DNA of 64,000 nt, taken from contig LCDA01000002.1 in the NCBI GenBank assembly GCA_000998275.1, positions 46,708 to 110,707 on the forward strand. Reading direction: 5' to 3'. Source of the stretch: Candidatus Collierbacteria bacterium GW2011_GWA2_42_17. Its GTDB lineage: Bacteria > Patescibacteriota > Microgenomatia > UBA1400 > MFAQ01. Below are positions 1 through 64,000 of the stretch, in pieces. Every line of letters begins with the position of its first letter. Positions within the stretch are counted from its first letter, which is position 1. Both the position numbers and the translations under genes were made by a program. The notes under the pieces are model-generated. The model was not told the DNA's origin and searched no databases. It saw only the letters and a program-made list of their open reading frames with translations.

Positions 1-191
1 ACAAACGGTCTCAAGCTGTTGGCTCTGGCATGCGCGCCGAAAAGGTCAAAACTTACAACTTTCCCCAGAACCGGCTTACTGACCATCGTCTCGGCAAATC
101 TTGGCACAACCTCAAAGAAATCATGGAGGGTGATCTGGGAAACGTCTTTGAGTTCACCATCGCTGAGTTCGCCACGCTTGAATAATTGCAA
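1..191 (-). CDS. Partial CDS of unknown function. Its start lies near 191 (possible TTG) and it runs off the left edge of the window.
   Basis: A stop-free minus-strand frame runs from about 191 to 1 with protein-like composition (..[56 protein letters not shown]). It lies downstream of ctp on the same strand. No recognisable family. Confidence 0.25.
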
Positions 192-207
192 CGGGACTTG
201 TGACGAT

Positions 208-1419
208 TTACCTCTTGGCAATAATGACACCCTTCAATACCTCCAACGCTTTATCCATCTGGTTATCTGCCGTTGGATTCTTTTCGTCATAAACATACTT
301 AACCACTACATCCGGCTCGAGACCGTCACCATGAATATTCTTTCCCGATGGTAAAAGCCACTCGGCCACGGTTACATGTAAACCAGAACCATCGGGTAGT
401 TCTTGAGCTTCTTGCACCGTTCCTTTACCAAAGCTCTTTTCACCTACCAACTTAACCCCCAGACTTTCTCTGAGAGCCCCGGCCAAAATCTCCGACGCCG
501 ATGCCGATCCTTTATTAATAAGTACCACCAAAGGCATCCCAACCAGTTTTCCGTTACGATTAACACTCATTACTTCCGTTTTTAGTTTGTCTCTTTGCTT
601 CACAATGACACCGCTGGAAATAAACTCACTTCCCAAATCAACAGCTCTTTGTAAATATCCACCCGGGTTATTTCGAAGATCCAAAATCACTCCGGTTGCG
701 TTTTTACTTCTTACCTCTGTCACAATTTTGTTCCATTCCGTTAATGTTTGTTCACCAAATTTACTCACGGTAATTACCGCTACTCTCCCATTATCGATCC
801 AAGTAATCTCGGAAGAAGGAACTTTGATTGTATCGCGTACTAAAATTACTTCTTTAGATGTTTTATCCCCTTCTCTGAATGTGGTCAAAATTACCTCGGT
901 TCCCTTTTCTCCTCTAATTAGATTTACGGCATCCGTTACTGTAATGCCGGAAGTATCCTTATCAACATTATTTTTTTTGTCGGTAATATTCAAAATCAAA
1001 TCCCCCGCTCTGACCCCCGCCTTCATCGCCGGGCTATCTTTTAACGGAGCAATCACTGCCAAAGTTTTGTCAACGAATCCCAGTTCAATTCCCACTCCTC
1101 CAAACTCTCCTGAAAGATCTTCTTTGGATCTACTGTTGTCTATCGGTGGAAAAAAGTTTGTATAGGGGTCACCCAAAGATCTCGTCATTCCCTCGGTAGC
1201 TCCATACATTAGTTTTGTCGCATCAATATCCTCGGTTTTAAGATAACTTTCTTTCAATCTTCCTAAAACATCATTCATCGATGTCGTATCAATCGCCGTC
1301 AAAGACCTAATCTTTTGTCCCGCCTTCCACTCGCCCAGCCTAAACCCTCCATACACTAAACCCCCGGAAATAATGATAACCAGAAGCAACTGCCTAATTT
1401 TTTTTAGGTTCATGGACAA
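208..1419 (-). CDS. ctp: Carboxyl-terminal processing protease (S41 family, PDZ domain)
   Basis: N-terminal TM anchor, a PDZ-like segment, and S41 motifs (GYLQ, SASASE, K in EKSFGKGTVQ). 403 aa, typical for CtpA/Prc-like proteases. Confidence 0.85.
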   Translation of the reverse strand: MSMNLKKIRQLLLVIIISGGLVYGGFRLGEWKAGQKIRSLTAIDTTSMNDVLGRLKESYLKTEDIDATKLMYGATEGMTRSLGDPYTNFFPPIDNSRSKEDLSGEFGGVGIELGFVDKTLAVIAPLKDSPAMKAGVRAGDLILNITDKKNNVDKDTSGITVTDAVNLIRGEKGTEVILTTFREGDKTSKEVILVRDTIKVPSSEITWIDNGRVAVITVSKFGEQTLTEWNKIVTEVRSKNATGVILDLRNNPGGYLQRAVDLGSEFISSGVIVKQRDKLKTEVMSVNRNGKLVGMPLVVLINKGSASASEILAGALRESLGVKLVGEKSFGKGTVQEAQELPDGSGLHVTVAEWLLPSGKNIHGDGLEPDVVVKYVYDEKNPTADNQMDKALEVLKGVIIAKR

Positions 1420-1441
1420 AAACAGGTATTAAATTTGCTAA

Positions 1442-1672
1442 TTAAACTTTATCTGTCACTGGAAGAAGAGCCAAATGTCTGGCACGTTTGATGGAACGAG
1501 CTAGTCGGAGCTGATGTTTTTCACAAACACCAGTGGTCCAACGAGACACAATTCTCTTCTTAGGCGACACACCAATTGCTAGAGACTCGAGATCGGAATA
1601 CACCGGCTCGGTTTTCTTTACGCAAAATGGACATGGTTTACTTGACTTTCTGATTTTCTTTTTGATGATCAT
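1442..1672 (-). CDS. rpsR: 30S ribosomal protein S18
   Basis: 76 aa with the CPFC motif and the KRARHLALLP S18 signature. Last gene of the rpsF-ssb-rpsR arrangement. Confidence 0.9.
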   Translation of the reverse strand: MIIKKKIRKSSKPCPFCVKKTEPVYSDLESLAIGVSPKKRIVSRWTTGVCEKHQLRLARSIKRARHLALLPVTDKV

Positions 1673-1694
1673 TTTATTTTTATATATCTAATAT

Positions 1695-2210
1695 TTAGAA
1701 AGGAATCTCATCAGACTCCTCAACTACTTCTTCTTTCTTCGACTTTTTTTCAGTTTTGTCTTCTTCCTTCTCGGGATTAAACACTTCCTCTGCAGCAGTC
1801 ACATCAGCTATCGGAGAAACTGCTTCATCGGAACTATAATGTGTTTCATAGCCACCCTCAGGACGATCGCCCTTAGGAGAGTCTAAAAGAATCATTTCGT
1901 CGATTACCACTTCGGTTACTTGCCTGTCGGCACCATCTTGGCTTTTCCAAGCTCTGGTTTGTAAACGACCTTCCACATAAACCTTGCGGCCTTTGGACAT
2001 TAATTGGGAACAAATCTCACCTAACTTTCCCCAAGCAACAATGCGGTGAAACTCTGCCCCTTCTTGTTTCTGGCCACTTGAGTCGGTCCACTCACGATTT
2101 GTTGCCAAACCAAAAGTACAGACTCCGGTTCCCGAAGGAGTGTATTTCAACTCAGGGTCGCGGGTCAGGTTACCAATTAACTGAACTTTATTTAAACTTC
2201 TTGTACTCAT
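1695..2210 (-). CDS. ssb: Single-stranded DNA-binding protein
   Basis: OB-fold N-terminus (KVQLIGNLTRDPELKYT), an acidic C-terminal tail ending DEIPF, and a position between rpsF and rpsR. Confidence 0.9.
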   Translation of the reverse strand: MSTRSLNKVQLIGNLTRDPELKYTPSGTGVCTFGLATNREWTDSSGQKQEGAEFHRIVAWGKLGEICSQLMSKGRKVYVEGRLQTRAWKSQDGADRQVTEVVIDEMILLDSPKGDRPEGGYETHYSSDEAVSPIADVTAAEEVFNPEKEEDKTEKKSKKEEVVEESDEIPF

Positions 2211-2225
2211 TTTTCCTCCTCTTTT

Positions 2226-2567
2226 TTAAATCCTAATCAATAAATATCTTAACAGTTTGTCATCCATCTGCAAATCTCTCTCGAGTTCCTTAGCTGCGCT
2301 AGGAGCACCTTCGATGGTTAGTTTGAGGTAATATCCTCTGCTCTGTTTTTTAATCTCGTAAGCCATGGTTTTCGTTCCCCACTTATCAACTTCCGCTACT
2401 TTCAGAGCGCGTTTCTTGCACTTCTCGGTAATGGCTTTTTCTGCGCCGATTTCATTCTCGGAAACAGGATAAATGACAACGAGCTCGTACTTGTTTAGAG
2501 TCGAACCCATGGACGGTTTGGTTTCGGTTGTCTTTGTTTTTTTCACCTTTTTTGTTTTTAATAACAA
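2226..2567 (-). CDS. rpsF: 30S ribosomal protein S6; the true start is probably the internal Met at 2510.
   Basis: S6-like sequence (YELVVIYPVSENE...TKTMAYEIKK..GYY) and an rpsF-ssb-rpsR context. The first 19 codons of the ORF are a Lys-rich stretch and are likely not translated. Confidence 0.8.
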   Translation of the reverse strand: MLLKTKKVKKTKTTETKPSMGSTLNKYELVVIYPVSENEIGAEKAITEKCKKRALKVAEVDKWGTKTMAYEIKKQSRGYYLKLTIEGAPSAAKELERDLQMDDKLLRYLLIRI

Positions 2568-2635
2568 GATATTCTACCATAGATAGCCACAAAAAACCCT
2601 CTAAGAATTATTTCTTAGAGGGAATAACTTTCCTG

Positions 2636-2863
2636 TCATCCATTAAGAAGTGACAGGATAAATATAATAAACATCGCTCCGGCCAACACGACAAAGGCCA
2701 AAAACAATATCTTTGCCGCTTTTGGGCTAACTGGTAGCCCATTGTCAAAGCCCTGAATTCTCAGGACACAAGCCGCGGCCAAAACGAAAAAAACCAACGA
2801 GGAACCACAAAACAAAGTTGGCATCTCTACCTCCATGTCAATGTATAGCCTGTAATATAACAC
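2636..2863 (-). CDS. Small hypothetical membrane protein (75 aa, 2 predicted TM helices)
   Basis: Hydrophobic ORF in an intergenic slot between rpsF and ychF. No known family. Confidence 0.35.
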   Translation of the reverse strand: MLYYRLYIDMEVEMPTLFCGSSLVFFVLAAACVLRIQGFDNGLPVSPKAAKILFLAFVVLAGAMFIIFILSLLNG

Positions 2864-2885
2864 AGTTGTGCCTAAAAGTCAAATC

Positions 2886-3932
2886 TCACCCTCCAATCAT
2901 AAACTCCACCACATCCCCATCCTTCATCTCATACTCCTTTCCCTCAAACCTCACCCTACCTTTGTCTGCTGCCTCTTTCCAGCCGCCCGCCTCCACGAAC
3001 TTGTCATAATCGCACACCTTAGCTTTGATAAACTTCTTTTCAAAGTCGGTGTGAATTACGCCTGCCGCCTGAGGAGCTTTCGTCCCTCTGGCAATAGTCC
3101 AGGCTCTACTCTCCATCTCTCCGGTCGTCAAAAAGGAAATCAGTCCCAAACTGCTGTAGGCCTTTTTAATTAAAAGGTCCAAGCCACTCTCTTTGATCCC
3201 CAACTCGGCCATATACGCCTTGGCATCTGCCTCGTCCAAACTCGACAGTTCCGACTCTACTTTGGCGCTTATATACAGTGCATCCCCCATTGGCCCACGC
3301 AAACGAGGATCAGTCTCCGCCACGTTATAAACTCGAATTTCCTTCTTGGCCGTCAGTAAAAATAGGTCACGTGCCAACTCAAGGTCAACCTCATCTTTCA
3401 GAATTTCTCGAGCCGGCTTACCTTCATTTAGTCCGGCAAAAAGCTTATCCACTACTGCCTTCTTTTTTTCCGAACCCTTGGCTTTGATATCTTTACTGTC
3501 AATTGCCTTATTTACCGTCTCCAAATCCTTCAAAATTAGTTCCGTCTCCACGACACCATAATCAGTTTCCGGGTCAACCGAACCCTCCTTTACAATTTCC
3601 GAGTCCTCAAAATCCCTCATTACCTGCAAAATCACGTCTACTTCTCGAATATGAGTCAAAAACTTGTTGCCTAAACCTGCTCCAGTAGCCGCTCCGGCCA
3701 CCAAACCAGCAATATCTACAAACTCCACCGTGGCTGGGACAATCCTGCCCGAGTGAGAGATATCCGAAAGCACTTTAAGACGCTCATCGGGCACTTCTAC
3801 CACTCCTACGTTGGGTTCTATCGTTGCGAACGGGTAATTTGCCACCAAAGCTTGCTGACGCTTCAAAAGCGCGTTAAAAAGCGTGGATTTCCCCACGTTT
3901 GGTAAACCAACTATTCCTACTCTAAGTGACAT
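2886..3932 (-). CDS. ychF: Ribosome-binding ATPase YchF (Obg-family GTPase)
   Basis: G1 motif GIVGLPNVGKST, a TGS-like C-terminus (VIHTDFEKKFIKAKV), and 348 aa. Confidence 0.9.
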   Translation of the reverse strand: MSLRVGIVGLPNVGKSTLFNALLKRQQALVANYPFATIEPNVGVVEVPDERLKVLSDISHSGRIVPATVEFVDIAGLVAGAATGAGLGNKFLTHIREVDVILQVMRDFEDSEIVKEGSVDPETDYGVVETELILKDLETVNKAIDSKDIKAKGSEKKKAVVDKLFAGLNEGKPAREILKDEVDLELARDLFLLTAKKEIRVYNVAETDPRLRGPMGDALYISAKVESELSSLDEADAKAYMAELGIKESGLDLLIKKAYSSLGLISFLTTGEMESRAWTIARGTKAPQAAGVIHTDFEKKFIKAKVCDYDKFVEAGGWKEAADKGRVRFEGKEYEMKDGDVVEFMIGG

Positions 3933-3944
3933 CGCCTAATTTTA

Positions 3945-5069
3945 TCATCTGAGCTGCTCGAGATGCTTCAGAAAACTTGCTGTGACCAAATCACCGTTAT
4001 GCCTATACTTTCTCAACCAGCTATAGGTATCCTTTACAAAATACTCTATTTCTTCTTTAGGTACCGACCTAAATCTTGGATCGTGATAAAAAAGCCTTCC
4101 CATGGTCATTCTCCGACACTTAAGACAACTTCCACACCAGTGTCCAGAGCTGTTTTTGGCAATTTCAGGAGTTTCCCGTACCCATTTCTGTCTGGAATTA
4201 GGTAGTTGGTAAGTAGCACTAAAACAGTTCTGTACCAAAGGAATAATATCTATTCCCAAACTCTTTTCCAATCTAATTACTTCACCTACCGTCTCAATAT
4301 CACCCACATCTATTCCTTCAACCTCCATTTTCAAATTAGCCTCGGCTATAAGATTGTTAAACATTTTCCAAGCCCCTGCATTCTCACTAAAATGGCTTTT
4401 GGCTGGATCTTCAACCATGTCCCCTTCTACAAACATTTTGTTTACTCCATAAGGATAGGCTGTAACGGCCGAAACAACCGCCAGTAAAAAGTCGCGCGTT
4501 CTCATAGTATCAAAGCCATCATTTTTTGAATTATTTCTTAAACGCACTAGCTCATATGGTATTTTCCACTCATCACACTGTTTTTTGCTCGCCACAAACT
4601 CCTCATGATTCCCTTTTCTGTTCAAATTCCTCAAGTGAACCGCCACCACTGGCTTCTTTTTTTCCTGCATTAGCGCCAGTCGATAAGCCGAGTCCAGACC
4701 ACCAGAGTGCGCGCTGGCATACTCAATTTTTTGGAGCACCTCTTCTCCCTTATTCTGCTTTTCAAATTTAATCTCATCGGACATTTTAAAAATAGGTGGT
4801 CGATATCCGTAGTATTTATATAGCTCATCGATAAACACCTTCTCGGTAACCCCAAAATTTGTCTCCACTATTTTTGGAAAAAATGGTGCGATAAGATGTG
4901 CCACCATCACGGTTCTCATCAATCCCATTCCCTCTTCCGGTACCCCACCATAATCTCTGTGTTCCACCAAACCCAATCCTCTTTTTTCTCCGGTCAATAC
5001 ATTCATATCCAGAAAATCTTTTCCGGACACATTTATATGGATTCGCTCGCACTGTTCAATACCTGACAT
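3945..5069 (-). CDS. PP-loop superfamily ATP pyrophosphatase of unknown specificity (QueC-like core with an N-terminal extension)
   Basis: SGGLDS PP-loop at about residue 120 and a C-terminal Cys cluster (HWCGSCLKC) like the QueC zinc site. An extra N-terminal domain of about 110 aa has no family assignment. Confidence 0.5.
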   Translation of the reverse strand: MSGIEQCERIHINVSGKDFLDMNVLTGEKRGLGLVEHRDYGGVPEEGMGLMRTVMVAHLIAPFFPKIVETNFGVTEKVFIDELYKYYGYRPPIFKMSDEIKFEKQNKGEEVLQKIEYASAHSGGLDSAYRLALMQEKKKPVVAVHLRNLNRKGNHEEFVASKKQCDEWKIPYELVRLRNNSKNDGFDTMRTRDFLLAVVSAVTAYPYGVNKMFVEGDMVEDPAKSHFSENAGAWKMFNNLIAEANLKMEVEGIDVGDIETVGEVIRLEKSLGIDIIPLVQNCFSATYQLPNSRQKWVRETPEIAKNSSGHWCGSCLKCRRMTMGRLFYHDPRFRSVPKEEIEYFVKDTYSWLRKYRHNGDLVTASFLKHLEQLR

Positions 5070-5180
5070 GGGGATAATATATCACGAGTGCGTAAATCGA
5101 GAAAATGGCCCAACGACCTCCTCCCATTGTCGTCTGGAAAGAAACCCAATTCTCCAAAAGTTAGGTGCTAAAATATCACA

Positions 5181-5567
5181 ATGAGATTAACTCAATCTGA
5201 AAGGAAAGCTATTTTTGATCAAGCTCTCGGCGCCAACAAATCTTTTGGGGTTGACTGGAACTTCGACGCTGAAGATGTCGCCTTCAATATCAAACAGGTT
5301 GTTCCCCATCTCGATATAAATGGCGTCAGACCAAAACAAATAAACGGGGACTGGATTGAAATTGTAACGATTGAAGGAAAAGACTATCAATTTAATCTGG
5401 ACTCGGAAATCAAACCTTTGGAAATTGTCGGTAAGGCCAACTTACATCTCAAGTCAACCGGACAAACATTCGTTCTTTTTGACTCCAAAGATGACGAATA
5501 CTGCTTTATCCTCATTAGTCTCTCCGAACTTCCCGAATACCTTGAGAAAGGCTTTATTGAGATTTAA
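5181..5567 (+). CDS. Hypothetical protein (128 aa)
   Basis: Intergenic ORF with protein-like composition and no family match. Confidence 0.4.
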   Translation: MRLTQSERKAIFDQALGANKSFGVDWNFDAEDVAFNIKQVVPHLDINGVRPKQINGDWIEIVTIEGKDYQFNLDSEIKPLEIVGKANLHLKSTGQTFVLFDSKDDEYCFILISLSELPEYLEKGFIEI

Positions 5568-5605
5568 CCAATAAAAACCCCACCTAAAAGATGGGGTTAA
5601 CCTAC

Positions 5606-5920
5606 TCAGACAAAACATTCCACCAGCTTCAATGCTTTGATTAAATCACACCGGAAAACGGTGGCTTTGTCATCATCTTGCTCGGAGAACTTAACCGTAA
5701 TAATTACCATTAGCGCTCCGTTGGTGTCCCGATACATAGGTTCAATCAAAAACTTCCCTGTTTCCCATTCATCCTTCGACCGAGATTCCAAAACCTCCAA
5801 TAACTTATTTGTGTCAATCCGAAAGGTATGCTCAACACCCACGGAAAATCGAACACATAACTCGTTCTTGCCGACATAAACAACCCCACCCAAGTCATTA
5901 TTCATAAACACTGGTAGCAT
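5606..5920 (-). CDS. Hypothetical protein (104 aa)
   Basis: ORF convergent with 5181..5567. No family match. Confidence 0.35.
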   Translation of the reverse strand: MLPVFMNNDLGGVVYVGKNELCVRFSVGVEHTFRIDTNKLLEVLESRSKDEWETGKFLIEPMYRDTNGALMVIITVKFSEQDDDKATVFRCDLIKALKLVECFV

Positions 5921-5971
5921 TTTCCACCTCCCAATTTCAATGTGATTTTATACCCAGAATTCTACCACTTT

Positions 5972-6223
5972 TTATCTTAAAATCCCCATCAACCTCATTT
6001 TTTTACCCCTGCTCATCTTTTTAATCTCCACTTCTCTCCTTGTAGCCTCACCTCTTCCCTGCACTTTTTCGCTGTAACGCAACAAAACAGGACCTCTCCC
6101 TTTGGTATACCTTGCCCCCTTACCCTCATTGTGCACCACCAAACGGCTTTGAATATCATCGGTTATCCCTGTATAAAATGTTCCGTCACGACACTCCAGA
6201 ATGTACACCAACCAGTCTTTCAT
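5972..6223 (-). CDS. GIY-YIG nuclease-domain protein (UPF0213/YhbQ-like)
   Basis: The sequence WLVYILECRDGTFYTGITDDIQSRLVVHNEGKGARYTKGRGPV is a GIY-YIG core (YIL...YTG). 83 aa. Confidence 0.6.
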   Translation of the reverse strand: MKDWLVYILECRDGTFYTGITDDIQSRLVVHNEGKGARYTKGRGPVLLRYSEKVQGRGEATRREVEIKKMSRGKKMRLMGILR

Positions 6224-6774
6224 CTTGTCACAATCTTCAACCTGGGTGCTGACAAGGTTATTACTCCATTGGTTGTTTTCCCTTCAATATAATACTGATT
6301 CTGCCCTCTCCAAATAGACATCGCTTTGGAATAAAAACTCTTTTTCCCGTCACTACTCGAAACATACTCGCTAAAGTCTACCGCTCGGTGATTGGTCGAG
6401 TCATAAAGCCGAACTGCTCCTGTTCCCTGTAACCACCCTTGCCAGGAAACCTCTACCGTCTTCCCGTACAAAGAAATGTCCAGAGTAAAGTCTGTCCCGG
6501 AAATTTTCGCCCAATCAAAGCTGTTTGTGTCTCCGCCCAACAAGGAGACAAAAGACTCTTTTGCTTTACTAGTACTCTTAGAAGAAATCAAACCAGCATT
6601 TTTTTCCAGATAATAAACCCTGTTTTCTAAAGAAGTTACTCTTTCTTCCATTGTCCTTGTGGTTGTCAAGGCCAAAACATTTTCGTTCCCCCTTGTTACT
6701 ACATCCCAAACCTTCCATCCGGCCAAACCGAACACCACCAACAATATCACTGCATAGGGTCTTTTTAGAGCCAT
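6220..6774 (-). CDS. Hypothetical membrane-anchored protein (184 aa, N-terminal TM)
   Basis: N-terminal hydrophobic helix. Overlaps the downstream GIY-YIG gene by 4 nt, so the two are probably co-transcribed. Confidence 0.45.
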   Translation of the reverse strand: MALKRPYAVILLVVFGLAGWKVWDVVTRGNENVLALTTTRTMEERVTSLENRVYYLEKNAGLISSKSTSKAKESFVSLLGGDTNSFDWAKISGTDFTLDISLYGKTVEVSWQGWLQGTGAVRLYDSTNHRAVDFSEYVSSSDGKKSFYSKAMSIWRGQNQYYIEGKTTNGVITLSAPRLKIVTR

Positions 6775-6791
6775 AAATCAGTCTAACACAA

Positions 6792-8207
6792 TCAAATCTT
6801 CTCCACTTTGGCACCCTCCGCGTAGTCTTCGACTCTGTATCCCCTGTCCTCAATTTCTTTACGCAAAGCATCAGACTGTTCCCAGTTTTTTGCTTTTCGA
6901 AACTCTTCTCTCCTGGTCAAAATTTCTTTTATATCCTCAGGAACTCCCATATTTTTTTCTTCTTCGGTTCCCAGGTTTAAACCCAAAACAGAGTCCATAA
7001 CGACGATTAGATTTTTCTTTGCTTCGTCTGATATCTCACTCTTCATCATTTCCCAAACAATGGAGAGCGCCGATGATGTATTCAAATCATCCTCCATCGC
7101 TTCCACAAACTTTTTATAATACTCGCCCCCCTCCGCAGACCATCCGTCGGCGGTTACCGGAATATCGGTCAAATCGACCACCATTTTATTTAATTTTGTC
7201 AAAGCTGTTTTTGCCCCGTTTAAACCTTCCCAGGTAAAGTTCATTTGTTTGCGATAGTGTGTCGTCAAAAAATAGTAACGCAGCGCCAATGGTGAAAAAC
7301 CCTTTTCCGCCAAGTCCGTCAATTTATACAAATTTCCCAAACTCTTGCTCATCTTTTTGCCATCAACCATCAAAAAAGCAGTGTGCATCCAGTACTTTAC
7401 AAATGGTTTTTTACCCGTTGCTGCCTCACTTTGGGCAATCTCATTTGGATGATGAATTGAAAGATGATCTTCCCCGCCGGTATGAATATCAAACTGCTCT
7501 CCCAAATACTTCATACTCATCGCCGAACACTCGATATGCCACCCTGGAAACCCATCTCCCCAAGGACTCTCCCAATGCATCACATGATTGGCAAATCTTC
7601 CCACTCTTTTAAACCATAATACAAAGTCCGCCGGATGTTTCTTGTGCTCCCCTGTCTCTACCTCTTCTCGAGCACCTACGGTTCTCTCATCAAAAGACTG
7701 ATTAAACATTTTGCCGTAATCAGCAAACTTTGTTACATCAAAATAAACCGCCTCGGGTGTGTCATATCCATACCCATTTGCCAAGATTCTCTCGATCAAG
7801 GCAATCTGTTCCGGTATATGTTCCGTCGCCTTACACACCACTGTCGGTGGCAACACATTCAACTGTTCCATCACTTTATTGAAATACTCGGTAAACTCCT
7901 CTGCCACTTCCCAAACGGTCTTGCCCATCTTTGCCGCCCCCTTCTCCATCTTGTCTTCACCACTGTCGGCGTCGGATGTTAAGTGTCCCACATCCGTCAC
8001 ATTCTGTACATGAGTTACTTTCAACTCCTCCAGAACCTCCAACACTCGTCGTAAGACATCATCATGAACGTACTTAATACCATGTCCAATATGAGTAAAG
8101 CCATACACCGTCGGGCCACACGCATACATCCCCACCTCTCCTTTATGGATTGGTTCAAAATCCTCCACCTTTTTTGTCAGACTATTATAGAGATGCAACA
8201 TATCCAA
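6792..8207 (-). CDS. cysS: Cysteinyl-tRNA synthetase
   Basis: Class I motifs HIGH (THIGHG) and KMSKS (KMSKSLGN), CysRS-specific residues (CGPTVYG, WHIECS), and 471 aa. Confidence 0.92.
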   Translation of the reverse strand: MDMLHLYNSLTKKVEDFEPIHKGEVGMYACGPTVYGFTHIGHGIKYVHDDVLRRVLEVLEELKVTHVQNVTDVGHLTSDADSGEDKMEKGAAKMGKTVWEVAEEFTEYFNKVMEQLNVLPPTVVCKATEHIPEQIALIERILANGYGYDTPEAVYFDVTKFADYGKMFNQSFDERTVGAREEVETGEHKKHPADFVLWFKRVGRFANHVMHWESPWGDGFPGWHIECSAMSMKYLGEQFDIHTGGEDHLSIHHPNEIAQSEAATGKKPFVKYWMHTAFLMVDGKKMSKSLGNLYKLTDLAEKGFSPLALRYYFLTTHYRKQMNFTWEGLNGAKTALTKLNKMVVDLTDIPVTADGWSAEGGEYYKKFVEAMEDDLNTSSALSIVWEMMKSEISDEAKKNLIVVMDSVLGLNLGTEEEKNMGVPEDIKEILTRREEFRKAKNWEQSDALRKEIEDRGYRVEDYAEGAKVEKI

Positions 8208-8234
8208 ATTGTACCGTAATAAGGCTTCAAATGC

Positions 8235-8678
8235 CTACTCCGCTATTCTTCCTTTTTCGGTTGTGGTCTGTGATCTATTTATTATTCTTTTTATCCAGGA
8301 CTCTTGCTCCATTTTTTTTCGATCGCTCTTTTCGATCTCCTGTCGTTTCTCCATCATTTTTTCTTCCGCAATCTTTTGATCCAGTACCCGTTTCCTTTGA
8401 ATATACCTAGACAGCTCATCTTTTACCTGTTCAAATCGTCTCTTTTCCGTCTCCTTCATTTCTCCACCAACCCTATTTCTTTCAGCTCCTTTATTTTGTT
8501 CCTTGTCTTCTGTTGCCTGCACCGCTTGACCACGAGACGATGAAATCTGCTCTATCGACTCGTGAGCTATATCTGCCACCGCCCCTGCCGTTCCTTTTAC
8601 GGCACTCTGACCAATCTCGAATAAATTGTCGGCCACGTTTTGACCAACTTGACCTAATACACCGGGCATTACCTTCAT
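8235..8678 (-). CDS. Hypothetical charged/coiled-coil protein (147 aa)
   Basis: ORF rich in K, E and R with heptad-like stretches. No family match. Confidence 0.4.
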   Translation of the reverse strand: MKVMPGVLGQVGQNVADNLFEIGQSAVKGTAGAVADIAHESIEQISSSRGQAVQATEDKEQNKGAERNRVGGEMKETEKRRFEQVKDELSRYIQRKRVLDQKIAEEKMMEKRQEIEKSDRKKMEQESWIKRIINRSQTTTEKGRIAE

Positions 8679-8721
8679 TTAATCACAAAAAGCCCCCTCT
8701 TCGGGGGCAATATCCAGTCTC

Positions 8722-8940
8722 TCAGTCTGCTTCTAGATAAAACGCAGGTCCCATACCGTCCTGAAGACCCTTGAAATATCCCTGCAAGTAATCAAAATTC
8801 ATGTCCGGTGTTACCTCAAACAACTTTTCACCGACAAAACAGGTAATCGTCACTCTTTCTCGAGAAACTTTTTCAAAAACCCTTTTACAGTAGGCTTCAA
8901 CTCGCTCACCATCAATCCTCTGTACTACAACCATTCCCAT
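8722..8940 (-). CDS. Small hypothetical protein (72 aa), in the slot just downstream of recR
   Basis: A short ORF directly after recR, in the position where Firmicutes carry yaaL. No motif confirmed. Confidence 0.35.
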   Translation of the reverse strand: MGMVVVQRIDGERVEAYCKRVFEKVSRERVTITCFVGEKLFEVTPDMNFDYLQGYFKGLQDGMGPAFYLEAD

Positions 8941-8977
8941 TTTTCCTCCTTCAAGGTGCTGTTATTGCCGTATTTTA

Positions 8978-9586
8978 CTACATCTCACTTCTACCCTCCA
9001 AAGCTCTCAGAAGTGTCTGTCCATCAGCGTACTCTACATCTGCCCCCGTCGGCAAACCTCTTCCGATTCTCGTAATCTTCATCCCCTTCCCAAGCTCCAT
9101 ATCCTTTATTTTGGACGTGATATACATCGCTGTTGCTTCTCCCTCCATATTTGGATTAGTGGCAATTACCATTTCCTTTATCTCTCCCGTCTTCACTCTG
9201 GCCAGTAGCTGTGGAATCCGCAAATCGTTTGGTCCGATGTTTGCCAAAGGATTAATTACTCCTCCCAGTACGTGGTATACCCCTTTATAACCATCCGCTC
9301 TTTCAAAAGCCAAAAGATCAAGGGCATTTTCCACTACACACACCTGGGATCTATCTCTATTCTCGTCCTGGCATACCGGACAAAACTCCTCTTCACCTAC
9401 GTTAAAACACAAGGCACAAAGCTTGGTGTTCTTTTTAAGATTTTCCAAAGCTTCACTAAACTTTGTTAGTTTTTCTTGTGGCACATTTAAAAGATAGTAA
9501 GCTAACCTCGCCGCCGACTTCGGCCCCACCCCAGGTAAAGACTCAAACGCATCAATCACTTTCTGAACCGGACGGATACTTCTCAT
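8978..9586 (-). CDS. recR: Recombination protein RecR
   Basis: HhH (LPGVGPKSAARLAYYLL), a C4 zinc finger (CALCFNV...CPVC), a Toprim-like domain, and a dnaX-ybaB-recR context. Confidence 0.92.
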   Translation of the reverse strand: MRSIRPVQKVIDAFESLPGVGPKSAARLAYYLLNVPQEKLTKFSEALENLKKNTKLCALCFNVGEEEFCPVCQDENRDRSQVCVVENALDLLAFERADGYKGVYHVLGGVINPLANIGPNDLRIPQLLARVKTGEIKEMVIATNPNMEGEATAMYITSKIKDMELGKGMKITRIGRGLPTGADVEYADGQTLLRALEGRSEM

Positions 9587-9593
9587 ATATCGA

Positions 9594-9887
9594 TTACATT
9601 CCCTTCGGCATATTAGCGAGTACTTTGGAAAGATCTCCCATCGAGTCTTTCATTTCTTCAGCTGAGTACTTCTGAGCCTTGGTAATGGCCTCATTAATCA
9701 CCTTGACCGCCTTATTCATATTCTCATCATCAATGAATAATTCTTTCAACTTTCCGTCACCCGTAACTATCGCTTTCACACCATCTTCCTCCACCTCGGT
9801 TTTGTGAGACTGAATCTTCTTTTGTAGTATTGCCAATTTTGCAATGGCGGCACCTTGTGAACCAAACTGTTTTATTCCGTTGAACAT
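9594..9887 (-). CDS. ybaB: Nucleoid-associated protein YbaB/EbfC
   Basis: 97 aa with YbaB-like sequence (TGDGKLKELFIDDE... core), located between dnaX and recR. Confidence 0.8.
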   Translation of the reverse strand: MFNGIKQFGSQGAAIAKLAILQKKIQSHKTEVEEDGVKAIVTGDGKLKELFIDDENMNKAVKVINEAITKAQKYSAEEMKDSMGDLSKVLANMPKGM

Positions 9888-9931
9888 TTTTGAAAAATAT
9901 ATTAATAACTTTTCTCAAAACCTATTGTATA

Positions 9932-11473
9932 TCATCCTCCGAAAATCTTTTCCGCTGCCCCAATTATTCCCTTATCCTCAACCGTGTCGTTATTTACCGG
10001 CTCTACATTTACATCCTGCAGTTCAGGTTCTGTCCTGGATGGTCCTTTTTCTCCGAGAACACACCTGAAAGTCATCGGCCCCCAGATCTTGGTCATCTGT
10101 TCTTCAATCAGTTTCTTTTTGACATCCCGCTCCAACATATCTTGCTGAAATCGTGAGGTAACCGACAGTGTTAAAGATTTTCCCTTAACATCTACTGGTG
10201 ACACTAGTCGTAACATTCCGGCCAATGATCCATAACTGGCAGACATCACGTTTATAAAGTCCATCCATTCCATTTTAATTTTTTCAATATTGGCCAACGG
10301 ACCATCATAATTCTGCACAACTAGATTGTCCTTATTTTCCGGATCTTCCCCGCGTATGGCACTTTCTGCACTTACAGATTTTATTTCATCCTTCTTTTCT
10401 TCTTGCCGGGCAGGCGCCTCAACTTTTGGGATACTCACCCCTCCACCGCTGTCATCAATTGCTAAAGTTAGCAAGGCAATTTCCAAAGGCAACAGCGGTA
10501 ATGGCGATACTTTTATTTTGTCGGTAGCCTCAATTAACTCGTCGACCAGCTTCAGCTCGGCCTCAATTGCCGTACCTCTTTCCAAATTATCTTCCAGCAT
10601 AAGTTTTACTTCCGTCAGTAGCGACGTTGCCAACACTTGAGCCTTTATTCCCGCCTTCTCCATCTCCCCAAATATCCTCACAACCTTAGAGGACTCCCTA
10701 TTTTTGGCAGCTTCCAGTAGTTTCTTTATCGACTGCCGCCCAACAATTCCCAAGACCTGTAAAACCAAAACCGAGTCGATCGTCTTTCCATATGCCGCCA
10801 CCTGTTCCAAAAATTTATGCCCTTCGCGGAAACTGCCATCCGTTGCTTCAGCAATCTCCTGCAGTGCTTCTTCGTCGATGTCAAGAGCCTCTCCCTTGAC
10901 TGCTTTCATGAGCGATCCCACGATTTCTTTGTTGGTAGCCTTCGTAAAACTCACTCTGGCGCAGCGACTTATGATCGTCTCCGGCACTTTCTGAGCTTCT
11001 GTCGTACAAAGAATAAAGATTGCGTGCTTGGGAGGCTCCTCAAGAGTCTTTAAAAGAGCATTAAATCCCGCCGTTGACACCATGTGCACTTCATCGATAA
11101 TGTAAACCTTTTTAGGCAGCTGCACGGGGGCCAAACGCACCTTTTCGCGTAGGTCTCGGATATCATCCACCAAACCACTGGAGGCGGCGTCGATTTCAAT
11201 TACATCCACACTGTTACCGGCGATCAAACTTTCACAAGCTTGACACTTACCGCATGGCTCTTCAAGGCCGTCTTTCTTACCCTGATTTTTCTCACAATTT
11301 ACTACTTGAGCAAGGATCCTAGCCGCACTGGTTTTTCCCGACCCCCGAGGACCCACAAACAAGTATGCGTGGGATATCTTGCCGCTCTTTAAACTCGACT
11401 CCAAAGACTCCCTCACAGACACCAGGTCCAACTCACCGATTTTCTTTGGTCGATATTTTTGATAAAAACTCAC
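9932..11473 (-). CDS. dnaX: DNA polymerase III subunit gamma/tau
   Basis: Walker A (GPRGSGKTS), a zinc module (CGKCQAC), and an AAA+ clamp-loader fold. 513 aa. Confidence 0.92.
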   Translation of the reverse strand: MSFYQKYRPKKIGELDLVSVRESLESSLKSGKISHAYLFVGPRGSGKTSAARILAQVVNCEKNQGKKDGLEEPCGKCQACESLIAGNSVDVIEIDAASSGLVDDIRDLREKVRLAPVQLPKKVYIIDEVHMVSTAGFNALLKTLEEPPKHAIFILCTTEAQKVPETIISRCARVSFTKATNKEIVGSLMKAVKGEALDIDEEALQEIAEATDGSFREGHKFLEQVAAYGKTIDSVLVLQVLGIVGRQSIKKLLEAAKNRESSKVVRIFGEMEKAGIKAQVLATSLLTEVKLMLEDNLERGTAIEAELKLVDELIEATDKIKVSPLPLLPLEIALLTLAIDDSGGGVSIPKVEAPARQEEKKDEIKSVSAESAIRGEDPENKDNLVVQNYDGPLANIEKIKMEWMDFINVMSASYGSLAGMLRLVSPVDVKGKSLTLSVTSRFQQDMLERDVKKKLIEEQMTKIWGPMTFRCVLGEKGPSRTEPELQDVNVEPVNNDTVEDKGIIGAAEKIFGG

Positions 11474-11660
11474 ATTAACACCTTATGTTGTCCCCCTCAC
11501 TCGTGTCAACTACTAATAACCCTATCACAACCACTCAGTTTTTCCTTACACTATATCAATTTCCTTTTTCAGACACTCTCTTGAAAATCGTTAAAACTTA
11601 CTCAATATGAAAAATTAGTTCACTCTCATCGCCTCAAACCTCATTTTTTACAAAAAATAC

Positions 11661-11680
11661 CCGGGTAATCCCGGGTAATC
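11661..11680. repeat. Perfect tandem direct repeat cccgggtaat x2 in the dnaX upstream intergenic region
   Basis: Seen directly as cccgggtaatcccgggtaatc. Each unit contains the palindrome cccggg. Confidence 0.9.
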
Positions 11681-11684
11681 TTCA

Positions 11685-12059
11685 TTATTTTCCACTGTGA
11701 ATGTTTATCAAATACCAGTCACCTTCGTAATTAGTGATAAGGATTTCTTTGTCATCCTTAATCTCGATATCCAAAATTCCCTTCCAATCCGATACGGATA
11801 CCAGTAAGTCATCCGTACCCTCAACAACAAAAACCAGATACTCTTTTCGATGGTCCTTCTCACCCCTTATCTCCAGACGAACTGGACTCAGAAGACTTTG
11901 GTTGAGTTTTTGATCGAATACTGTACTTAAACCACCGTCTTTCGCCAGTTTATATTTAAAATCAAACAGGCGACCGGAGAGTAACTCGGTTAACTTTTTA
12001 ATCGGCGTTGACATCTCGTTCAAACGCAAGATAACCATCTTGTATCTATTAATCGCCAT
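11685..12059 (-). CDS. Hypothetical protein (124 aa)
   Basis: ORF with protein-like composition. No family match. Confidence 0.4.
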   Translation of the reverse strand: MAINRYKMVILRLNEMSTPIKKLTELLSGRLFDFKYKLAKDGGLSTVFDQKLNQSLLSPVRLEIRGEKDHRKEYLVFVVEGTDDLLVSVSDWKGILDIEIKDDKEILITNYEGDWYLINIHSGK

Positions 12060-12080
12060 TCTTTTCCTCCCGATTCCGTC

Positions 12081-12422
12081 TCAGTTAATCAAAATGACTT
12101 TAACCAGTGTGTCTTTCGCCGACAATTTACGCGAGATGACTATCTGTCGGTCAGACTCAAAAACAACCACCGGACTTTCTTTAATGTCAAAGCAAAGGCT
12201 CCGATACGGATACATAGGGATCTTCACCAGGCTACCGATAACGACCACCGGCCCACAACGAACTCTCACCTTTTCCAAAACAGTTACGTTTCTGTTAAAC
12301 ACCGAATGACAGTTAACAACATCGAAGGCTTTTCCTCTTAGCATTTCAACGATGCGGTCTGCCACCCTCTTTCCGTCTTCAACACTCGATATCGTGATTT
12401 TCTCAGACATCTCCACCTCCAT
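12081..12422 (-). CDS. Hypothetical protein (113 aa) with weak resemblance to the SepF C-terminal domain
   Basis: The pattern ITISSVEDGKRVADRIVEMLRGKAFDVVN loosely resembles the SepF core. Not verifiable without a profile search. Confidence 0.3.
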   Translation of the reverse strand: MEVEMSEKITISSVEDGKRVADRIVEMLRGKAFDVVNCHSVFNRNVTVLEKVRVRCGPVVVIGSLVKIPMYPYRSLCFDIKESPVVVFESDRQIVISRKLSAKDTLVKVILIN

Positions 12423-12482
12423 GGAAAATAATATATTAAGGATCTGAATCGCCCATAGTATATCACAATCCTGAACCTAACT

Positions 12483-12872
12483 CTAATCGTGGTGAATACC
12501 CAAAAGGTGGAGAAGGCCGTGGCAAGCCAAAAACTCGATTTCTTCATCGACAACTCTGTTCCACTGAATGGCCTGTCTTTTCGCCTGAGGATAACAAATA
12601 ACAATGTCGCCCAAATTTAGACCATCAAAGTCATCAGGCATCTCCACTCCCTCTTCCAAAGGGAAAGACAGTACATCGGTCACTTTGTCTTCATGAAAGT
12701 ACTTCTTCTCCAACTCCCTTATTTTCCTCTCCCCTACTACAGACAAAGAAATCTTCACCGCCCCCTTGGTAATCTCCTGCTCCTCCAATGTCTTAAGCAG
12801 GGCATTTTTTATCCTCTTCCTATCAAATGGATATCTACTGTCGGCTGCAATGTCTAAATCAAGTTTTACCAT
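12483..12872 (-). CDS. ybeY: Endoribonuclease YbeY (rRNA maturation factor)
   Basis: His-triad metal site HGLLHLLGIHHD (consensus HxxxHxxGxxH). 129 aa. Confidence 0.88.
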   Translation of the reverse strand: MVKLDLDIAADSRYPFDRKRIKNALLKTLEEQEITKGAVKISLSVVGERKIRELEKKYFHEDKVTDVLSFPLEEGVEMPDDFDGLNLGDIVICYPQAKRQAIQWNRVVDEEIEFLACHGLLHLLGIHHD

Positions 12873-12951
12873 ATCCTTATATTCTATATCAAGCTCAACT
12901 CAAACCACAAAAAACCGGTGTCGCTTAAACACCGGTAACAAGCTTCCTCGC

Positions 12952-13176
12952 CTATCTTAACTTAAAATACTCGAATAGCGCCTGGGCTCTGTCTGCCTCA
13001 TACAAAGCCGATTGTTTATTGCACACCGGGCAGGCAAAATATGGAACCTTATCCGGCAGTATGTCTTTAATGATCAGGTCTGCCGGTCTTTCTATTCGCA
13101 GAACTGAGCCGCAATAAAGACAGGTAACGTCCAAGGGGAATATGGAGTCCCCTCTCCTCAACACAATTATGGCCAT
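12952..13176 (-). CDS. Small zinc-ribbon protein (74 aa)
   Basis: Two Cys pairs (CLYCGS ... CPVCNK) suggest a Zn ribbon. No family match. Confidence 0.4.
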   Translation of the reverse strand: MAIIVLRRGDSIFPLDVTCLYCGSVLRIERPADLIIKDILPDKVPYFACPVCNKQSALYEADRAQALFEYFKLR

Positions 13177-13216
13177 ACAACCTCCTTTTGAAACGAACTA
13201 AGATACCGGAATTCTA

Positions 13217-13648
13217 CTACGAAAACTTGAGACTAACAATCTTGTTAATGACTGCCCCGTCCGCCTTTCCTTTGAGTTTTCCCATAACGGCTCCCATCAA
13301 ACGACCTCCGGTAAGCCCGGTTTCTGCTGCAATTTTGGCTACCTCAACTTCTACTTCAGCCTCCCCCATCATGGTTGGTAAATATTTCTCAATCAGCGCT
13401 AGCTCATATTTCTCTTGATCCGCGCGAACAGTTTCACCCACTTTTTCGTATATCTCGATTGAATCTTTGCGCTTCTTGGCTTCTTTATTCAAAACACGCA
13501 CTACCTCCTCGTCCGGAAGTTCTCCCTCTTTATAATCAGCCTGGGCATAGCCCAGTTCAGATAAAAGCAATCGCAAAACTCCCAACAAACGAGCATCCCC
13601 CGCCTTTTGGGCAGTTATCGACTCAGACTTTAGCTGTGAGTAAAGCAT
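13217..13648 (-). CDS. GatB/YqeY domain protein
   Basis: 143 aa with the YqeY-type pattern (LKSESITAQKAGD..LLSEL...EKYLP) and a position next to rpsU, as in many bacteria. Confidence 0.7.
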   Translation of the reverse strand: MLYSQLKSESITAQKAGDARLLGVLRLLLSELGYAQADYKEGELPDEEVVRVLNKEAKKRKDSIEIYEKVGETVRADQEKYELALIEKYLPTMMGEAEVEVEVAKIAAETGLTGGRLMGAVMGKLKGKADGAVINKIVSLKFS

Positions 13649-13656
13649 TGTATAAA

Positions 13657-13893
13657 TTATTTTGTTAACCCGGCTGCGCGTTTGTTTCGACGACGAATTC
13701 TGGCTGAAGCCTTACGAAGTTCGATCATCTTAATGTTACGCACAGTTGAAGGTTTTTGGAAACCGGTCATTCCCACAGACTTTACTCTTTCGAGTCCAGA
13801 GTCCTCATATGTCAATTTTTTAAATTCACTAATGAGTTGTTGTGTAGTTTGTCCTTGTTTTTTTCTTGCAACGAGTGCCATAAATAAATGCAC
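13657..13893 (-). CDS. rpsU: 30S ribosomal protein S21; the start is probably the internal Met (MALVARKK)
   Basis: Basic S21-like sequence ending ASARIRRRNKRAAG, next to the yqeY-like gene. Confidence 0.75.
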   Translation of the reverse strand: MHLFMALVARKKQGQTTQQLISEFKKLTYEDSGLERVKSVGMTGFQKPSTVRNIKMIELRKASARIRRRNKRAAGLTK

Positions 13894-13932
13894 CTCTCTT
13901 TCTGTTTTTTTGTTTTACGTTTTTATTGTCGC

Positions 13933-14313
13933 CTATGTCTCTCCACCAGGTTCGGTTTTTGTCCCGCCCATGACATGGATATGCTCATGCTCAAAATGGT
14001 TGTACCCGGCTCCGTTATTTACCAGTTTATATCCGGTTTTATCTAAGCCAAGCAAAGCAACCACCTCAAAAACGACTGGCATTATTTTACCCCAGAACAT
14101 ACCACTTTGGCTAGTGGCAACATCAGCCTTTTTTACGTGGTCCTTCGGCATTATCAAGACATGCACGGGCGCGATCGGATACTTATTTTTAATGGCAATA
14201 AACTCCCCACTTTCCCAGACAACTTCTGCCGGAGCCTCTTTCGCCCCTATTTGACAAAATAAACAGTCTTTATCTTTCATAATTTCATCATAAACTATAT
14301 TCCAAAACTTCAA
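13933..14313 (-). CDS. HIT-family (histidine triad) nucleotide hydrolase
   Basis: HIT motif HEHIHVMGG and an N-terminal CLFCQI pattern. Confidence 0.8.
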   Translation of the reverse strand: MKFWNIVYDEIMKDKDCLFCQIGAKEAPAEVVWESGEFIAIKNKYPIAPVHVLIMPKDHVKKADVATSQSGMFWGKIMPVVFEVVALLGLDKTGYKLVNNGAGYNHFEHEHIHVMGGTKTEPGGET

Positions 14314-14350
14314 AACCTAAAGAGAAAAGGGGTGTCTTTTTTTAAACAGA

Positions 14351-15433
14351 TTATTTTACAAACAGCTTGATTACATCCTTCACGGTAATCAAAACCATCA
14401 ATCCCAAAAGAAAAATCATTCCTCCTGTATTCACATACCCCTCAATCATATTTTTTTTCTTTTTACCGATTATCTTTTCTACTCCCAAGAAAGCCACCCT
14501 GCCTCCGTCTAAGGCCGGAAAAGGCATTACATTCAGAATAGCAAGGTTGATGGAAAGTATTCCCATAAACTGTAACACAGCTACCCAACCCACTCTATAA
14601 ACTTCTTTACTCACCTGATAAATTCCTACGGGACCGGAAACATCCTTGGGTAGTCCTTTGCCGGTAATCAAATTAACTACAATCATTTTCAGGTTACCGG
14701 CAATTTCTTTCCCCCACCCCCACGCTTCTGAAAGCCCTACCACCACTCCTCTAAAAGGCATCTGCCAAAGCGGATACTTTTTCATCTCCACACTCGACAA
14801 AGCCACTCCCAGAGCTCCCTGTCCTTCCGGAGGACTCACTCGAGGAGTTATCTTCACGGTTTTTTCTACTCCACTTTTATCCTCCAAAACAATTTCCACT
14901 TCTTTTCCCTTCAAACTATCGATTTGTTTTACAAATTCATCAATCCCCACAAACGACACCTCCTTTTTTCCAGAAACAATTTTCTTCACCAGACTGTCTA
15001 CCTCAACTCCAGCAATCGCGGCCGGAGAGTCTTTAGCCACCTCCACAATGATAACCTTGTCGGTTTTTGTGGGAATTCCTAAATATGAATAGACAATACC
15101 AAAAACAACAACTCCTAAAATAAAATTCATCATCACTCCGGACAACAACACAGCCGCCCTTTGCCACATCGGTTTGTTAAAAAACGCCTCCGGAGAAGTA
15201 GCTTGTTCTGGATTTTCCATATCCTCGCCATAAAGTTTCACAAAACCTCCCAAAGGCAACCAGTTCAGACTAAACAATATCCCTCTATGTTTAAACAAAC
15301 TTTTGGCCCTTGGAGGCAATCCTATACCAAACTCCTCTACTCTCATCTTAAAAAGACGTGCCATCAAAAAGTGACCCATCTCATGAATCAAGATTAAAAC
15401 CGACAACATTAATATAAAAACGATAAGTTGCAT
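14351..15433 (-). CDS. rseP: RIP zinc metalloprotease RseP (site-2 protease, M50 family, with PDZ)
   Basis: HEMGHFLMAR zinc motif at the N-terminus, several TM helices, a central PDZ domain and a C-terminal LDGG motif. 360 aa. Confidence 0.88.
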   Translation of the reverse strand: MQLIVFILMLSVLILIHEMGHFLMARLFKMRVEEFGIGLPPRAKSLFKHRGILFSLNWLPLGGFVKLYGEDMENPEQATSPEAFFNKPMWQRAAVLLSGVMMNFILGVVVFGIVYSYLGIPTKTDKVIIVEVAKDSPAAIAGVEVDSLVKKIVSGKKEVSFVGIDEFVKQIDSLKGKEVEIVLEDKSGVEKTVKITPRVSPPEGQGALGVALSSVEMKKYPLWQMPFRGVVVGLSEAWGWGKEIAGNLKMIVVNLITGKGLPKDVSGPVGIYQVSKEVYRVGWVAVLQFMGILSINLAILNVMPFPALDGGRVAFLGVEKIIGKKKKNMIEGYVNTGGMIFLLGLMVLITVKDVIKLFVK

Positions 15434-15442
15434 TAGTCCATT

Positions 15443-16006
15443 CTACACCGCCATTACCTCCTCTTCCTTCACCCTACTCATCTCCTCTACCTTTTCGTTT
15501 AACTCTCCCGTTATCTTATCCAACTGTTCGAGAAGCATATAAATGTCGTCTTCCGATACTTCCTTTTTCTCCTTAAGCGCGTCAATTTTTTCTTTAACAT
15601 CCTGTCTGGCCTGCCTTAACATTACTTTTCCAGACTCGGTTTTTTGTTTGAGAAGTTTCACAAAATCCAGCCTGCGTTCCTGTGTCAGTGATGGAATCAC
15701 GATGCGAATAATGTCTCCGGCCACCGCAGGCGAAAGTTTCATTTCGCTTTCGGCAATCGCCTTTTCGATATCTCTCATCAGACTTTTATCAAAAGGACTA
15801 ACAATAAGCATGTTGGGGTCTGGTGCCGATATCGTAGCTACCTCCACTAAACGCATTCTTCCTCCGTAAGCCATCACTCCGAGGTTCTCAATTAGACTGG
15901 GTTTGGCTCTACCCACACGAATGGTGTCGAAATCTTCTTCAACATTCTCGATAACCTTGGCAAACTTCTGACGCAAAAGAGCAATTAACTCGTGTTCTAT
16001 AACCAT
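15443..16006 (-). CDS. frr: Ribosome recycling factor
   Basis: 187 aa with the canonical RRF sequence (IRVGRAKPSLIENL...RDIEKAI). Confidence 0.92.
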   Translation of the reverse strand: MVIEHELIALLRQKFAKVIENVEEDFDTIRVGRAKPSLIENLGVMAYGGRMRLVEVATISAPDPNMLIVSPFDKSLMRDIEKAIAESEMKLSPAVAGDIIRIVIPSLTQERRLDFVKLLKQKTESGKVMLRQARQDVKEKIDALKEKKEVSEDDIYMLLEQLDKITGELNEKVEEMSRVKEEEVMAV

Positions 16007-16032
16007 ATCTCAATCTTACCAGAAATATTTAT

Positions 16033-16533
16033 TTACTCCGGAATCCGAACTCTTCCTAAGCTCATCTTAAAATACTCCGCCATAAAGGCACTCGGCAAGC
16101 CGATAGCTCTGGCTTTAAAACTTTGTTCGCAGAAAGCTCTTCCATCCTCCGTTGTTTGACTCGGAATATTGATCCAGATGTGCTTTAAATATTTGTCATA
16201 ATACCTTTGGGGTAAATCGCTAGGTCTTTTTTCTGTTTTGACGGTAAACTCTTCACCCGTATACTCATCACGGTGACCCATCTCTGATTTCACACTTACA
16301 CTAAAATTTTTTCCAACCTTAGAAACTAATAAATCCACATCACAGTTGGCGTCCCAACTAACCTCCGGCAGCTCCACCTCAAAACCTGCTGTTGAAAATA
16401 ACAGAGCCGCAGATATCATTCCTCTCAAACCGGCAAATAAACAGTAGTCATCTCCGTTCATCACCTCTTTATGCTTCAGAGACGCAAACACTTCACTCAT
16501 CGCCAAAAAATACTCCGGTGCCTTATCATCCAA
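16033..16533 (-). CDS. Hypothetical protein (166 aa), in the slot normally occupied by pyrH
   Basis: ORF between tsf and frr. No UMP-kinase motifs and no family match. Confidence 0.45.
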   Translation of the reverse strand: MDDKAPEYFLAMSEVFASLKHKEVMNGDDYCLFAGLRGMISAALLFSTAGFEVELPEVSWDANCDVDLLVSKVGKNFSVSVKSEMGHRDEYTGEEFTVKTEKRPSDLPQRYYDKYLKHIWINIPSQTTEDGRAFCEQSFKARAIGLPSAFMAEYFKMSLGRVRIPE

Positions 16534-16873
16534 AAAACTTCCCGTCTCTAAAACGAGACATTACCTCTTTCAACGCCGCCTGTTGGATCATTACCGACTG
16601 TTTCTTGTACTCTTGCCCACTTTTTCTACTTTTATCTTTAAAAAGCTCCATCATGCTCGAACAAACTCCCATCAGTTTTTTATCACTCCCACTTATCTCC
16701 ATTTTCCCCTCAAGTTCAGAAGATTTTTTCCATACATCATAAGGAGAACAAATACTTTCTTTGGTTAACTCTGATCGCCATTTTTTAAGCTCAACTAAAA
16801 AAGCATCTTCTTTAGGTGCCGCCTCGGTTTTCTTAACCAAATTAATATCTTTGAGTTCAATCGAATCAACCAT
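16526..16873 (-). CDS. Hypothetical protein (115 aa), overlapping the next gene by 8 nt
   Basis: Translationally coupled with 16033..16533. No family match. Confidence 0.4.
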   Translation of the reverse strand: MVDSIELKDINLVKKTEAAPKEDAFLVELKKWRSELTKESICSPYDVWKKSSELEGKMEISGSDKKLMGVCSSMMELFKDKSRKSGQEYKKQSVMIQQAALKEVMSRFRDGKFFG

Positions 16874-16962
16874 ATTAAAACTCTAACACACAAACACTCA
16901 CGTTCCAACAACGAGAATTTGGTGAACAAATCAAATTATCCTCTTTCAGCAAGCACCCTCTC

Positions 16963-17415
16963 TTACTCCATGCCAAGCTTGAATCTGGCGAAGCGCACTA
17001 CCCGAATGTTTTCTCCCGTTTTACCAATAAGTTCTTTTACCATTTGGTCTACGGTCTTTGATCCGTCACGGATGTAAGGCTGAGACAATAGTTCTTCGAC
17101 ATCTTTAGGATTCATTGAAACCACCTGTAAAGTAATCTCTTTACATAGATGTTCAAACTCTGAAGTACTGGAAACAAAATCGGTCTCGCAAGCTATCTCC
17201 ACCATTGCTCCAACAAGTCCACCGGCATGAGTATAGGTGTAAACTTTTCCGCTATTTACCTCACGTTCAGACTTCTGTTCCGCTTTAGCTAAACCTTTGG
17301 CGCGAATAATCTCCACAGCCTTCTCCACATCTCCCTTGGCCTCTTCAATGGCTTTTTTAGCGTCCATTACTCCGGCTCCGGTTTTTTCTCTTAGCTCTTT
17401 AATTTGATCCATCAT
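16963..17415 (-). CDS. tsf: Elongation factor Ts (short form, 150 aa)
   Basis: UBA-like N-terminus (IKELREKTGAGVMDAKKAIEEA), a dimerisation core (HAGGLVGAMVEIACETDFV), and a position immediately downstream of rpsB. Confidence 0.88.
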   Translation of the reverse strand: MMDQIKELREKTGAGVMDAKKAIEEAKGDVEKAVEIIRAKGLAKAEQKSEREVNSGKVYTYTHAGGLVGAMVEIACETDFVSSTSEFEHLCKEITLQVVSMNPKDVEELLSQPYIRDGSKTVDQMVKELIGKTGENIRVVRFARFKLGME

Positions 17416-18289
17416 TTGCTTTAGGTGCGGCTGCTAAATCTTTACGTTCCTTGAGACCTACTTCCAAAGCCTTTCCGAAAGCGGCAATGACAATCTCCAA
17501 AGCTTTAGCAGAGTCGTCGTTCATAGGCACAACGTAGTCGACCATGTCGGGGTTAGCATTGGAATCGACCAAGCCGATAACCAAAGCACCACGATTGTTG
17601 GCTTCTTTAACGGCGAGTTTCTCTTTGTGTGTATCGATGGCCACAATTACTTCAGGAGCATCTTTGAGGGTAGCAATACCCCCCACAACTCTTTCCAGTC
17701 GGGCAATCTCTTTGTCAAACAAAACCTGTTCTCTCTTGGTGAATTTCTTGAGCTGACCCTGATCTCGTCTGAGTTTGAGGGAGTTCAGTCTTTCCAGTGT
17801 CAACTTGACTTGTTTCCAGTTGGTGATCAAACCACCCATCCAGCGTTGGGTAATAAATGGCACTTCAATCCTCTTGGCTTCTGTCTCGAGCATCTGTTTG
17901 GCCTGTCTTTTGGTACCAACCAAAACAATTCTTTTTCCTTCCAAGGCCGCTTTTGTCAGAGCCTTGCAAGCGTCCTCAAGTCCGGAAACTGTTTTTTCAA
18001 GATCAAAAATATGAATTCCGTTCTTTGCACCCCAAAGATATTTCTTCATTTTGGGATTCCACTTTTTGACCACATGACCAAAATGGGCACCTGCTTCAAA
18101 AAGTTCTTCGATTGTCGATGACGCAACCTTCTTAGGTTCCTTAACCTCAACCTTTTCCACTACCTTCTTAGCAACAGCCTTCTTGGTAGCAGTTTCCTTC
18201 TCTACAATGACTTCCTTCTTAACAACCTTCTTGACTTCTTTTTTGGGTGTAGCCTTCACCACTTTTGTTTCAGCTTTTTTAGTAGCCAT
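17399..18289 (-). CDS. rpsB: 30S ribosomal protein S2 with a Lys-rich N-terminal extension of about 55 aa
   Basis: S2 core (ELFEAGAHFGH..KWNPKM...IVLVGTKRQA) preceded by a K/V/E-rich low-complexity extension. Confidence 0.9.
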   Translation of the reverse strand: MATKKAETKVVKATPKKEVKKVVKKEVIVEKETATKKAVAKKVVEKVEVKEPKKVASSTIEELFEAGAHFGHVVKKWNPKMKKYLWGAKNGIHIFDLEKTVSGLEDACKALTKAALEGKRIVLVGTKRQAKQMLETEAKRIEVPFITQRWMGGLITNWKQVKLTLERLNSLKLRRDQGQLKKFTKREQVLFDKEIARLERVVGGIATLKDAPEVIVAIDTHKEKLAVKEANNRGALVIGLVDSNANPDMVDYVVPMNDDSAKALEIVIAAFGKALEVGLKERKDLAAAPKANDGSN

Positions 18290-18444
18290 ATTTTTTTATC
18301 TCTTTTATATTCCGAAACTGGTTAGAGATTCGTCATCGGAACAAATTTATAATTAACCTGCCTATTTTACCACAACCACACTCAAAATATCCTTTTATGG
18401 TATTATATGTCTCAAAGTTCGTTTAAATTCAAAAGGAGGCACCT

Positions 18445-18948
18445 ATGTTTTGGCTTGTTTGGCTACCGCTCGGTATCGTCGCTTTTCTCCTCATTGGACC
18501 CAAATTAAACAAAGAGTTAGGGTTTTGGATCGCAGACCAGGGAGGAACATTGCTTTGGGTTTTTGTTGTAGTGGCTGTGGTGTTCATTGGTTCAATAATT
18601 AACTCTTCTTTTGTCCCGCTTGCAAAAACAGTCTATCCGGATCTTAAAAACCCCATATATCTAACCCCAATACCCGGAAATCAAGATAATAAGTACCTCA
18701 TCTCTACCGAAGACTTAATACATGGCGAAAAATACACCCTCTACTTCTTAAACAGTGAAACCGGCATTCCGGAACAAATAACTTTCGACCATTCCCGGGT
18801 TCGAATTGTCTACGATAATCCTCCCCGACCCTTTTCTGCCAAAATTTTGTACACCTGCAAAGCCAAGCGTTTCTGGCTGTTGAACTGTACAAACCCTTCT
18901 CCGTACCTCTACGAGTTGCACCTTCCAACCGACCCAATCTTAAAATGA
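18445..18948 (+). CDS. Hypothetical membrane protein (167 aa, 2 N-terminal TM helices)
   Basis: A strong RBS (aaaaggagg) 8 nt upstream, hydrophobic N-terminus, and a terminator downstream. Confidence 0.5.
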   Translation: MFWLVWLPLGIVAFLLIGPKLNKELGFWIADQGGTLLWVFVVVAVVFIGSIINSSFVPLAKTVYPDLKNPIYLTPIPGNQDNKYLISTEDLIHGEKYTLYFLNSETGIPEQITFDHSRVRIVYDNPPRPFSAKILYTCKAKRFWLLNCTNPSPYLYELHLPTDPILK

Positions 18949-18956
18949 ACTCTCAC

Positions 18957-18994
18957 CCGCCTAACCACGGCGGGTTTTTATTGGTCAAATACTA
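18957..18994 (+). terminator. Rho-independent terminator (cccgcc-taaccac-ggcggg + T5); copy 1 of a 36-nt repeat
   Basis: GC hairpin plus a T-tract seen directly after the 18445..18948 gene. Identical to the copy at 19529..19565 except for one A. Confidence 0.8.
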
Positions 18995-19098
18995 AAACAG
19001 CACTACGGTTGTTGGCTTCTTCCTGCTTTAATTGACATCTCGTTACTATCGGATATAATCCTCCATATAAAGTTCTTTAACTCTTAAAGGAGGAACCC

Positions 19099-19521
19099 TT
19101 GGAAAACCGTGTCTTCGTCTCCAATCGTTATAAGTTCTTTCCCGATCTGCACACAAAGCTAAAACAGCAGCGATGTGATCTCGCCAACAAAGACGATATC
19201 CGCCTGGAATATAACCAGTATCACAACCTCTACCCCGAAAAGTACGCCCTTCTCGGACCGCCCATTGTCATCCAACACAAAAACATCTTCGGCAAAACTG
19301 TCACCTCTCATCCCAAATCGAGAGTCCTCTGTGGAGTAGAAACAAAATTCAAAAACGACTACAGCGACCTCATCGTTCATGTCAAGCTTTCGGTTTACGG
19401 TCAAAAAAATCTCGAGGCTGTCACTCTGATCGCCCAGGAGATTTATGCTCCTTTGTTGCCATCAACTGCCATCCACGTCATCGTCGACCTCGACTACGAA
19501 ATCTGGGAGTATCTTCTCTAG
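19099..19521 (+). CDS. Hypothetical protein (140 aa)
   Basis: RBS aaaggagga upstream. The gene is flanked by two copies of the same terminator. No family match. Confidence 0.5.
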   Translation: MENRVFVSNRYKFFPDLHTKLKQQRCDLANKDDIRLEYNQYHNLYPEKYALLGPPIVIQHKNIFGKTVTSHPKSRVLCGVETKFKNDYSDLIVHVKLSVYGQKNLEAVTLIAQEIYAPLLPSTAIHVIVDLDYEIWEYLL

Positions 19522-19528
19522 TTTGCCC

Positions 19529-19565
19529 CCCCGCCTAACCACGGCGGGTTTTTATTGGTCAATAC
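19529..19565. terminator. Rho-independent terminator; copy 2 of the 36-nt repeat. Bidirectional, since it overlaps the 3' end of folD.
   Basis: Same hairpin plus T-tract as 18957..18994. On the minus strand the hairpin is followed by a T-rich tract only partly (revcomp of aaccac...). Confidence 0.75.
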
Positions 19566-20352
19566 TCGACAGACTCTCAAAAAGGGACACAATGGTTAGA
19601 GGGCCAACCCCACCCGGAACTGGGGTGATCATCAAAGCCTTTTCAAAAGCGTCGTGAGAAAAATCACCGTTCGTATATCCCAAGTCGATTCCTATAAAAC
19701 CATCATCAACCATTTCTCCTTTTATAAGCCCCGCGACTCCCGTCGCCGCAATCACCACGTCATATTTTTTCAAACTCATCAGGTCATCTCCTTTATCCAA
19801 TCCCGTTACTTGATACCCTAATTTTTGTAATCGGAGTGTCAGTCTTTTTCCCACTTCGCCCATTGCCCCAACAACAACAATTGTCTGTTCCTCATCCACA
19901 TTAAATATTTCCAAAACTCTCTCCACTGCCCCGACAACCGCCGGAATGAACCTAGATTTCGGGTTTAGTCCGTCTATATCCTTTTCCGGATTAATCGTAT
20001 ACAAAATTTGTTCAGTTTCCTCTTTACTAGCCCCTGTTATCGGCAACTGTACCAATATACCGTCTACTGTTTCGTCGGTATTGGCATCCGCCAACATCTC
20101 CCTCAACTCCTCCTTGTTTTTTGCAAATGACACCGTTACCAAAACCCCAAGTCTCTCCCCCATCTCCCGTTTCAGACGTACATAAATACTTTCTTCTGCA
20201 TGTCCGTCACACTGCAAAATCAAAAGGCTCTTTCCTAAAAGCTTTTCCGACTCCTCCAAAAATTTAGCTACTTTTTCCGCTTCTTTCTTTCCGTCTAATA
20301 CTAGTTTGGGCATGGGTATTTTTTGCAAATTACTAATAACGCCGTTTACCAC
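19552..20352 (-). CDS. folD: Bifunctional methylenetetrahydrofolate dehydrogenase/cyclohydrolase
   Basis: Conserved PVPGGVGP motif, a Rossmann-type segment (VVVGAMGEVGKRL), and 266 aa. Confidence 0.88.
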   Translation of the reverse strand: MVNGVISNLQKIPMPKLVLDGKKEAEKVAKFLEESEKLLGKSLLILQCDGHAEESIYVRLKREMGERLGVLVTVSFAKNKEELREMLADANTDETVDGILVQLPITGASKEETEQILYTINPEKDIDGLNPKSRFIPAVVGAVERVLEIFNVDEEQTIVVVGAMGEVGKRLTLRLQKLGYQVTGLDKGDDLMSLKKYDVVIAATGVAGLIKGEMVDDGFIGIDLGYTNGDFSHDAFEKALMITPVPGGVGPLTIVSLFESLSSIDQ

Positions 20353-20378
20353 CTTATTTGCGTAGATCTAATTGTATC

Positions 20379-21005
20379 TCAAATCAAACCAAACTCCTTC
20401 AGGGTAACCAGAGAATCATCCAGTACCTTAGGAATACTTTGCGACACATCAATCACTCTCCAAAAATCAGGATACTTTACCGACAACTCCAGATATGCAT
20501 CCCGTACCCGGGAATGAAACGCGAGCTCCTTCATGTCATATCTGTCTTTGTCATCACAGTTCATTTTGCGCACCATCGCCAGTTCCGGCGCCAAATCATA
20601 ATGGAGTACCAGGTCCGGCATTAATCCCTTCGTCGCAATCTTAGAAACCGCAACGATAATCGCCTTATCTACCTTCTCCGAACTTTGATACGCATAGCTA
20701 CTAAACCAGTATCTATCCAGAAGCACTCCCTTACCCTCCCTTAATCCCTCCAAAATCGGAATCACTCTCGTGTTGATGAGATTAGCTCTCGATGCGCTAT
20801 ATGTTAGAAAGGCTGCCATTGGATCAATCTCAATACCGTGAGTTTCCTGAACCGCAGTACGCAGTAACTCACCGTAATCCGTACCTCCTGGTTCTCTAAA
20901 AAATTTCCAATCCTGAAGATACTCTCTGATTCCTTTAATGGCCGTTGTTTTGCCGCTTCCCGATCCTCCCTCAATCACCAGCAAAGGTTTTTTATTCTCG
21001 GTCAT
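20379..21005 (-). CDS. tmk: Thymidylate (dTMP) kinase
   Basis: P-loop LLVIEGGSGSGKTT and the Tmk signature REPGGT. 208 aa. Confidence 0.85.
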   Translation of the reverse strand: MTENKKPLLVIEGGSGSGKTTAIKGIREYLQDWKFFREPGGTDYGELLRTAVQETHGIEIDPMAAFLTYSASRANLINTRVIPILEGLREGKGVLLDRYWFSSYAYQSSEKVDKAIIVAVSKIATKGLMPDLVLHYDLAPELAMVRKMNCDDKDRYDMKELAFHSRVRDAYLELSVKYPDFWRVIDVSQSIPKVLDDSLVTLKEFGLI

Positions 21006-21333
21006 TTTCTGTCCTTTGAATTGCTAAAAATGTCTCTCTTATTTCTTGCGGTAACTCTGCCTTTGTATCTCTCACATATCTACGGTACTCTTCCAGCACT
21101 TCCTCTTCCGTCGTTCTCCTCACCCTTAAACTATCCTTGTCATCCGAAGTCGATATTGTTTTTTCCAGTATCTCACCCTCTCCACCAACATACTTTTTAT
21201 GAAACGCGCTTTCAAATATTCTTTCTGTCATGAAATAACTTAAACCAATTTCTCTCTTTTGTCTACCATCTATACACATATCCATATATACGCACATAGG
21301 CATCTTCTCTTTTTTTCTTTCCACAAAAATCAT
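20992..21333 (-). CDS. Hypothetical protein (113 aa)
   Basis: ORF overlapping the tmk start by 14 nt. No family match. Confidence 0.35.
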   Translation of the reverse strand: MIFVERKKEKMPMCVYMDMCIDGRQKREIGLSYFMTERIFESAFHKKYVGGEGEILEKTISTSDDKDSLRVRRTTEEEVLEEYRRYVRDTKAELPQEIRETFLAIQRTENDRE

Positions 21334-21370
21334 TTGACAACCAACTCGCTCTCTGCACTACAATACCTCC

Positions 21371-22972
21371 ATGGACCGAAAAGAAGCATATCCCTCAGTT
21401 GAGCTGTCCCGATTTAAATCCAGGGTCTCTTTAATTCTTCACTCGACAGCCCCAATTAATACCAGCTCTTTTACTCCGGAACAAATTTCCCTCCTCAACT
21501 CGGCCACCACCATCGTCAGTGCCGCGGCCCGAACTTGTTACTCTTCAGAAATCCAAACTCCTCTTGATTACCTCCAAAAATCAGATAAATATCGTCAGAT
21601 CTCCGATAGTGTCGTCATTAGCACCAAAGAAGCCGGTCACAACACCACACGTCAGCACGCAAGCTACACTTTTGCTCTGGAAAACATCTCTCGATTGGCA
21701 ATAAATTTTCTCCACTCACAACCTTTCTACAACTCCGAAGAAATGTCCCAACGTTACGTCAACATGGCCGACACCAGGTCTCTCACTCCCGACACCGGCA
21801 ACGAAGACCACAACCGCGCCCTCTCTGAAGCAGCCACCTCGCTCAGCACCGCCTACAATCATCTTCAAGAACTCCTCACCCCTACCACCAGGAAATTTAT
21901 TCTTGAACGCTTTCCCGGGCGTGACACCGAGGCTTGGAGAAACAAGATTAACAATGAAGCCGGCAAAAAATCCCAAGAAATTGCCCGCTATCTTCTTCCA
22001 CTTGGTATGCCTACCAATCTTCATTTCACCATCAACGAACTAACTCTCAAACGTCTCTATCATCTCTCGCAAAACCTCCCCATTACCAACGAACTATCCG
22101 CCATTATTCAGGGCATGGTAGACGTAGCCATATCTACCGACCCCTCACTCCAACAGGAGTTAGACAAACCTCTTCCTATTCTGGCTCGTCCAAGATATAA
22201 CCCCAAAAACACTGACCATCACTCTGAAAATATCGCTATTATCGACAACCTATCTCCCATCTCTCCCAACATCACTCGAGCTGTCCGTCACATCCTTGGA
22301 GTCACTTCAGAGGAAATCTCTGATGATGATGCCCTCAAACTTGTTTTCGATCCCAACATTAATCCCTTAATGACCCAAGTTGATGGCGACGGTGTCATTG
22401 ATCATCTTTCCCAAAGTCTTAATCAGGTGAATCTTTCAGTCGAGCTCTCCCTAAGCCATACCGCCAACTACCAACTCCATCGTCATCGCTCTCTTAACCA
22501 CACCACCCCCTTAATCATTCCTCTTCCTCAATCCGAAAGCGACTATGTTATCCCCACCATTCTCGACTCTAATCCTGAAGCTTATGAATTCTTTTTGGAA
22601 ACTCTCGCCCTTCATAGCCAAAAACTCCAAAACCTTTTTGACCAAGGCATTTCCCTCGAACATCTCCAATATCTACTCCCCAACGCCGTTCGTATCCATA
22701 AATCCGTTTCTGGACCTTTTGGAGCCTGGTATCACTTTCTCAAAACCAGAAATTGTTTTAATGCCCAAGAAGAAATCAATGCCATCGCCACCTCAATCAC
22801 CAAACAAATAATCGACATTGACCCGGCTCTCGCTCCCCATCTAGATCATCTCGTCCCTTGCGGTCTTCGCAAAGAATCAAACGTCAAACCATACTGTCCC
22901 GAAGGTGCTCGCTTTTGTGGCGTACGTATCTGGAACCTTTCCGTCAAAGACTATCCCCGGCGTAATATCTAA
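21371..22972 (+). CDS. thyX: Tandem two-domain flavin-dependent thymidylate synthase (ThyX)-like protein
   Basis: Both halves align to the ThyX fold. Half 1: GHNTT..FTF...AI......SQRYV then LPLGMPTNLHFTINELTLKRL. Half 2: LHRHRS.. then LLPNAVRIHKS...FLKTRN...AQEEI. The gene lies next to tmk. 533 aa, against about 220 aa for a single-domain ThyX. Confidence 0.55.
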   Translation: MDRKEAYPSVELSRFKSRVSLILHSTAPINTSSFTPEQISLLNSATTIVSAAARTCYSSEIQTPLDYLQKSDKYRQISDSVVISTKEAGHNTTRQHASYTFALENISRLAINFLHSQPFYNSEEMSQRYVNMADTRSLTPDTGNEDHNRALSEAATSLSTAYNHLQELLTPTTRKFILERFPGRDTEAWRNKINNEAGKKSQEIARYLLPLGMPTNLHFTINELTLKRLYHLSQNLPITNELSAIIQGMVDVAISTDPSLQQELDKPLPILARPRYNPKNTDHHSENIAIIDNLSPISPNITRAVRHILGVTSEEISDDDALKLVFDPNINPLMTQVDGDGVIDHLSQSLNQVNLSVELSLSHTANYQLHRHRSLNHTTPLIIPLPQSESDYVIPTILDSNPEAYEFFLETLALHSQKLQNLFDQGISLEHLQYLLPNAVRIHKSVSGPFGAWYHFLKTRNCFNAQEEINAIATSITKQIIDIDPALAPHLDHLVPCGLRKESNVKPYCPEGARFCGVRIWNLSVKDYPRRNI

Positions 22973-22983
22973 AAATTTCTCTC

Positions 22984-24834
22984 TTAATCGGAAGGTTTTT
23001 CTTGTTCTTGTTCTTGTTCTTCTTTCTTTGCCCCCGGCTTGTGCCAGCTGGCCCAAGTACAGTTTGGATAGTCTTCGCAACCATAAAAATCTCTCCCCGT
23101 TCGTGTCTTTTTAAGTACTACTCTCTTGCCACACTTTTCGCACTTTACCCCTGGAACATACTCAATAAAAGGAGCCGTATACTTACACTCGGGATATCTC
23201 GAACAAGATAAAAACTTCCCAAACTTACCGTCGCGAACTACCACTTCGCCTTCATGACAAAGCGGGCATTTCTTTCCTGTACCTACCGTCGGCACACCCA
23301 CCCTTGCACTATCTTTGTCTACTCTTAGAATATTGTCTCGGAACAAACCCCAAAAATTACTTAACATCTTTTTCCATTTAAGCTTTCCCTCGGCTATATC
23401 ATCTAGCTCACTTTCCATTTTGGCGGTAAACTCATAATCCATCTCCTTCGGAAAGTTTGTTACCAAAAAATCTACCACGGCCACCCCTATCGATGTCGGG
23501 AAAAACTTTCTTTCTCTCTGCTCCACGTAACGTCTGTCTATGATTGTCGAGATAATCGCCGCGTAGGTACTTGGCCTTCCAATACCTCTTTTTTCCAACT
23601 CTTTAATCAATGAGGCGTCATTAAATCTTGCCGGTGGTTGAGTGAACTTTTGCTCCCCAACTACCTTATTCTTTTTCAGTTTTTCGTTTACCTCCAACAT
23701 CGGTAAAATCTGTTCTTCGTCTTTGTCTTTATCTTTCAGAAACAACTTCTTCCACCCGGCAAACTTTATCACCGCTCCGGTTGCCGTCAGCTCGTTTTCC
23801 CCCGCCCTTACGATTACCTTGGTATCGTCGAAAATGGCATCGCTCATCTGGCAACCTACCGTTCTTCTCCATATTAATGAATAAAGCTTTTCTTGATCAT
23901 GGGCCATCTCCTGTCCGGTAAATTTATCCGGTGAAATCTCTATATGTGTCGGACGAACCGCTTCGTGGGCTTCCTGGGCAACCACTTTTCCGGCCGTTTT
24001 ATACACTCTGGGTGTACCCGGCAAAAACTCGGCCCCATATTTTTCACCAATGAATTTGCGAATCTCTTCAATCACCGTCGGCACCAAGTTAAATGAATCG
24101 GTACGGTGATAAGTGATATCACCTTGCTCGTAGAGTTTTTGAGCCACATTCATTGTTTTCTTCGCCGACCAACCCAAAACATTAGCTGCCGCCTGTTGTA
24201 AGGTGGAAGTTTTGAATGGTGAATGGGGAGCAGTTCTTCTCTCGGACTTTTTAACACTATCAACCAAGTACTCAGCACTTTCCAGCTCTGCCAAAACTAC
24301 TTTTGCCTTTTCCCCTTCATGAATATCGGCCACCTTTCCTTTAATCCGTGCCAACTCGACTTCAAACTTCTCTCCTTTCTTCGTTTCCACCTCCACTTTT
24401 ATCTGCCAGTACTCTTCCGGCTTAAACTTCTCAATCTCTCTTTCCTTCTCCACAATCAAACGCACCGCCACGCTTTGTACTCTTCCGGCCGAAAGACCAC
24501 GACGAACCTTCTTCCACAAAATTGGTGACAGTTTGTAACCTACCAAACGATCCAGAAAACGTCTGGCCTGCTGGGCATCAACCAAGTTAATATCAATTGC
24601 TCTCGGGTGTTCTAGAGCCTCCATAATGGCTTCCTTAGTGATGGAATGGAAAGCAATTCTCTTAAACACCAGTTTCTCTTTCTTGGCCAACTTCCTTGAG
24701 TTCTTGAGTATGTGTTCCACATGCCAGGCAATTGCTTCTCCTTCACGGTCAGGGTCGGCCGCCAGTATCACTTCATCAACCTTAGCTGCCGCATCTTCCA
24801 GCTTCTTTACTGGAAGCCAAAATTTGGTAATCAC
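22984..24834 (-). CDS. topA: DNA topoisomerase I; main ORF with a GTG start. The canonical N-terminus is encoded in another frame (see 24782..24898).
   Basis: Toprim DxDxEGE (ADPDREGEAIAWH), type IA core motifs, and C-terminal Zn ribbons (CPLCHEGEVV, CEKCGKRVVLK). The first Toprim strand with the catalytic Glu is absent from this frame. Confidence 0.85.
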   Translation of the reverse strand: MITKFWLPVKKLEDAAAKVDEVILAADPDREGEAIAWHVEHILKNSRKLAKKEKLVFKRIAFHSITKEAIMEALEHPRAIDINLVDAQQARRFLDRLVGYKLSPILWKKVRRGLSAGRVQSVAVRLIVEKEREIEKFKPEEYWQIKVEVETKKGEKFEVELARIKGKVADIHEGEKAKVVLAELESAEYLVDSVKKSERRTAPHSPFKTSTLQQAAANVLGWSAKKTMNVAQKLYEQGDITYHRTDSFNLVPTVIEEIRKFIGEKYGAEFLPGTPRVYKTAGKVVAQEAHEAVRPTHIEISPDKFTGQEMAHDQEKLYSLIWRRTVGCQMSDAIFDDTKVIVRAGENELTATGAVIKFAGWKKLFLKDKDKDEEQILPMLEVNEKLKKNKVVGEQKFTQPPARFNDASLIKELEKRGIGRPSTYAAIISTIIDRRYVEQRERKFFPTSIGVAVVDFLVTNFPKEMDYEFTAKMESELDDIAEGKLKWKKMLSNFWGLFRDNILRVDKDSARVGVPTVGTGKKCPLCHEGEVVVRDGKFGKFLSCSRYPECKYTAPFIEYVPGVKCEKCGKRVVLKKTRTGRDFYGCEDYPNCTWASWHKPGAKKEEQEQEQEKPSD

Positions 24835-24898
24835 TCCCTAAATACTTCCCTAAGCTTTTTGTTTTGGTAGGAGACTCAACAATAATTAGTTTATTCAT
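24782..24898 (-). pseudogene. topA: Out-of-frame 5' fragment of topA encoding the canonical N-terminus (MNKLIIVESPTKTKSLGKYLGSDYQILASS...)
   Basis: An ATG at 24898 opens a frame whose product matches the TopA N-terminus (IVESPxKxK.L.KYLGSDY). It hits a stop after 38 codons. The main ORF sits in the +1 frame downstream of an a4t3 homopolymer at about 24819-24826. Confidence 0.6.
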
Positions 24899-24994
24899 TA
24901 CTTATAAAAATATACATTAAAACCGAACCAGTATTCTACAACATTAAAAAAATAGCAAAAATGCCCTCCATTTCTGGAGGGCAACGTAATCAAA

Positions 24995-26092
24995 TTATTG
25001 AGGTTCCGCGGGAATATTCATTATTGGTAGAGTTGAACTACCTAACCAATACCTGGGGTAAGCCCCATCCCAACCCAACGCTAGCAAGTATTCTATATAC
25101 TCCGGGGTTAGGTTTTTCTGAATCGCAGCCACGGCCTCAGACTGGGCTTCCGCTTCAGCCGTAATTCGATAGGCTTCGGCATCAGCCGCCAACTTCACCG
25201 AATCAGCATTACCTTGAGCCTGAGTTACGTTCATAATCGCATCTGCCTCAGACTTCCGCTTGGTCACCAGGTAATTCGTCTCAGCGGCAATTACGTCCGC
25301 CTTCTGTTGTTGGGTGTTGATCTCGGTCTGCTGCAGGGCCTGTTGTTTCTGAAACTGCATCTGCGAGACGCTGTCCAGATAGGCATTGACCTTGTCGTCG
25401 TAATCAAAATCGACGATTGCTAGCTGACTAACGTATACCAAGGGTGTTTCGCCATCGGATGACATCAGTTGAGCCTGCAACTCACCTTCAACCGAAGACT
25501 CCATTACCTGACGCTGGCTGGCCACAAAATCGTAAGTGTTTTTACCCTGAACTTGTTTCAGAGTTGATACCCAGATCTTCTCCACCCAACTTTCCAAGTA
25601 AGTCTTTCCGTACTTTCGATGTAGCTCAAGAATTGTTTCTTTGTTTACTTGAGCCCAGCCGCGAGCCGAAAAGAAAACCACCGGTTGTCCAGGAGAACTA
25701 GAGCTGGCTGACACCCCACCATCTTTAGCCGGTGTCGAACCAATCTCAATACTCCGCAACTGGGTGTTATACACAAACACCTTCGTAATCAGCGGTGTGA
25801 CGCTTTTGGTAAATGGCCAGACATGGGTTCCAGGGTTTAAGATATAGAGTTCACCCGTCCAGGTGTTCTCAACCACACCGACCTGAGTTGGCGAGATCTG
25901 CACTGCCGCTGAAAAAACAATCGACAGCAACAGACCAGCCACTACCAAGGAAATCGGCAACCGATATACTTTACTCGGTTTTTTTTCTTCTGACCCATAC
26001 CCTTCTTCCCGGTCGTTTAAAAACGCGTACGCAAACAAACCAATCCCGGCGACAACTATCAACCAAAACAAGATCTTCAACAAAACTAGCAT
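24995..26092 (-). CDS. SPFH/band-7 (stomatin/prohibitin/HflC-like) membrane protein
   Basis: N-terminal TM, a band-7 core, and a C-terminal coiled-coil rich in A, E and Q. 365 aa. Confidence 0.7.
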   Translation of the reverse strand: MLVLLKILFWLIVVAGIGLFAYAFLNDREEGYGSEEKKPSKVYRLPISLVVAGLLLSIVFSAAVQISPTQVGVVENTWTGELYILNPGTHVWPFTKSVTPLITKVFVYNTQLRSIEIGSTPAKDGGVSASSSSPGQPVVFFSARGWAQVNKETILELHRKYGKTYLESWVEKIWVSTLKQVQGKNTYDFVASQRQVMESSVEGELQAQLMSSDGETPLVYVSQLAIVDFDYDDKVNAYLDSVSQMQFQKQQALQQTEINTQQQKADVIAAETNYLVTKRKSEADAIMNVTQAQGNADSVKLAADAEAYRITAEAEAQSEAVAAIQKNLTPEYIEYLLALGWDGAYPRYWLGSSTLPIMNIPAEPQ

Positions 26093-26176
26093 TTTTGCCT
26101 CCTCGCAAACCTAAATGTGAATTTAAAGAACTCGAAAATTATACAAAATAAAACCCAAATAGTCAAATATATAAGC

Positions 26177-27691
26177 CTATTTTAAGAACAAAGGAACCAT
26201 CTCTTTGGCAATTGGTGCCGCCACGGCACTTCCTTCTCCACCCTCTTCGACTAAAACCGTCACTACCACCCAATCCTTTACATTGTTTCCGACGGGAATC
26301 ACCATCGTCAGCCAAGCATTTGGCATTGTATCCTCCCCACCTTTTTGCGCTGTTCCGGTTTTGCAATATATTTTTCCACCATAACTATACAAGGGAAAGG
26401 CAGTACCCCCGGTACTACACACCGCCTGCATTCCCTCCAGCACAGTCTTTCTGTTAGTCTCATTAATCTTCAAGTCGACACAGGTACTTGCCCCAACCAA
26501 CCTGGGCGAGCATTTTATCCCGGATACTACCGCCGCCGTCATCATATTTATCTGCAAAGGAGTGGCCATTAAATCTCCCTGGCCAATAGCCAAGTGATAG
26601 GTATTTCCCAAAAACCACTTCTCGCCAAAAGTTTTCTCTCTCCAGTAAGGCGATGGCATAAAGCCGCTAGACTCTCCCGGTAGATCAATTCCTGTCTTTT
26701 CCCCCAATCCCAATTTTTCACTCCATTTAACCAGATTATCTATTCCCAAAGCCTCCCCCGCTTTATAAAAGAAAATATCATTACTGCGAGCAATCGCTTT
26801 CACTACGTTTATCTGTCCCTCTGTCTGACCATATTTATCTAGTAGCCAGTTCCCAAAACGATAAGCCCCAATTACAATTTCTCCGCTATCGGCAATCAAA
26901 GTATCTTTGGTTATTTTTTTCTCTTCCAAAGCCGCCAAAGCCGGCACCAACTTAAATACCGAACCTGGTGCAAAATCCCCAGACAACGCTCTGTTAAACA
27001 AAGGCTTCTTTTCCGTGTTTGAAAGCAGACTCTCCACATCTTTAAACTCTCCCCCAAAGTCACTTCTTTTTCCGTCTGCAATAAACAGATTCGTGTCATA
27101 AGACGGCACGGAAACCAAAGCCAAAACTTTTCCGTCAACTGTCGTTACCAACACCACTCCACTCTTCCCTGTTTTTTCTAAAGCATTTTTCAGTGCCAAA
27201 AAAGCCGTTTGTTGTACCGACAAATCCAGATTCGTCACCAAATTTTCACCGGGAACCGGACTCTTTCTCACCATTTCCGTCCGTCTTGTTCCTTGGGCAG
27301 TTTCTTCAACCACAGTTTCACCAGGAGTTCCAGCCAGTCTCTTTTGATACTGGCTTTCCAGTCCGGATATACCGACCAGAATGTCTCCGTTAACCCCCGA
27401 ATCAGTTGGTTTTCCGATATAGCCAACAACTCCGGCCGTCACTTCTCCAAAAGGATAAAAGCGCACCACTTTCCCATCGTTCTCAATGTTCATTGCTATA
27501 TTTTTCCCGTTTTTATCGGTTATCACCCCTCTCTTGGCTTCGATAAACTCTACTCGAACCATATTTCCCTTAGCTAAATCAGTGAAATGTCCACCCATAA
27601 ATACCGTCAAAAAAAACACTCTTGAAAATCCCACGGCAAATAAAAGGATGAGAATCATACTGGTCAGTCCAAATGACTTGTTCTCGGACAT
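26177..27691 (-). CDS. mrdA: Peptidoglycan D,D-transpeptidase (penicillin-binding protein 2)
   Basis: N-terminal TM and transpeptidase motifs (SVFK = SxxK, plus a KTG-like KTGT). Lies directly downstream of mreD. Confidence 0.85.
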   Translation of the reverse strand: MSENKSFGLTSMILILLFAVGFSRVFFLTVFMGGHFTDLAKGNMVRVEFIEAKRGVITDKNGKNIAMNIENDGKVVRFYPFGEVTAGVVGYIGKPTDSGVNGDILVGISGLESQYQKRLAGTPGETVVEETAQGTRRTEMVRKSPVPGENLVTNLDLSVQQTAFLALKNALEKTGKSGVVLVTTVDGKVLALVSVPSYDTNLFIADGKRSDFGGEFKDVESLLSNTEKKPLFNRALSGDFAPGSVFKLVPALAALEEKKITKDTLIADSGEIVIGAYRFGNWLLDKYGQTEGQINVVKAIARSNDIFFYKAGEALGIDNLVKWSEKLGLGEKTGIDLPGESSGFMPSPYWREKTFGEKWFLGNTYHLAIGQGDLMATPLQINMMTAAVVSGIKCSPRLVGASTCVDLKINETNRKTVLEGMQAVCSTGGTAFPLYSYGGKIYCKTGTAQKGGEDTMPNAWLTMVIPVGNNVKDWVVVTVLVEEGGEGSAVAAPIAKEMVPLFLK

Positions 27692-27692
27692 T

Positions 27693-28112
27693 CTAATAGT
27701 TTATTCTAATCGTTTCTGTTCTCTCAAACCAGGACAGCGCCAAAAGCCCCGACAGCAATACTACCAGCGTCTCCCACAAACTCCAACTCAGTCCAAAAGC
27801 CATATCAAAAACAACACTGCATACCACTCCCAAAAGCACCATTACCCAACCCATCTCTTTTCTAGTGCTCATAATAATAGAAAGTCCGCCGATTACAACC
27901 AGTATAAACAAGCTCGGTAAACCAATCGACAAACCTCGTAAAACCGAAATCAAAATACCCACCCCAAATGCCAGCCAATAAACTCCATTCCAATTTAATA
28001 GGGTCAAAAGAAATGGCCAAAAAAGACCCCACCCCAGTACCCCCTCACCCAAAAGTACCATTATCAAAAGAGTTAAAACTGTTTTTGTGGTATTCTTGGA
28101 TTGCTTATCCAT
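27693..28112 (-). CDS. mreD: Rod shape-determining protein MreD-like (polytopic membrane protein, 139 aa)
   Basis: Four to five hydrophobic helices and a position immediately upstream of PBP2. ATG start at 28112. Confidence 0.55.
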   Translation of the reverse strand: MDKQSKNTTKTVLTLLIMVLLGEGVLGWGLFWPFLLTLLNWNGVYWLAFGVGILISVLRGLSIGLPSLFILVVIGGLSIIMSTRKEMGWVMVLLGVVCSVVFDMAFGLSWSLWETLVVLLSGLLALSWFERTETIRINY

Positions 28113-28883
28113 AATTTTATGACGTCAACTAAGATTAATTTACTACTCTTACCTCTGTTGGTCTCCATCCTACTATCAACTGCCGGCAAACTCAAGATAG
28201 GTAAAACACTAGACAACGTCTTCTATACCATTTTAACCCCTATTCATATGCCGGTAGGCTACCTCCGCCAAGTAGCCGACACCCAAATATCTTTCATCAG
28301 CAGTCTCCCTAAACTTAAACAGCAAAACAAAGACCTAATATTCCAAAACTCGCGTCTACTTTCTGAAAACGAACAGCTCAAACAATCCATCGTTGATTCG
28401 AAAACAGCTATCCTTACCCAAAACTTCAAGTCCGTTCTTCCTGTACGACTTACCGGCTCCATTGGCAACAACTCCGTCTCCTCATCCCTACCTCTGGACA
28501 AAGTCAAAAAAGGCCAACCTCTAATTTTTGGCAAAATTCTTCTCGGCACTGTTGCCGATGTCAAAGGTTCGGTTATCAATATCACCCCCCTGGATAGTGA
28601 TCATATCGAGGTTTTTCCCGTACATACTTCCTCTGGTCAAAAAGGGCAGTATAAATTTATTTCTAACACTCCCCAAATTACCGACATTCCCAGTCTCTCA
28701 CCGATCACCTTTGGTGACTACGTTTTTACCGAACCAGGAGAACTCATTCCGGGAAATCTTATTATCGGTAAGATAACCAAGATAATCTCCGCTCAACAGG
28801 AACCTCTCCAAAAAGCCCAGATAAAACTGGAAACAACTTTAAGAAACACAACTGACGGTCTGGTAATCATTCTTGAACCATAA
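28101..28883 (+). CDS. mreC: Rod shape-determining protein MreC; the probable start is the ATG at 28119
   Basis: N-terminal TM, a coiled-coil (LKQQNKDLIFQNSRLLSENEQLKQ), and C-terminal beta domains matching MreC (GDYVFT.EPGELIPGNLIIGKITKI...GLVIIL). Encoded on the strand opposite to mreB, mreD and mrdA. Confidence 0.75.
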   Translation: MLIHNFMTSTKINLLLLPLLVSILLSTAGKLKIGKTLDNVFYTILTPIHMPVGYLRQVADTQISFISSLPKLKQQNKDLIFQNSRLLSENEQLKQSIVDSKTAILTQNFKSVLPVRLTGSIGNNSVSSSLPLDKVKKGQPLIFGKILLGTVADVKGSVINITPLDSDHIEVFPVHTSSGQKGQYKFISNTPQITDIPSLSPITFGDYVFTEPGELIPGNLIIGKITKIISAQQEPLQKAQIKLETTLRNTTDGLVIILEP

Positions 28884-28917
28884 AAAAGCCCCCGTCCAAA
28901 ACGAGGGCATTCCCAAT

Positions 28918-29295
28918 TTATCCACCACCAAGGACTAAGTACAGAACAGCGTTGACAAGAAATGATCCTTGATTGACAATTCCCATCACCGGATCAAAAT
29001 TAGCCAACACTCCCTTCGCCAAAGACAAGGTAATCCACTCAAACAGCGGTAATGTAACCAACCAGCCAAGCAACATTACCGCAAAACATCCGCCTTGAAC
29101 GAAGTCTCCGAAGGCTCTTATTGCGACCATGATGATCACACCCACCAAGGCTATTCCAAAAATGAACCACGAAAGTCCAAGAAAGAACTGTTCGACACCC
29201 ACCACGTGAGTGAAGAAATCAAACCACCAAGCATTCCCAACCAGCGCTGAATTTCTTACCTGAAAAAGAGCAATCAACAAAGATAGCCAAGACAT
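28918..29295 (-). CDS. Hypothetical polytopic membrane protein (125 aa)
   Basis: Four hydrophobic helices. Lies between mreB and the inverted mreC. Confidence 0.45.
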   Translation of the reverse strand: MSWLSLLIALFQVRNSALVGNAWWFDFFTHVVGVEQFFLGLSWFIFGIALVGVIIMVAIRAFGDFVQGGCFAVMLLGWLVTLPLFEWITLSLAKGVLANFDPVMGIVNQGSFLVNAVLYLVLGGG

Positions 29296-29385
29296 ATTCC
29301 AACCTCCTATATGTGAGAATTTTAAACTACGCGCACATAATAGCTTAATATAGGGTATTTGTCAATCCTATTTAGATAAAAAACT

Positions 29386-30450
29386 TTACCTCAAGCCTCC
29401 AACAACTCTAACTTTACTCAATAATCTGTCGTTCTCCAATACTCTCGCACACCCCCTTACCACCGCCTCCATTGGTGTCTCCGTCACCCAGACCGGCATA
29501 CCCGTCTGTTCGGCAATTAGCTTATCAATTCCCCGAATAAGCGACCCTCCTCCCGCCATGACCATCCCCTTTTCCAAAATATCGGCTACCAAATCCGGAG
29601 GAGTCTCTTCAATAATCAGGGTGATCTCGGAAAGAATTTGATTAACGACAGGCATCATTGCCTCTCGAATCTCAATACTGTTCAACTTCATCGACTTCGG
29701 TAACCCGTTCTCCAAGCTTCTACCGCGAACTACGATCTCCAAAGGTTTTCCTTCCTTCTCACACTTCAATGGAAACGCCGACCCTACTTTAATTTTGACT
29801 TCTTCGGCAGTACTCTCGCCCAAAAGTAAACTATATTTCAGTCTTACAAAATTAGAAATTGCTTCCGTAAGCTCATCACCTGCCACCCGTAACGATCGAT
29901 TCAAAACCAAACCACCAAGAGAAATAATTCCGATTTCGCTTGTTCCTCCACCAATATCACAAACCATCTGACCTTCGGCTTTTTCAATGGGAAGCCCTGA
30001 ACCAATCGCTGCCGCCATCGGTTCTTCGACTAAAAACGCTGCTCGCGCACCGGCCGACAACGCCGCTTCTTGCACCGCTCTTCGCTCTACCTCAGTAACA
30101 CCAGATGGAATACCGATTGCTACGCGGGGACGGGCAATTTTAAATCCGAGACCTTTATAGAACTCATGGACCTCTACTATATAGTGTTTAAGCATCGCTT
30201 CCGCTGCGTCAAAATCCGCAATCACTCCATCACGCAACGGTCGAACCACCTCGATACTGGCAGGATTCTTTCCCAACATCTTTTTCGCTTCTTCTCCTAT
30301 AGCCAAAATTTCTTTGGTCTTCATATGGCGAGCAACTACTGATGGTTGTCTAATCACCACCCCCTTACCGGCAACGTGAACCACAGTATTAGCCGTACCC
30401 AAATCGATACCAACATCAAGAGTGGCTAATCTCCACAAAGACTCGAACAT
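29386..30450 (-). CDS. mreB: Rod shape-determining actin homolog MreB
   Basis: Actin-fold phosphate motifs (VGIDLGTANT, DIGGGTSEIG) and 354 aa. Confidence 0.92.
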   Translation of the reverse strand: MFESLWRLATLDVGIDLGTANTVVHVAGKGVVIRQPSVVARHMKTKEILAIGEEAKKMLGKNPASIEVVRPLRDGVIADFDAAEAMLKHYIVEVHEFYKGLGFKIARPRVAIGIPSGVTEVERRAVQEAALSAGARAAFLVEEPMAAAIGSGLPIEKAEGQMVCDIGGGTSEIGIISLGGLVLNRSLRVAGDELTEAISNFVRLKYSLLLGESTAEEVKIKVGSAFPLKCEKEGKPLEIVVRGRSLENGLPKSMKLNSIEIREAMMPVVNQILSEITLIIEETPPDLVADILEKGMVMAGGGSLIRGIDKLIAEQTGMPVWVTETPMEAVVRGCARVLENDRLLSKVRVVGGLR

Positions 30451-30537
30451 AATATGGCTAATAATAACAGATTACCTCATTTTTTGAGAGGCAAAAACAC
30501 TACCAAAAACATAAATCACAAAATGTTAAACTAATCC

Positions 30538-32466
30538 ATGTCTTTCTCCTCGCAAACTTTGACCAAATTAATCCGCCAACTCTTCTACACCCTTTTTTTC
30601 CTCACCCCTCTTCTTCTTTGGCCCTACACTTCTGAGGTTTTTGAATTCAACAAAATGATGTTCGTCTATTTGCTGACCGTTCTCATTGCCTCCGTTTGGG
30701 CCATTAGGTCCTTCTTAAATAAAAAATTTGAAATCGTCAGAACTCCCCTCGATATTCCCATCCTGCTTTTTCTCGCTTCCCAGATCATCTCCACTATTAT
30801 TTCCATCAATTCTCATACTAGTCTCTGGGGATATTACTCACGTTTCCACGGTGGTTTAATGTCCACTGTCTCCTACATCACTCTTTACTACGCTCTTGTC
30901 ACCCATTTTCATGGCGAAAATAAAGCCATCAAAAATCTCTTAATCGCCATTCTTTCTTCAGCCGCCATTATCTCCCTCTACGCCGTCCTCGAACATTTTG
31001 GTATCGACAAAGACATCTGGGTCCAAGATGTCCAAAATCGCGTCTTTTCCACTCTTGGTCAACCCAACTGGCTCTCCGCTTTTCTCGTTGCCCTTCTTCC
31101 CCTCTCTCTTTTTCAAATAGTAAGCTCCGCAAAAAATAATCACCGTTTTCTTTACGCCTGCCTTTCTCTTCTTTATCTCATCGCCATCATCTTTACCAAG
31201 TCTCAGTCCGGCATTGCCGCTACCGCTGTTGTTCTAGTTCTCTTCCTTATCATCACCGCCATCCAAAAGAAAAAATCTCTTCTTCTCCTAGCCTTTATTC
31301 CCCTTCTTACTCTCGTCCTTGTTTTCAAAGGAGACTCTGTTCTCCGTACTCTTTCTTCCCTCAACAAAATCAACCCTTTTTACTCCGACACCATCACCAT
31401 CATTACCGAAGAAAACAAAACCCGGATTGGCGGTTCCGACTCTATGGCTATTCGTCGTGTTGTCTGGGAAGGCGCCCTCAAACTCGGACTTAAATATCCT
31501 CTTTTTGGCACCGGTGTTGAGACTTTTGGTTACTCTTATTACGCTGTTCGACCCGTCGCTCACAACCTCACCTCGGAGTCCGATTTTCTCTATAACAAAG
31601 CCCACAACGAGTATTTAAACTTTTTGGCCACCACCGGCTTTGTTGGTCTTTTTACCTATCTTTTCCTCATTGGTTCAATTCTTTATCTTTTTCTCAATAA
31701 AAAAACAGACCATCACGATCTGCGTTTTCCTCTTCTTCTTGGTTTTGTCTCAATTCTAATTACCAACTACATTGGCTTCTCTGTCGTCAACATTGCCCTT
31801 TTCTTCTTCCTCTACCCCGCCATTTATATCTCATTAATAAATAAAAACACTCTTCTATCACGCAAACTAAATCTCGACTCCACCATCGGTATTATCATTG
31901 TCTCTATCCTCGCCATCTGGGCTATTATCGGTCTATCCAGAGCCTGGCGAGCCGACATCGCCTACAACAAAGGCAAGGGGAATCTTGACGAAGCAGAAAG
32001 AGCCGTCAAACTTAATCCCCGAGAGCCTATTTACTATGCCCAACTTGGCAATATTAACTCCCTCGTGGCCACACAGTTGATTGTTCCCCAGATCGCCCAA
32101 CTTCCTTCCACCGCTTCCGCCGAAATTAAAGCTCAAGCAAACTCCATTCTCAATAAGTATGTTGACCAAGCCACCGGTAATATCAACAAAGCCCAAAGCC
32201 TCAACCCCTTCAATCTAAACATCCTTAAAACGAAAGCCAAAACCGAACTGGCTCTTGCTACTATTGATCCTAAATATCTTCAAGACGCTCTCAATACTCT
32301 TCTTAGGATTATCGCGCTTTCTCCCAATGAAAGTAACAACTATCTTAATCTCGGCATTCTCTATCAAAGCCTGAATAAAACCGACCTCGCCAAGACAGCT
32401 TTCGAAAAGGCTCTCGAGCTAAACCCAAACTCTGAGACTGCCAAGGGCTATCTTCAAAAACTTTAG
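30538..32466 (+). CDS. O-antigen ligase/polymerase (Wzy_C)-family membrane protein with C-terminal TPR repeats
   Basis: About 12 TM helices, the Wzy_C signature AHNEYLNFLATTGFVGL, and a TPR-like C-terminus (NLGILYQSLNKTDLAKTAFEKALELNPN). Confidence 0.7.
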   Translation: MSFSSQTLTKLIRQLFYTLFFLTPLLLWPYTSEVFEFNKMMFVYLLTVLIASVWAIRSFLNKKFEIVRTPLDIPILLFLASQIISTIISINSHTSLWGYYSRFHGGLMSTVSYITLYYALVTHFHGENKAIKNLLIAILSSAAIISLYAVLEHFGIDKDIWVQDVQNRVFSTLGQPNWLSAFLVALLPLSLFQIVSSAKNNHRFLYACLSLLYLIAIIFTKSQSGIAATAVVLVLFLIITAIQKKKSLLLLAFIPLLTLVLVFKGDSVLRTLSSLNKINPFYSDTITIITEENKTRIGGSDSMAIRRVVWEGALKLGLKYPLFGTGVETFGYSYYAVRPVAHNLTSESDFLYNKAHNEYLNFLATTGFVGLFTYLFLIGSILYLFLNKKTDHHDLRFPLLLGFVSILITNYIGFSVVNIALFFFLYPAIYISLINKNTLLSRKLNLDSTIGIIIVSILAIWAIIGLSRAWRADIAYNKGKGNLDEAERAVKLNPREPIYYAQLGNINSLVATQLIVPQIAQLPSTASAEIKAQANSILNKYVDQATGNINKAQSLNPFNLNILKTKAKTELALATIDPKYLQDALNTLLRIIALSPNESNNYLNLGILYQSLNKTDLAKTAFEKALELNPNSETAKGYLQKL

Positions 32467-32528
32467 GCACGCTCTTTCTCCATCACCGCACATATTACAG
32501 GTCAAATGGTAAAATATACCTGTTATTT

Positions 32529-33062
32529 ATGAAAATCCTGACCACACCCGACCCATTTTTACGACTTACCGCTCTTCCTGTCGAAAAGCTCGACAAGAAA
32601 TTAAAGGAGCAGATTGTCGACATGATTAAAACCCTAAAATCCGCCAAGGATCCCGAGGGTGTTGGTCTGGCAGCCACCCAGGTTGGTATTAACCGTCGCC
32701 TCTTCATCATTATTTTTAATAATATTCCCGAGATTTTTATCAACCCCGAACTTAAAAACTTCTCCAAGGCCACCTTATTTGATGTTCATACTCGTTCCAA
32801 AGATCGTTGGCTTGAGGGCTGTCTTTCCGTTCCCCGTCTCTGGGGTGCTGTCAATCGACCCTACTCTGTGGAAGTCGATTATCTGACGCCATTAGGCGAT
32901 AAACTCGAGAAGCGACACCGTAAATTCGAAGACGCCGACGCTTCCTACATCCAGCACGAAAACGATCACCTTAACGGTATTCTCTTTACCGACCGTATTC
33001 TGGAACAAGGTGGAGAGATTCTAAGGGAAACACCTTCCGGTCTCACCCCCATCGAGATGTAA
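32529..33062 (+). CDS. def: Peptide deformylase
   Basis: Motifs GVGLAATQ, EGCLSVP and HENDHLNG. Confidence 0.92.
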   Translation: MKILTTPDPFLRLTALPVEKLDKKLKEQIVDMIKTLKSAKDPEGVGLAATQVGINRRLFIIIFNNIPEIFINPELKNFSKATLFDVHTRSKDRWLEGCLSVPRLWGAVNRPYSVEVDYLTPLGDKLEKRHRKFEDADASYIQHENDHLNGILFTDRILEQGGEILRETPSGLTPIEM

Positions 33063-33086
33063 AAATGCCCCGCAAAATGCGGGGCT
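33061..33086. terminator. Bidirectional rho-independent terminator (gccccgc-aaaat-gcggggc) between def (+) and the 33119..33424 gene (-)
   Basis: A perfect 7-bp GC stem, flanked by an A-run on the plus strand, which gives a T-run on the minus strand. Confidence 0.7.
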
Positions 33087-33118
33087 ACTATACCACTCTC
33101 TATCTTAAGAAATTAACC

Positions 33119-33424
33119 CTAGGAAAATACTTCGATCATTCCCTTTTTGTTAAACTCATCCATGATCGTCACAGGCAGACTGATTCCTTGTAAGGAATAC
33201 AATTTAGCCCACTTGATTGAAACAACAACGCCACACCTTTGGCAAAGCGTCTCAATCTTTTCCACCTGGTAAGCTACACATCCGTAATGCAGGCTAAACT
33301 CAGGCTTGACAAGCTCGTCATACTTTGCACAATTCACAATCCATCTCGACTGATTTTCTCTCAAATTGTGCCCCACTCTTTTACACTTATTTTCAGGGTG
33401 CAAAAGCTCATCAATGAATCTCAT
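33119..33424 (-). CDS. Hypothetical Cys-containing protein (101 aa)
   Basis: ORF with terminator support. No family match. Confidence 0.4.
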   Translation of the reverse strand: MRFIDELLHPENKCKRVGHNLRENQSRWIVNCAKYDELVKPEFSLHYGCVAYQVEKIETLCQRCGVVVSIKWAKLYSLQGISLPVTIMDEFNKKGMIEVFS

Positions 33425-33529
33425 TTTTCCTCCTTCCTCCTATTTAAAGTTCAATTCGGATTTCCAACCGGAAGTATAACTCTCGTGAATATAATAGTCA
33501 ACCTATAAGACAAATGTTAAAATAGAGTT

Positions 33530-34405
33530 ATGAAACCCAATCTCATCTACTTTGGCTCTCCCGATTTTTCCGCCACCATTCTTGAATCAATCCTTAAAAG
33601 CGACCTTATTAACGTAGTTGGCGTGGTCACCACTCCCGATATGCCCTCGGGAAGAAGCCTCACTCTGACTCCCTCCCCAGTTGCCATTCTGTCAGACAAC
33701 CACAACCTCCCCGTCTTTAAACCAAGCAAGCTCGATGATGCTAACCTTTCCCATCTCAGACTCCTCAAGCCGGACATCTTTCTGGTTGTTTCCTATGGCA
33801 AGATTATTCCCAAAACATATTTGGAAACTCCAAAAATTGGCACTTTCAATATCCATTTCTCTCTTTTACCAAAGTACCGTGGCGCTCTTCCCATAAGTGA
33901 AGCCATTAAAAATCAGGACCAGACTACCGGTGTCACCCTTATGGAAATGGACGTACTCTTAGACCATGGCCCCATCATCTCCCAGGTCGAAATTCCCATC
34001 AATATCCAAGACAATACCGCCACATTGACCACAAAACTTACTCAAGCTGCCATCTCTCTATTGGCCGATAAATTACCCGAAATCTGTGCTCAAAGATACC
34101 CAAAAACTCCCCAAGATGAGTCCTTGGTAGTTTTCACACCAAGCCATAAAACGGTTTCCCGAGAAACCGCCTTCATTCCTTTCGATAAAATCCTTATTGC
34201 TCAAAATGGCATCGACTCCTCTGCCCTTCACGCCCTTATCCGCTCCCTTAACCCGACCCCCGGTGCTTGGACCACTATCGGTGATATTGATGTCAAAATT
34301 ATTGAAACTTCACTAGAAAACAAAAGGCTCGTTCTCAACACCGTTCAACTCCCTGGTAAGTCCCCCATCTCCTGGAAACAGTTCCTCCAAGGTCATCGGA
34401 TTTAG
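33530..34405 (+). CDS. fmt: Methionyl-tRNA formyltransferase
   Basis: Formyl-transferase N-terminus (LIYFGSPDFSA...VVTTPD), a SLLPKYRG motif, and pairing with def. Confidence 0.88.
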   Translation: MKPNLIYFGSPDFSATILESILKSDLINVVGVVTTPDMPSGRSLTLTPSPVAILSDNHNLPVFKPSKLDDANLSHLRLLKPDIFLVVSYGKIIPKTYLETPKIGTFNIHFSLLPKYRGALPISEAIKNQDQTTGVTLMEMDVLLDHGPIISQVEIPINIQDNTATLTTKLTQAAISLLADKLPEICAQRYPKTPQDESLVVFTPSHKTVSRETAFIPFDKILIAQNGIDSSALHALIRSLNPTPGAWTTIGDIDVKIIETSLENKRLVLNTVQLPGKSPISWKQFLQGHRI

Positions 34406-35151
34406 TGACCTACTAAGAAAATTCTTTTTGTCAACCTCTCATATTTATCCGGAGAACTACTTTCCAAAAATATCTTGTAATTACAATCCCTCAGAATATC
34501 GGTCACCAGCATTTTCGTTTCCAAGGTAATACTTTCTTCTTCTCGTAAAGCAAAAATTCCAAAACGAAAAACATCATCAATTACCCTAAAACCCACACAG
34601 ACCTTAAACTCACCATAACTCACCGTCATCAGCGTCGATAAAGTAAAATCTAAACCTTCTCCTGAAGACAAGATAGGACCCTTTCCGGTATTTCTATCAA
34701 TCTGAACCACCGCTACCGTATTATTCTTAAAATCAAAACTAATCGCTAGTTGTTCATTTGCATTTACGACCTTCTCTAGTACCTCCTCAAGTACTTCTCC
34801 TCCCATTTTCTCCATCTCTTCTTCCGAAAAATTATCACAGTACTTGACTAAATCTATTCCGGCATCAGTTAAACGACCATCATTTTTATAATACAAACCT
34901 ATACCCATTTCATCAGCCAAAACACGAAACCCTTTCTCGTTTGCATGAAACTCCACCATACCCAAAGAAGTCTCTCGCAATGTGTCTAGTCTTGTCGTTT
35001 TTCGTTCTCTTTCAGATGCACCATGAAAATCAGTGTCAGAATAGTTTGTCAACGATCCAAACTCAGGAGATACACTCAACAAAGACCAATCTTCAGGCAA
35101 AATTCCCCGTCGCTCAGGAGAACTACTTGACATTTGCTTTGGCCATAGCAA
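34402..35151 (-). CDS. Hypothetical protein (249 aa)
   Basis: ORF downstream of rpmB on the same strand, overlapping it by 29 nt. No family match. Confidence 0.45.
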   Translation of the reverse strand: MLWPKQMSSSSPERRGILPEDWSLLSVSPEFGSLTNYSDTDFHGASERERKTTRLDTLRETSLGMVEFHANEKGFRVLADEMGIGLYYKNDGRLTDAGIDLVKYCDNFSEEEMEKMGGEVLEEVLEKVVNANEQLAISFDFKNNTVAVVQIDRNTGKGPILSSGEGLDFTLSTLMTVSYGEFKVCVGFRVIDDVFRFGIFALREEESITLETKMLVTDILRDCNYKIFLESSSPDKYERLTKRIFLVGH

Positions 35152-35383
35152 CCTGTTCGGCTCTTTGAGCCTCTCTCAGGGATCTCTTACAAGTTGTACA
35201 AACTTTAATTTTTACCTTTGTTCCTTCGATTACCAAGTGGTGAACGTGAAGGTTGGGTTTTCTTACTTGCTTGATTCTGCGTTTGGAAAAACTGACCAAG
35301 TTAGCATGTTGTACACCCTTGCCGCAAATAGCACACTGAAGTTTTCCTTTTTCTGGCTGTTTTACTGTTTGTTTCATGGGCAC
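35123..35383 (-). CDS. rpmB: 50S ribosomal protein L28
   Basis: Basic 86-aa protein with the L28 pattern (C..CGKG...N.VS.S.....R.PNLH). Confidence 0.75.
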   Translation of the reverse strand: MPMKQTVKQPEKGKLQCAICGKGVQHANLVSFSKRRIKQVRKPNLHVHHLVIEGTKVKIKVCTTCKRSLREAQRAEQVAMAKANVK

Positions 35384-35429
35384 AATTTTAACATATTTTT
35401 CTTCCTCAGGTATACTAGAATAAGTTCTT

Positions 35430-36056
35430 ATGCTATTTACCCTATTCGAAATCCTTCTATCTGTCGTTTATCTTATCCTCGCCATCGCCATTCACGAGTT
35501 TTCCCATGCCTTTGCCGCGGACCGTCTGGGCGATCCCACGGCCAGAGCTGCCGGTAGACTAACCCTTAATCCCTTTGCCCACATCGATCTTGTAGGCACC
35601 GTTGTCCTTCCTCTGTCTCTCATGCTCCTCTCCGGAGGCGGTTTTGCTTTTGGCTGGGGCAAACCAACACCTTTTGATCCCTACAATCTCCAAAAACCCC
35701 GCCGCGATGCCGGCATCATCTCCATCGCCGGACCAATAAGTAACCTTCTTTTGGCTTCCGTAGTAGCTTTAATTGTTCATTTTCTCCCCTATACTTTCGG
35801 AATTTTCTTGGTCCCTTTTGTGATCGTAAATATTAGTTTAGCCGTCTTCAACCTTGTCCCCGTCGGACCTCTGGATGGTCAAAAAATCATCTTTGCCTTA
35901 CTTCCAAGAGGCTTGGCCTATGAATACCAAACAATTATGAACCGTTACGGCACGCTCCTTCTCATCTTCCTTATCTTCCCTTTTTTTGGTAGTTCTCCAA
36001 TAATGGCAATTCTGGAACCCATCATCCGGTTTCTAATCCGCCTCTTACTCCCCTAA
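35430..36056 (+). CDS. Peptidase M50 (site-2 protease family) membrane zinc metalloprotease
   Basis: HEFSHAF (HExxH) in TM1, a second motif LNLVPVGPLDG (LDG), and 208 aa. Confidence 0.8.
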   Translation: MLFTLFEILLSVVYLILAIAIHEFSHAFAADRLGDPTARAAGRLTLNPFAHIDLVGTVVLPLSLMLLSGGGFAFGWGKPTPFDPYNLQKPRRDAGIISIAGPISNLLLASVVALIVHFLPYTFGIFLVPFVIVNISLAVFNLVPVGPLDGQKIIFALLPRGLAYEYQTIMNRYGTLLLIFLIFPFFGSSPIMAILEPIIRFLIRLLLP

Positions 36057-36072
36057 TAAATAAAACTAGAAT

Positions 36073-36711
36073 TTAGAGGGCTCGTTTTCTGGAGATAAAG
36101 CTAAAGACCCCTACGATAAGAAGTAGCGCTCCAAATCCAAACAAAGCAATCTTTAAAACTGTCGACAATGCTCCCCCTATTCCCTGACCGACCGTAGCTT
36201 CCGGAGTTATTTTTGCCTCCGCTGACTTTGTGGGAGTTGCCTTTACGGCTTTTTCCGGTGTCGGTGTCGGAGCAATGGTCACACTAGCGTCTTGTTTTAC
36301 TTCACCGGTCACAAAATTAATTGCTTGTACTACACCTGAAAGCAAAACACTGTCTGATGGTTTACTTCCGTAGCCATCGGTCTCTGCCGTCACAAAAAGA
36401 CTGGTAAATTTAGTGTCGGTACCTGTCGCCAACTTTCCGTTGACAATTTCACCGATTCTTCTGGTTTTACCCGTTTCTCCAGTAGACCAAACAACGTAGC
36501 GATTTTGTTCTGGAGATAAAGCGGTTTTTAGATCTCGACAGGTAGCCAAAATTCTGTATGTTCCATCAACAAACACGGAAGCGGCAAAACAAGAGCCACT
36601 GGTTCCCGCGCCTCTCAATAAAACAACCCCTTCGTTGGCCATTGATACTTTGGGAAATGCCAAAATTTCCAGTAAGGCAACCATTAACAAACCTAAATTT
36701 AATTTCCTCAT
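36073..36711 (-). CDS. Exported hypothetical protein with a signal peptide and a C-terminal TM anchor (212 aa)
   Basis: N-terminal signal-like segment (MRKLNLGLLMVALLEILAFPKVSMA) and a C-terminal hydrophobic helix followed by RKRAL. Confidence 0.5.
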   Translation of the reverse strand: MRKLNLGLLMVALLEILAFPKVSMANEGVVLLRGAGTSGSCFAASVFVDGTYRILATCRDLKTALSPEQNRYVVWSTGETGKTRRIGEIVNGKLATGTDTKFTSLFVTAETDGYGSKPSDSVLLSGVVQAINFVTGEVKQDASVTIAPTPTPEKAVKATPTKSAEAKITPEATVGQGIGGALSTVLKIALFGFGALLLIVGVFSFISRKRAL

Positions 36712-36734
36712 ATAAAAATATTGTACCGCAAATC

Positions 36735-38249
36735 CTACAGATTTTTCACCATATAAGTTCCCTCAAGTTCATACCCCAACTTCCGGTAGTACTCCCTCGT
36801 GCCAATAGCTGAAATCACCGCCATTTTCTTGTAGCCCATTTCCCTTGCAATTTCCTCGGCTTTGACCATCAGTCTTTTCCCCAGTCCTCGGTGTTGTGTT
36901 TTGATGCCGTCATTGATATCAATCTGAGCCACCTGACCATAAGTGTGTACTTCCCGAGTAATCGCTGCCCCTTCAAGTTCTTCAAAAAGCATCTTTTCCG
37001 TTTTCTCAGGTAGTCTAAGTCGCAACATCGAAAACAATTTATCTTCATACTCGTAAGACAAAAACAGTTCTTTACCTCCCAAACTTTCCCTTTCGTTAAC
37101 CAGTAACTCCACCTTGGTGTCATAAACTCCTCCACGGACTTCTCGACAACGAATACATCTACACTTCTTCCCTTCTTCCAAAAGTTCTTGCTGAAGAATT
37201 TGCCTTAGATTAGTTCTTGTCGTTCCGGCTGACACCCATTTTTTACTGATATCTCGAATAAGTCTATCTATACGACACCATACGGGTGTCTGAGCTTTGA
37301 TCTCTTTTAATACCTTAATCAGATCAATCTCTTCATAAGGTAGATACTCTCCTTGTTTCCACATCTCATACATCTCCGTCCCCTTAATCGTCATCGCCGG
37401 ATACACCTTTAGGTAGTCCGGACCAAATCGAAGATCATTAAACATCATCTTCGCCATCTCGATGTCCTTTTCGGGATTACTTCCAGGTAAATTCGGCATC
37501 AAGTGATAACAAATCTTCAGACCCGCATTGCGACACATTCTGGTTGCCTCGGCCACTTCGTCAAGGCTATGCCCCCTTTTTATTTTCTTTAAAATCTCTT
37601 CGTCAAAAGCCTGTACTCCCAGCTGAACCTTCGTCACCCCCAACTCTCGCCAGAGTCTAATTTCCTGCTCGCTCACCCAATCAGGTCTTGTCTCTACCGA
37701 AATACCCACGACTCTTTTTTCCGCCGTTTCATTGTATTTTTGGGCTTCAGCCAACGTCTCACTTACTTTGCCATTGACGGCGTCAAACATACTTTTGAAA
37801 AACTCTCGTTTGTACTTCTCGGGATAACTTCCGAAGGTTCCTCCAATGACAATTAAATCGATCTTGTCGGTGATATGTCCTGTCTCCATCATCTGTTTTA
37901 TTCTTCCTTCCACCTGCTTCATTGGATCAAAGTTCAACGTCTTGGCTCTTTGAGCCGCCGGCTCATCGGACAGATATGACTTGGGCATTCCCTCTTCCAA
38001 AGGACAATAGATACACTCTCCCGGACAGTAGAAGGGCTTCATCATCACTGCAAATGGTGCCACACCTGACTCAGTGCGAACCCCGCGAGTTTTCATGGCT
38101 TCAATCAATTCCGGATCGGTCAAACTAGGCCATATTTCCGAGTTCTTGGGCATCCTACGCAGTTCTTTTGACCAAATCCGACGATAGTCCTCGATATTCT
38201 CAAGGGTCAACTTTTCACTGTCTCTTAGGACTAAATCTTCGATTTGCAC
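36735..38249 (-). CDS. Elp3-like tRNA uridine(34) acetyltransferase homolog (radical-SAM domain plus C-terminal GNAT domain)
   Basis: Elp3-type Cys motif FYCPGECIYCP and a C-terminal GNAT acetyl-CoA motif (QHRGLGKRLM). 504 aa, collinear with archaeal and bacterial Elp3. Confidence 0.8.
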   Translation of the reverse strand: MQIEDLVLRDSEKLTLENIEDYRRIWSKELRRMPKNSEIWPSLTDPELIEAMKTRGVRTESGVAPFAVMMKPFYCPGECIYCPLEEGMPKSYLSDEPAAQRAKTLNFDPMKQVEGRIKQMMETGHITDKIDLIVIGGTFGSYPEKYKREFFKSMFDAVNGKVSETLAEAQKYNETAEKRVVGISVETRPDWVSEQEIRLWRELGVTKVQLGVQAFDEEILKKIKRGHSLDEVAEATRMCRNAGLKICYHLMPNLPGSNPEKDIEMAKMMFNDLRFGPDYLKVYPAMTIKGTEMYEMWKQGEYLPYEEIDLIKVLKEIKAQTPVWCRIDRLIRDISKKWVSAGTTRTNLRQILQQELLEEGKKCRCIRCREVRGGVYDTKVELLVNERESLGGKELFLSYEYEDKLFSMLRLRLPEKTEKMLFEELEGAAITREVHTYGQVAQIDINDGIKTQHRGLGKRLMVKAEEIAREMGYKKMAVISAIGTREYYRKLGYELEGTYMVKNL

Positions 38250-38283
38250 TCTCCTATTTTACTCTCCTGCTAAAATATCTCTA

Positions 38284-38919
38284 ATGCCCCAAGAAGAAAA
38301 CATCATCACTTCCGTCAAAAACATCTACGATAATATCGGAAAAGAGTTCTCATCTTCCCGCCAGTACATCTGGCCGGACCTAAAGCCCTACTTAAAAAAC
38401 GTTAAATCTGGCTCTTCTGTTCTTGACGTGGGCTGTGGTAATGGTCGTCTGCTTCTTGGCCTTCCCGAAAAGACCAAGTACACGGGGCTGGATATTAGCA
38501 AAGAACTTCTCAAAGAAGCCGAAAGGGCTCATCCTGAACACAAATTTTACGAAACAGATATTACTAAAGAATCCCTTTGGAAACATCTGCCTCAGTACGA
38601 TTACATTTTTTGTATCGCCGTCTTTCATCATCTCCCCACAAAAAAGGATCAACTTTTTGTTCTCAATCAAATCAAACGTCATCTCAAACCCCGAGGCAAA
38701 ATACTCATCACCGCTTGGAATCTTTGGCAACCAAAATATTTAAAATATCATTTTGACCTAAAAACTAAGCTCCAAAACCCTCATTTTGTCTATATTCCTT
38801 TTCAAGGTAAACCGCGGTTCTGTTTTGCCATGACCACTCCCTATCTAAAAAAACTCCTCGAATCGGTTAATCTGAAACTCAAGGTAAAAAAATCCCCCCA
38901 CAACTATATCCTCAACTAA
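38284..38919 (+). CDS. Class I SAM-dependent methyltransferase
   Basis: Motif I VLDVGCGNGRLL. 211 aa. Substrate unknown. Confidence 0.65.
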   Translation: MPQEENIITSVKNIYDNIGKEFSSSRQYIWPDLKPYLKNVKSGSSVLDVGCGNGRLLLGLPEKTKYTGLDISKELLKEAERAHPEHKFYETDITKESLWKHLPQYDYIFCIAVFHHLPTKKDQLFVLNQIKRHLKPRGKILITAWNLWQPKYLKYHFDLKTKLQNPHFVYIPFQGKPRFCFAMTTPYLKKLLESVNLKLKVKKSPHNYILN

Positions 38920-38992
38920 CATTGATTCTTTTTTAAAGGAAACAACACACCATTGCCTTGACACATCGGTACCTTTTTGCCATACTAAACTA

Positions 38993-40198
38993 ATGCCCAA
39001 CGATGACCTCGGAAGTTTCCCTATGCCTCAACAAACGCCCTCCGCCCCTGTAGAGCCTGTTGTCGCCGACAACGTAGCACCACCACCCATTACCTCACCG
39101 ATACCAAGCGAAGAAGGGTCACCTCAAATCGAACCCATCGTATCCACCACCATGGAAAATACTTCTCCGGCAACTCCACCGATTATCTCCCCGGAGACTC
39201 CCACTTCCGAACCTCAAACTCCTCAATTTCCTACCTTTGAAGAAACTCCAGAAGAAATTCCCTCGCAACAAATGTCTACCATTTTGGTTGATGAGCATGA
39301 AAAACTTGCCGCCGCCAACGAAAGTATGATCGAGAAACAATCCCCTTCGTTAACTTCACAGCCCGCACTCCAACCTGAACCGGTTAAGCCAGCCGAAACT
39401 CCACCCGAAGCTGCTCTTCCACCAAAATCCCGGTCCCTGGCCCCCGTTATTATCGTCATTCTCTTAATAGTTGCCGGTGTCGGCCTCGCCGCCGCCGCAT
39501 ATCTCTCTTCCCAGTCAAATAAACTCAAAACACAGCTTTCCGAAATTACACAGACTCTCGAAAAACAAAAAACAATTCTCACCCCTACCGTCACCCCTAC
39601 CGTTTTTCAAATCCCGACTCCCACAACTGCTACTCAAACTGCCGTCATTGCTACTTCCTCAGCTACCCCTACTACAACAACAATACCCATCAACACCGAG
39701 GAAATCCTCCCGCTAACAAACGCCGCTGCGGTTCTTAAAGTGGCCATCAACCACTCACCCAATGCTCAACTAATTCTCATTAAAGTCGACAACGCTACCG
39801 ACCCCTCAACCGTCGTTACCAAGTACTTTTTCCGTGAAGACTTGACCACCAAAAAGTACTTCTTTGTCTCCATTTCCAGCAATGGTATTCCCGAACTTAT
39901 TGATAAACAAATTTATGTTAATCCTGACAACAATATCCCTTCTCTAAACGACGCTGTTCTGACAAACAAAATGGGAATGGATCTTGGTGAAACCTTAAAA
40001 CTTACCTACACTCAATGCGCCAACCAAACCGCTTGTACCTCTGCCCCCGTTAAGGCGATGTACATCAATACCAGCTCAGGCATCACTTGGCAACTCTCTC
40101 TTTACACCAATGGTCTCTCCGCGACACCTCTTTTGATTCAAATAAACGCCGAGACAAAAGCCATCATTTACAAATCCCCCGAGTTCGCCAACAAATAA
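38993..40198 (+). CDS. Pro/Thr-rich single-pass membrane protein of unknown function (401 aa)
   Basis: Low-complexity P/T/E-rich N-terminal region, a TM helix (LAPVIIVILLIVAGVGLAAAAYL), and a C-terminal globular region. Confidence 0.5.
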   Translation: MPNDDLGSFPMPQQTPSAPVEPVVADNVAPPPITSPIPSEEGSPQIEPIVSTTMENTSPATPPIISPETPTSEPQTPQFPTFEETPEEIPSQQMSTILVDEHEKLAAANESMIEKQSPSLTSQPALQPEPVKPAETPPEAALPPKSRSLAPVIIVILLIVAGVGLAAAAYLSSQSNKLKTQLSEITQTLEKQKTILTPTVTPTVFQIPTPTTATQTAVIATSSATPTTTTIPINTEEILPLTNAAAVLKVAINHSPNAQLILIKVDNATDPSTVVTKYFFREDLTTKKYFFVSISSNGIPELIDKQIYVNPDNNIPSLNDAVLTNKMGMDLGETLKLTYTQCANQTACTSAPVKAMYINTSSGITWQLSLYTNGLSATPLLIQINAETKAIIYKSPEFANK

Positions 40199-40243
40199 TT
40201 TCTAAAACAAAATTTAATACATCACTCTTGTGTATTTTTTCTG

Positions 40244-40326
40244 TGCCAAGGACAAGATTCGAACTTGTGTAGGCTTGCGCCGCGGGTTTTACAGACCCGA
40301 GTATTTGACCACTCTACCACCTTGGC
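40244..40326 (-). tRNA. tRNA-Tyr (anticodon GTA), type II with a long variable arm; CCA not encoded
   Basis: Cloverleaf folded by hand. Acceptor GCCAAGG/CCTTGGC, anticodon loop CTGTAAA, T-loop TTCGAAT. Confidence 0.85.
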
Positions 40327-40343
40327 ATTACCCTTTTACAGGG

Positions 40344-40416
40344 AGCCGTTGTTGAGACTCGAACTCAATACCTTTCCCTTACCAAGGGAATGCTCTGCCA
40401 GGTGAGCTACAACGGC
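40344..40416 (-). tRNA. tRNA-Thr (anticodon GGT)
   Basis: Acceptor GCCGTTG/CAACGGC, D-stem GCTC/GAGC, anticodon loop TTGGTAA, T-loop TTCGAGT. Confidence 0.85.
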
Positions 40417-40441
40417 TAATTAACCAACACCATATTTTACC

Positions 40442-41074
40442 TCATTTCATGCCCAATTTCCCAAGCTCATTCATTATGTATGATTTTAGGTGGGTATTAA
40501 AGAATCCGACGGTCATCACTCCATGTTTACAAATCTTCTTGTAAGTTCCTTTCCCCATCGAGTGTATTGGTTTCGTTGTCTTTATAGTATCTGGATCAAT
40601 ACCAAGCATTCTTCCCCAATACTTCCTTGCCTTAACCAAATCATTATCTTTAAAGGTTTGTAAATAATAACCAAATTTATCTTCCTTTGCACGACAAATT
40701 ATTCTTAAATACAACATAAACTGCTTTATCACCCCAGGATCGGAATTGGTCACTCGAACTGCATAACTAGTAGTTTTATTTCCCTCTCCCCAATACAATC
40801 CCAAAGCTAAATACTTTAGCTTCACTTCATCTCTGGTTAATCTCGTTTTTATACAAAAAGGTTCACCATCAGGATTGTGTTTAATATAATTGGCTTCAGA
40901 ACGCTTTCTCCTTACAATCCCATACTTATCCATCCAATAAATTACTTTGTGTGTTTTAAACCCCAACTTTATCGCTATTTCCGAAAGCGATTGTTTTTTA
41001 TCGATATATAGCTCTTTTAACTCATCCTTGGTCGGGATTCTTGCCATATATCCATTATCCCGAAAAATACCCAA
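40442..41074 (-). CDS. Putative free-standing LAGLIDADG-like homing-endonuclease-family protein with an N-terminal HTH (210 aa)
   Basis: The motif YLALGLYWGEGN resembles LAGLIDADG (with GEG standing for GDG), followed by a hydrophobic stretch of the right spacing. N-terminal HTH-like segment SLSEIAIKLGFKTHKVIYWMDKYGI. Located between tRNA genes. Confidence 0.45.
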   Translation of the reverse strand: MGIFRDNGYMARIPTKDELKELYIDKKQSLSEIAIKLGFKTHKVIYWMDKYGIVRRKRSEANYIKHNPDGEPFCIKTRLTRDEVKLKYLALGLYWGEGNKTTSYAVRVTNSDPGVIKQFMLYLRIICRAKEDKFGYYLQTFKDNDLVKARKYWGRMLGIDPDTIKTTKPIHSMGKGTYKKICKHGVMTVGFFNTHLKSYIMNELGKLGMK

Positions 41075-41133
41075 ATGTCAAATCATTTATGGGTATCAAA
41101 AACAAGATTGTAAGGTAAAATATAGATTGTTGC

Positions 41134-41210
41134 GCCACCTTAGCTCAGTTGGCTAGAGCACCTGTTTTGTAAACAGGGGGTCCTGGGTTCGAATCCCAGA
41201 GGTGGCTCCA
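41134..41210 (+). tRNA. tRNA-Thr (anticodon TGT), CCA encoded
   Basis: Acceptor GCCACCT/AGGTGGC, anticodon loop TTTGTAA, T-loop TTCGAAT, 3' CCA. Confidence 0.85.
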
Positions 41211-41214
41211 ATTA

Positions 41215-41907
41215 TTACTTAAAATTCGACCCTACAATGACCATCAAATCGACTGCCGGCTTATCCTCGGCGGACTGTGTGGCCACTTCTCCTCCAACCA
41301 ACTGAGCCAGTTGTATAGCCTGACTTCCCCATTTTCCGGTTAAGTCAATAACTAATGTTTTCTGATAATCTGTCGTCTTGGCGGTCGCTTTTGCCGTTAC
41401 CGAAATTCCCAAAACCTTTTTATCTTTTATTCTCTGTTCCAATGTATTTGTTAAACCCACCGTCTTCGTCCCGTTTACCAATACCACCTTCAAAGGATTA
41501 TTCACGTCTGTCCCTGTAATAGTCAGGGAACCGTCCCCAATATTCACTGGTACCACATCTACAATTACATTTTTTGTCGGGTTGTAAATGTATGCCTTTT
41601 GCGCAATCGAATATATCAATATTTTATCCCCATTCTCCGCCTTGGCAAAAACAGGCTGATCCTTAAGCTTTTCCTTATCCGTCACTGTCGCCATCACCGG
41701 TTCTTCTCCTTCGGGTAGAATGACCAACTTACCCACCAAAGCGACAACTTTTGCCGTCTCTTCTTTAGCAATCTTATTTGGATCTTCTTTCAGCACCTGT
41801 ATCTCTGTTTTTAATTGCCGATTTTCTTTTGAAAGTTTTATCAATCCCCCTATACCTCCAAAAACGATTAACAACACCGCCGCTAAGATAACTTTTCGTT
41901 TGTCCAT
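41215..41907 (-). CDS. LytR_C (LytR/CpsA/Psr C-terminal) domain-containing membrane-anchored protein
   Basis: N-terminal TM plus coiled-coil, and a C-terminal region with a LytR_C-like pattern (KVVLVNGTKTVGLTNTL...KTLVID.....DLMVIVGSNF). Confidence 0.5.
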   Translation of the reverse strand: MDKRKVILAAVLLIVFGGIGGLIKLSKENRQLKTEIQVLKEDPNKIAKEETAKVVALVGKLVILPEGEEPVMATVTDKEKLKDQPVFAKAENGDKILIYSIAQKAYIYNPTKNVIVDVVPVNIGDGSLTITGTDVNNPLKVVLVNGTKTVGLTNTLEQRIKDKKVLGISVTAKATAKTTDYQKTLVIDLTGKWGSQAIQLAQLVGGEVATQSAEDKPAVDLMVIVGSNFK

Positions 41908-41953
41908 ATGTTTGTAATTAATTTAACTAAAAAACCACAATATTTCAAGTGTT

Positions 41954-44900
41954 TTACAAATTTCCACTTTCACTAGCCGTCTCCGTCGGCGTTATTACTA
42001 CCACTGGCGTTGGCGTAGGCGTCTCTGTTGGACTTGGGGTTGAGCTCAACTCAGTTGTAGGAGTTGGCGTTATGGTAGTTTCCAGTATTGGAGTTGGTTC
42101 AGGTGTTACCGTTTCACTTGGCAGGTCAACAACTCCCCCACTTCCTTCAAACTTGCCTGTTTCATTTACTGCTAGAGCAACCCAGGCAAATCGTAAATCC
42201 ATGCCGACTCCTCTACTCAAACGAATCTTAAAGCCTCTGGTATTTACATCGGCAATAGCATAACCGGGAATGTCGGCAACCGAAGCACCTCCTACAATTT
42301 GCACCGTGGCAGTTACCACTGGTTCGTCTTTATATTCTCTCTCAAACAAAATCTCCACTTGGCTGCCTCCAGTTTTAATCGTGGCAAAACCTGCTGTGTC
42401 TTTATTAAACGTTGGCCTTCCGACAAAGTTTACCTCTCCTCTAAAGATCACTTTGCCCAAAAACTCTACTGTGTTCCTAAACACCTCAGCTATTTTCTTG
42501 GAAATTAGGTCTAATATATCAATCTCACTCGAAGTATCACTTTGTATTTCACCGGCAGCCGTGGCCACTCCTGCTACCCGATCACTCAACAGACTCAGTT
42601 TCCTGGTCAAGATATCCACTCCTTCGATCCTCCCGGCCTTTATCGTATCTGCGTAAAGTATTCCTGAAAAAGTGGCGTCACCCGACACTAGTAGGTCCTG
42701 TGTCACCACTTTTGGAGTTATTATTTCCAGTCCGGCAACCACTCTGTCAGCTATTATGTCGGACATGTTTGCCGAGTCAGTCGCAACTTGATTTTTTTCC
42801 ATAATCAGATTAGTCAGCACCTCATAACCATTAGCTACATCAATTCCCTTCATCACTTCAGTAAGATTACTTCCGGTACTGTTACCATTCTTCACAAAAA
42901 CAATTACGACTCCAACTCCTTCTCCGTCATATCCGGTCATCGCCGTCCCAATTATTGCTCCGGCCTTTGTTGCTCTCATCGCCACCCCAGGAATGGATGA
43001 AGAAGTCAGATAATCTCCGGCCTTGATTTCCCCATTTTCCGCCGACACTTTTACTGGCACCCTTCCCGAAAGAGCTACCAGTACCGGAGTTCCCGATACA
43101 TTTCCGTCACCAAGCACCATTCCCGGTTTTGTCGATACTATTCCCAGTACTGTGGAATCATAAGTCTTTCTGGATTTCTGGACGCCATTCTGAATTGAAC
43201 TGTCAACAGAAACGACGTCTCCTTCAGCTATTGAGCCATCATTCGATGAATACACTTCCGCCAAATCAGCCCCGCCGACCTTGAAAGCTTCCAAGAAGCT
43301 ACCTGCTTTAACCGTCACGTTCGTTCCCACCCCTGCCGTATTTTCGGCAAACTGAAAATTGAAGGTCCCTGCCGTTGCTCCGGTAGTGATAATTCCCTGA
43401 ATCCAGACATCAAAACCTTGACCTGCATCTGAAGCAATATTGTTATTAACCATCTCGGCTGGGGTTGTACAGTCTGTAGTTAATGCTTGTAGAAATACAG
43501 CTCCTACTGACTCAGATCCCGACTGCTGAACACTACAAGTGGTAGCTGCAGGACCAAGAATCGCTGCTTTCCAATCCGGCCCGTTACTGCTTCCGTTAGT
43601 TACAATCAGATGCAGTCTGAACACCCAAGATTCACTGGCCGCCATTGAAAACTGTAAAGCTGTATCATTGGTCAGGGTGGTACTATTGGTCACCGCCTGG
43701 TCAGTAGATTTAGTAATAAACAACTTATCTCCCCCAATACAGTTTGTCCAAGCACCGTTTTGGTAACATCTGAATTTATTAGTACTAGTGTTGTAATAGG
43801 TAGCCCCGTTTGTTCCGATTGGATCGGCCGTTCCGTTATCCAGCACCAACAAATCTGGTGTCGCCGTGGCGCTGTTTCCGATTACTACCCTTCCTGTCGA
43901 CGATGTTGGACCAACCATAAAGTTCACATTTCCAGTTCCGGAATATAAGTTTAAAGCCGTTGCACCAGTTGTATTACCCATCGTTATCGTCTTTGCATTG
44001 GCATTGGTACCAATATTAATTGCTCCGGTTGTTCCCGAGTCGAGTGTCACTGTTCCTGTTGTTCCGGTTGTAAAGGACAGATTTCCGGAAGTACCGGTTA
44101 GTAAAGTAATTCCTCCCGTACCGGAGTTGATGTTGACCGAAGTAGACGTATTAGTATTTCCTAAGGTAATCGCTTTTGCCGAAGCTCCGGTTCCAATATT
44201 TAGAGACATCGCCCCGGTCCCTGTAAATAAATTTGCCGTCCCCGTTTGGGCAGTTCCTCCCATCGTAAAGGTTCCATTCGTCGTCGAAGTTCCGAAAGAA
44301 TACGTTGTTGCCCCTGCTCCATCCAAAATAAAGTTCCCCGTACCCGCATACATATTTAGGGCACCCGTTCCCGTCGCACTACCAATCGTAATTGTTTTTC
44401 CGGTCGCGCTATTACCGATGTTTATCGCCCCGACACCGGAATCGATATTAATCGCCTGAGCCAGTGTCGCGTTTCCAATAGTCACTCCACCAGCCGCCGT
44501 TGTATCAATTATCGGAAATGACCTGGCAAAAATACCCAAAGGTGCCGCCGTCGATGACGGTAATGTCCGAGCATTCAAAATATACTGTGATCCCGCACCA
44601 TTTATTGCCGCCGTCGTCTCCCCAAAAGTAAACGCTGTTTTTACGGCTGTTGTCAAAGCAAAGTTCCAAGCCTGTGCATTGTCGCCATTAGCAATGGTAC
44701 TTCCACCTAAAGCAGCCGAAATTGAATCGAGACTGGTACCACTTGCACTACAAGCCCACGCCGTCCCACTATATTTAAGAATCTCTCCCGATGAACAAGT
44801 TCGAAGTAATGACAAACCGGTACTATTTACTAACCCACCGCCGGTACTTAGTTGAACTGCCGAACCCGATACTTTATTTGCCGTTGTGATTGTTGATAGG

Positions 44901-47275
44901 CTAGTATCAGCAATATTGGAAAGTGTATTCAAACTGGCATCTATTGTTTTATTTGTCAAAGCTATCGCAGTGTCCGTCAAAACGACTTTTGTTCCGGTTC
45001 TGATTCTTGCCACACCACCAGTTTGATCAGTAATCACAAACTCTTCGGACGAAGTTGTCGCCGGTCCGAACTGAAGCGTCGTTACTGCTCCAACCGATGG
45101 AGAACCGTCTGATTCTGCCACGGTCACGGATCCTCCGCCTGTTGAATCCGCACTACATGTCCAACCGGTAGCCGCCGTCCATTTTAGAATTTGATTATCA
45201 CTACAAGTCCTAAGTAGCGACAAACCGGAATCATTCACCAAACCACCATTGGCATTTAATGTCGGTGACCCCGATGTACTATCCGTATTACACACCCAAG
45301 ACGTTCCATTGTATTTAAGGATCTCTCCTGATGCGCAGGTTCTGAGCAAAGACAAGCCAGTACTATCTACTAACCCACCGCCGGTACTTAGTTGAACTGC
45401 TGAACCCGATACTTTATTTGCCGTTGTGATTGTTGCCAAATTGGCATCGGTTATTCCCGCAGTCCCGGATAAATTTGAGTTCGTAAGTCCGGAAATAGTA
45501 TTGGCTCCGGCGGCAATCGTTTTATTTGTTAACGTCCCTGACTCATTCAGAAATACAAAGGTGTCATTCCCCGACAAAGCCGGAATCGTCGCTGTTCTAC
45601 TGGCACTTGGTGCTGTAGAGGAAATCGTTGTCGTATTGGTTGTTCCCAATACCAGCTGATTATTTACCTTGGTCAGTGTAAGTGAATTAAACGTTGGTGT
45701 CGCTGTTGAATCGATATTTTGGATCGTATTCACCGACCCACTAACTACACTAAAGTTTGTTGAGTTATAGTTTGCTACTCCTTTTAATGTTGTTGAGGCG
45801 TCCACTCCGGCAATTGTTACTGTTCCTCCAAGAGATACCGGTGAACCGCTCACCGAAATTCCACTCCCCGGAGAGACAAAGATACTACTGTTGGATAGCT
45901 GGCCATTGGTAATACCCGCAGAGGCCGCTAGATTAGCCGAGGTTAATCCTGAAATAGCTGTGTTCGTTACTCCACTCACTCTCCCGTTTGCGTCGGTCGT
46001 CAACACCGGAATGTCTGTCGCTGTGCCGTAGGTTCCGGCTGTTCCCACGCTGGGTAACACTCCCGCAATATTTATCGTTGTCCCGGACGCAGTTACCGTA
46101 TTTAATCCGCTGCCGGTAATCGTAAGACCCCCGGTTAAACTATTTATACTTGATACTCCCGTCCCCACCCCACTTACCGACTGACACTCCCATGAATCTC
46201 CATCCCAACTCAACACCTGGTCTATCGAACAGCCCGTCAAAAGACTCAAACCCGAGTCATTTGTTAACCCCCCTCCGCCTCTCAACGATACTGCGGCTCC
46301 GGATACTTTATTTGCCTCGGTAATTTGAGCCAGTTTTGCATTAGTTATCTCTCCATCACCAATTTTTCCCGACGTAATTGTCCCATCTGTTATTTTGGCT
46401 CCAGTCACAGCGGAATCAGCCAGTTTGATGGTCGTCACCGCCCCGTCAGCCAACTTCAGAGTTGTTATCGAACCATTTACAATCTGGGCATCACCAACCA
46501 CCCCACTATTGATTATGGCCAATCCGGTCACTGGATCTATCGTAATGGCTCCGGAAACTACCGATGGTGTAGGGGATATTTCTGCCCCTGGAAGAATCAC
46601 CGTCACGGTTTCTTGAGCTTGATCTAACCATTTAAAAACCTCTTTTCCAACAGCTGCAGTAGCTATATCCACCTCCTGCAAAGACGGTGTAATGCTTATA
46701 TTTTCAAAATTACCTCGAGTATCTATCGTACCCAAAATTTGGGAATTATCTTTTAGACTTCGCAGATCCACGTCCCCAACCATCTTACCGCCGTTTATTC
46801 TGCCGTTAATTATTTTTACGGGGAGCGTTGTTCCGTCGGTCAGTGTTATACCAACCACTCCGTGTAACACAATCATGGCGTTCTCTATTACTCGATTATC
46901 GTCATCATAGATATTTACCGTCCCCTTTATTTCCTGGGTCAGTTTTGCCTCACCATTTTGATAAACAAGTTCTGTAAGATCAACGTATTTTTCATTTTGA
47001 ATCTGTGCGTTTTGAACTTTTACAAATGCGTACTCTCCGTTGGTTCGTGCTATTACCAAATATGGCTGATTGCCCAAATTGCTCTCTGACAATACCTCCG
47101 GAGTTACTTCCGAAACAGCCTGAATTGTCACTTGTTTTTCAACAACAGCAGGCTTGATCTTGCCGCCACTAATTGCAAAAACAACCCCTCCCCCAGTAAT
47201 CACAAAAAACAGAATCAAGATAAAACGCACTACCTGATCATATTTATTTCCAGTAATTAGCTGAGAACCTTCCAT
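41954..47275 (-). CDS. Giant (1773 aa) N-terminally anchored repetitive surface protein, tail-fibre/adhesin-like
   Basis: N-terminal TM. Short (I/L)TxxKLADGAVT-type repeats. Four copies of a module ANKVSGSAVQL.TGGGLVxSTGLSLLRTC...ILK(Y/W)...W.C with a conserved Cys pair. Long G/T/S/N-rich beta-like tracts. A C-terminal PT-rich linker. The start codon abuts the stop of the upstream gene. Confidence 0.8.
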   Translation of the reverse strand: MEGSQLITGNKYDQVVRFILILFFVITGGGVVFAISGGKIKPAVVEKQVTIQAVSEVTPEVLSESNLGNQPYLVIARTNGEYAFVKVQNAQIQNEKYVDLTELVYQNGEAKLTQEIKGTVNIYDDDNRVIENAMIVLHGVVGITLTDGTTLPVKIINGRINGGKMVGDVDLRSLKDNSQILGTIDTRGNFENISITPSLQEVDIATAAVGKEVFKWLDQAQETVTVILPGAEISPTPSVVSGAITIDPVTGLAIINSGVVGDAQIVNGSITTLKLADGAVTTIKLADSAVTGAKITDGTITSGKIGDGEITNAKLAQITEANKVSGAAVSLRGGGGLTNDSGLSLLTGCSIDQVLSWDGDSWECQSVSGVGTGVSSINSLTGGLTITGSGLNTVTASGTTINIAGVLPSVGTAGTYGTATDIPVLTTDANGRVSGVTNTAISGLTSANLAASAGITNGQLSNSSIFVSPGSGISVSGSPVSLGGTVTIAGVDASTTLKGVANYNSTNFSVVSGSVNTIQNIDSTATPTFNSLTLTKVNNQLVLGTTNTTTISSTAPSASRTATIPALSGNDTFVFLNESGTLTNKTIAAGANTISGLTNSNLSGTAGITDANLATITTANKVSGSAVQLSTGGGLVDSTGLSLLRTCASGEILKYNGTSWVCNTDSTSGSPTLNANGGLVNDSGLSLLRTCSDNQILKWTAATGWTCSADSTGGGSVTVAESDGSPSVGAVTTLQFGPATTSSEEFVITDQTGGVARIRTGTKVVLTDTAIALTNKTIDASLNTLSNIADTSLSTITTANKVSGSAVQLSTGGGLVNSTGLSLLRTCSSGEILKYSGTAWACSASGTSLDSISAALGGSTIANGDNAQAWNFALTTAVKTAFTFGETTAAINGAGSQYILNARTLPSSTAAPLGIFARSFPIIDTTAAGGVTIGNATLAQAINIDSGVGAINIGNSATGKTITIGSATGTGALNMYAGTGNFILDGAGATTYSFGTSTTNGTFTMGGTAQTGTANLFTGTGAMSLNIGTGASAKAITLGNTNTSTSVNINSGTGGITLLTGTSGNLSFTTGTTGTVTLDSGTTGAINIGTNANAKTITMGNTTGATALNLYSGTGNVNFMVGPTSSTGRVVIGNSATATPDLLVLDNGTADPIGTNGATYYNTSTNKFRCYQNGAWTNCIGGDKLFITKSTDQAVTNSTTLTNDTALQFSMAASESWVFRLHLIVTNGSSNGPDWKAAILGPAATTCSVQQSGSESVGAVFLQALTTDCTTPAEMVNNNIASDAGQGFDVWIQGIITTGATAGTFNFQFAENTAGVGTNVTVKAGSFLEAFKVGGADLAEVYSSNDGSIAEGDVVSVDSSIQNGVQKSRKTYDSTVLGIVSTKPGMVLGDGNVSGTPVLVALSGRVPVKVSAENGEIKAGDYLTSSSIPGVAMRATKAGAIIGTAMTGYDGEGVGVVIVFVKNGNSTGSNLTEVMKGIDVANGYEVLTNLIMEKNQVATDSANMSDIIADRVVAGLEIITPKVVTQDLLVSGDATFSGILYADTIKAGRIEGVDILTRKLSLLSDRVAGVATAAGEIQSDTSSEIDILDLISKKIAEVFRNTVEFLGKVIFRGEVNFVGRPTFNKDTAGFATIKTGGSQVEILFEREYKDEPVVTATVQIVGGASVADIPGYAIADVNTRGFKIRLSRGVGMDLRFAWVALAVNETGKFEGSGGVVDLPSETVTPEPTPILETTITPTPTTELSSTPSPTETPTPTPVVVITPTETASESGNL
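44767..45436. repeat. Two near-identical (2-3 mismatches) intragenic direct repeats of about 130 bp, 540 bp apart, inside the giant gene
   Basis: 44767..44896 against 45307..45436, compared by eye. They correspond to module copies 2 and 4. More diverged copies lie at about 45180-45260 and 46180-46330. Confidence 0.85.
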
Positions 47276-47277
47276 TT

Positions 47278-49263
47278 CTATTTTTCCCCCATCCTTCTCG
47301 TGGTCTTAATAAAAATAATAGAGGTCAGCATCACAATCCCTATGATTAGAAATAATATAAGCAACCAAGTTAACCACGATAGGTTCACATCAAGCACTTT
47401 TTGAACCGGCTCGGAAACAATAACCGTCAATCCATACTTCGAAAGCTTACTTGATCCGAATAAGGAATGTAGTCCTCTCCAGTTATATCCCTCCATATTT
47501 ACCGCGTTTGTTTTCCATAGATCGTAACTACCGTCAGCCTCATTCACCACTACCCCCAGTCTGTCGGCATTAGGGTGTACTACCATTTTTCCTCCCTCCC
47601 CAACCACAACGACTTCCTGTCCCAATGTACTATCACCTACCCTCTGGAGTTCACTTGATAGATTTACTCCTGAAACAGCCACAAATAAAACACCCGATAC
47701 CACATTTTTTGTGTTGACTGTCGGAACGGCAATCAAGAAAACGTCATCAACTCCCTCAATTAAATTTTCTAAGGCCATCGAAACATATGTTTTCCCAGTG
47801 TTTAGTGTTGAGTTAAAAAACTCAGCACCTGCAAAACTAGACGAGTTAAACATTGCCGAGGTTGGATAAGAGGCGATCGGTTCCCCATCTGCCTCAATTA
47901 CACCAGCGATAGCCACATCGGTTCTTCCTAAAGATAAAAACTTCAACTGGTCTGCAAGCTCTTTACTTTGCGAACGAACAAAGGCCTTAATAAACACTTC
48001 ATTCTTTGATAAATCAGTCACTCCTTGTGTCAAACCATCGATGGTTCTTGATAACTCCACCCTGGCAAAATCGGCCTTTTCAGAAAGTCCTCGGTTTGCA
48101 TTACTGATTAAAGTTCCCTGAACCACAGCAATCATCAAAATCACCAATATGAAGCACATGAGAACTGAACCAAAAACTTTAAACACCAAGGTGCGCTCTG
48201 AAACCAACCTGGCCTTAAACGAGTCCCAGGATGGCAAAACCATACCTATTAAACCTGCGATTAGAGTCGCAAAGAACCTTGACCAATAATTCTCTATACC
48301 GTAATAGAGTGCCAAACTACAAAGTATCAATCCATAAGCAAACGAAATACTCTTCAGAAATCTCTTGTTCCAAAAAAATCCATAAAGACCGAAGGCAATC
48401 AGTACCAATATTAACAGGCTTAAAAGCCATCCTAAACCACCAAATACCGACTTTAATCCCAAAGTTACTACTGACAGGTCTGAGCCGTCAGGAAAAAAGT
48501 TTAAAGCAATAAACACACTAATTAGTAATCCAAAAATATATAGCATATACAAAGTTGAAGACTCAACTTCGCTCAAAGCCTCAATCAAAATCACCAAACC
48601 AAACAAGCCGTGAATCAAAAAACCGTCAATGTCTCCTCCTGAAAACAAAACTACCGCTAACCCCAAAAAGGTAGCCCCCAAAAAATATCGGAAAATATTT
48701 GTCAGGTTCACTGTACGTCCAACCTCTTCTTGAATCATCGAAGCTAGAATCAAACCAAACCCTCCAAATATCATTCCCAAACGAACTGGATTTAACCAAA
48801 GAGACAGTCTTCCTAGGGATAAAACATCCTGTTGGTTAGAGTACAAAAACAGAGACATTCCCAAAACAATAGATGTCAGGCTTATTAACCAGTCAAACAG
48901 CGTCGGAAATCCTACTCTTTCCACCAACCACAGTCTCATCGTATGCAAAAAAGACTCTCCACTCAGATCCGACAGACTTTTTCCTGGTCTCGGTGTTGGT
49001 AATAATGCGCTAGGTAATACATCTTGTTGTGATAATATCGCTACTCCTTCTTTTTTACTCGTGGTAGGTTTTTCTTTGGACTCGATTATTTCTCCTTCAC
49101 CCTTGTTGCCTTCAAACTTCTTAATTTCCAGCTCTGGAATTCTAAATTTTCCCTTACCGATTCTGACGGAATTTATCAAACCCTCTTTCAAAAAACCATA
49201 GATGCTATTTGTTGAGTAACCAAGAATCTTGGCGGTCTCTGAAACCGAGTATGTTTTCTTCAT
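47278..49263 (-). CDS. Membrane protein with an N-terminal excisionase/MerR-like HTH, about 10 TM helices, a C-terminal extracytoplasmic Cache-like domain and a final TM (661 aa)
   Basis: N-terminus MKKTYSVSETAKILGYSTNSIYGFLKEGLINSVRIGKGKFRIP (HTH_17-like). A long hydrophobic core. The C-terminal soluble region resembles a Cache/sensor domain, followed by WLTWLLILFLIIGIVMLTSIIFI. Confidence 0.65.
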   Translation of the reverse strand: MKKTYSVSETAKILGYSTNSIYGFLKEGLINSVRIGKGKFRIPELEIKKFEGNKGEGEIIESKEKPTTSKKEGVAILSQQDVLPSALLPTPRPGKSLSDLSGESFLHTMRLWLVERVGFPTLFDWLISLTSIVLGMSLFLYSNQQDVLSLGRLSLWLNPVRLGMIFGGFGLILASMIQEEVGRTVNLTNIFRYFLGATFLGLAVVLFSGGDIDGFLIHGLFGLVILIEALSEVESSTLYMLYIFGLLISVFIALNFFPDGSDLSVVTLGLKSVFGGLGWLLSLLILVLIAFGLYGFFWNKRFLKSISFAYGLILCSLALYYGIENYWSRFFATLIAGLIGMVLPSWDSFKARLVSERTLVFKVFGSVLMCFILVILMIAVVQGTLISNANRGLSEKADFARVELSRTIDGLTQGVTDLSKNEVFIKAFVRSQSKELADQLKFLSLGRTDVAIAGVIEADGEPIASYPTSAMFNSSSFAGAEFFNSTLNTGKTYVSMALENLIEGVDDVFLIAVPTVNTKNVVSGVLFVAVSGVNLSSELQRVGDSTLGQEVVVVGEGGKMVVHPNADRLGVVVNEADGSYDLWKTNAVNMEGYNWRGLHSLFGSSKLSKYGLTVIVSEPVQKVLDVNLSWLTWLLILFLIIGIVMLTSIIFIKTTRRMGEK

Positions 49264-49427
49264 GATTTATATATTTGTAACAATTTTCACAAATCCCTAC
49301 AATCACTCTAAGGTAAAAAACAACATCTGTCAAATCAGAAACCCTCTCCCTCTACGTACGGGTCCCAGCTCTGGAGTATTTTGTGTTAAAATACCAGTTG
49401 CTTCATATCAATACCAAAGACTAAAAC

Positions 49428-49601
49428 ATGGCAAAAAAAGGACCAAGACAAAGTATGGGTTTAAAATGCTCCAAATGCGGGCACTTCAACTATATCTCTG
49501 AACGAAACAAAACCAACACCCCCGAAAAACTTGTCATCAGCAAGTACTGCCGTACCTGTCGTGAGCATACCGACCATAAAGAGGTTTCCAAATTAAAGTA
49601 A
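49428..49601 (+). CDS. rpmG: 50S ribosomal protein L33; absent from the ORF track because it is under 60 aa
   Basis: Hand translation gives MAKKGPRQSMGLKCSKCGHFNYISERNKTNTPEKLVISKYCRTCREHTDHKEVSKLK, i.e. the L33 C4 zinc ribbon and KYC..C..HT.HKE motif. The rpmG-tRNA-Trp-secE-nusG context is classic. Confidence 0.9.
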   Translation: MAKKGPRQSMGLKCSKCGHFNYISERNKTNTPEKLVISKYCRTCREHTDHKEVSKLK

Positions 49602-49727
49602 TCCTTCTTCTCTTGTTTTCAACTCTTCCCTATTTATTAGGTAATTTTTTGCACCACTGCATCAAACTGATATATAATCCATCATCTGAACTAAGTTCTG
49701 TACTTTGAATTTAATGGGGAGGCAGCG

Positions 49728-50285
49728 ATGTCATACTGGATATGCTACGAAAACTTGGACCGAACAAGCGGTCATTCGGGTATTCGAGGTCGGGATAATC
49801 TAGAAAGTAAATCCGTGTCTCGACGAAAAGATAGTGTAAAAGAATACCGAAAAAACCCCAACAAGCGGATCATCGCAGAAGGAATTACTCACGATGAGGC
49901 TCTGAACTTAATGGCCCTCACGCCGGAAATCTGTCGACTAACCACCACCGTCGATGATATCTTCGGTCAGTTCAACAGGATTGATAAAGAAACTAAAAAC
50001 GTTATCTCCTTCCTGTTCGACGCCTACGAACAAATCATCGAAGATCGAAAACTCAAAGAAAAAGCCGGTATTACTCCGACAGGAAACTATCTTGATGTTT
50101 TTGTCGATGTCCACTCGGGCAATACGGGGAAATATCTCATCTTTCGCAAGATGAACACTCTTTTTGATGTCCTTCCGGACGGAACCATCGTCGATCTCAA
50201 AGAAGCCATTTTGGCTTTAGGTAAGGAAATCATGGCTGTCGCCCTTGAAAATCAAATTACCATCTGGAATGAAGAAAATAACTAG
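49728..50285 (+). CDS. Hypothetical protein, paralog A (185 aa)
   Basis: Homologous to 50507..51016 (MSYW/MSYY start; IIAEGITHDEALNLMALTPEICRLTTTVDDI against VIAEGISEGKSYQIIQLTPEICLLTAAIEKI). Followed by a terminator. Confidence 0.55.
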   Translation: MSYWICYENLDRTSGHSGIRGRDNLESKSVSRRKDSVKEYRKNPNKRIIAEGITHDEALNLMALTPEICRLTTTVDDIFGQFNRIDKETKNVISFLFDAYEQIIEDRKLKEKAGITPTGNYLDVFVDVHSGNTGKYLIFRKMNTLFDVLPDGTIVDLKEAILALGKEIMAVALENQITIWNEENN

Positions 50286-50292
50286 CTTACAA

Positions 50293-50315
50293 ACCCCGCC
50301 TCAGCGGGGTTTTTA
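50293..50315 (+). terminator. Rho-independent terminator (ccccgc-ctca-gcgggg + T5)
   Basis: Seen directly downstream of paralog A. Confidence 0.8.
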
Positions 50316-50430
50316 GTGCCAAGGAAACCCCGGACCAATGCGAGGCGAAATCCGAGTCTGTCCGGAAAGGACGTCATTTATACCCACGATCTAGTCGTAA
50401 CGGCCACTGTTCCGAAATAATTCATTCAAA

Positions 50431-50452
50431 TCCGCCAATCGGCGGGTTTTTG
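50431..50452 (+). terminator. Rho-independent terminator (ccgcc-aatc-ggcgg + T5); the same hairpin as at 51024
   Basis: Hairpin plus T-tract inside the paralog A-B intergenic region. Confidence 0.7.
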
Positions 50453-50506
50453 TATCTAAGGTGTATAATCCACACCAAAGAACCTTAAATTTCAAAGGAG
50501 AAAATC

Positions 50507-51016
50507 ATGTCATATTACGTTGTCTTTGAGTACACAACCAAAGCCGGAGGATACGCAGGGATACGAACAGCGATTGATTACCAAAACAAGGAGAATTTTA
50601 CTCTCCTCAACCCTACTTTAAACGGCCTATCTACAGTCATTGCTGAGGGTATATCAGAAGGAAAGTCCTACCAAATAATTCAACTCACCCCAGAAATATG
50701 TCTTCTAACGGCTGCTATCGAAAAAATTGATCTCGCCACCAATGGCAGTTTCAACTTTGATAAAAGTCACGGTTTTCTACGAGAAGCATGGGAAACAATC
50801 TACAACAATCGTTTGAATAACAAGGCTGACGGTCTTGTTGTAAAACCTGACTTTCAAGTGGTTGAACCCACTCAAGAATATTCCAATAAAAACCATCTCA
50901 TGATATTTGTCAAAAACAAATTTACCAACACCGACGGGTCAATTGACGATAATCTTCAAATCGCTATCATGGACATTGAAGGTGAAATATACAAAATGAC
51001 TGAAACAAAGCACTAG
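50507..51016 (+). CDS. Hypothetical protein, paralog B (169 aa)
   Basis: RBS ggagaaaatcATG. Paralogous to 49728..50285. Confidence 0.55.
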   Translation: MSYYVVFEYTTKAGGYAGIRTAIDYQNKENFTLLNPTLNGLSTVIAEGISEGKSYQIIQLTPEICLLTAAIEKIDLATNGSFNFDKSHGFLREAWETIYNNRLNNKADGLVVKPDFQVVEPTQEYSNKNHLMIFVKNKFTNTDGSIDDNLQIAIMDIEGEIYKMTETKH

Positions 51017-51023
51017 ACACAAA

Positions 51024-51045
51024 CCCGCCAATCGGCGGGTTTTTT
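51024..51045 (+). terminator. Rho-independent terminator (cccgcc-aatc-ggcggg + T6)
   Basis: Seen directly downstream of paralog B. Confidence 0.8.
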
Positions 51046-51076
51046 ATGCTCAATCTGCTAAAATACGTATAACCCT

Positions 51077-51147
51077 AGGGGTGTAGTTCAATGGTAGAAT
51101 CCGGGTCTCCAAAACCTGTGATGAAGGTCCGATTCCTTCCACCCCTG
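51077..51147 (+). tRNA. tRNA-Trp (anticodon CCA); 3' CCA not encoded
   Basis: Acceptor AGGGGTG/CACCCCT, D-stem GTTC/GAAT, anticodon loop CTCCAAA, T-arm GAAGG-TCCGATT-CCTTC. 71 nt. Confidence 0.85.
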
Positions 51148-51215
51148 CAAATTATTTAGCCTCAAAAAACTATATCAGACTATCCTAGACCCTGAGGGAA
51201 TACTGAACATTGAAG

Positions 51216-51770
51216 CTATTTCTTACTAAAAATCTTTTCAAATTCTGAGATTCCTTTAAGAGTGGCCAAGTCGATAATCAAAGCTTTAGCATCTTCTATA
51301 CTTTTCCAGCCAGTTGTATAAAACTCCGTATCTAATAAAGCTTGGTCAGGTTTAAAATCCACCTCCGAGAGAGGAATAAAATACCAAATATCAAAATGTT
51401 GCTTACATTTTATTGTCGGGTGTTGAATTGGATTTATTGTCAGCAATTTTGGCTTACCAATACTTTGTAAATCCACCTTTACGACACCCCACTCTTCACC
51501 CATTTCTCTTTCCAGAGCTTCTTCAGGAATCTCCCCTTTATCTATATGACCACCATTAAAAAGCCAAAGACCTGACTTCTTGTGGTGTCCAACAAAAACT
51601 TTTCCTGCTTCGCGGTCAAAACCTGCAAAACAAACACAAAAATGAGAGTGTGGATTTTCGTCTCTGGTTAGTTCACCCTCTTTAGCTCTACTTATATATT
51701 CTGAGGCAACGGGCGAAGCTGGATGTTCCGAAGCGATTTCATTTATCCTTTCGGCAAGTCTTTCGGTCAT
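51216..51770 (-). CDS. NUDIX hydrolase
   Basis: Nudix box GGHIDKGEIPEEALEREMGEEWGV (GX5EX7REUXEEXGU). 184 aa. Confidence 0.8.
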   Translation of the reverse strand: MTERLAERINEIASEHPASPVASEYISRAKEGELTRDENPHSHFCVCFAGFDREAGKVFVGHHKKSGLWLFNGGHIDKGEIPEEALEREMGEEWGVVKVDLQSIGKPKLLTINPIQHPTIKCKQHFDIWYFIPLSEVDFKPDQALLDTEFYTTGWKSIEDAKALIIDLATLKGISEFEKIFSKK

Positions 51771-51939
51771 AACGTAATTTTAACTTTTCAATATATTGAA
51801 AGCAATTACTGGTTGAGGAGCAATAAAGGTTTCCAGAAAGTATATGCCAATGCATGATATGCGAAGAATTTTTTTGTTTATTATGGTTACGAAGGAATCA
51901 AAACTGTAATTAATATTACTTTTCTGCTAGGATTTAGGT

Positions 51940-52860
51940 ATGATCGAGTCCTTATTCTTCACCTCCTCAGACGATTCAAATCTGGCTCAAAACATCATTG
52001 CTACCGTTCCCCTTCTACGCCAAGGGAGGTATCGCTTTGGTCACTTTATTGATGGCGAAGTCATGTTCTATCTCGACGAACCGGTCAAGGGCAAGCGCTG
52101 TTTTGTCCTTGGACATACCGGACCTCCCGCCGACAACCTCCTCTCCATGTTTACCATCGTCAACACCCTCAAGCTCAACGGTGCTAAATCCATAGTTTCG
52201 GTCATCCCCTATCTCGGTTACGCCAGATCCGACCGTGACAAACCCCTACAACCTATAAACTCCAGACTGTTTGCTGGTTTCCTCAAACAGGCTGGTGCTT
52301 CCAAAGTCATCTGCCTTGATCTTCATAGCGAACTAAACAAAAGACACTTTACCATCCCCATCACCCATCTCTCTGCTCTACCTCTCATGGCTGACATCTA
52401 TCAATCATTGAGTATTCCCAACTTGACCATTGCCACTCCGGATCTCGGTGGTTTGAATCGTGCCAAACTTTTTGCCAAAGCTATGGGGATCAAAGACATC
52501 GTTGTCATCGAAAAATATCGTCCCTCCGTCCAAAGCGCTGTCTCTTTAAAAATTACAGGCGACGTTAACAATAAAAATGTCATTCTGGTAGATGACATGA
52601 TTCAAACGGGTGGTACTCTTCTCGCCGCCGCCAATCTTCTACGATCTAGAGGAGCCAAAGATCTCTACGTCGCCGTCACTCACTGCATCTATCAGAGTAA
52701 AGGTATCAATCTACTAACTTCTACATCACTTTTTAAGAAAATCCTCATCACTAACTCTCAAGAACCAATCGAAAAACTTCCCCCTAAAGTCTATATTCTC
52801 GACATCTCTCCGCTCCTCTCCAAAGCTATTGCCCGTATCACCTCTTCGTCCGTTACCTGA
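51940..52860 (+). CDS. prs: Ribose-phosphate pyrophosphokinase (PRPP synthetase)
   Basis: Motifs YLGYARSDRD (consensus YxGYARQDRK) and the PRPP-binding VILVDDMIQTGGTL. Confidence 0.85.
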   Translation: MIESLFFTSSDDSNLAQNIIATVPLLRQGRYRFGHFIDGEVMFYLDEPVKGKRCFVLGHTGPPADNLLSMFTIVNTLKLNGAKSIVSVIPYLGYARSDRDKPLQPINSRLFAGFLKQAGASKVICLDLHSELNKRHFTIPITHLSALPLMADIYQSLSIPNLTIATPDLGGLNRAKLFAKAMGIKDIVVIEKYRPSVQSAVSLKITGDVNNKNVILVDDMIQTGGTLLAAANLLRSRGAKDLYVAVTHCIYQSKGINLLTSTSLFKKILITNSQEPIEKLPPKVYILDISPLLSKAIARITSSSVT

Positions 52861-53435
52861 GGAAAGTTTCTATAATATGCCCCTACTGCTCCTCGATAAT
52901 CCTTATCGATATTCAAACAAACTATCTCCTCCACCACTCCTTTAAGTTTTTCTTCAAACTCCGCTGGCATCATTGGCAAAGCTGCAATGATTTTATGTGG
53001 GTTTTTACTTCGCAGTTCTTCAATGGCCATCAAGTAAGTCAATCCCGTGGCCACTCCATCATCAACCAAAATTACCGTTTTCCCTTTAACACTCAGATCT
53101 TTCCTTCCCCGAAGATACAGCTTCTCTCTCCTTTCAATCTCCTGTTTTTCTCTCTCCACCTCTTTCTTTAACCAATTTTGATCAAGTCGGTTCTTTTCCT
53201 CCTCCGTACACCGTAACCCGCTCTTGGAAACCGCACAGACCGCATACTCCCTGTTATAAGGATGTCCGATCTTCCGCACCAATACAAGCCCCAAGGGAAA
53301 CTTTAACTCACGGGCAATTACCTCCGCCAAAATCACTCCGCCACGAGGGATCGCCACTAAAACACAGTCTTCTTTTTGAAACTTTACCAAGCTCAAGGCC
53401 AATCTTTTACCAGCATCTACCCTGTCGTCAAACAT
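52791..53435 (-). CDS. Type I phosphoribosyltransferase-domain protein
   Basis: PRPP-binding motif VILVDDGVATGLT. 214 aa. Its 3' end overlaps prs by 70 nt; the genes are convergent. Confidence 0.7.
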   Translation of the reverse strand: MFDDRVDAGKRLALSLVKFQKEDCVLVAIPRGGVILAEVIARELKFPLGLVLVRKIGHPYNREYAVCAVSKSGLRCTEEEKNRLDQNWLKKEVEREKQEIERREKLYLRGRKDLSVKGKTVILVDDGVATGLTYLMAIEELRSKNPHKIIAALPMMPAEFEEKLKGVVEEIVCLNIDKDYRGAVGAYYRNFPQVTDEEVIRAIALERSGEMSRI

Positions 53436-53470
53436 ACTACCTCCAGTATATACAAAACTCCACTAATTCA

Positions 53471-54715
53471 TCAAAGCTCCGTCATCCCCAACGCCTCCGG
53501 TATACGCACGTTTTTCGGTACCACCACAAACATTAATCTTTTTTCATAAACATACTTTTTGCTGCCATCTGGCAGCTTATCTACCCTGTCATCCCACCAA
53601 CGATTCAAGAACTGCTGAATCATATAAACTCGATCTTCCGCGTGATAATGACCGTATGGGTCCATCATTCGGATACTATCGTTTGCCCTATCCACATCCG
53701 TAACCACGCAGTAATGTCCGCTGTCACCTTTGCACATTTCCTCTTCATCTTCCATCTCTTCCCCTTCCTCGTCCGGATAGTCCTCATACGAATCACTCCC
53801 AAAAATTCCCTGCCAATCAACACCCACCGGATAGTTGTAAACACGTACCATCTGCTCGATGTCAAACAGGCTGGCATCTCGTTTCGCCCAAAGACGCATC
53901 CCGGGATAAGAATTTTTCACTGCCGTGGCCAAGAGCTCGATCGACATCCCGTTTTTTAAGGCTAATTCTCTTGTCGTTGCCGACTCGACCAGCTTATCCT
54001 GACTGGTCTCAATACCGTAATGCGACAACAAGATTTGCAAAGTAGCTGGACCACAAAAAGCCGGGTTCTCTTGACGAACTCTCGGTAAACTATCGATTGT
54101 CATTTTTTTCTCCAGCACCTCTTCCACTACCACTTCCTTGTCCATTACCAGATCTCTCTCCCACAAACCGTTATTTTCCAAATCAAAACCTCTAATCATC
54201 TTGAATCCTGCCTTCTCGGCCACCTTGATTGAGGGAATATTTCCGCTTTCAATCTCCGCCAACACTTTCAAACCATCCATCATCCACGGTTTCTTCTCCT
54301 GGAGGTATTCAAATACTAGCTTGCAACCAATTTCTATTGCTGGAGTAATCAAACCAGCCGGTGCTCCAGGACGCTTAGCATAGCTCATTTCCAACCTCCC
54401 CTGAACTATCTTTGATGGATAAAAATAAATAAAGCCGTGAACCCGACGATTAGCCACCTCTTCCGGCAAGTCGGCAATGGCAAACAAAAATGTATTTCCC
54501 TCACCTTTTTCGTCCATCCACTTTTGGTAATTCCAAATATTCAGGTTATCGACATTGTCCATCCATCTTTGCACCTCGGAACTCTCCACTATCTGGATCA
54601 GATCCCGCAAGTCACGACTGTCTTCACACTCAAAAAAGCGGACTACATAACCCTTTCCATCCTTCATAAAATACTTTTTGTCGCGATTCTCCATAACCCT
54701 GATTTTACCAAACAA
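53471..54715 (-). CDS. Fusion protein: an N-terminal GNAT-like domain plus a C-terminal papain-like C39_2-type peptidase domain (414 aa)
   Basis: The N-terminal about 200 aa are paralogous to 55911..56591 (GNAT-like). The C-terminus carries NPAFCGPATLQILLSHYG (a C39-like catalytic Cys context) and DSGHYCVV (candidate His), then an acidic linker. Confidence 0.55.
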   Translation of the reverse strand: MFGKIRVMENRDKKYFMKDGKGYVVRFFECEDSRDLRDLIQIVESSEVQRWMDNVDNLNIWNYQKWMDEKGEGNTFLFAIADLPEEVANRRVHGFIYFYPSKIVQGRLEMSYAKRPGAPAGLITPAIEIGCKLVFEYLQEKKPWMMDGLKVLAEIESGNIPSIKVAEKAGFKMIRGFDLENNGLWERDLVMDKEVVVEEVLEKKMTIDSLPRVRQENPAFCGPATLQILLSHYGIETSQDKLVESATTRELALKNGMSIELLATAVKNSYPGMRLWAKRDASLFDIEQMVRVYNYPVGVDWQGIFGSDSYEDYPDEEGEEMEDEEEMCKGDSGHYCVVTDVDRANDSIRMMDPYGHYHAEDRVYMIQQFLNRWWDDRVDKLPDGSKKYVYEKRLMFVVVPKNVRIPEALGMTEL

Positions 54716-54735
54716 TCGTCCCCTACCCGATCTGA

Positions 54736-55878
54736 CTAGATTGTTCTGGCGTATTTCGACAGTAAACTGGCCAAGACCTCATCAAAACTGATTCCATACA
54801 TCGCGAGCACCTCGGTAAATGGCAAGCCCATATCCGGACCAAAGGCTGTGTTCGGATTTGAGTCGGTGAAATATGGAATATTTGTCTCGGAATCCACACG
54901 CACATCAAACTTAGCATAGTCCTTGTGTTGCAAGCCACGGAAGGCACGAATTGCCAGTTGAGAAATTTTACTGGCCAAAGGTTCTTCCACACTTTTGTAG
55001 GTATAGGCTTTGATATCATCGTAAGACTCAAAGCTGGTGAAATAATGCTTTCCGTCCGTCTTTTTCCTAAATACTTTTTGGCCCATAAAAACACTCTTTT
55101 TTGCCCCGTCATCAAATACCACCACTGTTACCTCCGGTCCATCAATAAATTGTTCCACAATAACCGGGATCTTATACGTCGACACCATCTTATTCACCTT
55201 CCTCTGAGCGTCCTTAATCGTTTCCTTGACCGCATGGTTATCGATGCCTACACTTCCGCCACTTTCATTTAACTTGACAATTAAAGGCAGTCCCAAGTCA
55301 TCACGAATTGCCGTGTTTGATCTACGAATGAACTGAAACGCCGGAGTAGGAATGCCGTAGGCCATCAAAAGTCTCTTGGTCAAATTTCGATTATTTCCGA
55401 TCACCATCCCCTCCATACCGGCACCGGTATAGGGCAAGTTGGACAACTCCAAAGCTGCTGGTACCGATGTCTGCAGTCGATCCATCCCTTTTAGGGTGTC
55501 CACCAGGTTCAAAACTAACGAAGGCTTATCCACTAAAAGGTTAGTCAAGAAATATGGATCACCAGGTAGAGTTTTAACCTGGACACCCATTTTCTCAATC
55601 CTCTCGGCGACCTCTTTGGCTCTGTCTTCCACTTCCACCTCGGCATAATAAGCCTCTTCTGTCGGGAACATCTCTCTTTCAACGTGAGAATATGCCACTA
55701 CCACAAGACCAAGATTCTTTAGAGCCTCTTTGTCGACTCGAAGTCTTGGTTTTTTATGTGCTTTAGGTGTGATTGACTCCTGTTTTTCCTCTGACTTTAC
55801 CTCTTGCTCGTGAAGTTCTGCCTCTTTTAGTTGCCGTTCTTTCTTTTTTATTCCCAACAAATCTTTTATTCCAATCAT
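54736..55878 (-). CDS. ddl: D-alanine--D-alanine ligase-family ATP-grasp enzyme
   Basis: ATP-grasp motifs LIVKLNESGGSVG and YFTDSNPNTAFGPDMGLPF (Ddl C-terminal region). 380 aa with an N-terminal charged extension of about 45 aa. Confidence 0.7.
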   Translation of the reverse strand: MIGIKDLLGIKKKERQLKEAELHEQEVKSEEKQESITPKAHKKPRLRVDKEALKNLGLVVVAYSHVEREMFPTEEAYYAEVEVEDRAKEVAERIEKMGVQVKTLPGDPYFLTNLLVDKPSLVLNLVDTLKGMDRLQTSVPAALELSNLPYTGAGMEGMVIGNNRNLTKRLLMAYGIPTPAFQFIRRSNTAIRDDLGLPLIVKLNESGGSVGIDNHAVKETIKDAQRKVNKMVSTYKIPVIVEQFIDGPEVTVVVFDDGAKKSVFMGQKVFRKKTDGKHYFTSFESYDDIKAYTYKSVEEPLASKISQLAIRAFRGLQHKDYAKFDVRVDSETNIPYFTDSNPNTAFGPDMGLPFTEVLAMYGISFDEVLASLLSKYARTI

Positions 55879-55910
55879 GAATTCAGCTTAGCATTTTCCC
55901 CTGACTAAAA

Positions 55911-56591
55911 TCAACCGTTAATTTTCTTCTTTTCGATATCTCTAAGCTTTTTGTAATCCAAAACGTACAAGGCGCTCATCTCTTTTGAATCTTCTTCATA
56001 AAAATGTCGGCCCCTTCTCTCAAAACCACATGCCTCTACTACCCTCATTGAACCAATATTACTCTCGTCAATAAAACAAAAGACAAATACCCCCGTTCCC
56101 CCTTTGATCCTATCAAGTCTTTTTAGCTCTAAACAGGCTTGTCTCACCGCACTGGATATCTGTCCGCCAGGAGCCTTTGGTAGCTTGGCAAAACTAATCT
56201 CAAAAATTTTATTATCATTAACCTCGTTCTTTTTAATTAAACCCGCTCTCACGATCCTGTTAATGATTTTCTTCTCTTCACTGCCTGCATAAAGATATAC
56301 AAACCCCTGAACCTCCCCAATCTCACTGGCTTGATCTTCTCCAAAAATCTTGTCCGTGCCCGACACCGCAAATAGGTAATATCGTCCATAAGCTCCTTTT
56401 TCATCCGCCCATTCATAACGATCTTTTTTAGACATCCCGGCCACACTATCCATCATCTCTTGCACCTCACGGTGATCGACAATCTTCCTCAGTCGCAACA
56501 TATCTTCTTTACGTCCGGAATCAAAAAATCTAATTTCTACCTTCTCACCTGGGTATTTTTTTAGTTTTAGGTCATTTTTATTCATCTCCAC
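55911..56591 (-). CDS. GNAT-family acetyltransferase-like protein; paralog of the N-terminal domain of 53471..54715
   Basis: Collinear similarity: EIRFFDSGRKEDMLRLRKIVDHREVQEMMDSV against VVRFFECEDSRDLRDLIQIVESSEVQRWMDNV, GFVYLYAG against GFIYFYPS, AKLPKAPGG against AKRPGAPAG. Confidence 0.55.
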   Translation of the reverse strand: MEMNKNDLKLKKYPGEKVEIRFFDSGRKEDMLRLRKIVDHREVQEMMDSVAGMSKKDRYEWADEKGAYGRYYLFAVSGTDKIFGEDQASEIGEVQGFVYLYAGSEEKKIINRIVRAGLIKKNEVNDNKIFEISFAKLPKAPGGQISSAVRQACLELKRLDRIKGGTGVFVFCFIDESNIGSMRVVEACGFERRGRHFYEEDSKEMSALYVLDYKKLRDIEKKKING

Positions 56592-56689
56592 ACTAGATTA
56601 TCACATCCGCTAAACATTTTGCGCTTGCTTAATTCGAAAACCAATATACAATTCACCACAAGCACTCTAAAAATCTAAAAGGAGGTAAC

Positions 56690-57412
56690 ATGGCCGTCCA
56701 TTTTCTTGCTTCTTTTCTTGACAAAGCTTCCGGTCTCTTTAGTAAGAAGTCTCTGCCGTCGACAATCGAACTCTACGACCCCATTACTGTTAGTCGACCC
56801 GATGTCGAGTTTCGAGTTCTCTCCTCTCTCGCTAAACAAAATGTCTATTTCATCGACCTGGACACGACAAACTACATCGACGGACTGATCTATCTGCCTT
56901 CTCTCGGTTTGACGCTTACTCCCCCTCCCCCTCAAAAAGCCGCTCGCAGTAATTTGGGTTTCTTAAATCTGGAAACCAAACGGGAAACAAGCTCTCCCTC
57001 CAACCCGAACGTAGCCGAGGTTGATGCTGTTTTGTACTTCGAGTATGAGGGTCGGGAATGCAAAACAGGCTTACTTGATAACGGACTTGCTTACCTGTTC
57101 TTTGTCAAAATCTGGAATGACCTTGACTTCATCATCTGGGAAAAAATCCTCGAAGAAGTTGTCAGGGATCTAACTCTTGATTTTGAAGGGTATCTTCTTC
57201 CCAGGGTAAACTTCACGGTAGCCACCACCTTTATTCCCCACAAACCCTCAGAGCCCAGTAAGTTAATAATCAATCGTCAAGACGACAACTCCGACGCCTC
57301 ATTTGCCGTATCCAACCACACGATTGGCACCCTGGAAAACAGTGACGGGTTTGACGACGATGACGACGATGAAGAATACGAAGAATTAAAAAAACCTAAA
57401 CCCCGACACTAA
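56690..57412 (+). CDS. Hypothetical protein with a poly-Asp/Glu C-terminal tail (240 aa)
   Basis: RBS aaaaggaggtaacATG and the C-terminal DDDDDDEEYEELKK. No family match. Confidence 0.5.
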   Translation: MAVHFLASFLDKASGLFSKKSLPSTIELYDPITVSRPDVEFRVLSSLAKQNVYFIDLDTTNYIDGLIYLPSLGLTLTPPPPQKAARSNLGFLNLETKRETSSPSNPNVAEVDAVLYFEYEGRECKTGLLDNGLAYLFFVKIWNDLDFIIWEKILEEVVRDLTLDFEGYLLPRVNFTVATTFIPHKPSEPSKLIINRQDDNSDASFAVSNHTIGTLENSDGFDDDDDDEEYEELKKPKPRH

Positions 57413-57494
57413 TCGGGGTTTTTCTTTATCTCCGCATTGCGATAATACCAAACCAAGGGTACAATCTCACCAAGCACACTAAAAAGGAGGTCGC

Positions 57495-57716
57495 ATGATC
57501 GTCTTAACTCCACTGTTGTTCTGGATTTCTGTTTCCTTCGGTTTTCTCTGTCTCACTGGTGTCTACTTCTTCGAGAAGTGGTATCTCAAGGTCAACAGAC
57601 CCACCCCCAAACAAGAACTGATTCATAAATATCTTTTCCCCTTCCTGTTCTTGTGTTTTTTGGTCTTCGGCTTTACCCCAATCTTCTTCTGGTTCCTTTT
57701 ATTGCCCTTCCACTAA
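57495..57716 (+). CDS. Small hydrophobic membrane protein (73 aa)
   Basis: RBS aaaaggaggtcgcATG, two TM helices, and a terminator at 57724..57750. Confidence 0.5.
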   Translation: MIVLTPLLFWISVSFGFLCLTGVYFFEKWYLKVNRPTPKQELIHKYLFPFLFLCFLVFGFTPIFFWFLLLPFH

Positions 57717-57723
57717 GTGTTAC

Positions 57724-57750
57724 GCCCCGATTTGCATCGGGGCTTTTTTT
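57724..57750. terminator. Bidirectional rho-independent terminator (gccccgat-ttgc-atcggggc + T7)
   Basis: A perfect 8-bp stem followed by ttttttt. Lies between the convergent genes 57495..57716 and tsaC. Confidence 0.8.
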
Positions 57751-58354
57751 ATACCTCCACCACAATACTCCCTTGCCTCAAAATCTTTATTTCCTTCCCT
57801 GTCGTATCCACAATTGTTGACGGCTGACGCAGAAGTAACTCTCCCGCGTCAATAAATAAATCAATTAATTTTTGTTTTTCTTTAGGTACCGTTTCCAAAA
57901 ACTCTTTCAGACTTTTCGCTGTCATCGCCCCGGAAACATTGGCCGACGTCGAGGTAATTGGTTTTCCAAAAATATCAATTATCTCCAAAATATCCTTACT
58001 GTCCGGATTTCGCAGTCCTAACGTATTAGTTTCTCCCTGCGCTTTTTTTGACACCTTGTTTTTACTTGTGGCTACAATAGCCACCGCACCCGGCCAGTAT
58101 TTCTGCACCACTTTCTTACCCAAATCACTCAAAATTACATACTCTTCCGCCATCGCTACCCCACTCACCGCTACCAACACTGGCTTGTTTCCTCGCTCAC
58201 CCTTAAACTTCCATAACTTCTCCAAAGCCATCTCGGAAGTTGCATCCACTCCCAGTCCGTAAACCGTTTCGGTTGGATAAACTACCAAACCGTTGGCTTT
58301 AAGTACTTTTACTACCTCGTCTGTCTTTAATTGTGAAAGCAAAACAGTTTTCAT
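57749..58354 (-). CDS. tsaC: L-threonylcarbamoyladenylate synthase (TsaC/YrdC/Sua5 family)
   Basis: YrdC motifs (VYPTETVYGLG, TSTSANVSG). 201 aa, so the short YrdC form. Confidence 0.8.
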   Translation of the reverse strand: MKTVLLSQLKTDEVVKVLKANGLVVYPTETVYGLGVDATSEMALEKLWKFKGERGNKPVLVAVSGVAMAEEYVILSDLGKKVVQKYWPGAVAIVATSKNKVSKKAQGETNTLGLRNPDSKDILEIIDIFGKPITSTSANVSGAMTAKSLKEFLETVPKEKQKLIDLFIDAGELLLRQPSTIVDTTGKEIKILRQGSIVVEV

Positions 58355-58429
58355 CTATCGTATTTTAACCCAAGACACTTAAACCACAGATTATTTTTTT
58401 GAAACCAACAATCTGTTAATATCTAATCA

Positions 58430-59434
58430 ATGCAAAAAATTGTTACCTTAGGTGGTGGTACCGGTGCGCCCATTATCACCCAAGCCCTTCTCCTCGCCGG
58501 GTACAAAAATCTTTCTTGTATTGCATCAAGTATGGACTCTGGCGGTAAAACAGGCATTATCCGCTCCGACGAACGCGACCAAGTTATCGCCATCTCCGAT
58601 CTTCTTCGCACCCTCATTTCCCTAATCTCCAGTACCAATCATAAAAAAAATATCCAGGCTTTTACTGATCTCGTCTCCTTCACCGATGGCCGCCAAAGAA
58701 ATCTTGGCTACACTCTCTACTACGCCCTTCTGGAGATGTATCAAAACGACTTCATTAAAGTCCAAGAACATCTCGAAAACCTTCTGGGTATCAAGTTTGA
58801 CGGCACCGTCATTCCGGTAACTACCGACTCCAGCAACATCTGTTTCGAAACAAAAAACGGCACTGTTTTCCGGGGCGAGCACGAGCTGGACAAACAATCC
58901 ATGTCCAAAAACTCCATTACCGATCTTTGGCTGGATCCGGATGTGCCGGCTACTCCTCAAGCTATCGAGGCCATCGAAAACGCCGACTTCATCATTTACT
59001 GTCCCGGTAGTATTTATGGTTCAATCATTAGCACCTTTCTCCCTGTAGGTATCAAGGAAGCTTTAGAACTCTCCAAAGCAAAAAAAATTCTCATTACCAA
59101 CCTTGTCTCAAACAGAAATCAAACCCATCATTTCACTCCGGAAAAATATTTAAAAACCTTCCGTCGCTTCACCGGTCTTTCCCAACCCTTTGACATCATC
59201 ATTACTCCCCACATTTCTCAAAAAGCTTTCGAGAAAAAATACTCGAGGGTGGCCTGGTCGTATGCCCTCGAACACTCCCATTTTCTTGGCTGGTCAAAAA
59301 CCGAACTCAAATCTATTTCCAACAAAGGTATCAAAGTATTAACTTCTGATATTATCTCTATCACCCCTCAACTCAACCGCCTTCGCCATGATCCCCAAAA
59401 ACTCTCCAAACTTCTCAAAACGATCATCAAATAA
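58430..59434 (+). CDS. CofD/YvcK-family protein (UPF0052, gluconeogenesis-factor-like)
   Basis: N-terminal IVTLGGGTGAPI glycine-rich loop and 334 aa, collinear with YvcK/CofD. Confidence 0.7.
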   Translation: MQKIVTLGGGTGAPIITQALLLAGYKNLSCIASSMDSGGKTGIIRSDERDQVIAISDLLRTLISLISSTNHKKNIQAFTDLVSFTDGRQRNLGYTLYYALLEMYQNDFIKVQEHLENLLGIKFDGTVIPVTTDSSNICFETKNGTVFRGEHELDKQSMSKNSITDLWLDPDVPATPQAIEAIENADFIIYCPGSIYGSIISTFLPVGIKEALELSKAKKILITNLVSNRNQTHHFTPEKYLKTFRRFTGLSQPFDIIITPHISQKAFEKKYSRVAWSYALEHSHFLGWSKTELKSISNKGIKVLTSDIISITPQLNRLRHDPQKLSKLLKTIIK

Positions 59435-59468
59435 AAACCCGCCATTTCTGACGGGCGAACTATCTTTC

Positions 59469-59726
59469 CTAATTGGTTTTTACTAAATCAACGACTACCG
59501 AACCAGGAGGTAACATCGAAGCTTCAACCGGAAACAACTTCATCCGATCCTTTACCTCCACTCGGAATAGCTTGCCGTCTGGACGACGAACATAATCTCC
59601 ATTTTGACAGTGATATTCCCTGTCTTTAGTCTGGAATACTCCCTCAATCCCGAAAGAAAAGGTATCCATCACCATTTCTCCTTTCACTGAATGTGCGATA
59701 TTTATGCGATTATACAACAAAAACAT
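59469..59726 (-). CDS. Hypothetical protein (85 aa)
   Basis: Short ORF. No family match. Confidence 0.3.
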   Translation of the reverse strand: MFLLYNRINIAHSVKGEMVMDTFSFGIEGVFQTKDREYHCQNGDYVRRPDGKLFRVEVKDRMKLFPVEASMLPPGSVVVDLVKTN

Positions 59727-59944
59727 ATACTCTCGTGCATCATATTAAAGAAAAATATTCTGCACCTCAGCATCAAAAAAAATAATTTTTGATCAACTCA
59801 CTTTGTATCTTCTACCGCCGGTTCACCCCTACAACGGGTGCATCCTTAAACTACCTTGCTGACCTCAAGGCGTTTCTACAACTCTAAAAGACACTTCATG
59901 CTTCGACCTACCCTACTCAATTACTGTCCGCTTGTTAAGGATTC

Positions 59945-59995
59945 TATCTGTGTTTAAAACGATGGTCACGTAGACACAGATTTTGTTTTTTTGCC
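59945..59995 (+). terminator. Rho-independent terminator-like hairpin (atctgtgt ... acacagat + tttgttttttt) inside the long secE upstream region
   Basis: An 8-bp stem and about 20-nt loop followed by a T-rich tract. Seen directly. Confidence 0.5.
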
Positions 59996-60203
59996 CTGAC
60001 CTTGACACTTGGGATCTTTCCCCAAAACGTAAAGGTGGGTGAACTGTCCCGACACTGGAAATGTCGAGAACTCCGTCCCCCGAAAGATAGCTTGTAGAGG
60101 AAAAACCTCCCAATCTATCAAAGTTCAGAGCAACCTCATTTAATCACGTCATGAAAACTCGTGTCAAGTTTGCACAACTCGAATACCTCAAATCGACCCT
60201 TCC

Positions 60204-60407
60204 ATGTTAAAATACCTTGATATGCCTCGTCCACTTGAATATATACGCTCGATAAGACTAGAAATGAAGCAGGTAAAATGGCCGTCTCACCAGACTGCCT
60301 TAAAGATGACCATCCTCGTCATCATTACTAGTCTAGCTGTAGCGTTTTACTCAGGAGGACTGGACTATCTCTTTACGACCATGCTTGCCAAAGCACTAAA
60401 TCGCTAA
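60204..60407 (+). CDS. secE: Preprotein translocase subunit SecE
   Basis: 67 aa with a single C-terminal TM, immediately upstream of nusG. Confidence 0.85.
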   Translation: MLKYLDMPRPLEYIRSIRLEMKQVKWPSHQTALKMTILVIITSLAVAFYSGGLDYLFTTMLAKALNR

Positions 60408-60408
60408 A

Positions 60409-61026
60409 ATGAAACTAAAAGAAGACAAAGCCAAACAAATTGATGAACTTGTGCCCAAAACACAGGATCCTAATCACGTCGTCATTACCGACAACGCCCC
60501 TCCCTCCGCCAAGTGGTACGTCGTTCACACCCAATCTGGTCACGAAAACCGTGTTTTGATTACACTAAAAACCAGAGTAATCTCCATGGGTCTTGAGAAC
60601 TTCATCTACGAAATCCTCATTCCAACTCAAGAAAAGATCAAAATCAATAAAGGTAAGAAAACCACCATCAAAGAAAAGCTTTTCCCTGGTTATATGCTCG
60701 TTCGTATGATTGTCTCCGATGACTCCTGGCTCGCTGTCCGCACCACCCAAGGTGTTACTGGCTTCGTCGGCACCGCCGATCAACCCACCCCTCTTCCCGA
60801 AAACGAAGTTAAGGCCATCACCGCCTTTGGCCAGCAAGCTGCTCCCAAGTTCCAAGCCGCCTTCACCATGGGTGAGGCCGTCCGCATCATTGAAGGACCT
60901 TTCACCGACCTCCTCGGAACCGTCTCTGCCATCGACGACGCCAAGGGCAAGGTCACAGTCTTGGTCAGTATTTTTGGACGCGAAACTCCCGTCGAGCTCG
61001 ACTTCCTCCAAATCTCCAAGATATAA
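60409..61026 (+). CDS. nusG: Transcription termination/antitermination factor NusG
   Basis: NGN domain (WYVVHTQSGHENRV) and a KOW C-terminus (GEAVRIIEGPFTDLLGTV). 205 aa. Confidence 0.9.
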   Translation: MKLKEDKAKQIDELVPKTQDPNHVVITDNAPPSAKWYVVHTQSGHENRVLITLKTRVISMGLENFIYEILIPTQEKIKINKGKKTTIKEKLFPGYMLVRMIVSDDSWLAVRTTQGVTGFVGTADQPTPLPENEVKAITAFGQQAAPKFQAAFTMGEAVRIIEGPFTDLLGTVSAIDDAKGKVTVLVSIFGRETPVELDFLQISKI

Positions 61027-61090
61027 GGGCTTTCTTGACACTCTTTTCTCTTCCTGTCATATTTAAGGTAGTCCCCCAACGGGATGTGTC

Positions 61091-61426
61091 ATGAAAAACT
61101 TAAATAGTGAAGAAACACTCTGGGTAGTCCTTCCAATTCTTCTTGTAGTTGGTATTCTCATTGCCAGCATCATCATTCTCCCTAAAACCCAAACCGAAAC
61201 TCGCAGCAAAGCCTCTGAACCCACCGTAGTTCCAACGATCGTCGCCACCCCGACCGTAACCCCTCTATCTCCCGAACGTCCCGAAATCATCTGCTCCGCC
61301 CTGTACTCTCCGGTCTGCAGCCAAAATGGCGTTACCTATCCCAGTGAGTGTGAGGCCAACAACGCTGGTGTCACGGCCTTTACCTCAGGCGAGTGTCCCC
61401 CGACCCAAGCCGCACCACCCAAGTAA
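61091..61426 (+). CDS. Membrane-anchored Kazal-like (atypical 4-Cys) protease-inhibitor-domain protein
   Basis: N-terminal TM and a PT-rich linker. C-terminal C-x7-C-x10-C-x14-C with the Kazal hallmarks Y.PVC...G.TY...C, spacings matching Kazal C2-C3 and C3-C4. Confidence 0.6.
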   Translation: MKNLNSEETLWVVLPILLVVGILIASIIILPKTQTETRSKASEPTVVPTIVATPTVTPLSPERPEIICSALYSPVCSQNGVTYPSECEANNAGVTAFTSGECPPTQAAPPK

Positions 61427-61534
61427 TTTCTCCGTCACTCTAATTCTCTCAGCTACCAACTGAGTTTTATTTGACTTATAATCTTTTTTCAGGTATGATG
61501 TCCCTCAATCCCGCACCCTAAAAGGAGTAATCCC

Positions 61535-61870
61535 ATGTTAGATTGGTTCAAATCAAGACTAATTGTTGTTCGAATCATCTTCTTTGTCCCCATCCCCGTC
61601 ATTTTAGCAATCTGGGCCTGGGGAATTCCTGCCGTCGTAATCTCATTCATCCTAACTGTCTTTTTTGCTACCGCCGTTACGGCATTTGAATCCAAAGACA
61701 TCTTTAATATTTGGTGTTTCTGTGCCTCCACTTCCTCCATTGTGGCCTTGTACTACATTGCATCAACAAATCCGGCAGCACTTCCGGGAGCACCATACCT
61801 CGAAGGTTTCTTGTACCCTCTTTTGTATCTGATTACAGCTATTGTTCTCTTTCCAAAAATTAAAGAGTAA
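61535..61870 (+). CDS. Hypothetical polytopic membrane protein (111 aa)
   Basis: RBS aaaaggagtaatcccATG, three to four TM helices, and a terminator at 61882..61906. Confidence 0.5.
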   Translation: MLDWFKSRLIVVRIIFFVPIPVILAIWAWGIPAVVISFILTVFFATAVTAFESKDIFNIWCFCASTSSIVALYYIASTNPAALPGAPYLEGFLYPLLYLITAIVLFPKIKE

Positions 61871-62054
61871 CCTCACGCTATTATCCCGCCTTAAAGGCGG
61901 GATATTTTGCACCTTCTATGATAGAATACTTCTACCTCGGCCAGTCTGAGGGAGCTTACCAAAAGTAAAGCGAAATAGGTATCTCTACTAACTAATGCAT
62001 CAAACCTATTCAACTTTCTTTTTGTGTGGCTAATATTAAATACATAAAATAAAC

Positions 62055-62480
62055 ATGGCAAAAAAAGTCAAAGCCATCCTGAAGTTAAATCTTCCGGCTG
62101 GCTCCGCCAATCCCGCTCCTCCCGTTGGTCCTGCATTAGGTCAGCACGGTGTCAACATCATGGAGTTCATTACCCAGTACAATGCTAAAACCGCCGAAAT
62201 GCGTGGTCAGGTCATTCCTGCACTGGTTACCATTTTCGAAGACAGATCTTTCAAATTCGAGCTCAAAACCCCTCCCGTCACCGCTCTCATCAAACAAGCT
62301 CTTAATATTAAACTTGGTTCCGGCACTCCTAACAAAAACAAGGTTGGTGAAATTACTCTGGAACAAATCAAAACCATTGCCGAAAAAAAACTCGCCGACA
62401 TGAATACCAATGACATCAACTCCGCTATGGAGATGATCAAAGGTACTTGTAAATCAATGGGTATTACTATCAAAGAATAA
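62055..62480 (+). CDS. rplK: 50S ribosomal protein L11
   Basis: L11 N-terminal [21 protein letters not shown] motif. 141 aa. Confidence 0.92.
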
Positions 62481-62485
62481 CTATT

Positions 62486-63361
62486 ATGGCTAAAAAAATA
62501 ATCTGGGACAACCTATACACCGACCTACCTACACACGTCGCCGTCGCTCTTCGTACCGCTCGCTTGAAGCCGGAACAAATCATCCTCAAAGAAGATGGTG
62601 AGCTCATGGCCATCGAAGGCATCAAGGAAGAGGACCTTGACTCCATAAGAGCCATCTACAACGCCGACTCCATAGCTATTCCTACCAAGGAAGAGGTCAA
62701 AGAGGCCGAAGCCAAGGAAGAGGTCATAGAAGAAGCCAAAAAAAATGCTAGGAAGGTTGTTGCCCGCAAACGCAGCAATAAATACAAGACCATGGCTAAA
62801 GCTATTAAAAAGGATGAACTCTACTCGGTTGCCAATGCCGTCGCCATCCTGGCCAAGCTTTCCAAAGCTTCCAAGCTCAAAACCGTCGAGCTTCACCTTA
62901 ACACGCGTGAAACAGGCTTAAGAGGCGAGCTTAAACTTCCTCACTCTACCGGCAAAGATATCAAAATCGCCATTTTCTCTGATGAAGTTGCTGCTAAAAT
63001 TACCGCCAATACCATCGACTTTGACATTCTTCTCTGTACTCCTGCCGACATGCCCAAAATCGCCCGTTTTGCCAAGATTCTAGGTCCCAAGGGCCTTATG
63101 CCTAACCCCAAGTCCGGTACCGTTACCGAACACCCGGAAGAAAGAGCTAAACAACTTGCTGGAGGTGGCACTTTACCTTACAAGACCGAAGCCAAGTTTC
63201 CCATCATTCACCTCAATTTAGGCTCCATCACCCAAAAGAATGACGACTTGGTAGATAACATCAACGAAGCCATAAAAAGCATCAACGTCACGAAAATCAA
63301 ATCCGCTTATCTCTCCTGTACCCACACTCCTTCCGTCAAGCTTGCCATAAGCAATATCTAA
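62486..63361 (+). CDS. rplA: 50S ribosomal protein L1 with a charged N-terminal extension of about 80 aa
   Basis: L1 core from about residue 95 (ELYSVANAVAILAK...GPKGLMPNPKSGTV). 291 aa against a typical 230 aa. Terminator at 63388..63412. Confidence 0.88.
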   Translation: MAKKIIWDNLYTDLPTHVAVALRTARLKPEQIILKEDGELMAIEGIKEEDLDSIRAIYNADSIAIPTKEEVKEAEAKEEVIEEAKKNARKVVARKRSNKYKTMAKAIKKDELYSVANAVAILAKLSKASKLKTVELHLNTRETGLRGELKLPHSTGKDIKIAIFSDEVAAKITANTIDFDILLCTPADMPKIARFAKILGPKGLMPNPKSGTVTEHPEERAKQLAGGGTLPYKTEAKFPIIHLNLGSITQKNDDLVDNINEAIKSINVTKIKSAYLSCTHTPSVKLAISNI

Positions 63362-63387
63362 GTCTCAGAAAGTTACCAAGGTTGCAG

Positions 63388-63412
63388 AAACCCTCCCTCC
63401 GGAGGGTTTCTT
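63388..63412 (+). terminator. Rho-independent terminator (aaaccctccc-tcc-gggagggttt + cttg)
   Basis: A perfect GC-rich hairpin after rplA. The T-tract is weak. Confidence 0.6.
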
Positions 63413-63505
63413 GCAATTTGAACTATTATGAGATACAATTCGGCCATCATCAGCCACGAGCTGAATCACCTTAAAATTTTTGATTAGACCCAAAAGGAGG
63501 TCGTC

Positions 63506-64000
63506 ATGGAAATCGGTAACAGTCGAACTAAATGGTTCATTATTGCTTTGTTTGTCATCGGATTCCTTGTGTTTTTCCACTTTGCCCTCGGAGATGTCGA
63601 TCTGTTTTTTGCCCTAATGGGCGTGATCGTCATCGCCAGTTCGATTATCTTCCTCACTTCGAGGAATTTCTTTAAAACCCTTCTCGGTTTTGTTGTCGTC
63701 CTTGCTCTCTTCGCTTTTGGCATATGGTCATCTGAAAAAATTGACACCGCCTTTGCCGAATCGCAACCCCCTCGCCAGATCGAGGAGATCATCGTCGATG
63801 GCCAGGACACCTCTCTCATCATCCCATCGGAAAGCACCGAAGTCGCATCCGGCGAACCGCTGCCCACCTTCACTTCCGGAAACTGCGTTTCCGCTAACTT
63901 TCCCGAGAGTGTCCGACAGTGGTGTCCTCTTATTGAAACCAGTGCCGCAAAATACAACATTGATTCCAAACTCATCGCCTCGGTCATGCTTCAGGAAAGC
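63506..64000 (+). CDS. Membrane-anchored lytic transglycosylase (SLT domain), 5'-partial view that runs off the right edge
   Basis: RBS aaaaggaggtcgtcATG. TM helices, then WCPLIETSAAKYNIDSKLIASVMLQES, the SLT catalytic-Glu motif. No stop before the window end, which is why the ORF track omits it. Confidence 0.65.
   Translation, partial: MEIGNSRTKWFIIALFVIGFLVFFHFALGDVDLFFALMGVIVIASSIIFLTSRNFFKTLLGFVVVLALFAFGIWSSEKIDTAFAESQPPRQIEEIIVDGQDTSLIIPSESTEVASGEPLPTFTSGNCVSANFPESVRQWCPLIETSAAKYNIDSKLIASVMLQES

Follow-up and report, generated by a model that had tools for sequence, protein, structure and literature searches.

A tandem ThyX protein with catalytic residues divided between two Thy1 domains, which probably form one composite active site per chain

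Can a flavin-dependent thymidylate synthase still work when it consists of two fused ThyX domains and neither of them keeps a complete catalytic motif? This question is raised by a gene in the 64-kb stretch of DNA analysed here (hereafter the window). ThyX is essential and a target for drugs; because identical subunits share its active sites, it is difficult to study what each of them contributes. The initial annotation of the locus, made from the letters of the sequence, had proposed that the two halves of the protein are complementary: the first keeps the S.RY part of the motif and has lost RHR, the second keeps RHR and has lost S.RY, and a fused pseudo-dimer could rebuild one complete site. 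A non-catalytic paralogue was named as the alternative.

The open reading frame lies exactly where it had been placed, and it is divided as follows.

21371..22972, + strand: tandem thyX ORF, 533 aa plus stop codon, ATG start (ORF list; Thy1 and TIGR02170 matches)
21500..22135, + strand: Thy1 domain of half 1, aa 44-255, carrying the 'S88-side' residues (Thy1 profile positions 8-187 of 191; hhalign and HMMER to TM0449)
22160..22261, + strand: inter-domain linker, aa 264-297 (lowest pLDDT, about 75; highest column entropy, 2.52 bits; no invariant residue)
22415..22825, + strand: Thy1 core of half 2, aa 349-485, carrying the 'RHR-side' residues (Thy1 profile positions 53-190 of 191 only; hhalign and HMMER)

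In a profile scan the whole protein matches Pfam Thy1 (PF02511) in two stretches with E=4.9e-42. It also passes the thyX equivalog cutoff of TIGR02170 (94.9 bits vs 87.9), the score being the sum over two stretches and the cutoff being reached only thanks to the two domains. Scanned separately against Thy1, residues 1-270 obtain 83.5 bits and residues 271-533 obtain 64.4 bits. Both halves are true Thy1 domains, as had been supposed, because each alone exceeds the gathering score of 24.8 bits. The protein as a whole has the three-dimensional fold of ThyX. The N-terminal part of half 2 (aa 298-348) has diverged and is no longer recognised by the profile. A direct BLASTP comparison of the two halves gives marginal similarity (E=0.019 over 29 residues), whereas profile-profile comparison with hhalign gives a probability of 95%; the duplication is detectable only by profiles and not by direct BLASTP.

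A family profile of each half was then aligned to TM0449, the ThyX of T. maritima, the TM0449 sequence used being identical to that of PDB 1KQ4/1O26, and hhalign and HMMER produced identical residue maps. The motif block of half 1 is residues 115-130, HSQPFYNSEEMSQRYV, and that of half 2 is residues 369-380, LHRHRSLNHTTP. The positions compared, in TM0449 numbering, are these.

H53: H90 in half 1, kept; no aligned equivalent in half 2
R74: R108 in half 1, kept; Y367 in half 2, lost
Q75: L109 in half 1, lost; Q368 in half 2, kept
R78: L114 in half 1, lost; R371 in half 2, kept
H79: H115 in half 1, kept; H372 in half 2, kept
R80: S116 in half 1, lost; R373 in half 2, kept
S88: S126 in half 1, kept; I383 in half 2, lost
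G89: Q127 in half 1; P384 in half 2
R90: R128 in half 1, kept; L385 in half 2, lost
Y91: Y129 in half 1, kept; P386 in half 2, lost
R147: R206 in half 1, kept; Q433 in half 2, lost
R174: S233 in half 1, lost; R460 in half 2, kept
H178: P237 in half 1, lost; N464 in half 2, lost

The elements concerned are located on the DNA as follows.

21638..21640, + strand: H90, equivalent to H53 of folate/flavin stacking (alignment; 194/194)
21710..21718, + strand: degenerate RHR of half 1, L114-H115-S116 (alignments)
21746..21757, + strand: intact S-x-R-Y block, S126-Q127-R128-Y129, equivalent to S88, R90 and Y91 (S, Q and R 194/194, Y 192/194)
21986..21988, + strand: R206, equivalent to R147 of dUMP phosphate binding, in half 1 only (EIARYLLP aligned with EVARIVLP; 194/194)
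22472..22489, + strand: intact Q75 and RHR, Q368-L-H-R371-H372-R373 (Q, R, H and R each 194/194)
22517..22528, + strand: degenerate S-x-R-Y of half 2, I383-P-L-P386 (variable columns, entropy 2.3-3.6 bits)
22748..22750, + strand: R460, equivalent to R174 of dUMP N3 activation, in half 2 only (RNCFNAQEE aligned with RADSHAQWE; 194/194)

A contiguous RHR...S-x-R-Y motif is present in neither domain, half 1 reading LHS...SQRY and half 2 reading RHR...IPLP. The division first described for the two halves is confirmed by this map: S126-Q-R-Y129 falls on S88-G-R-Y91 in a half with no arginine at the R78 and R80 positions, and R371-H-R373 falls on R78-H-R80 in a half with no serine or arginine at the S88 and R90 positions. 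The catalytic set H53, Q75, R78, S88, R90, Y91, R147 and R174 is complete once per polypeptide and in neither domain alone, and the alignments indicate that complementarity spans this whole set, beyond the two motif fragments first reported. At the FAD-contact positions N163, R165 and H178 of T. maritima ThyX, residue identity is unconserved in either half.

Conservation was judged on 194 distinct sequences, namely the best 120 of 2317 matches together with proteins translated from 80 genome loci, among which pairwise identity goes down to 29%. H90, S126, Q127, R128, R206, Q368, R371, H372, R373 and R460 occur in all 194 and Y129 in 192, and the column entropy at these eleven 'intact-site' positions is 0-0.08 bits. 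Few columns of the protein vary as much as positions 383-386 and 433 of half 2, with 2.3-3.6 bits vs a protein-wide mean of 1.75 bits; position 433, the R147 equivalent and Q433 here, is one of them. On the side of half 1, position 233 (R174 equivalent) is variable and holds Cys, Ser, Ala or Thr, position 114 (R78 equivalent) is Leu in 187/194, position 116 (R80 equivalent) is Ser or Ala across the 194 homologues, and position 115 (H79 equivalent) is kept in 194/194. The split pattern is not due to chance, because it is invariant in 194 homologues with identity as low as 29%, and the columns indicate one site held by selection with the other released.

These data bear on the alternative that the protein is a non-catalytic paralogue, that is, a degenerate double ThyX fold with a structural or regulatory role in a cell that gets its thymidylate from another enzyme or by salvage. 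A complete ThyX motif in neither half is what such a protein could show, yet every catalytic residue is still present in one of the halves and only one, with no variation among 194 sequences from different phyla, and a pseudoenzyme would not retain S-Q-R-Y, Q..RHR, R147 and R174 under such constraint. The combination of invariant kept positions and variable lost positions argues strongly against a pseudoenzyme; zero entropy at the kept residues against 2.3-3.6 bits at the lost positions of half 2 disfavours this part of the initial annotation, and the passing of the TIGR02170 cutoff points the same way.

It is also conceivable that both sites of each chain are active, giving four per pseudo-tetramer, with R108 and R228 as substitutes in half 1 and S378-R379 in half 2. 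In half 1, R108, H115 and R228 never vary, and R379 is found in 165/194 sequences and S378 in 143/194. The protein of the window, however, has T378-T379, so the S378-R379 pair is dispensable; the S88, R90, Y91 and R147 equivalents of half 2 and the R174 equivalent of half 1 belong to the columns with the greatest variability, and no arginine replaces R78 and R80 in half 1. We regard two active sites per chain as quite unlikely.

As a separate observation, R108, H115 and R228 of half 1 lie around its 'dead' motif. Given their invariance, the second site of the tandem protein may not be entirely functionless.

Some features of individual homologues were noted in the same comparison. Two of them (P0181 and P0200) contain inteins between the equivalents of N121 and S122, four residues before SQRY; both inserts match Intein_splicing and that of P0200 also matches HNH. 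Inteins are typically located in functionally critical sites, and an intein next to SQRY is consistent with a catalytic role for the half 1 motif. A gene-fusion or assembly artefact was considered and rejected, the architecture being common to 194 distinct full-length sequences. Split-gene forms were also considered as ancestors with separate subunits and were rejected: all the short 'half-2-only' representatives begin at the conserved Met249 helix that closes half 1, or immediately behind it, and truncation in gene calling is their most likely origin.

An AlphaFold2 model of the tandem protein, built with a 92-sequence alignment, has a pLDDT of 93.6 and a pTM of 0.92, with confidence falling off only in the linker, around residues 271-290. 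Because the pTM is high, the two domains are predicted with confidence to be placed relative to each other in one compact body. In canonical ThyX, residues of two chains meet at one site: the crystal structure of the PBCV-1 enzyme shows a ligand in the uracil pocket that is bound by Gln75 and Arg182 of one subunit, monomer A, together with Ser88/Gln89 of monomer B (PMC3498832). Arg182 of PBCV-1 ThyX is the R174 equivalent, and its S-Q-R is the same as in half 1. Half 2 can be read as 'monomer A' and half 1 as 'monomer B', since the residue partition matches that of PBCV-1 ThyX. We take R147 to lie on the same chain as S88-R90, presumably as in the UniProt/HAMAP annotation, which fits its grouping in half 1. 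Regarding individual roles, H53 stacks on folate and flavin and R78 faces flavin N1/O2 (both PMC11940539), S88, R90 and Y91 assist methylene transfer (PMC8316439, PMC11940539), and R174 activates dUMP N3 (PMC8316439).

The reading that we consider probable is a functional tandem FDTS in which each chain has a single complete dUMP/FAD/folate site, the other site being vestigial. An ancestral thyX would have been duplicated and then fused; as the canonical site is built from different subunits, each copy would have been free to lose residues that the other supplied. Half 2 would provide the 'RHR side' (Q368, R371-H372-R373, R460) for binding and activation of the dUMP base and for flavin contact, and half 1 the 'S-x-R-Y side' (S126, Q127, R128, Y129, R206, H90) for methylene transfer, phosphate binding and folate stacking. 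A symmetric canonical pair forms two reciprocal sites, whereas in the tandem protein only the combination of half 2 (A) and half 1 (B) would be complete, and a pair of chains would make up a pseudo-tetramer whose active sites number two and not four. The fused pseudo-dimer with one composite site, as initially proposed, is supported in that Q75 and R174 on one side and H53 and R147 on the other are also partitioned, the PBCV-1 partition is identical, and the kept residues have zero entropy.

Beyond the Thy1 core, the protein carries a further set of conserved cysteines.

22754..22756, + strand: C462, tandem-specific and invariant (194/194), separated from R460 by one residue; TM0449 has Asp in this column
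22841..22969, + strand: C-terminal extension, aa 491-533 (8 of 43 residues invariant; mean entropy 1.52 bits, the lowest of any segment)
22859-22861, 22895-22897 and 22916-22918, + strand: C497, C509 and C516, like C462 tandem-specific and invariant (194/194)

The extension has no sequence match in Pfam or PDB. C462, C497, C509 and C516 may form a candidate four-cysteine metal site, and the metal would pin the extension beside the helix of the catalytic arginine. For the metal, the cautious assumption is structural zinc, with an Fe-S cluster as the alternative. A more far-reaching proposal is that an Fe-S cluster lies by the sole flavin site, with ferredoxin or another non-pyridine electron donor, and that the abandoned site was remodelled to hold the extension; we think this unlikely, and if true, tandem ThyX would be set apart from other thymidylate synthases by its mechanism, as a class of its own. 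A fifth invariant cysteine, C56, stands in an R-x-C-Y context that is shared with the single-domain ThyX of C. glutamicum.

The neighbourhood of the gene includes two enzymes of the same pathway.

20379..21005, - strand: tmk, thymidylate kinase, divergent neighbour that uses the dTMP product (Pfam Thymidylate_kin, E=5.8e-30)
19552..20352, - strand: folD, methylene-THF dehydrogenase/cyclohydrolase, which supplies CH2-THF (Pfam THF_DHG_CYH and THF_DHG_CYH_C)

The tmk neighbour had been recognised at the outset; it is divergent from thyX with one 113-aa ORF between them, and folD comes after tmk. The wider surroundings are of housekeeping type, with rpsB, tsf, frr, an M50 protease, folD, tmk, topA, a PBP, mreC and mreB. 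In the favoured reading, the enzyme would make dTMP for the neighbouring Tmk with CH2-THF from FolD. The initial annotation had suggested looking for thyA or a second thyX elsewhere; tblastn with E. coli ThyA, FolA and Dut and T. maritima ThyX as queries found no thyA, second thyX or folA in the window. To the credit of the non-catalytic alternative, this search for another synthase covered 64 kb of the genome, and CPR bacteria often depend on salvage. Since tmk and folD adjoin the gene, and in view of the constraint on the catalytic residues, we hold a non-catalytic role to be extremely improbable.

Among the genome matches listed, the nearest, with 89% identity, comes from a 704-kb contig (JBAQNH010000002.1) of a Microgenomates (CPR) MAG, where tmk, folD and topA have the same order as in the window. 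Adjacency to tmk occurs in 3/80 loci and to folD in 2/80, limited to close relatives, and a family-wide tmk-folD-thyX operon was rejected on these counts.

The gene itself is typical of a large family that has been annotated automatically, and this genome is not exceptional in having it. The protein search returned 2317 matches, of which the best 120 are all 499-563 aa long with 89-100% query coverage and 32-99% identity, and at least 582 species-representative genomes encode a relative. Bacterial hosts include Myxococcota, Acidobacteriota, Elusimicrobiota, Planctomycetota, Bdellovibrionota, Chloroflexota, Sericytochromatia and CPR; archaeal hosts are MAGs of Nitrososphaerota, Nanoarchaeota, Aenigmarchaeota and Thermoplasmatota. 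The family comprises 156 clusters (50% identity, E<=1e-30), and its members, about 500-560 aa long, are called 'FAD-dependent thymidylate synthase' by automatic annotation where they are named in the sources. The protein of the window is homologous to them over both halves and has all the split-site residues as well as C462, C497, C509 and C516. What had been called an unusual evolutionary solution is thus real as a split design, but it is widespread and not special to this genome.

In the open-access literature searched, we found no paper on tandem ThyX or on a complementary split site, and tandem forms are unmentioned in the Asgard ThyX paper, the methyltransferase review PMC5954106, the Dictyostelium paper and Stern 2010. 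No structure of a tandem ThyX is present in the PDB copy searched.

The tandem protein would be useful in several respects. A natural covalent heterodimer allows the 'RHR side' and the 'S-x-R-Y side' to be mutated separately and asymmetrically, and the predicted cofactor stoichiometry differs, with one FAD per 533 aa. Tandem ThyX also illustrates cleanly how two copies can degenerate in complementary fashion after duplication and fusion. For annotation, a rule that demands an intact ThyX motif per domain would wrongly call the tandem proteins inactive, and in many CPR, myxobacterial, acidobacterial and planctomycete genomes and in some archaeal ones there is probably no thymidylate synthase besides tandem ThyX.

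Compared with canonical ThyX/FDTS (T. maritima TM0449, M. tuberculosis, PBCV-1; EC 2.1.1.148), which is a single-domain homotetramer with four active sites at the subunit interfaces, the protein described here has two domains fused in one chain and is predicted to have two sites per pseudo-tetramer, a dimer of chains. Its half 2 has no profile-matching N-terminal part, the part that carries the H53 loop in the canonical enzyme, and its C-terminal extension with invariant cysteines is absent from TM0449. A more distant match than the true ThyX enzymes is PolB of Streptomyces cacaoi (PDB 4P5A/4P5B), a UMP/dUMP methylase of a nucleoside-antibiotic pathway, with a single domain and a complete motif. 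As a ThyX homologue PolB is a precedent for the idea that the tandem protein is an active flavin/folate methylase that acts not on dUMP but on, for example, UMP or a cytosine nucleotide, an idea to which we give very little weight.

As regards activity, Chlamydia trachomatis ThyX (CT632) is reported to be an active dTMP synthase that depends on NADPH and CH2-THF and yields THF, the characterisation being credited to Griffin et al. (2005 J Biol Chem 280:5456), and this ThyX was also assayed in PMC3498832. Among the 20 family representatives examined there is no chlamydial member, the named ones being Patescibacteria and archaeal MAGs. CT632 is, we assume, about 529 aa long, double the usual ThyX length, and may be of the same tandem type; if it belongs to the family, enzymatic activity of the tandem type would have been known since 2005.

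Complementation between ThyX subunits has a parallel in H. pylori, where inactive mutants reportedly form heterotetramers in which subunits with different defects jointly make up working sites. Those mixed heterotetramers are a laboratory construct of separate chains, whereas complementation in tandem ThyX would be natural, covalent and evolutionarily fixed. The monomeric dUTPase of herpesviruses, likewise an enzyme of nucleotide metabolism, provides an analogy from outside the family: a subunit was duplicated and fused there, and the motifs of the single composite site that resulted are distributed over the two copies. Its fold and chemistry are unrelated to those of tandem ThyX, and the likeness is one of analogy only.

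Besides its catalytic residues, the tandem flavin-dependent thymidylate synthase (ThyX) family carries four cysteines that are specific to it, one of them placed two residues past the catalytic arginine (R460) of half 2 and the other three in a highly conserved C-terminal extension. Their codons in the window gene are as follows.

22754-22756 (+), codon of C462, invariant in 194/194 homologues
22859-22861 (+), codon of C497, invariant in 194/194 homologues
22895-22897 (+), codon of C509, invariant in 194/194 homologues
22916-22918 (+), codon of C516, invariant in 194/194 homologues

The extension itself has no sequence match in Pfam or PDB, and the four invariant cysteines may form a Zn or Fe-S site.

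Two homologues, P0181 (840 aa) and P0200 (821 aa), have half 1 split by an intein, both of them matching Pfam Intein_splicing and P0200 additionally matching HNH. The insertion point precedes the S-Q-R-Y catalytic block by four residues.

21734 (+), position equivalent to the intein insertion point of P0181 and P0200, between N121 and S122

Some family representatives appear to comprise half 2 only. P0249, P0253, P0255 and P0256 appear as stand-alone "half 2" proteins, all of whose starts are located at or just past the half 1 helix bearing the conserved Met249, and they probably reflect truncation of the gene calls, not splitting of the genes. In another representative, P0247 (347 aa), a short-chain dehydrogenase N-terminus is followed by a ThyX domain of the half 2 type alone, complete with the cysteine-rich tail; this may be a chimeric assembly or else a genuine fusion with what might be a reductase.

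Regarding the genomic surroundings of thyX, a short ORF is found between it and the thymidylate kinase gene tmk.

20992-21333 (-), 113-aa ORF between tmk and thyX

This ORF overlaps the start of tmk by 14 nt and is separated from the divergent thyX start by only 37 bp; no Pfam family matches it significantly, and its conservation in the Microgenomates relative L001 is 78%. The largest ORF of the window is located at 41954-47275 (-) and encodes 1773 aa.

Throughout the window (1-64000) the + strand is very strongly and uniformly richer in C than in G, with a GC skew of -0.275 overall and negative values, from -0.11 to -0.37, in all 2-kb bins. At third codon positions the skew reaches -0.70 in thyX, and the values for the other + strand genes examined lie between -0.52 and -0.68. 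Since the + strand skew stays negative through the - strand genes too, the asymmetry is strand-wide rather than linked to the coding strand.

As to its distribution, the tandem ThyX family is also present in archaeal MAGs, namely those of Nitrososphaerota, Nanoarchaeota, Aenigmarchaeota and Thermoplasmatota (representatives P0217, P0193, P0243 and P0209), which suggests lateral transfer between the domains of life.

What the first reader, a model, noticed from the sequence alone, without database searches (positions are those of the whole stretch)
26177..30450. Cell-shape cluster with mreC inverted in place, head-to-head with mreD
mreB, a small membrane ORF, mreD and PBP2 (mrdA) all read on the minus strand in canonical order. 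mreC sits in its expected slot between mreB and mreD but on the plus strand. The probable mreC ATG is at 28119 and the mreD ATG at 28112, so the divergent start codons are 6 bp apart. The mreD/mrdA promoter would then have to lie inside mreC coding sequence, and mreC must have its own promoter inside or beyond mreD. A single-gene in-place inversion inside a conserved operon is unusual.
Basis: seen in the sequence. Interest (0 to 1): 0.5.

Follow-up and report, generated by a model that had tools for sequence, protein, structure and literature searches.

The report
Anciently inverted mreC in Collierbacteria
In this uncultured Collierbacteria-type bacterium, one gene of the conserved cell-shape cluster (mreC) really is flipped against its neighbours; the flip is old and shared by the whole lineage, and mreC probably has a promoter hidden in the first codons of the neighbouring gene mreD, which makes it a tidy evolutionary curiosity rather than a new kind of system.

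Summary
MreC (28119-28883, +; Pfam PF04085 at 38 bits, cutoff 28) lies between mreB (-) and mreD-like/PBP2 (-). Its ATG is 6 bp from the mreD ATG.

It is not a misassembly. The same layout occurs in at least 24 contigs from independent samples and assemblers, and in every relative in which MreC could be located (PBP2 at least about 51% identical, MreB at least 74%, MreC down to 23%). In a PBP2 tree all 40 inverted loci form one clade. Outgroups (PBP2 36-43% identical) have the canonical mreB-mreC-mreD-pbp2 order. mreC's third-position GC skew (-0.51) equals that of other + strand genes, so the inversion is ancient.

The head-to-head junction is very tight. It ranges from a 13-nt overlap (up to 19 nt on another start call) to a few bp, and 11 lineages share a CATG in which the two start codons overlap.

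An extended -10 motif (TGnTATTCT, 28088-28096) sits on the mreC strand inside mreD codons 6-9 in 37 of 37 lineages. Its codon pattern points to DNA-level constraint. The genome uses TGnTAnnnT-N6-ATG (leaderless-type) promoters widely.

The mreD-pbp2 promoter is unresolved.

I found no prior description. This is a new variant of a known cluster, of modest interest.

The parts
26177..27691 (-). PBP2-like class B transpeptidase (mrdA-like). Its ATG lies 1 nt after the mreD stop (TAGaATG).
   Evidence: Pfam Transpeptidase 7.8e-48 and PBP_dimer 1.2e-13. TIGR03423 pbp2_mrdA scores 374 bits, below the equivalog cutoff of 455. The stop/start geometry was read. ATGA or 1-nt spacing is seen in most relatives.
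27693..28112 (-). Probable MreD (139 aa, about 5 helices). It carries an N-terminal extension (MDKQSKNTTK) that outgroup MreD lacks.
   Evidence: No Pfam or NCBIfam hit for the window protein. hhalign against the outgroup family in the MreD slot gives probability 98%, E 1.5e-13. The outgroup ORFs and the L038 orthologue give sub-threshold PF04093 hits. A low-confidence AF2 model shows 5 helices.
28088..28096 (+). Candidate extended -10 promoter of mreC (TGGTATTCT), embedded antisense in mreD codons 6-9. The predicted TSS is near 28103, giving a leader of about 16 nt with no SD.
   Evidence: It is the only TGnTAnnnT within 160 nt upstream of mreC, and it sits at the homologous position in 37 of 37 lineages. 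The codon table shows invariant third positions exactly at TG and A-11, while 'n' takes all four bases. The same motif type lies 5-7 nt before 11 other start codons in the window.
28110..28121 (.). Head-to-head junction CATaattttATG. The divergent start codons are 6 bp apart, and neither gene has an SD.
   Evidence: In relatives the spacing runs from a 13-nt overlap (up to 19 nt on the script's alternative start call) to +8 nt in most, and 11 lineages have CATG with 2-nt overlapping start codons.
28119..28883 (+). mreC (254 aa): N-terminal TM helix, central coiled-coil-like stretch, C-terminal MreC barrel core.
   Evidence: PF04085 at 38.2 bits, above GA 28. The family profile hits PDB MreC chains. 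88 homologue clusters all carry PF04085. Third-position GC skew is -0.51, the same as other + strand genes.
28888..28908 (.). GC-rich hairpin between the convergent mreC and small-ORF ends. It is followed by a T-run on the - strand and preceded by an A-run on the + strand. Likely a bidirectional terminator.
   Evidence: Terminator scan: 9 pairs, 6 G-C, tail TTTTTTATGG on the - strand. Comparable hairpins follow the mreC stop in about 15 of 35 relatives.
28918..29295 (-). Small membrane ORF (125 aa) of unknown function with a GGAGG SD. It lies in the variable interval between mreC and mreB.
   Evidence: No Pfam or NCBIfam hit. SD seen. Detected in only some relatives (L008-10, L012, L020, L033, L034; a same-sized 125-aa ORF in the same position follows mreB in L036, homology not tested).
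29337..29365 (-). Sigma-70-like promoter match (TTGACA-17-TATTAT, 11 of 12) upstream of the small ORF.
   Evidence: Consensus scan only.
29386..30450 (-). mreB
   Evidence: PF06723 3.2e-126. NF010539 at 445.6 bits, above cutoff 293.
30461..30469 (-). Extended -10-like motif TGTTATTAT, 10 nt upstream of the mreB ATG.
   Evidence: Motif scan. Not tested further.

Best explanation
SHOWN. mreC was inverted in place once, in the common ancestor of a Microgenomates clade that includes Ca. Collierbacteria. That is, every sampled lineage with PBP2 at least about 51% identical and MreB at least 74% identical to this window in which MreC could be located. The inversion has been kept ever since. It converted the operon mreB-mreC-mreD-pbp2 into three units: mreB (with or without inserted genes) running into a convergent junction; mreC alone on the other strand; and mreD-pbp2, which stay translationally coupled. 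The inverted gene is intact and conserved, and it is compositionally equilibrated with its new strand.

INFERRED (about 60%). mreC is transcribed from an extended -10 promoter (TGnTATTCT, 28088-28096) that lies antisense inside codons 6-9 of mreD. These codons fall in an N-terminal extension that outgroup MreD lacks. In this window the result would be a short, SD-less leader of about 16 nt. In basal lineages the result would be a true leaderless mRNA, because a GTG start lies 6 nt after the hexamer.

INFERRED (weak). mreD-pbp2 has its own start site inside or just beyond the first codons of mreC. If so, the two mRNAs are back-to-back or overlap at their 5' ends.
For: Identity of the genes.

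Same layout in at least 24 contigs carrying the identical MreC, from different samples and assemblers.

Same orientation pattern in 23 of 23 GTDB species-representative loci; in more distant relatives found through MreB; and in 17 of 17 metagenome loci with PBP2 at least about 51% identical in which MreC was detected.

All 30 or so outgroup loci with a detectable MreC next to PBP2 are co-oriented, confirmed by Pfam for 4 of them.

In an NJ tree of PBP2, all 40 inverted loci form one clade.

GC skew at third codon positions: mreC -0.51, against a mean of -0.51 for + strand genes and -0.37 for - strand genes. A recent flip would give about +0.37.

Promoter: TGnTAnnnT is present once, at the homologous site, in 37 of 37 lineages. 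The X1 codon is always A-n-C (ACC, ATC, AAC or AGC), and the Asn/Asp codon is always T-ending, even though such codons make up 18-48% and 52-72% elsewhere in mreD. The motif type is strongly enriched 5-7 nt before start codons in this window: 11 genes for the extended form, and 23 of 56 for TAnnnT at 5-8 nt. Leaderless geometry is seen for mreC in L036, L037 and L050-L059, and for mreD in L038.
Against: No transcript data exist, so the promoter is a sequence inference inside a coding region where the amino acids (K-N) are also conserved. Lineages are not independent, so no proper P-value can be given.

TGnTAnnnT occurs 141 times on both strands of the window, and most of those are inside genes. 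The motif alone is therefore not specific.

In this window the hexamer is 22 nt from the ATG, which is not the N6 leaderless spacing.

No comparable motif was found upstream of mreD in compact-junction lineages.

'One clade' rests on a quick NJ tree of a single protein. The nearest sister loci (L063, L079, L096, L116) have no mre genes next to PBP2, so the exact branch is not pinned down.
Confidence: 0.8

Rival explanations
1. Assembly artefact: the 0.8-kb segment was flipped by the assembler.
For: Single-gene inversions with breakpoints exactly at gene boundaries can arise from misjoins. That is the only argument in favour.
Against: The arrangement is identical in at least 24 contigs from different projects and assemblers. 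It holds in all relatives down to 23% MreC identity in which MreC could be located. GC3 skew is fully adapted to the + strand. No flanking inverted repeats exist.
Confidence: 0.01
2. Programmed invertible element (phase-variable 'inverton') that switches mreC on and off.
For: A single gene flipped exactly in place. A poly-T tract between the starts varies (4-6 T) among near-identical strains.
Against: No inverted repeats bracket the gene; the best pair is 22 nt at 73% complementarity, and it lies inside the gene. None of the genes annotated nearby in these loci is a recombinase. Only one orientation is ever seen across dozens of populations. Composition is equilibrated.
Confidence: 0.02
3. Not an inversion but a replacement: the ancestral mreC was lost, and a (possibly foreign) mreC was re-inserted in the same slot in reverse.
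For: Collierbacteria MreC is very divergent (38-51 Pfam bits, against 69-105 in outgroups). The mreC-to-mreB interval is an insertion hot-spot holding 0-3 extra genes.
Against: The slot is exactly the same, with zero spacer on the mreD side. L038-type MreC inside the inverted clade still scores 97 bits, so divergence is gradual within the clade. Composition gives no sign of foreign origin. In-place inversion needs one event; replacement needs two.
Confidence: 0.07
4. The ancestral operon transcript persists: mreD-pbp2 are expressed mainly by read-through from the mreB promoter, running antisense across mreC. Only mreC has a new promoter.
For: No promoter motif was found for mreD in compact-junction lineages. 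In L013 and L041 the mreB stop is about 25 nt from the mreC stop with no hairpin.
Against: In the window a 9-bp GC-rich hairpin with a T-run on the - strand lies right where that transcript would enter mreC. Similar hairpins occur in about 15 relatives. L038 has a textbook TGGTAAGAT-N6-ATG directly before mreD, and L037 has TAGTAT-N6-ATG. Up to 3 kb of unrelated genes separate mreB from mreC in some lineages.
Confidence: 0.15

Closest known systems
Canonical mreBCD(-mrdA) cell-shape operon (E. coli and B. subtilis mreBCD; Caulobacter-type mreBCD-pbp2-rodA)
   Same: The same four gene families occur in the same linear order (mreB, mreC, mreD, pbp2). mreD and pbp2 are translationally coupled. 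Outgroup Microgenomates in this study have exactly this co-oriented layout.
   Different: mreC is on the opposite strand, so the cluster cannot be a single operon. The mreC and mreD starts are 6 bp apart, and they overlap in relatives. Extra genes sit between mreB and mreC. rodA was not detected among the ORFs scanned against Pfam, though not every ORF in the window was scanned.
Divergent (head-to-head) overlapping gene pairs / 'excludon'-type loci with 5'-overlapping divergent transcripts
   Same: The start codons are separated by -13 to +8 nt (up to -19 nt on an alternative start call). Promoters and 5' ends must therefore lie inside the partner gene, which is the geometry that defines these loci.
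   Different: Excludons are defined by long antisense 5' UTRs demonstrated by transcriptomics. No transcript data exist here, and the predicted overlap would be only tens of nt.
Leaderless / extended -10 (TGnTATAAT) promoters as described in Actinobacteria, Deinococcus and others (from my own knowledge, not tested against a database)
   Same: TGnTAnnnT lies 5-7 nt before start codons of many genes in this window. The mreC-associated motif has this form, and in basal lineages it has this spacing.
   Different: In this window the mreC motif is 22 nt from the ATG, implying a short leader rather than a leaderless mRNA. It is also embedded in the coding sequence of another gene.
G/C strand disparity of order UBA1400 genomes (Kadnikov et al. 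2020, PMC7143001)
   Same: The window has C at 27.8% against G at 15.8% on one strand, independent of gene orientation. That matches the published values for Ch65, Collierbacteria and Beckwithbacteria. All inverted-mreC loci show skew of 0.20-0.47.
   Different: That paper notes that MreBCD and RodA are present but says nothing about mreC orientation in the passages retrieved.

Membership tests
MreC (Pfam PF04085) | Match to the MreC barrel-core profile above the curated cutoff | tested here: met
   38.2 bits against GA 28, residues 133-255. All 88 homologue clusters carry PF04085. The family profile hits PDB MreC chains 9dvb_C (E 6.8e-4) and 7eft_A.
MreC (Pfam PF04085) | N-terminal membrane anchor followed by a coiled coil | tested here: inconclusive
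   A hydrophobic stretch INLLLLPLLVSILLSTAG at residues 6-23 is conserved. The coiled coil is suggested only by weak TSC22/YabA matches at residues 64-105. No dedicated TM or coiled-coil predictor was run.
MreD (Pfam PF04093) | Match to the MreD profile | tested here: not met
   The window protein has no hit at E<=1. The L038 orthologue scores 19.5 bits, below GA 24. Outgroup ORFs in the MreD slot score 10-22 bits.
MreD (Pfam PF04093) | Homology to the small polytopic membrane protein encoded between mreC and pbp2 in canonical clusters | tested here: met
   hhalign A4 against A5: probability 98%, E 1.5e-13, 134 aligned columns. Same position and coupling to pbp2. Five predicted helices, low-confidence model.
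PBP2 / MrdA (TIGR03423) | Score above the equivalog cutoff; transpeptidase plus dimerisation domains | tested here: inconclusive
   374 bits, below the cutoff of 455 but by far the best NCBIfam hit. PF00905 and PF03717 are both above cutoff.
MreB | Match above the curated cutoff | tested here: met
   NF010539 at 445.6 bits, above 293. PF06723 at 421 bits.
Canonical mreBCD operon | mreB, mreC and mreD co-oriented and contiguous | tested here: not met
   mreC is on the + strand; mreB and mreD are on the - strand. The same holds in all clade members in which MreC could be located.
Invertible phase-variation switch (inverton) | Inverted repeats flanking the segment, and both orientations present in populations | tested here: not met
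   No flanking IRs. A single orientation in at least 24 contigs of the same species and in all relatives in which MreC could be located.
Excludon / 5'-overlapping divergent transcription units | Experimentally mapped overlapping antisense 5' UTRs | not testable with these tools
   Only the geometry is available (6-bp spacer; motif at 28088-28096). Requires strand-specific RNA-seq or TSS mapping.

The most novel reading that the evidence does not exclude
The tight head-to-head junction may be a functional module rather than a frozen accident. After the inversion, mreD would have acquired an N-terminal coding extension that doubles as the mreC promoter (a dual-use sequence). Back-to-back or 5'-overlapping transcription of mreC and mreD-pbp2, including lineages where the two start codons share a CATG, would then couple or mutually limit expression of the elongasome partners MreC and MreD/PBP2.
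Probability: 0.2. Interest if true: 0.5.

Novelty: new variant of a known kind. Interest (0 to 1): 0.33.

Why it matters
mreBCD(-pbp2) is one of the most conserved gene orders in rod-shaped bacteria. It is usually explained by the need for co-expression and co-assembly of the elongasome.

This case shows a whole deep CPR lineage that broke the operon by flipping one gene and then kept the flipped state over a very long time, long enough for MreC to diverge to 23% identity. So strict co-transcription of mreC with mreB and mreD is dispensable.

The junction is also a clean natural example of divergent genes with abutting or overlapping start codons and a promoter written into the coding sequence of the neighbour.

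Practically, gene callers mis-annotate this locus. They produce truncated, over-extended or missing MreC or MreD calls. That could lead surveys to score these CPR genomes as lacking MreC or MreD.

It does not open a long-standing question.

Tried and rejected
- Flanking inverted repeats as a mechanism or switch: none convincing.
Replaced by a PBP2-anchored scan.
- Walking outward with the L038 MreC as query: only 4 hits, so no new lineages.
- Direct MreD assignment by Pfam/NCBIfam or by PDB profile search: no hits.
The single-sequence model was too poor (pLDDT 63, pTM 0.32) to justify a fold search.
- Leaderless model for both genes in this window: rejected for the window itself. CATAAT is only 3 nt from the mreC ATG, and TAAAAT is only 1 nt from the mreD ATG.
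- Search for TGnTAnnnT upstream of mreD inside mreC: none in any compact-junction lineage. AT-rich K-I-N codons give TAnnnT matches that are not informative.
- TAAACT-N6-ATG before pbp2 inside the 3' end of mreD: conserved only in close relatives, so judged uninformative.
- Literature searches for a prior description of inverted mreC: nothing relevant.


Full report
WHAT IS THERE. ORF listing and profile searches give the following layout.
- 26177-27691 (-): a class B PBP. Pfam Transpeptidase 7.8e-48 and PBP_dimer; the best NCBIfam hit is pbp2_mrdA at 374 bits, below the equivalog cutoff of 455.
- 27693-28112 (-): a 139-aa polytopic membrane ORF with no family hit.
- 28101/28119-28883 (+): a 254-aa ORF that matches Pfam MreC above threshold (38.2 bits against 28).
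- 28918-29295 (-): a 125-aa membrane ORF with no hit.
- 29386-30450 (-): MreB (421 bits).

Reading the sequence confirms CAT at 28110-28112 and ATG at 28119-28121, so the two divergent start codons are 6 bp apart. The mreD stop and the pbp2 ATG are 1 nt apart (TAGaATG). A GC-rich hairpin at 28888-28908, with a T-run on the - strand, lies between the convergent 3' ends of mreC and the small ORF.

ORGANISM AND COMPOSITION. The MreC is 100% identical to a protein that NCBI names from Candidatus Collierbacteria. The window has an extreme strand asymmetry: C 27.8% against G 15.8% on the + strand. Third-position GC skew is -0.51 in + strand genes, -0.37 in - strand genes and -0.25 in non-ORF DNA. 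This G/C disparity is already published for Collierbacteria, Beckwithbacteria and Ca. Chazhemtobacterium Ch65, in GTDB order UBA1400 (PMC7143001). It is useful here. mreC's third-position skew is -0.51, exactly the mean for + strand genes. A recently flipped or mis-assembled - strand gene would show about +0.37.

NOT AN ARTEFACT, NOT A SWITCH.
- The identical MreC is encoded on at least 24 contigs from different samples and assemblers. All show PBP2(-), 139 aa(-), MreC(+), 125 aa(-), MreB(-).
- No inverted repeats flank the gene, and no alternative orientation was seen anywhere.

HOW DEEP THE INVERSION GOES.
- A scan of one genome per GTDB species with an MreC profile gave 23 loci (MreC 44-91% identical). 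tblastn with the window proteins shows the same orientation pattern in all of them.
- More distant relatives reached through MreB (74-80% identical) also have MreC opposite to MreB, the 139-aa ORF and PBP2. In L038 the gene caller had missed MreC, but the ORF is there on the opposite strand. Their MreCs are only 23-29% identical to the window's.
- A PBP2-anchored scan of JGI metagenomes returned 80 loci with PBP2 identity from 97% down to 36%. Local HMM searches show a sharp boundary. In all 17 loci with PBP2 at least about 51% identical in which MreC was found, MreC is inverted. In all roughly 30 loci with PBP2 at 36-43% in which MreC was found next to PBP2, it is co-oriented (mreB-mreC-mreD-pbp2). 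Only L061 has mreB on the other strand.
- Pfam confirms MreC in both sets.
- In a neighbour-joining tree of PBP2, all 40 inverted loci form one clade. Canonical loci, and loci where mreB directly abuts pbp2, fall outside it.
- All inverted loci show strong GC skew (0.20-0.47), whereas most canonical loci show 0.0-0.2.
- The simplest reading is one in-place inversion in the ancestor of this clade, with breakpoints at mreB|mreC and mreC|mreD.

IS THE 139-aa ORF MreD? The direct profile tests fail. However, an alignment of the clade's ORFs matches an alignment of the ORFs that occupy the mreC-pbp2 slot in canonical outgroups (hhalign probability 98%, E 1.5e-13). Those outgroup ORFs, and the L038 orthologue, have PF04093 MreD as their only (sub-threshold) Pfam hit, apart from one weak extra DUF6442 match on one outgroup ORF. 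I call it a probable MreD. The alignment also shows that the clade's protein carries about 7-10 extra N-terminal residues (MDKQSKNTTK) that outgroup MreD lacks, as do L037 and L038.

THE JUNCTION. Across 37 distinct relatives, the two starts are separated by anything from an overlap to a few bp in most lineages. The overlap is 13 nt with the GTG start favoured here, or 19 nt with the TTG start the script picked. In 11 lineages the starts share the palindrome CATG, so the start codons overlap by 2 nt. The conserved N-termini of both proteins (MxxSxKINLLLLP and MxDKQSKN) support these start calls. Among near-identical strains, the T-tract between the starts varies from 4 to 6 T. By contrast, the convergent side (mreC 3' end to mreB) varies from about 25 nt to 3.3 kb and holds 0-3 unrelated genes.

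HOW IT IS PROBABLY EXPRESSED.
- Only 15 of 57 long ORFs in the window have an SD-like motif. A TAnnnT hexamer peaks sharply 6 nt before start codons: 13 genes at N6 and 23 of 56 at N5-8, against a background of about 1.7 per offset. The extended form TGnTAnnnT lies at N5-7 before 11 genes. This genome therefore appears to use leaderless or extended -10 promoters widely.
- Neither mreC nor mreD has an SD.
- On the mreC strand, exactly one TGnTAnnnT lies within 160 nt upstream of mreC in each of 37 lineages. It is always at the homologous place, antisense in mreD codons 6-9 (window 28088-28096, TGGTATTCT).
- The codon table shows that the mreD codon opposite 'GnT' is always A-n-C (ACC, ATC, AAC or AGC). 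The residue changes among Thr, Ile, Asn and Ser only through the unconstrained 'n'. The Asn/Asp codon opposite the critical A-11 is always T-ending. Elsewhere in mreD, C-ending versions of those codons make up only 18-48%, and T-ending Asn/Asp codons 52-72%. That pattern is what a DNA-level constraint on TG and A-11 predicts. It is not what protein-level constraint predicts.
- In L036 and L050-L059 a GTG start lies exactly 6 nt after the hexamer, which is leaderless geometry. In L037, which has a long spacer, mreC has TAGAAT-N6-ATG. In L038, mreD has TGGTAAGAT-N6-ATG.
- In the window the hexamer is 22 nt from the ATG, so I predict a TSS near 28103 and an A/U-rich leader of about 16 nt.
- All of this is inference from sequence. 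The lineages are phylogenetically related, and the motif is common by chance (141 hits in the window).
- For mreD-pbp2 I could not find a conserved promoter in compact-junction lineages. Read-through from mreB is a possible alternative where no terminator hairpin exists (L013, L041). It is unlikely in the window, given the hairpin at 28888-28908.

COMPARISON WITH WHAT IS KNOWN. The genes are ordinary members of the MreB, MreC, (probable) MreD and PBP2 families. What differs from the canonical operon is the orientation of mreC, the abutting or overlapping divergent starts, and the embedded promoter candidate. I found no paper describing this. The one paper that mentions MreBCD in a sister lineage does not comment on orientation in the passages retrieved. 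I rate it a new variant of a known kind.

VERDICT. The finding is real and well supported as an ancient, clade-defining single-gene inversion. The result is a neat case of operon break-up with dual-use sequence at a head-to-head junction. It is of modest interest (0.33) because the parts and their functions are ordinary and the regulatory consequences are untested.

Noticed in passing
whole window (1-64000): Extreme G/C strand disparity: C 27.8% against G 15.8% on the + strand. GC3 skew is -0.51 in + strand genes and -0.37 in - strand genes, so it is independent of gene orientation. Already published for Collierbacteria, Beckwithbacteria and Ch65 (PMC7143001), where unidirectional replication was proposed.
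   Followed up: partly
window, e.g. 3939-3947(-), 5076-5084(-), 5166-5174(+), 16013-16021(-), 33515-33523(+), 51925-51933(+), 55885-55893(-): An extended -10 motif TGnTAnnnT lies 5-7 nt before the start codon of 11 genes. TAnnnT lies at N5-8 before 23 of 56 long ORFs, and only 15 of 57 have an SD. This suggests widespread leaderless mRNAs in this CPR genome. I found no paper reporting this for Collierbacteria.
   Followed up: partly
window 28113-28118 and the same site in L013, L015, L040, L041: The T-tract between the divergent mreD and mreC start codons varies (AATTTT, AATTTTT, AATTTTTT) among strains whose flanking genes are 91-100% identical. This is a homopolymer length polymorphism at the shared 5' junction.
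   Followed up: no
L011, L012, L022, L024, L025, L028, L030, L031, L033, L045 (junctions): The divergent mreD and mreC start codons overlap by 2 nt in a CATG palindrome. Automatic gene calls avoid this overlap and mis-annotate. P0078 is a 229-aa MreC lacking its TM helix, P0082 is over-extended to 321 aa and swallows mreD, and in L038 mreC was not called at all.
   Followed up: yes
window 28884-29385; L008 4766-8105; L036 9062-11067; L013 6763-6786: The interval between the mreC 3' end and mreB is an insertion hot-spot, ranging from 25 nt to 3.3 kb with 0-3 unrelated ORFs. The 125-aa membrane ORF of the window (28918-29295, no family hit) was detected in only some lineages. In L036 a same-sized 125-aa ORF directly follows mreB; its homology was not tested.
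   Followed up: partly
L107 7874-10560; also L069, L073, L076, L085, L087, L088, L095, L099, L109, L114, L119: In two other groups of loci in the PBP2 tree, mreB is immediately followed by pbp2 (stop/start overlap) with no mreC or mreD between them. No MreC was detected within about 9 kb. The neighbourhood in L107 is otherwise syntenic with the window (def, Wzy-TPR, mreB, pbp2, DprA-like, topA). Several of these loci also have very strong GC skew (0.34-0.50).
   Followed up: partly
L037 12636-12854: The 219-nt spacer between the divergent mreC and mreD is filled by about 6 tandem copies of a roughly 32-nt unit (cgctaaagctcaggatct[g/t]cgacccatt).
   Followed up: no
window 27698-27727 (-): TTGAGA-18-TAAACT, followed by 6 nt and the pbp2 ATG, lies inside the 3' end of mreD. 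It could be an internal leaderless-type promoter for pbp2, but it is conserved only in close relatives.
   Followed up: partly
window 41954-47275 (-) and 47278-49263 (-): A 1773-aa ORF with no Pfam hit at E<=1e-5 lies directly downstream of a 661-aa HTH plus dCache protein. ORFs at 3945-5069 (374 aa) and 38993-40198 (401 aa) also have no Pfam hit.
   Followed up: no
window, whole: No RodA/FtsW-family gene was found next to pbp2 or among the large ORFs scanned. pbp2 is followed by an SPFH/Band_7 gene and topA.
   Followed up: partly

What the first reader, a model, noticed from the sequence alone, without database searches (positions are those of the whole stretch)
40244..41210. LAGLIDADG-like ORF embedded in a tRNA cluster
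Between tRNA-Tyr and tRNA-Thr(GGT) on the minus strand and tRNA-Thr(TGT) on the plus strand lies a 210-aa ORF. It has an N-terminal HTH-like segment and a single LAGLIDADG-like motif (YLALGLYWGEGN, where GEG may provide the catalytic acid), followed by the expected hydrophobic beta-strand region. Free-standing homing-endonuclease-like genes next to tRNA genes may mark a selfish element or a domesticated nuclease. None of the three tRNAs appears interrupted.
Basis: partly seen in the sequence, partly recalled or inferred. Interest (0 to 1): 0.5.

Follow-up and report, generated by a model that had tools for sequence, protein, structure and literature searches.

The report
Free-standing LAGLIDADG nuclease abutting tRNA-Thr
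The ORF is a real gene for an unannotated nuclease with a homing-endonuclease fold; across the CPR bacteria and some giant phages its relatives sit inside tRNA gene arrays, it comes and goes like a selfish element, and it is a candidate mobility partner for a tRNA-Thr intron thought to lack one.

Summary

The family is unannotated and CPR-wide, with 435 motif-matched loci in species genomes. In most fetched loci it abuts the 5' end of tRNA-Thr(GGT), often using the tRNA's U8-A9-G10 as its stop codon. Distant relatives sit in tRNA arrays of large phages. The gene is under purifying selection, yet intact, frameshifted, remnant, replaced and empty sites all occur, including an empty site in the window's own lineage. 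Among close relatives the adjacent tRNA-Thr(GGT) is only 65-71% identical while tRNA-Tyr is identical or differs at one base. In 25 of 80 loci that tRNA carries the known "divergent" group I intron.

Best reading: a free-standing homing endonuclease that targets the tRNA-Thr(GGT) locus. Cleavage and the target site are inferred, not shown. It is a new variant of a known kind.

The parts
40442..41047 (-). Coding sequence of the HTH + LAGLIDADG-fold protein: 201 aa plus TGA stop, preferred ATG start.
   Evidence: homologues about 201 aa; the promoter covers the TTG; dN/dS 0.03-0.18.
40868..41047 (-). N-terminal helix-turn-helix DNA-binding module, residues about 1-60.
40445..40852 (-). Single LAGLIDADG-fold domain, residues 66-201, with an inserted helix and loop of about 45 residues between strands 3 and 4.
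40775..40810 (-). Motif LALGLYWGEGNK, residues 80-91: the end of helix 1 with the putative catalytic Glu88, then Gly89 and Lys91.
   Evidence: E88 is the last residue of helix 72-88. It aligns to I-DmoI E117/K120 (I-DmoI sequence verified). It is invariant in A1. In 75 representatives not selected on the motif, E is kept in 66, G89 in 73 and K/R91 in 68. It is intact in 23 of 23 full-length copies found through the intron.
41054..41081 (-). Sigma-70-like promoter of the ORF (TTGACA, 16 nt, GATAAT), ending 6 nt before the ATG. This implies a leaderless or nearly leaderless mRNA.
   Evidence: 11 of 12 matches. The element is conserved in L010 and L011. Function is inferred.
40432..40441 (-). GGTAAAATAT element directly after the stop codon and 14 nt upstream of tRNA-Thr(GGT). 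It is a -10-like element kept in both occupied and empty sites and marks the 3' boundary of the insertion.
   Evidence: Alignment of the empty site L218 with occupied sites. Promoter function is inferred.
40341..40417 (-). tRNA-Thr(GGT), 24 nt downstream of the ORF on the same strand and without an intron here. It is the family's conserved partner and the inferred target or co-converted marker.
   Evidence: adjacent in about 55 of 80 loci; only 65-71% identical among close relatives while tRNA-Tyr is identical or differs at one base.
40243..40326 (-). tRNA-Tyr(GTA), 14 nt downstream of tRNA-Thr(GGT). It is the invariant flank that marks the end of the variable segment.
   Evidence: (84/84 identical to L001, L010 and L011).
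41134..41210 (+). tRNA-Thr(TGT), upstream of the ORF and inverted relative to it in this genome. It is the other edge of the slot.
   Evidence: (mosaic alleles: 66/75 to 72/75 identical to relatives).

Best explanation
The gene encodes a two-domain protein: an N-terminal helix-turn-helix followed by one LAGLIDADG-fold nuclease domain that keeps the acidic residue (Glu88 in G-E-G) at the catalytic position. I propose that it is a free-standing homing endonuclease.

Shown: the fold; conservation of the motif; purifying selection; a fixed position directly 5' of tRNA-Thr(GGT) across the CPR and inside tRNA arrays in large phages; presence/absence and decay polymorphism at that position; localised allele replacement of the adjacent tRNA-Thr(GGT) among close relatives of this genome; and enrichment of the tRNA-Thr 36/37 group I intron next to the gene.

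Inferred: the protein dimerises, as single-motif LAGLIDADG enzymes do. It cuts tRNA-Thr(GGT) loci that lack the gene or carry a sensitive allele. Recombinational repair then copies the gene together with its linked resistant tRNA-Thr allele. In lineages that have the intron, the intron splits the recognition site and travels with the gene ('collaborative homing').

In this window the gene has its own promoter, and no terminator-like site was found before tRNA-Thr(GGT) and tRNA-Tyr, so it is probably co-transcribed with them.
For: Fold and active site:
- hhalign register with I-DmoI motif 2.
- E88 sits at the C-terminal end of helix 1.
- E88 is kept in 66 of 75 representatives not selected on the motif and in 23 of 23 copies found through the intron.

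Real gene: dN/dS 0.03-0.18.

Site specificity:
- 435 loci in species genomes, all fetched ones CPR-like.
- tRNA-Thr(GGT) starts within -104 to +48 nt of the stop in about 55 of 80 loci. The commonest arrangement is a 10-nt overlap in which the tRNA's U8-A9-G10 is the stop codon.
- The other 25 of 80 loci have the same tRNA split by an intron.
- Seven phage relatives with the same architecture all lie in tRNA arrays.

Optional, decaying element:
- 5 of 80 copies carry frameshifts or in-frame stops.
- Of intron-selected loci, 27 of 62 have the ORF (some fragmentary) and 35 of 62 do not; among the latter are C-terminal remnants abutting the tRNA and clean empty sites.
- In the window's own lineage, L218 has Thr(TGT)-49 nt-Thr(GGT)-Tyr with no ORF, and L217 has a different gene in the slot.

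Local exchange:
- Window against L010/L011: flanking proteins are 93-95% identical and the ORF 70%.
- The nucleotide dip is confined to the ORF plus tRNA-Thr(GGT).
- tRNA-Tyr is 84/84 identical while tRNA-Thr(GGT) is 54/76 and 49/75 (Fisher p about 1e-8).
- Fourfold-site divergence is 0.59-0.60 in the ORF against 0.32-0.34 in the two adjacent genes.

Intron link: the intron is present in 25 of 80 ORF-bearing loci, against 3 of 95 complete Patescibacteria genomes in PMC13011429 (p = 4e-7; the two datasets differ).

Precedents:
- T4 SegB, a free-standing homing endonuclease in a tRNA cluster that recognises a tRNA motif and drives co-inheritance of tRNA genes (PMC2330249).
- F-CphI collaborative homing (PMC6083498).
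- I-ShaI, an active homodimeric single-domain CPR LAGLIDADG enzyme (PMC11270868).
Against: - No curated LAGLIDADG profile matches, and Foldseek against the PDB gives no significant or LAGLIDADG hit. The hhalign match alone is weak (E = 0.004, probability 8%).
- No cleavage activity, target site or dimerisation has been shown.
- At class level the protein tree broadly follows taxonomy, and the gene is strongly constrained, so long vertical persistence or domestication is possible.
- The contrast between a variable tRNA-Thr(GGT) and a stable tRNA-Tyr is not general. Over 112 pairs both average 0.75 identity.
- The raised dS is also seen against L001, whose tRNA is identical, so it may partly reflect weak codon constraint.
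- Most ORF-bearing genomes, including this one, have an uninterrupted tRNA-Thr(GGT). If the tRNA is the target, these must be resistant alleles, which is untested.
- 35 of 62 intron-bearing loci lack the ORF, so the partnership is facultative at most.
Confidence: 0.6

Rival explanations
1. A domesticated LAGLIDADG-fold DNA-binding protein, analogous to WhiA, that regulates the tRNA-Thr/Tyr operon or nearby genes rather than acting as a mobile nuclease.
Against: The catalytic-position Glu and the neighbouring Gly and Lys are retained, whereas WhiA has lost its catalytic residues (established knowledge). The architecture differs: one domain with an N-terminal HTH. Frameshifted copies, remnants and empty sites occur in close relatives, so the gene is dispensable. 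Relatives in phage tRNA arrays fit mobility better than host regulation.
Confidence: 0.17
2. A maturase: a protein cofactor that helps the divergent group I intron of tRNA-Thr(GGT), or other CPR introns, to fold and splice.
For: LAGLIDADG proteins are the classical group I intron maturases (established knowledge). The intron is strongly enriched next to the gene (25/80 against 3/95). Rfam misses the intron, and self-splicing was tested in PMC13011429 only for the Asn and Asp introns.
Against: 55 of 80 ORF-bearing loci, including this window, have no intron in tRNA-Thr(GGT). 35 of 62 intron-bearing loci have no ORF upstream. Intron-containing and intron-less loci are interleaved among close relatives on the protein tree while the ORF stays conserved.
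Confidence: 0.1
3. A nuclease with a cellular or conflict role unrelated to homing, for example an anti-phage or anti-plasmid defence or toxin nuclease, or a tRNA or RNA processing enzyme that merely happens to lie in a tRNA operon.
For: The distribution is patchy and relatives occur in phages, as with many defence or counter-defence genes. The gene is expressed from a tRNA operon.
Against: There is no match to any PADLOC defence model and no partner genes: the neighbours vary while only the tRNA is constant. The LAGLIDADG fold is known for DNA cleavage and maturase roles, not tRNA processing (established knowledge). The exact positional conservation at one tRNA gene is the signature of site-specific insertion.
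Confidence: 0.06

Closest known systems
I-DmoI, C-terminal LAGLIDADG domain (archaeal intron-encoded homing endonuclease)
   Different: I-DmoI is a two-domain monomer encoded inside an rRNA intron. This protein has a single LAGLIDADG domain, an insertion of about 45 residues between strands 3 and 4, an added N-terminal HTH, and it is free-standing. No Pfam LAGLIDADG profile detects it.
I-ShaI and other single-domain LAGLIDADG endonucleases of CPR rRNA insertion sequences (PMC11270868)
   Same: Same host radiation, a single LAGLIDADG domain, and an expected homodimer. I-ShaI was shown to cleave its insertion site and to dimerise.
   Different: Those enzymes are encoded inside rRNA introns or insertion sequences and are recognised by LAGLIDADG profiles. 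This family lies outside any intron, next to a tRNA gene, carries an HTH, and is unannotated. That paper does not mention tRNA or free-standing genes.
Phage T4 SegB (GIY-YIG free-standing homing endonuclease in the tRNA gene cluster; PMC2330249)
   Same: A free-standing nuclease gene inside a tRNA gene array. SegB recognises a site containing a conserved tRNA motif and drives preferential inheritance of itself and the surrounding tRNA genes. The local replacement of tRNA-Thr(GGT) alleles around this ORF and the phage relatives in tRNA arrays match that behaviour.
   Different: The catalytic fold is different (GIY-YIG against LAGLIDADG). SegB is a phage gene, whereas this one is chromosomal in CPR bacteria. 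SegB activity is demonstrated; here activity is inferred.
F-CphI/psbA intron 'collaborative homing' and T4 mobE/I-TevIII trans-homing (PMC6083498, PMC2790892)
   Same: A free-standing endonuclease gene lies next to a gene whose group I intron has no endonuclease gene of its own. In that model the intron blocks self-cleavage and the endonuclease mobilises the intron. Here the ORF lies directly upstream of an intron-bearing tRNA-Thr(GGT) in 25 of 80 loci selected through the ORF and in 27 of 62 loci selected through the intron.
   Different: Those are phage protein-coding genes with Endo VII-like or HNH nucleases. Here the host gene is a bacterial tRNA and the nuclease has a LAGLIDADG fold. The window itself has no intron. 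All four combinations of ORF and intron occur, so any partnership is facultative and cleavage at the intron insertion site is untested.
WhiA (bacterial transcription factor with degenerate LAGLIDADG domains plus an HTH)
   Different: WhiA has two LAGLIDADG domains that lack catalytic residues, a C-terminal HTH, and is a conserved core gene. This protein has one domain that keeps the Glu, an N-terminal HTH, and a sporadic, decaying distribution.

Membership tests
LAGLIDADG homing endonucleases | alpha-beta-beta-alpha-beta-beta-alpha core fold | tested here: met
LAGLIDADG homing endonucleases | Motif helix ending in a conserved acidic residue followed by Gly (the metal-binding catalytic residue) | tested here: met
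   E88-G89 lie at the C-terminal end of helix 72-88. They align with E117-G118 of I-DmoI. They are invariant in 54 sequences, and E is kept in 66 of 75 representatives not selected on the motif and in 23 of 23 copies found through the intron.
LAGLIDADG homing endonucleases | Significant match to curated sequence profiles (Pfam LAGLIDADG_1/2/3 and related; NCBIfam) | tested here: not met
   No LAGLIDADG hit at E<=10 for the window protein, none among the 25 most frequently matched Pfam families for the 54 members scanned at E<=1 (61 families matched in all), and only one sub-threshold LAGLIDADG_3 hit (E = 0.16) in one phage relative. A profile search of PDB sequences also found none.
LAGLIDADG homing endonucleases | Mg2+-dependent site-specific double-strand cleavage of a long (about 20 bp) target | not testable with these tools
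   This needs purified protein and substrates. No target site could be derived computationally.
LAGLIDADG homing endonucleases | Single-motif enzymes act as homodimers through the motif helix | not testable with these tools
   No multimer prediction was available. One motif per 201-aa chain is shown.
Homing endonuclease genes in general | Optional element at a fixed genomic site: occupied, degenerate and empty sites among related genomes | tested here: met
   Fixed site 5' of tRNA-Thr(GGT). Frameshifts or stops in 5 of 80 copies. Remnants and empty sites. Empty site L218 and replaced slot L217 in the window's own lineage, with defined boundaries.
Homing endonuclease genes in general | Phylogeny or divergence of the element discordant with flanking host DNA (horizontal spread or co-conversion) | tested here: inconclusive
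   Clear in the window's clade: flanks 93-95% aa identity against ORF 70%; tRNA-Tyr 84/84 against tRNA-Thr(GGT) 49-54 of about 75; higher fourfold-site divergence. It is not a general trend over 112 pairs. At class level the protein tree follows taxonomy. dS is also raised against L001.
Intron- or intein-encoded LAGLIDADG enzymes | Gene located inside a group I intron or an intein | tested here: not met
   The ORF lies between tRNA genes and has its own promoter. Where the intron exists it is 169-269 nt, lies inside the tRNA downstream of the ORF, and contains no ORF.
Collaborative homing pairs (free-standing endonuclease plus endonuclease-less intron, F-CphI type) | Endonuclease gene adjacent to an intron-containing target gene | tested here: not met
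   Not met in this window, where tRNA-Thr(GGT) is uninterrupted. Met in relatives: 25 of 80 loci selected through the ORF and 27 of 62 loci selected through the intron. 35 of 62 intron-bearing loci lack the ORF.
Collaborative homing pairs (free-standing endonuclease plus endonuclease-less intron, F-CphI type) | The enzyme cleaves the intron-less allele at the intron insertion site, and the intron protects its own genome | not testable with these tools
   Requires cleavage assays on intron-less and intron-containing tRNA-Thr(GGT) alleles.
WhiA-type regulators | Two degenerate LAGLIDADG domains without catalytic acids, a C-terminal HTH, and a conserved core gene | tested here: not met
   One domain, an N-terminal HTH and a retained Glu. 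The gene is sporadic and decaying.
Group I intron (the insert in tRNA-Thr(GGT) of related loci) | 5' exon ends in U, intron ends in G, removal restores a functional gene, and there is a conserved paired core | tested here: met
   The insert follows U36 and ends in G. In-silico splicing gives tRNA-Thr(GGT) in 83 of 83 cases. There are 36 consensus pairs, 21 with compensatory changes, plus invariant ACGGU/ACCGU and GACUG/CAGUC helices. Rfam RF00028 does not detect it, as PMC13011429 also reports. Splicing itself has not been shown.

The most novel reading that the evidence does not exclude
This family is a tRNA-gene-specific homing system of cellular chromosomes. A homodimeric HTH-LAGLIDADG enzyme recognises the DNA of tRNA-Thr(GGT), plausibly the inverted repeat of the anticodon arm, and cuts sensitive alleles. 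Two alternative immunity routes have evolved next to it: wholesale replacement of the tRNA allele by compensatory-variant copies, and the 36/37 group I intron that splits the site. This would make the apparently endonuclease-less 'divergent' tRNA-Thr intron of Patescibacteria mobile in trans. It would also identify a nuclease lineage shared by CPR bacteria and giant phages that shapes tRNA gene arrays.
Probability: 0.3. Interest if true: 0.75.

Novelty: new variant of a known kind. Interest (0 to 1): 0.6.

Why it matters
- **An unannotated family gets a fold and a likely role.** The proteins are labelled 'hypothetical' and have no Pfam or NCBIfam model. The family is present in at least 435 CPR species genomes and has distant relatives in large phages.
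[quoted passage not shown] The tRNA-Thr(GGU) intron often has a LAGLIDADG-fold gene immediately upstream of its 5' exon, which gives a testable route for mobility in trans.
- **It offers an explanation for unusual tRNA variation.** A tRNA gene can differ by about 30% between genomes whose neighbouring genes are about 94% identical.
- **It is a candidate source of new enzymes.** These are compact, single-chain (about 200 aa) site-specific nucleases with an added HTH.
- **It matters for annotation.** The stop codon is often supplied by the tRNA's U8-A9-G10, so gene callers and tRNA finders will conflict at these loci.

Tried and rejected
- **Sequence profiles.** Pfam, NCBIfam and PADLOC gave nothing for the nuclease domain. 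PHROGs matched only the HTH.
- **PDB sequence searches.** They returned antibody heavy chains and HindIII at E>=0.02. I treat these as chance matches.
- **hhalign against I-CreI.** No meaningful alignment.
- **Rfam.** At gathering threshold and at E<=1 it did not recognise the tRNA insert as a group I intron. I characterised it from its boundaries, in-silico splicing and covariation instead.
- **A tRNA-Thr(GGT) DNA probe for empty sites.** Considered and rejected, because the alleles are too divergent even among close relatives. I used the conserved LytR_C neighbour instead. One of those look-ups returned no DNA and one contig ended before the slot (L216).
- **A general rule that tRNA-Thr(GGT) is hypervariable.** Rejected: over 112 pairs its mean identity equals that of tRNA-Tyr.
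- **L012 as a 'similar cassette in a divergent host' case.** Rejected: the ORF and the flanks are about equally diverged.
- **Chance ORF, core housekeeping gene, defence gene.** Considered and rejected on dN/dS, on empty sites and pseudogenes, and on PADLOC, respectively.
Full report
**1. Observation**

The window contains the ORF at 40442..41074 (-).

The start codon needs correcting. Homologues are almost all about 201 aa and begin at the Met that corresponds to the ATG at 41047. The best sigma-70-like match in the region (TTGACA-16-GATAAT, 11 of 12) spans 41081-41054. It covers the TTG and ends 6 nt before the ATG, which suggests a leaderless or nearly leaderless mRNA. No terminator-like site lies between the ORF and the two downstream tRNAs.

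The source is a Candidatus Collierbacteria (CPR/Patescibacteria) genome, where the protein is annotated 'hypothetical protein'.

**2. What the protein is**

*Sequence profiles.*
- Pfam and NCBIfam give no LAGLIDADG hit for the window protein, even at E<=10.
- No LAGLIDADG family appears among the 25 most frequently matched Pfam families for the 54 members scanned.
- PADLOC gives nothing.
- The N-terminal 60 residues are an HTH. MerR_1, HTH_23, HTH_28 and HTH_7 match many members, and two PHROG families labelled 'HNH endonuclease' match only through their HTH ends.
- PDB sequence searches return only chance matches.

*Structure.*
- AlphaFold2 with the 54-sequence alignment gives a confident model, pLDDT 90.1.
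- Foldseek against the PDB found nothing significant, and no LAGLIDADG hit. I therefore modelled residues 66-201 alone (pLDDT 92.7, pTM 0.84).

*Active site.*
- hhalign of the family against I-DmoI (sequence verified against 1b24) aligns LALGLYWGEGNKTTSYAVRVTNSDPGVIKQF with FIKGLYVAEGDKTLK-RLRIWNKNKALLEIV. Glu88 falls on the catalytic Glu117 and Lys91 on Lys120 (E = 0.004; weak alone but in register with the fold).
- Glu88 is the last residue of helix 1 in the model.
- G83, W86, G87, E88, G89, K91, N101, D103, W144, G167, Y169, G176 and N184 are invariant in the alignment.
- In 75 full-length cluster representatives from an exhaustive HMM search, a sample not selected on the motif, Glu is kept in 66, Gly89 in 73, Lys/Arg91 in 68 and Trp144 in 71 of 71.

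*Conclusion.* The fold is LAGLIDADG and the catalytic-position acid is retained, but the family lies outside the curated sequence models. Relative to I-DmoI's C-terminal domain it has an insertion of about 45 residues (a helix and a loop carrying the conserved W144 and GKGTY) between strands 3 and 4. This is my reading of the secondary structure.

**3. Where the family lives**

*In CPR genomes.*
- One back-translated motif found 435 confirmed loci in one-genome-per-species collections. The 80 kept are CPR lineages: Microgenomates, Saccharibacteria, Paceibacterota/Parcubacteria, Peribacteria and others. Several MAG records carry plainly wrong names.
- In about 55 of 80 loci, tRNA-Thr(GGT) starts within -104 to +48 nt of the ORF's stop on the same strand.
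- The commonest arrangement (18 loci) is a 10-nt overlap in which the ORF runs into the acceptor stem and stops at the tRNA's conserved U8-A9-G10 'TAG'. Other overlaps use later in-frame stops in the tRNA.
- The usual order is Thr(TGT)-Tyr(GTA)-ORF-Thr(GGT)-Trp(CCA).
- The 5' side is looser, with a median of 69 nt to the upstream same-strand tRNA.

*In phages.* Seven distant relatives (26-35% identity over the nuclease domain; same HTH + G[LI]YWGEG.K...N.D architecture; 208-239 aa) occur in large viral contigs. Every one lies inside a phage tRNA array, often overlapping a tRNA gene at its 3' end. Pfam sees only their HTH.

**4. The intron**

The 25 of 80 loci with 'no' tRNA-Thr(GGT) in fact have its 5' half directly after the ORF. 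An insert of 169-269 nt follows the anticodon (position 36/37), and then comes the 3' half.
- The 5' exon ends in U and the insert ends in G.
- In-silico removal restores a tRNA that ARAGORN calls tRNA-Thr(GGT) in 83 of 83 unique cases.
- The insert has 36 consensus pairs, 21 with compensatory changes, and invariant ACGGU/ACCGU and GACUG/CAGUC helices.
- Rfam's group I model misses it.

This is the 'divergent group I intron' of tRNA-Thr(GGU) already listed for 3 of 95 complete Patescibacteria genomes, and also reported there as missed by RF00028. That paper concluded that tRNA introns mostly lack homing endonuclease genes. In the passages I searched (terms: LAGLIDADG, homing endonuclease, upstream, free-standing) it does not mention an upstream gene (PMC13011429).

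Intron frequency among ORF-bearing loci (25/80) is far above that baseline (3/95; Fisher p = 4e-7), with the caveat that the two datasets differ.

Scanning metagenomes for an intron motif, independently of the ORF, gave 62 evaluable loci:
- 61 have the motif in a split tRNA-Thr(GGT).
- 27 have the family ORF directly upstream. All 23 full-length copies from the scan keep WGEG..K/R intact.
- 35 have no ORF upstream.

ORF and intron are therefore separable but associated. On the protein tree, intron-containing and intron-less loci are interleaved among close relatives in the Saccharibacteria/Parcubacteria part, and the intron is absent from the Microgenomates part.

**5. Optional and decaying**

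- Among the 80 species loci, L012, L043 and L014 have frameshifts and L062 and L084 have in-frame stops.
- Among intron-bearing loci without an ORF:
  - some keep a short C-terminal remnant abutting the tRNA (L100 and L144, about 62% identity);
  - some have divergent or displaced copies (L133, L154, L151);
  - some are clean empty sites (L136: Tyr-37 nt-Thr; L150: Tyr-56 nt-Thr).
- In the window's own lineage, reached through the conserved LytR_C neighbour:
  - L218 has Thr(TGT)-49 nt-Thr(GGT)-27 nt-Tyr with no ORF;
  - L217 has a 181-aa acetyltransferase-like gene in the slot.
- Aligning the empty site with occupied sites defines the insert as promoter plus ORF. It sits between Thr(TGT) and a GGTAAAATAT element that is kept upstream of tRNA-Thr(GGT) in all four sequences.

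**6. Selection and exchange**

- dN/dS is 0.03-0.18, so intact copies are functional.
- Between the window and L010/L011 the flanking proteins are 93-95% identical and the ORF 70%.
- Nucleotide identity dips only across the ORF plus tRNA-Thr(GGT).
- tRNA-Tyr, 14 nt beyond tRNA-Thr(GGT), is 84/84 identical. tRNA-Thr(GGT) is 54/76 and 49/75, with changes in every stem. L009, L010 and L011 also differ from one another (p about 1e-8).
- Fourfold-site divergence is 0.59-0.60 in the ORF against 0.32-0.34 in the two adjacent genes.

Limits:
- The tRNA discordance is not general. Over 112 pairs both tRNAs average 0.75 identity.
- dS is also raised against L001, whose tRNA is identical.
- L012 shows no clear reverse pattern.
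- At class level the tree follows taxonomy.

I read this as local allele replacement centred on the ORF in this clade, together with long-term vertical persistence at deeper levels.

**7. Mechanism**

The best-supported reading is a free-standing LAGLIDADG homing endonuclease whose homing site is the tRNA-Thr(GGT) locus.

*Shown:* the fold, motif retention, constraint, site specificity, occupancy polymorphism with decay, local exchange in one clade, and the association with the intron.

*Inferred:* dimerisation, DNA cleavage, a target within or next to the tRNA gene, co-conversion of a resistant tRNA allele, and intron-mediated protection.

*Precedents:*
- T4 SegB, in a tRNA cluster, recognises a tRNA motif and drives co-inheritance of tRNA genes (PMC2330249).
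- F-CphI collaborative homing (PMC6083498).
- I-ShaI, an active homodimeric CPR LAGLIDADG enzyme (PMC11270868).

*Rivals:*
- A WhiA-like regulator is disfavoured by the retained Glu, the architecture and the dispensability.
- A maturase is disfavoured because most ORF-bearing loci lack the intron and most intron-bearing loci lack the ORF.
- A defence nuclease has no support.

One consequence of the overlap, by inference: RNase P cleavage at the tRNA 5' end would remove the ORF's last codons and its stop. Translation would then have to compete with tRNA processing, which could keep expression low.

**8. Novelty and verdict**

LAGLIDADG homing endonucleases, free-standing homing endonuclease genes in tRNA clusters, and endonuclease-intron collaboration are all known kinds.

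What is new:
- the sequence family itself, which is unannotated and undetected by curated profiles;
- its HTH plus single-domain architecture;
- its strict tRNA association across CPR bacteria and large phages;
- the use of tRNA nucleotides as the stop codon;
- its position next to an intron regarded as lacking an endonuclease gene.

I classify it as a new variant of a known kind, interest 0.6. Confidence is about 0.9 for the fold and 0.6 for the homing mechanism.

Noticed in passing
Related loci, e.g. L071:3594-3787, L066:3606-3799, L077:3643-3853; 83 unique copies in L023-L168: tRNA-Thr(GGT) is split after the anticodon (36/37) by a structured insert of 169-269 nt: the 'divergent group I intron' of Patescibacteria. 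Rfam RF00028 misses it, and ARAGORN then fails to call the tRNA. In-silico splicing restores tRNA-Thr(GGT) in 83 of 83 cases, and 21 of 36 consensus pairs covary.
   Followed up: yes
L005:4591-4600, L007:4597-4606, L024, L026, L030, L031, L034, L035 and others (18 loci): The ORF reads 10 nt into the tRNA and uses the tRNA's universally conserved U8-A9-G10 (TAG) as its stop codon. Other loci stop at later in-frame triplets inside the tRNA, with overlaps of up to about 100 nt. tRNA 5' processing would remove the stop codon from the mRNA.
   Followed up: partly
L209-L215 (IMG/VR contigs of 45-497 kb), ORFs at about 2700-3400 in each locus: Distant relatives with the same HTH + GLYWGEG.K architecture lie inside tRNA arrays of large phage genomes. 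Several overlap the end of a tRNA gene on the opposite strand.
   Followed up: partly
L084:3839-4297; L111:574-1227; also L104, L133, L154, L163: A second, more divergent subfamily (motif MLYWGEG.K or MLYWAEG.K; about 100-115 bits against the family HMM; about 30% identity) occurs near the same tRNAs. In at least L084 and L111 it lies downstream of tRNA-Thr(GGT), so two paralogous nuclease genes can flank one tRNA.
   Followed up: no
Proteins P0081 (701 aa), P0086 (821 aa) and about 50 others: Long proteins (about 360-820 aa) consist of 5-14 tandem copies of the family's N-terminal HTH module (HTH_23-like) with no nuclease domain. Function unknown.
   Followed up: partly
L217:4690-5760 (GCA_002347045.1): In a Collierbacteria relative the slot between Thr(TGT) and Thr(GGT) holds a 181-aa acetyltransferase-like ORF. 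It is preceded by a duplicated 3' part of tRNA-Thr(TGT) and a repeated upstream segment, which looks like the scar of a different insertion at the same hotspot.
   Followed up: no
window 43300-43800, within the 1773-aa ORF at 41954-47275 (-): A segment of the giant repetitive surface-type protein is only 56-63% identical at nucleotide level to L010/L011, while its flanks are about 85%. It is a second localised hypervariable patch in this neighbourhood.
   Followed up: no
L077:5380-6579: The 23S rRNA gene downstream of this locus shows a 281-nt insertion relative to the Rfam LSU model near model position about 230. This is probably one of the rRNA insertion sequences typical of CPR bacteria.
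   Followed up: no
L008:3868-3952 and L062:1052-1139: ARAGORN-88-nt 'tRNA-Phe(AAA)' genes just upstream of the ORF, where other loci have tRNA-Tyr. The anticodon and length are unusual, and these may be miscalled or aberrant tRNAs.
   Followed up: no
Record titles of L009, L011-L016, L018, L022 and others: Many of the MAG records carrying this CPR gene and CPR-type flanks are titled 'uncultured Pseudomonadales/Gammaproteobacteria/Actinomycetota bacterium'. The names are evidently wrong, so taxon labels on these loci should not be trusted.
   Followed up: no
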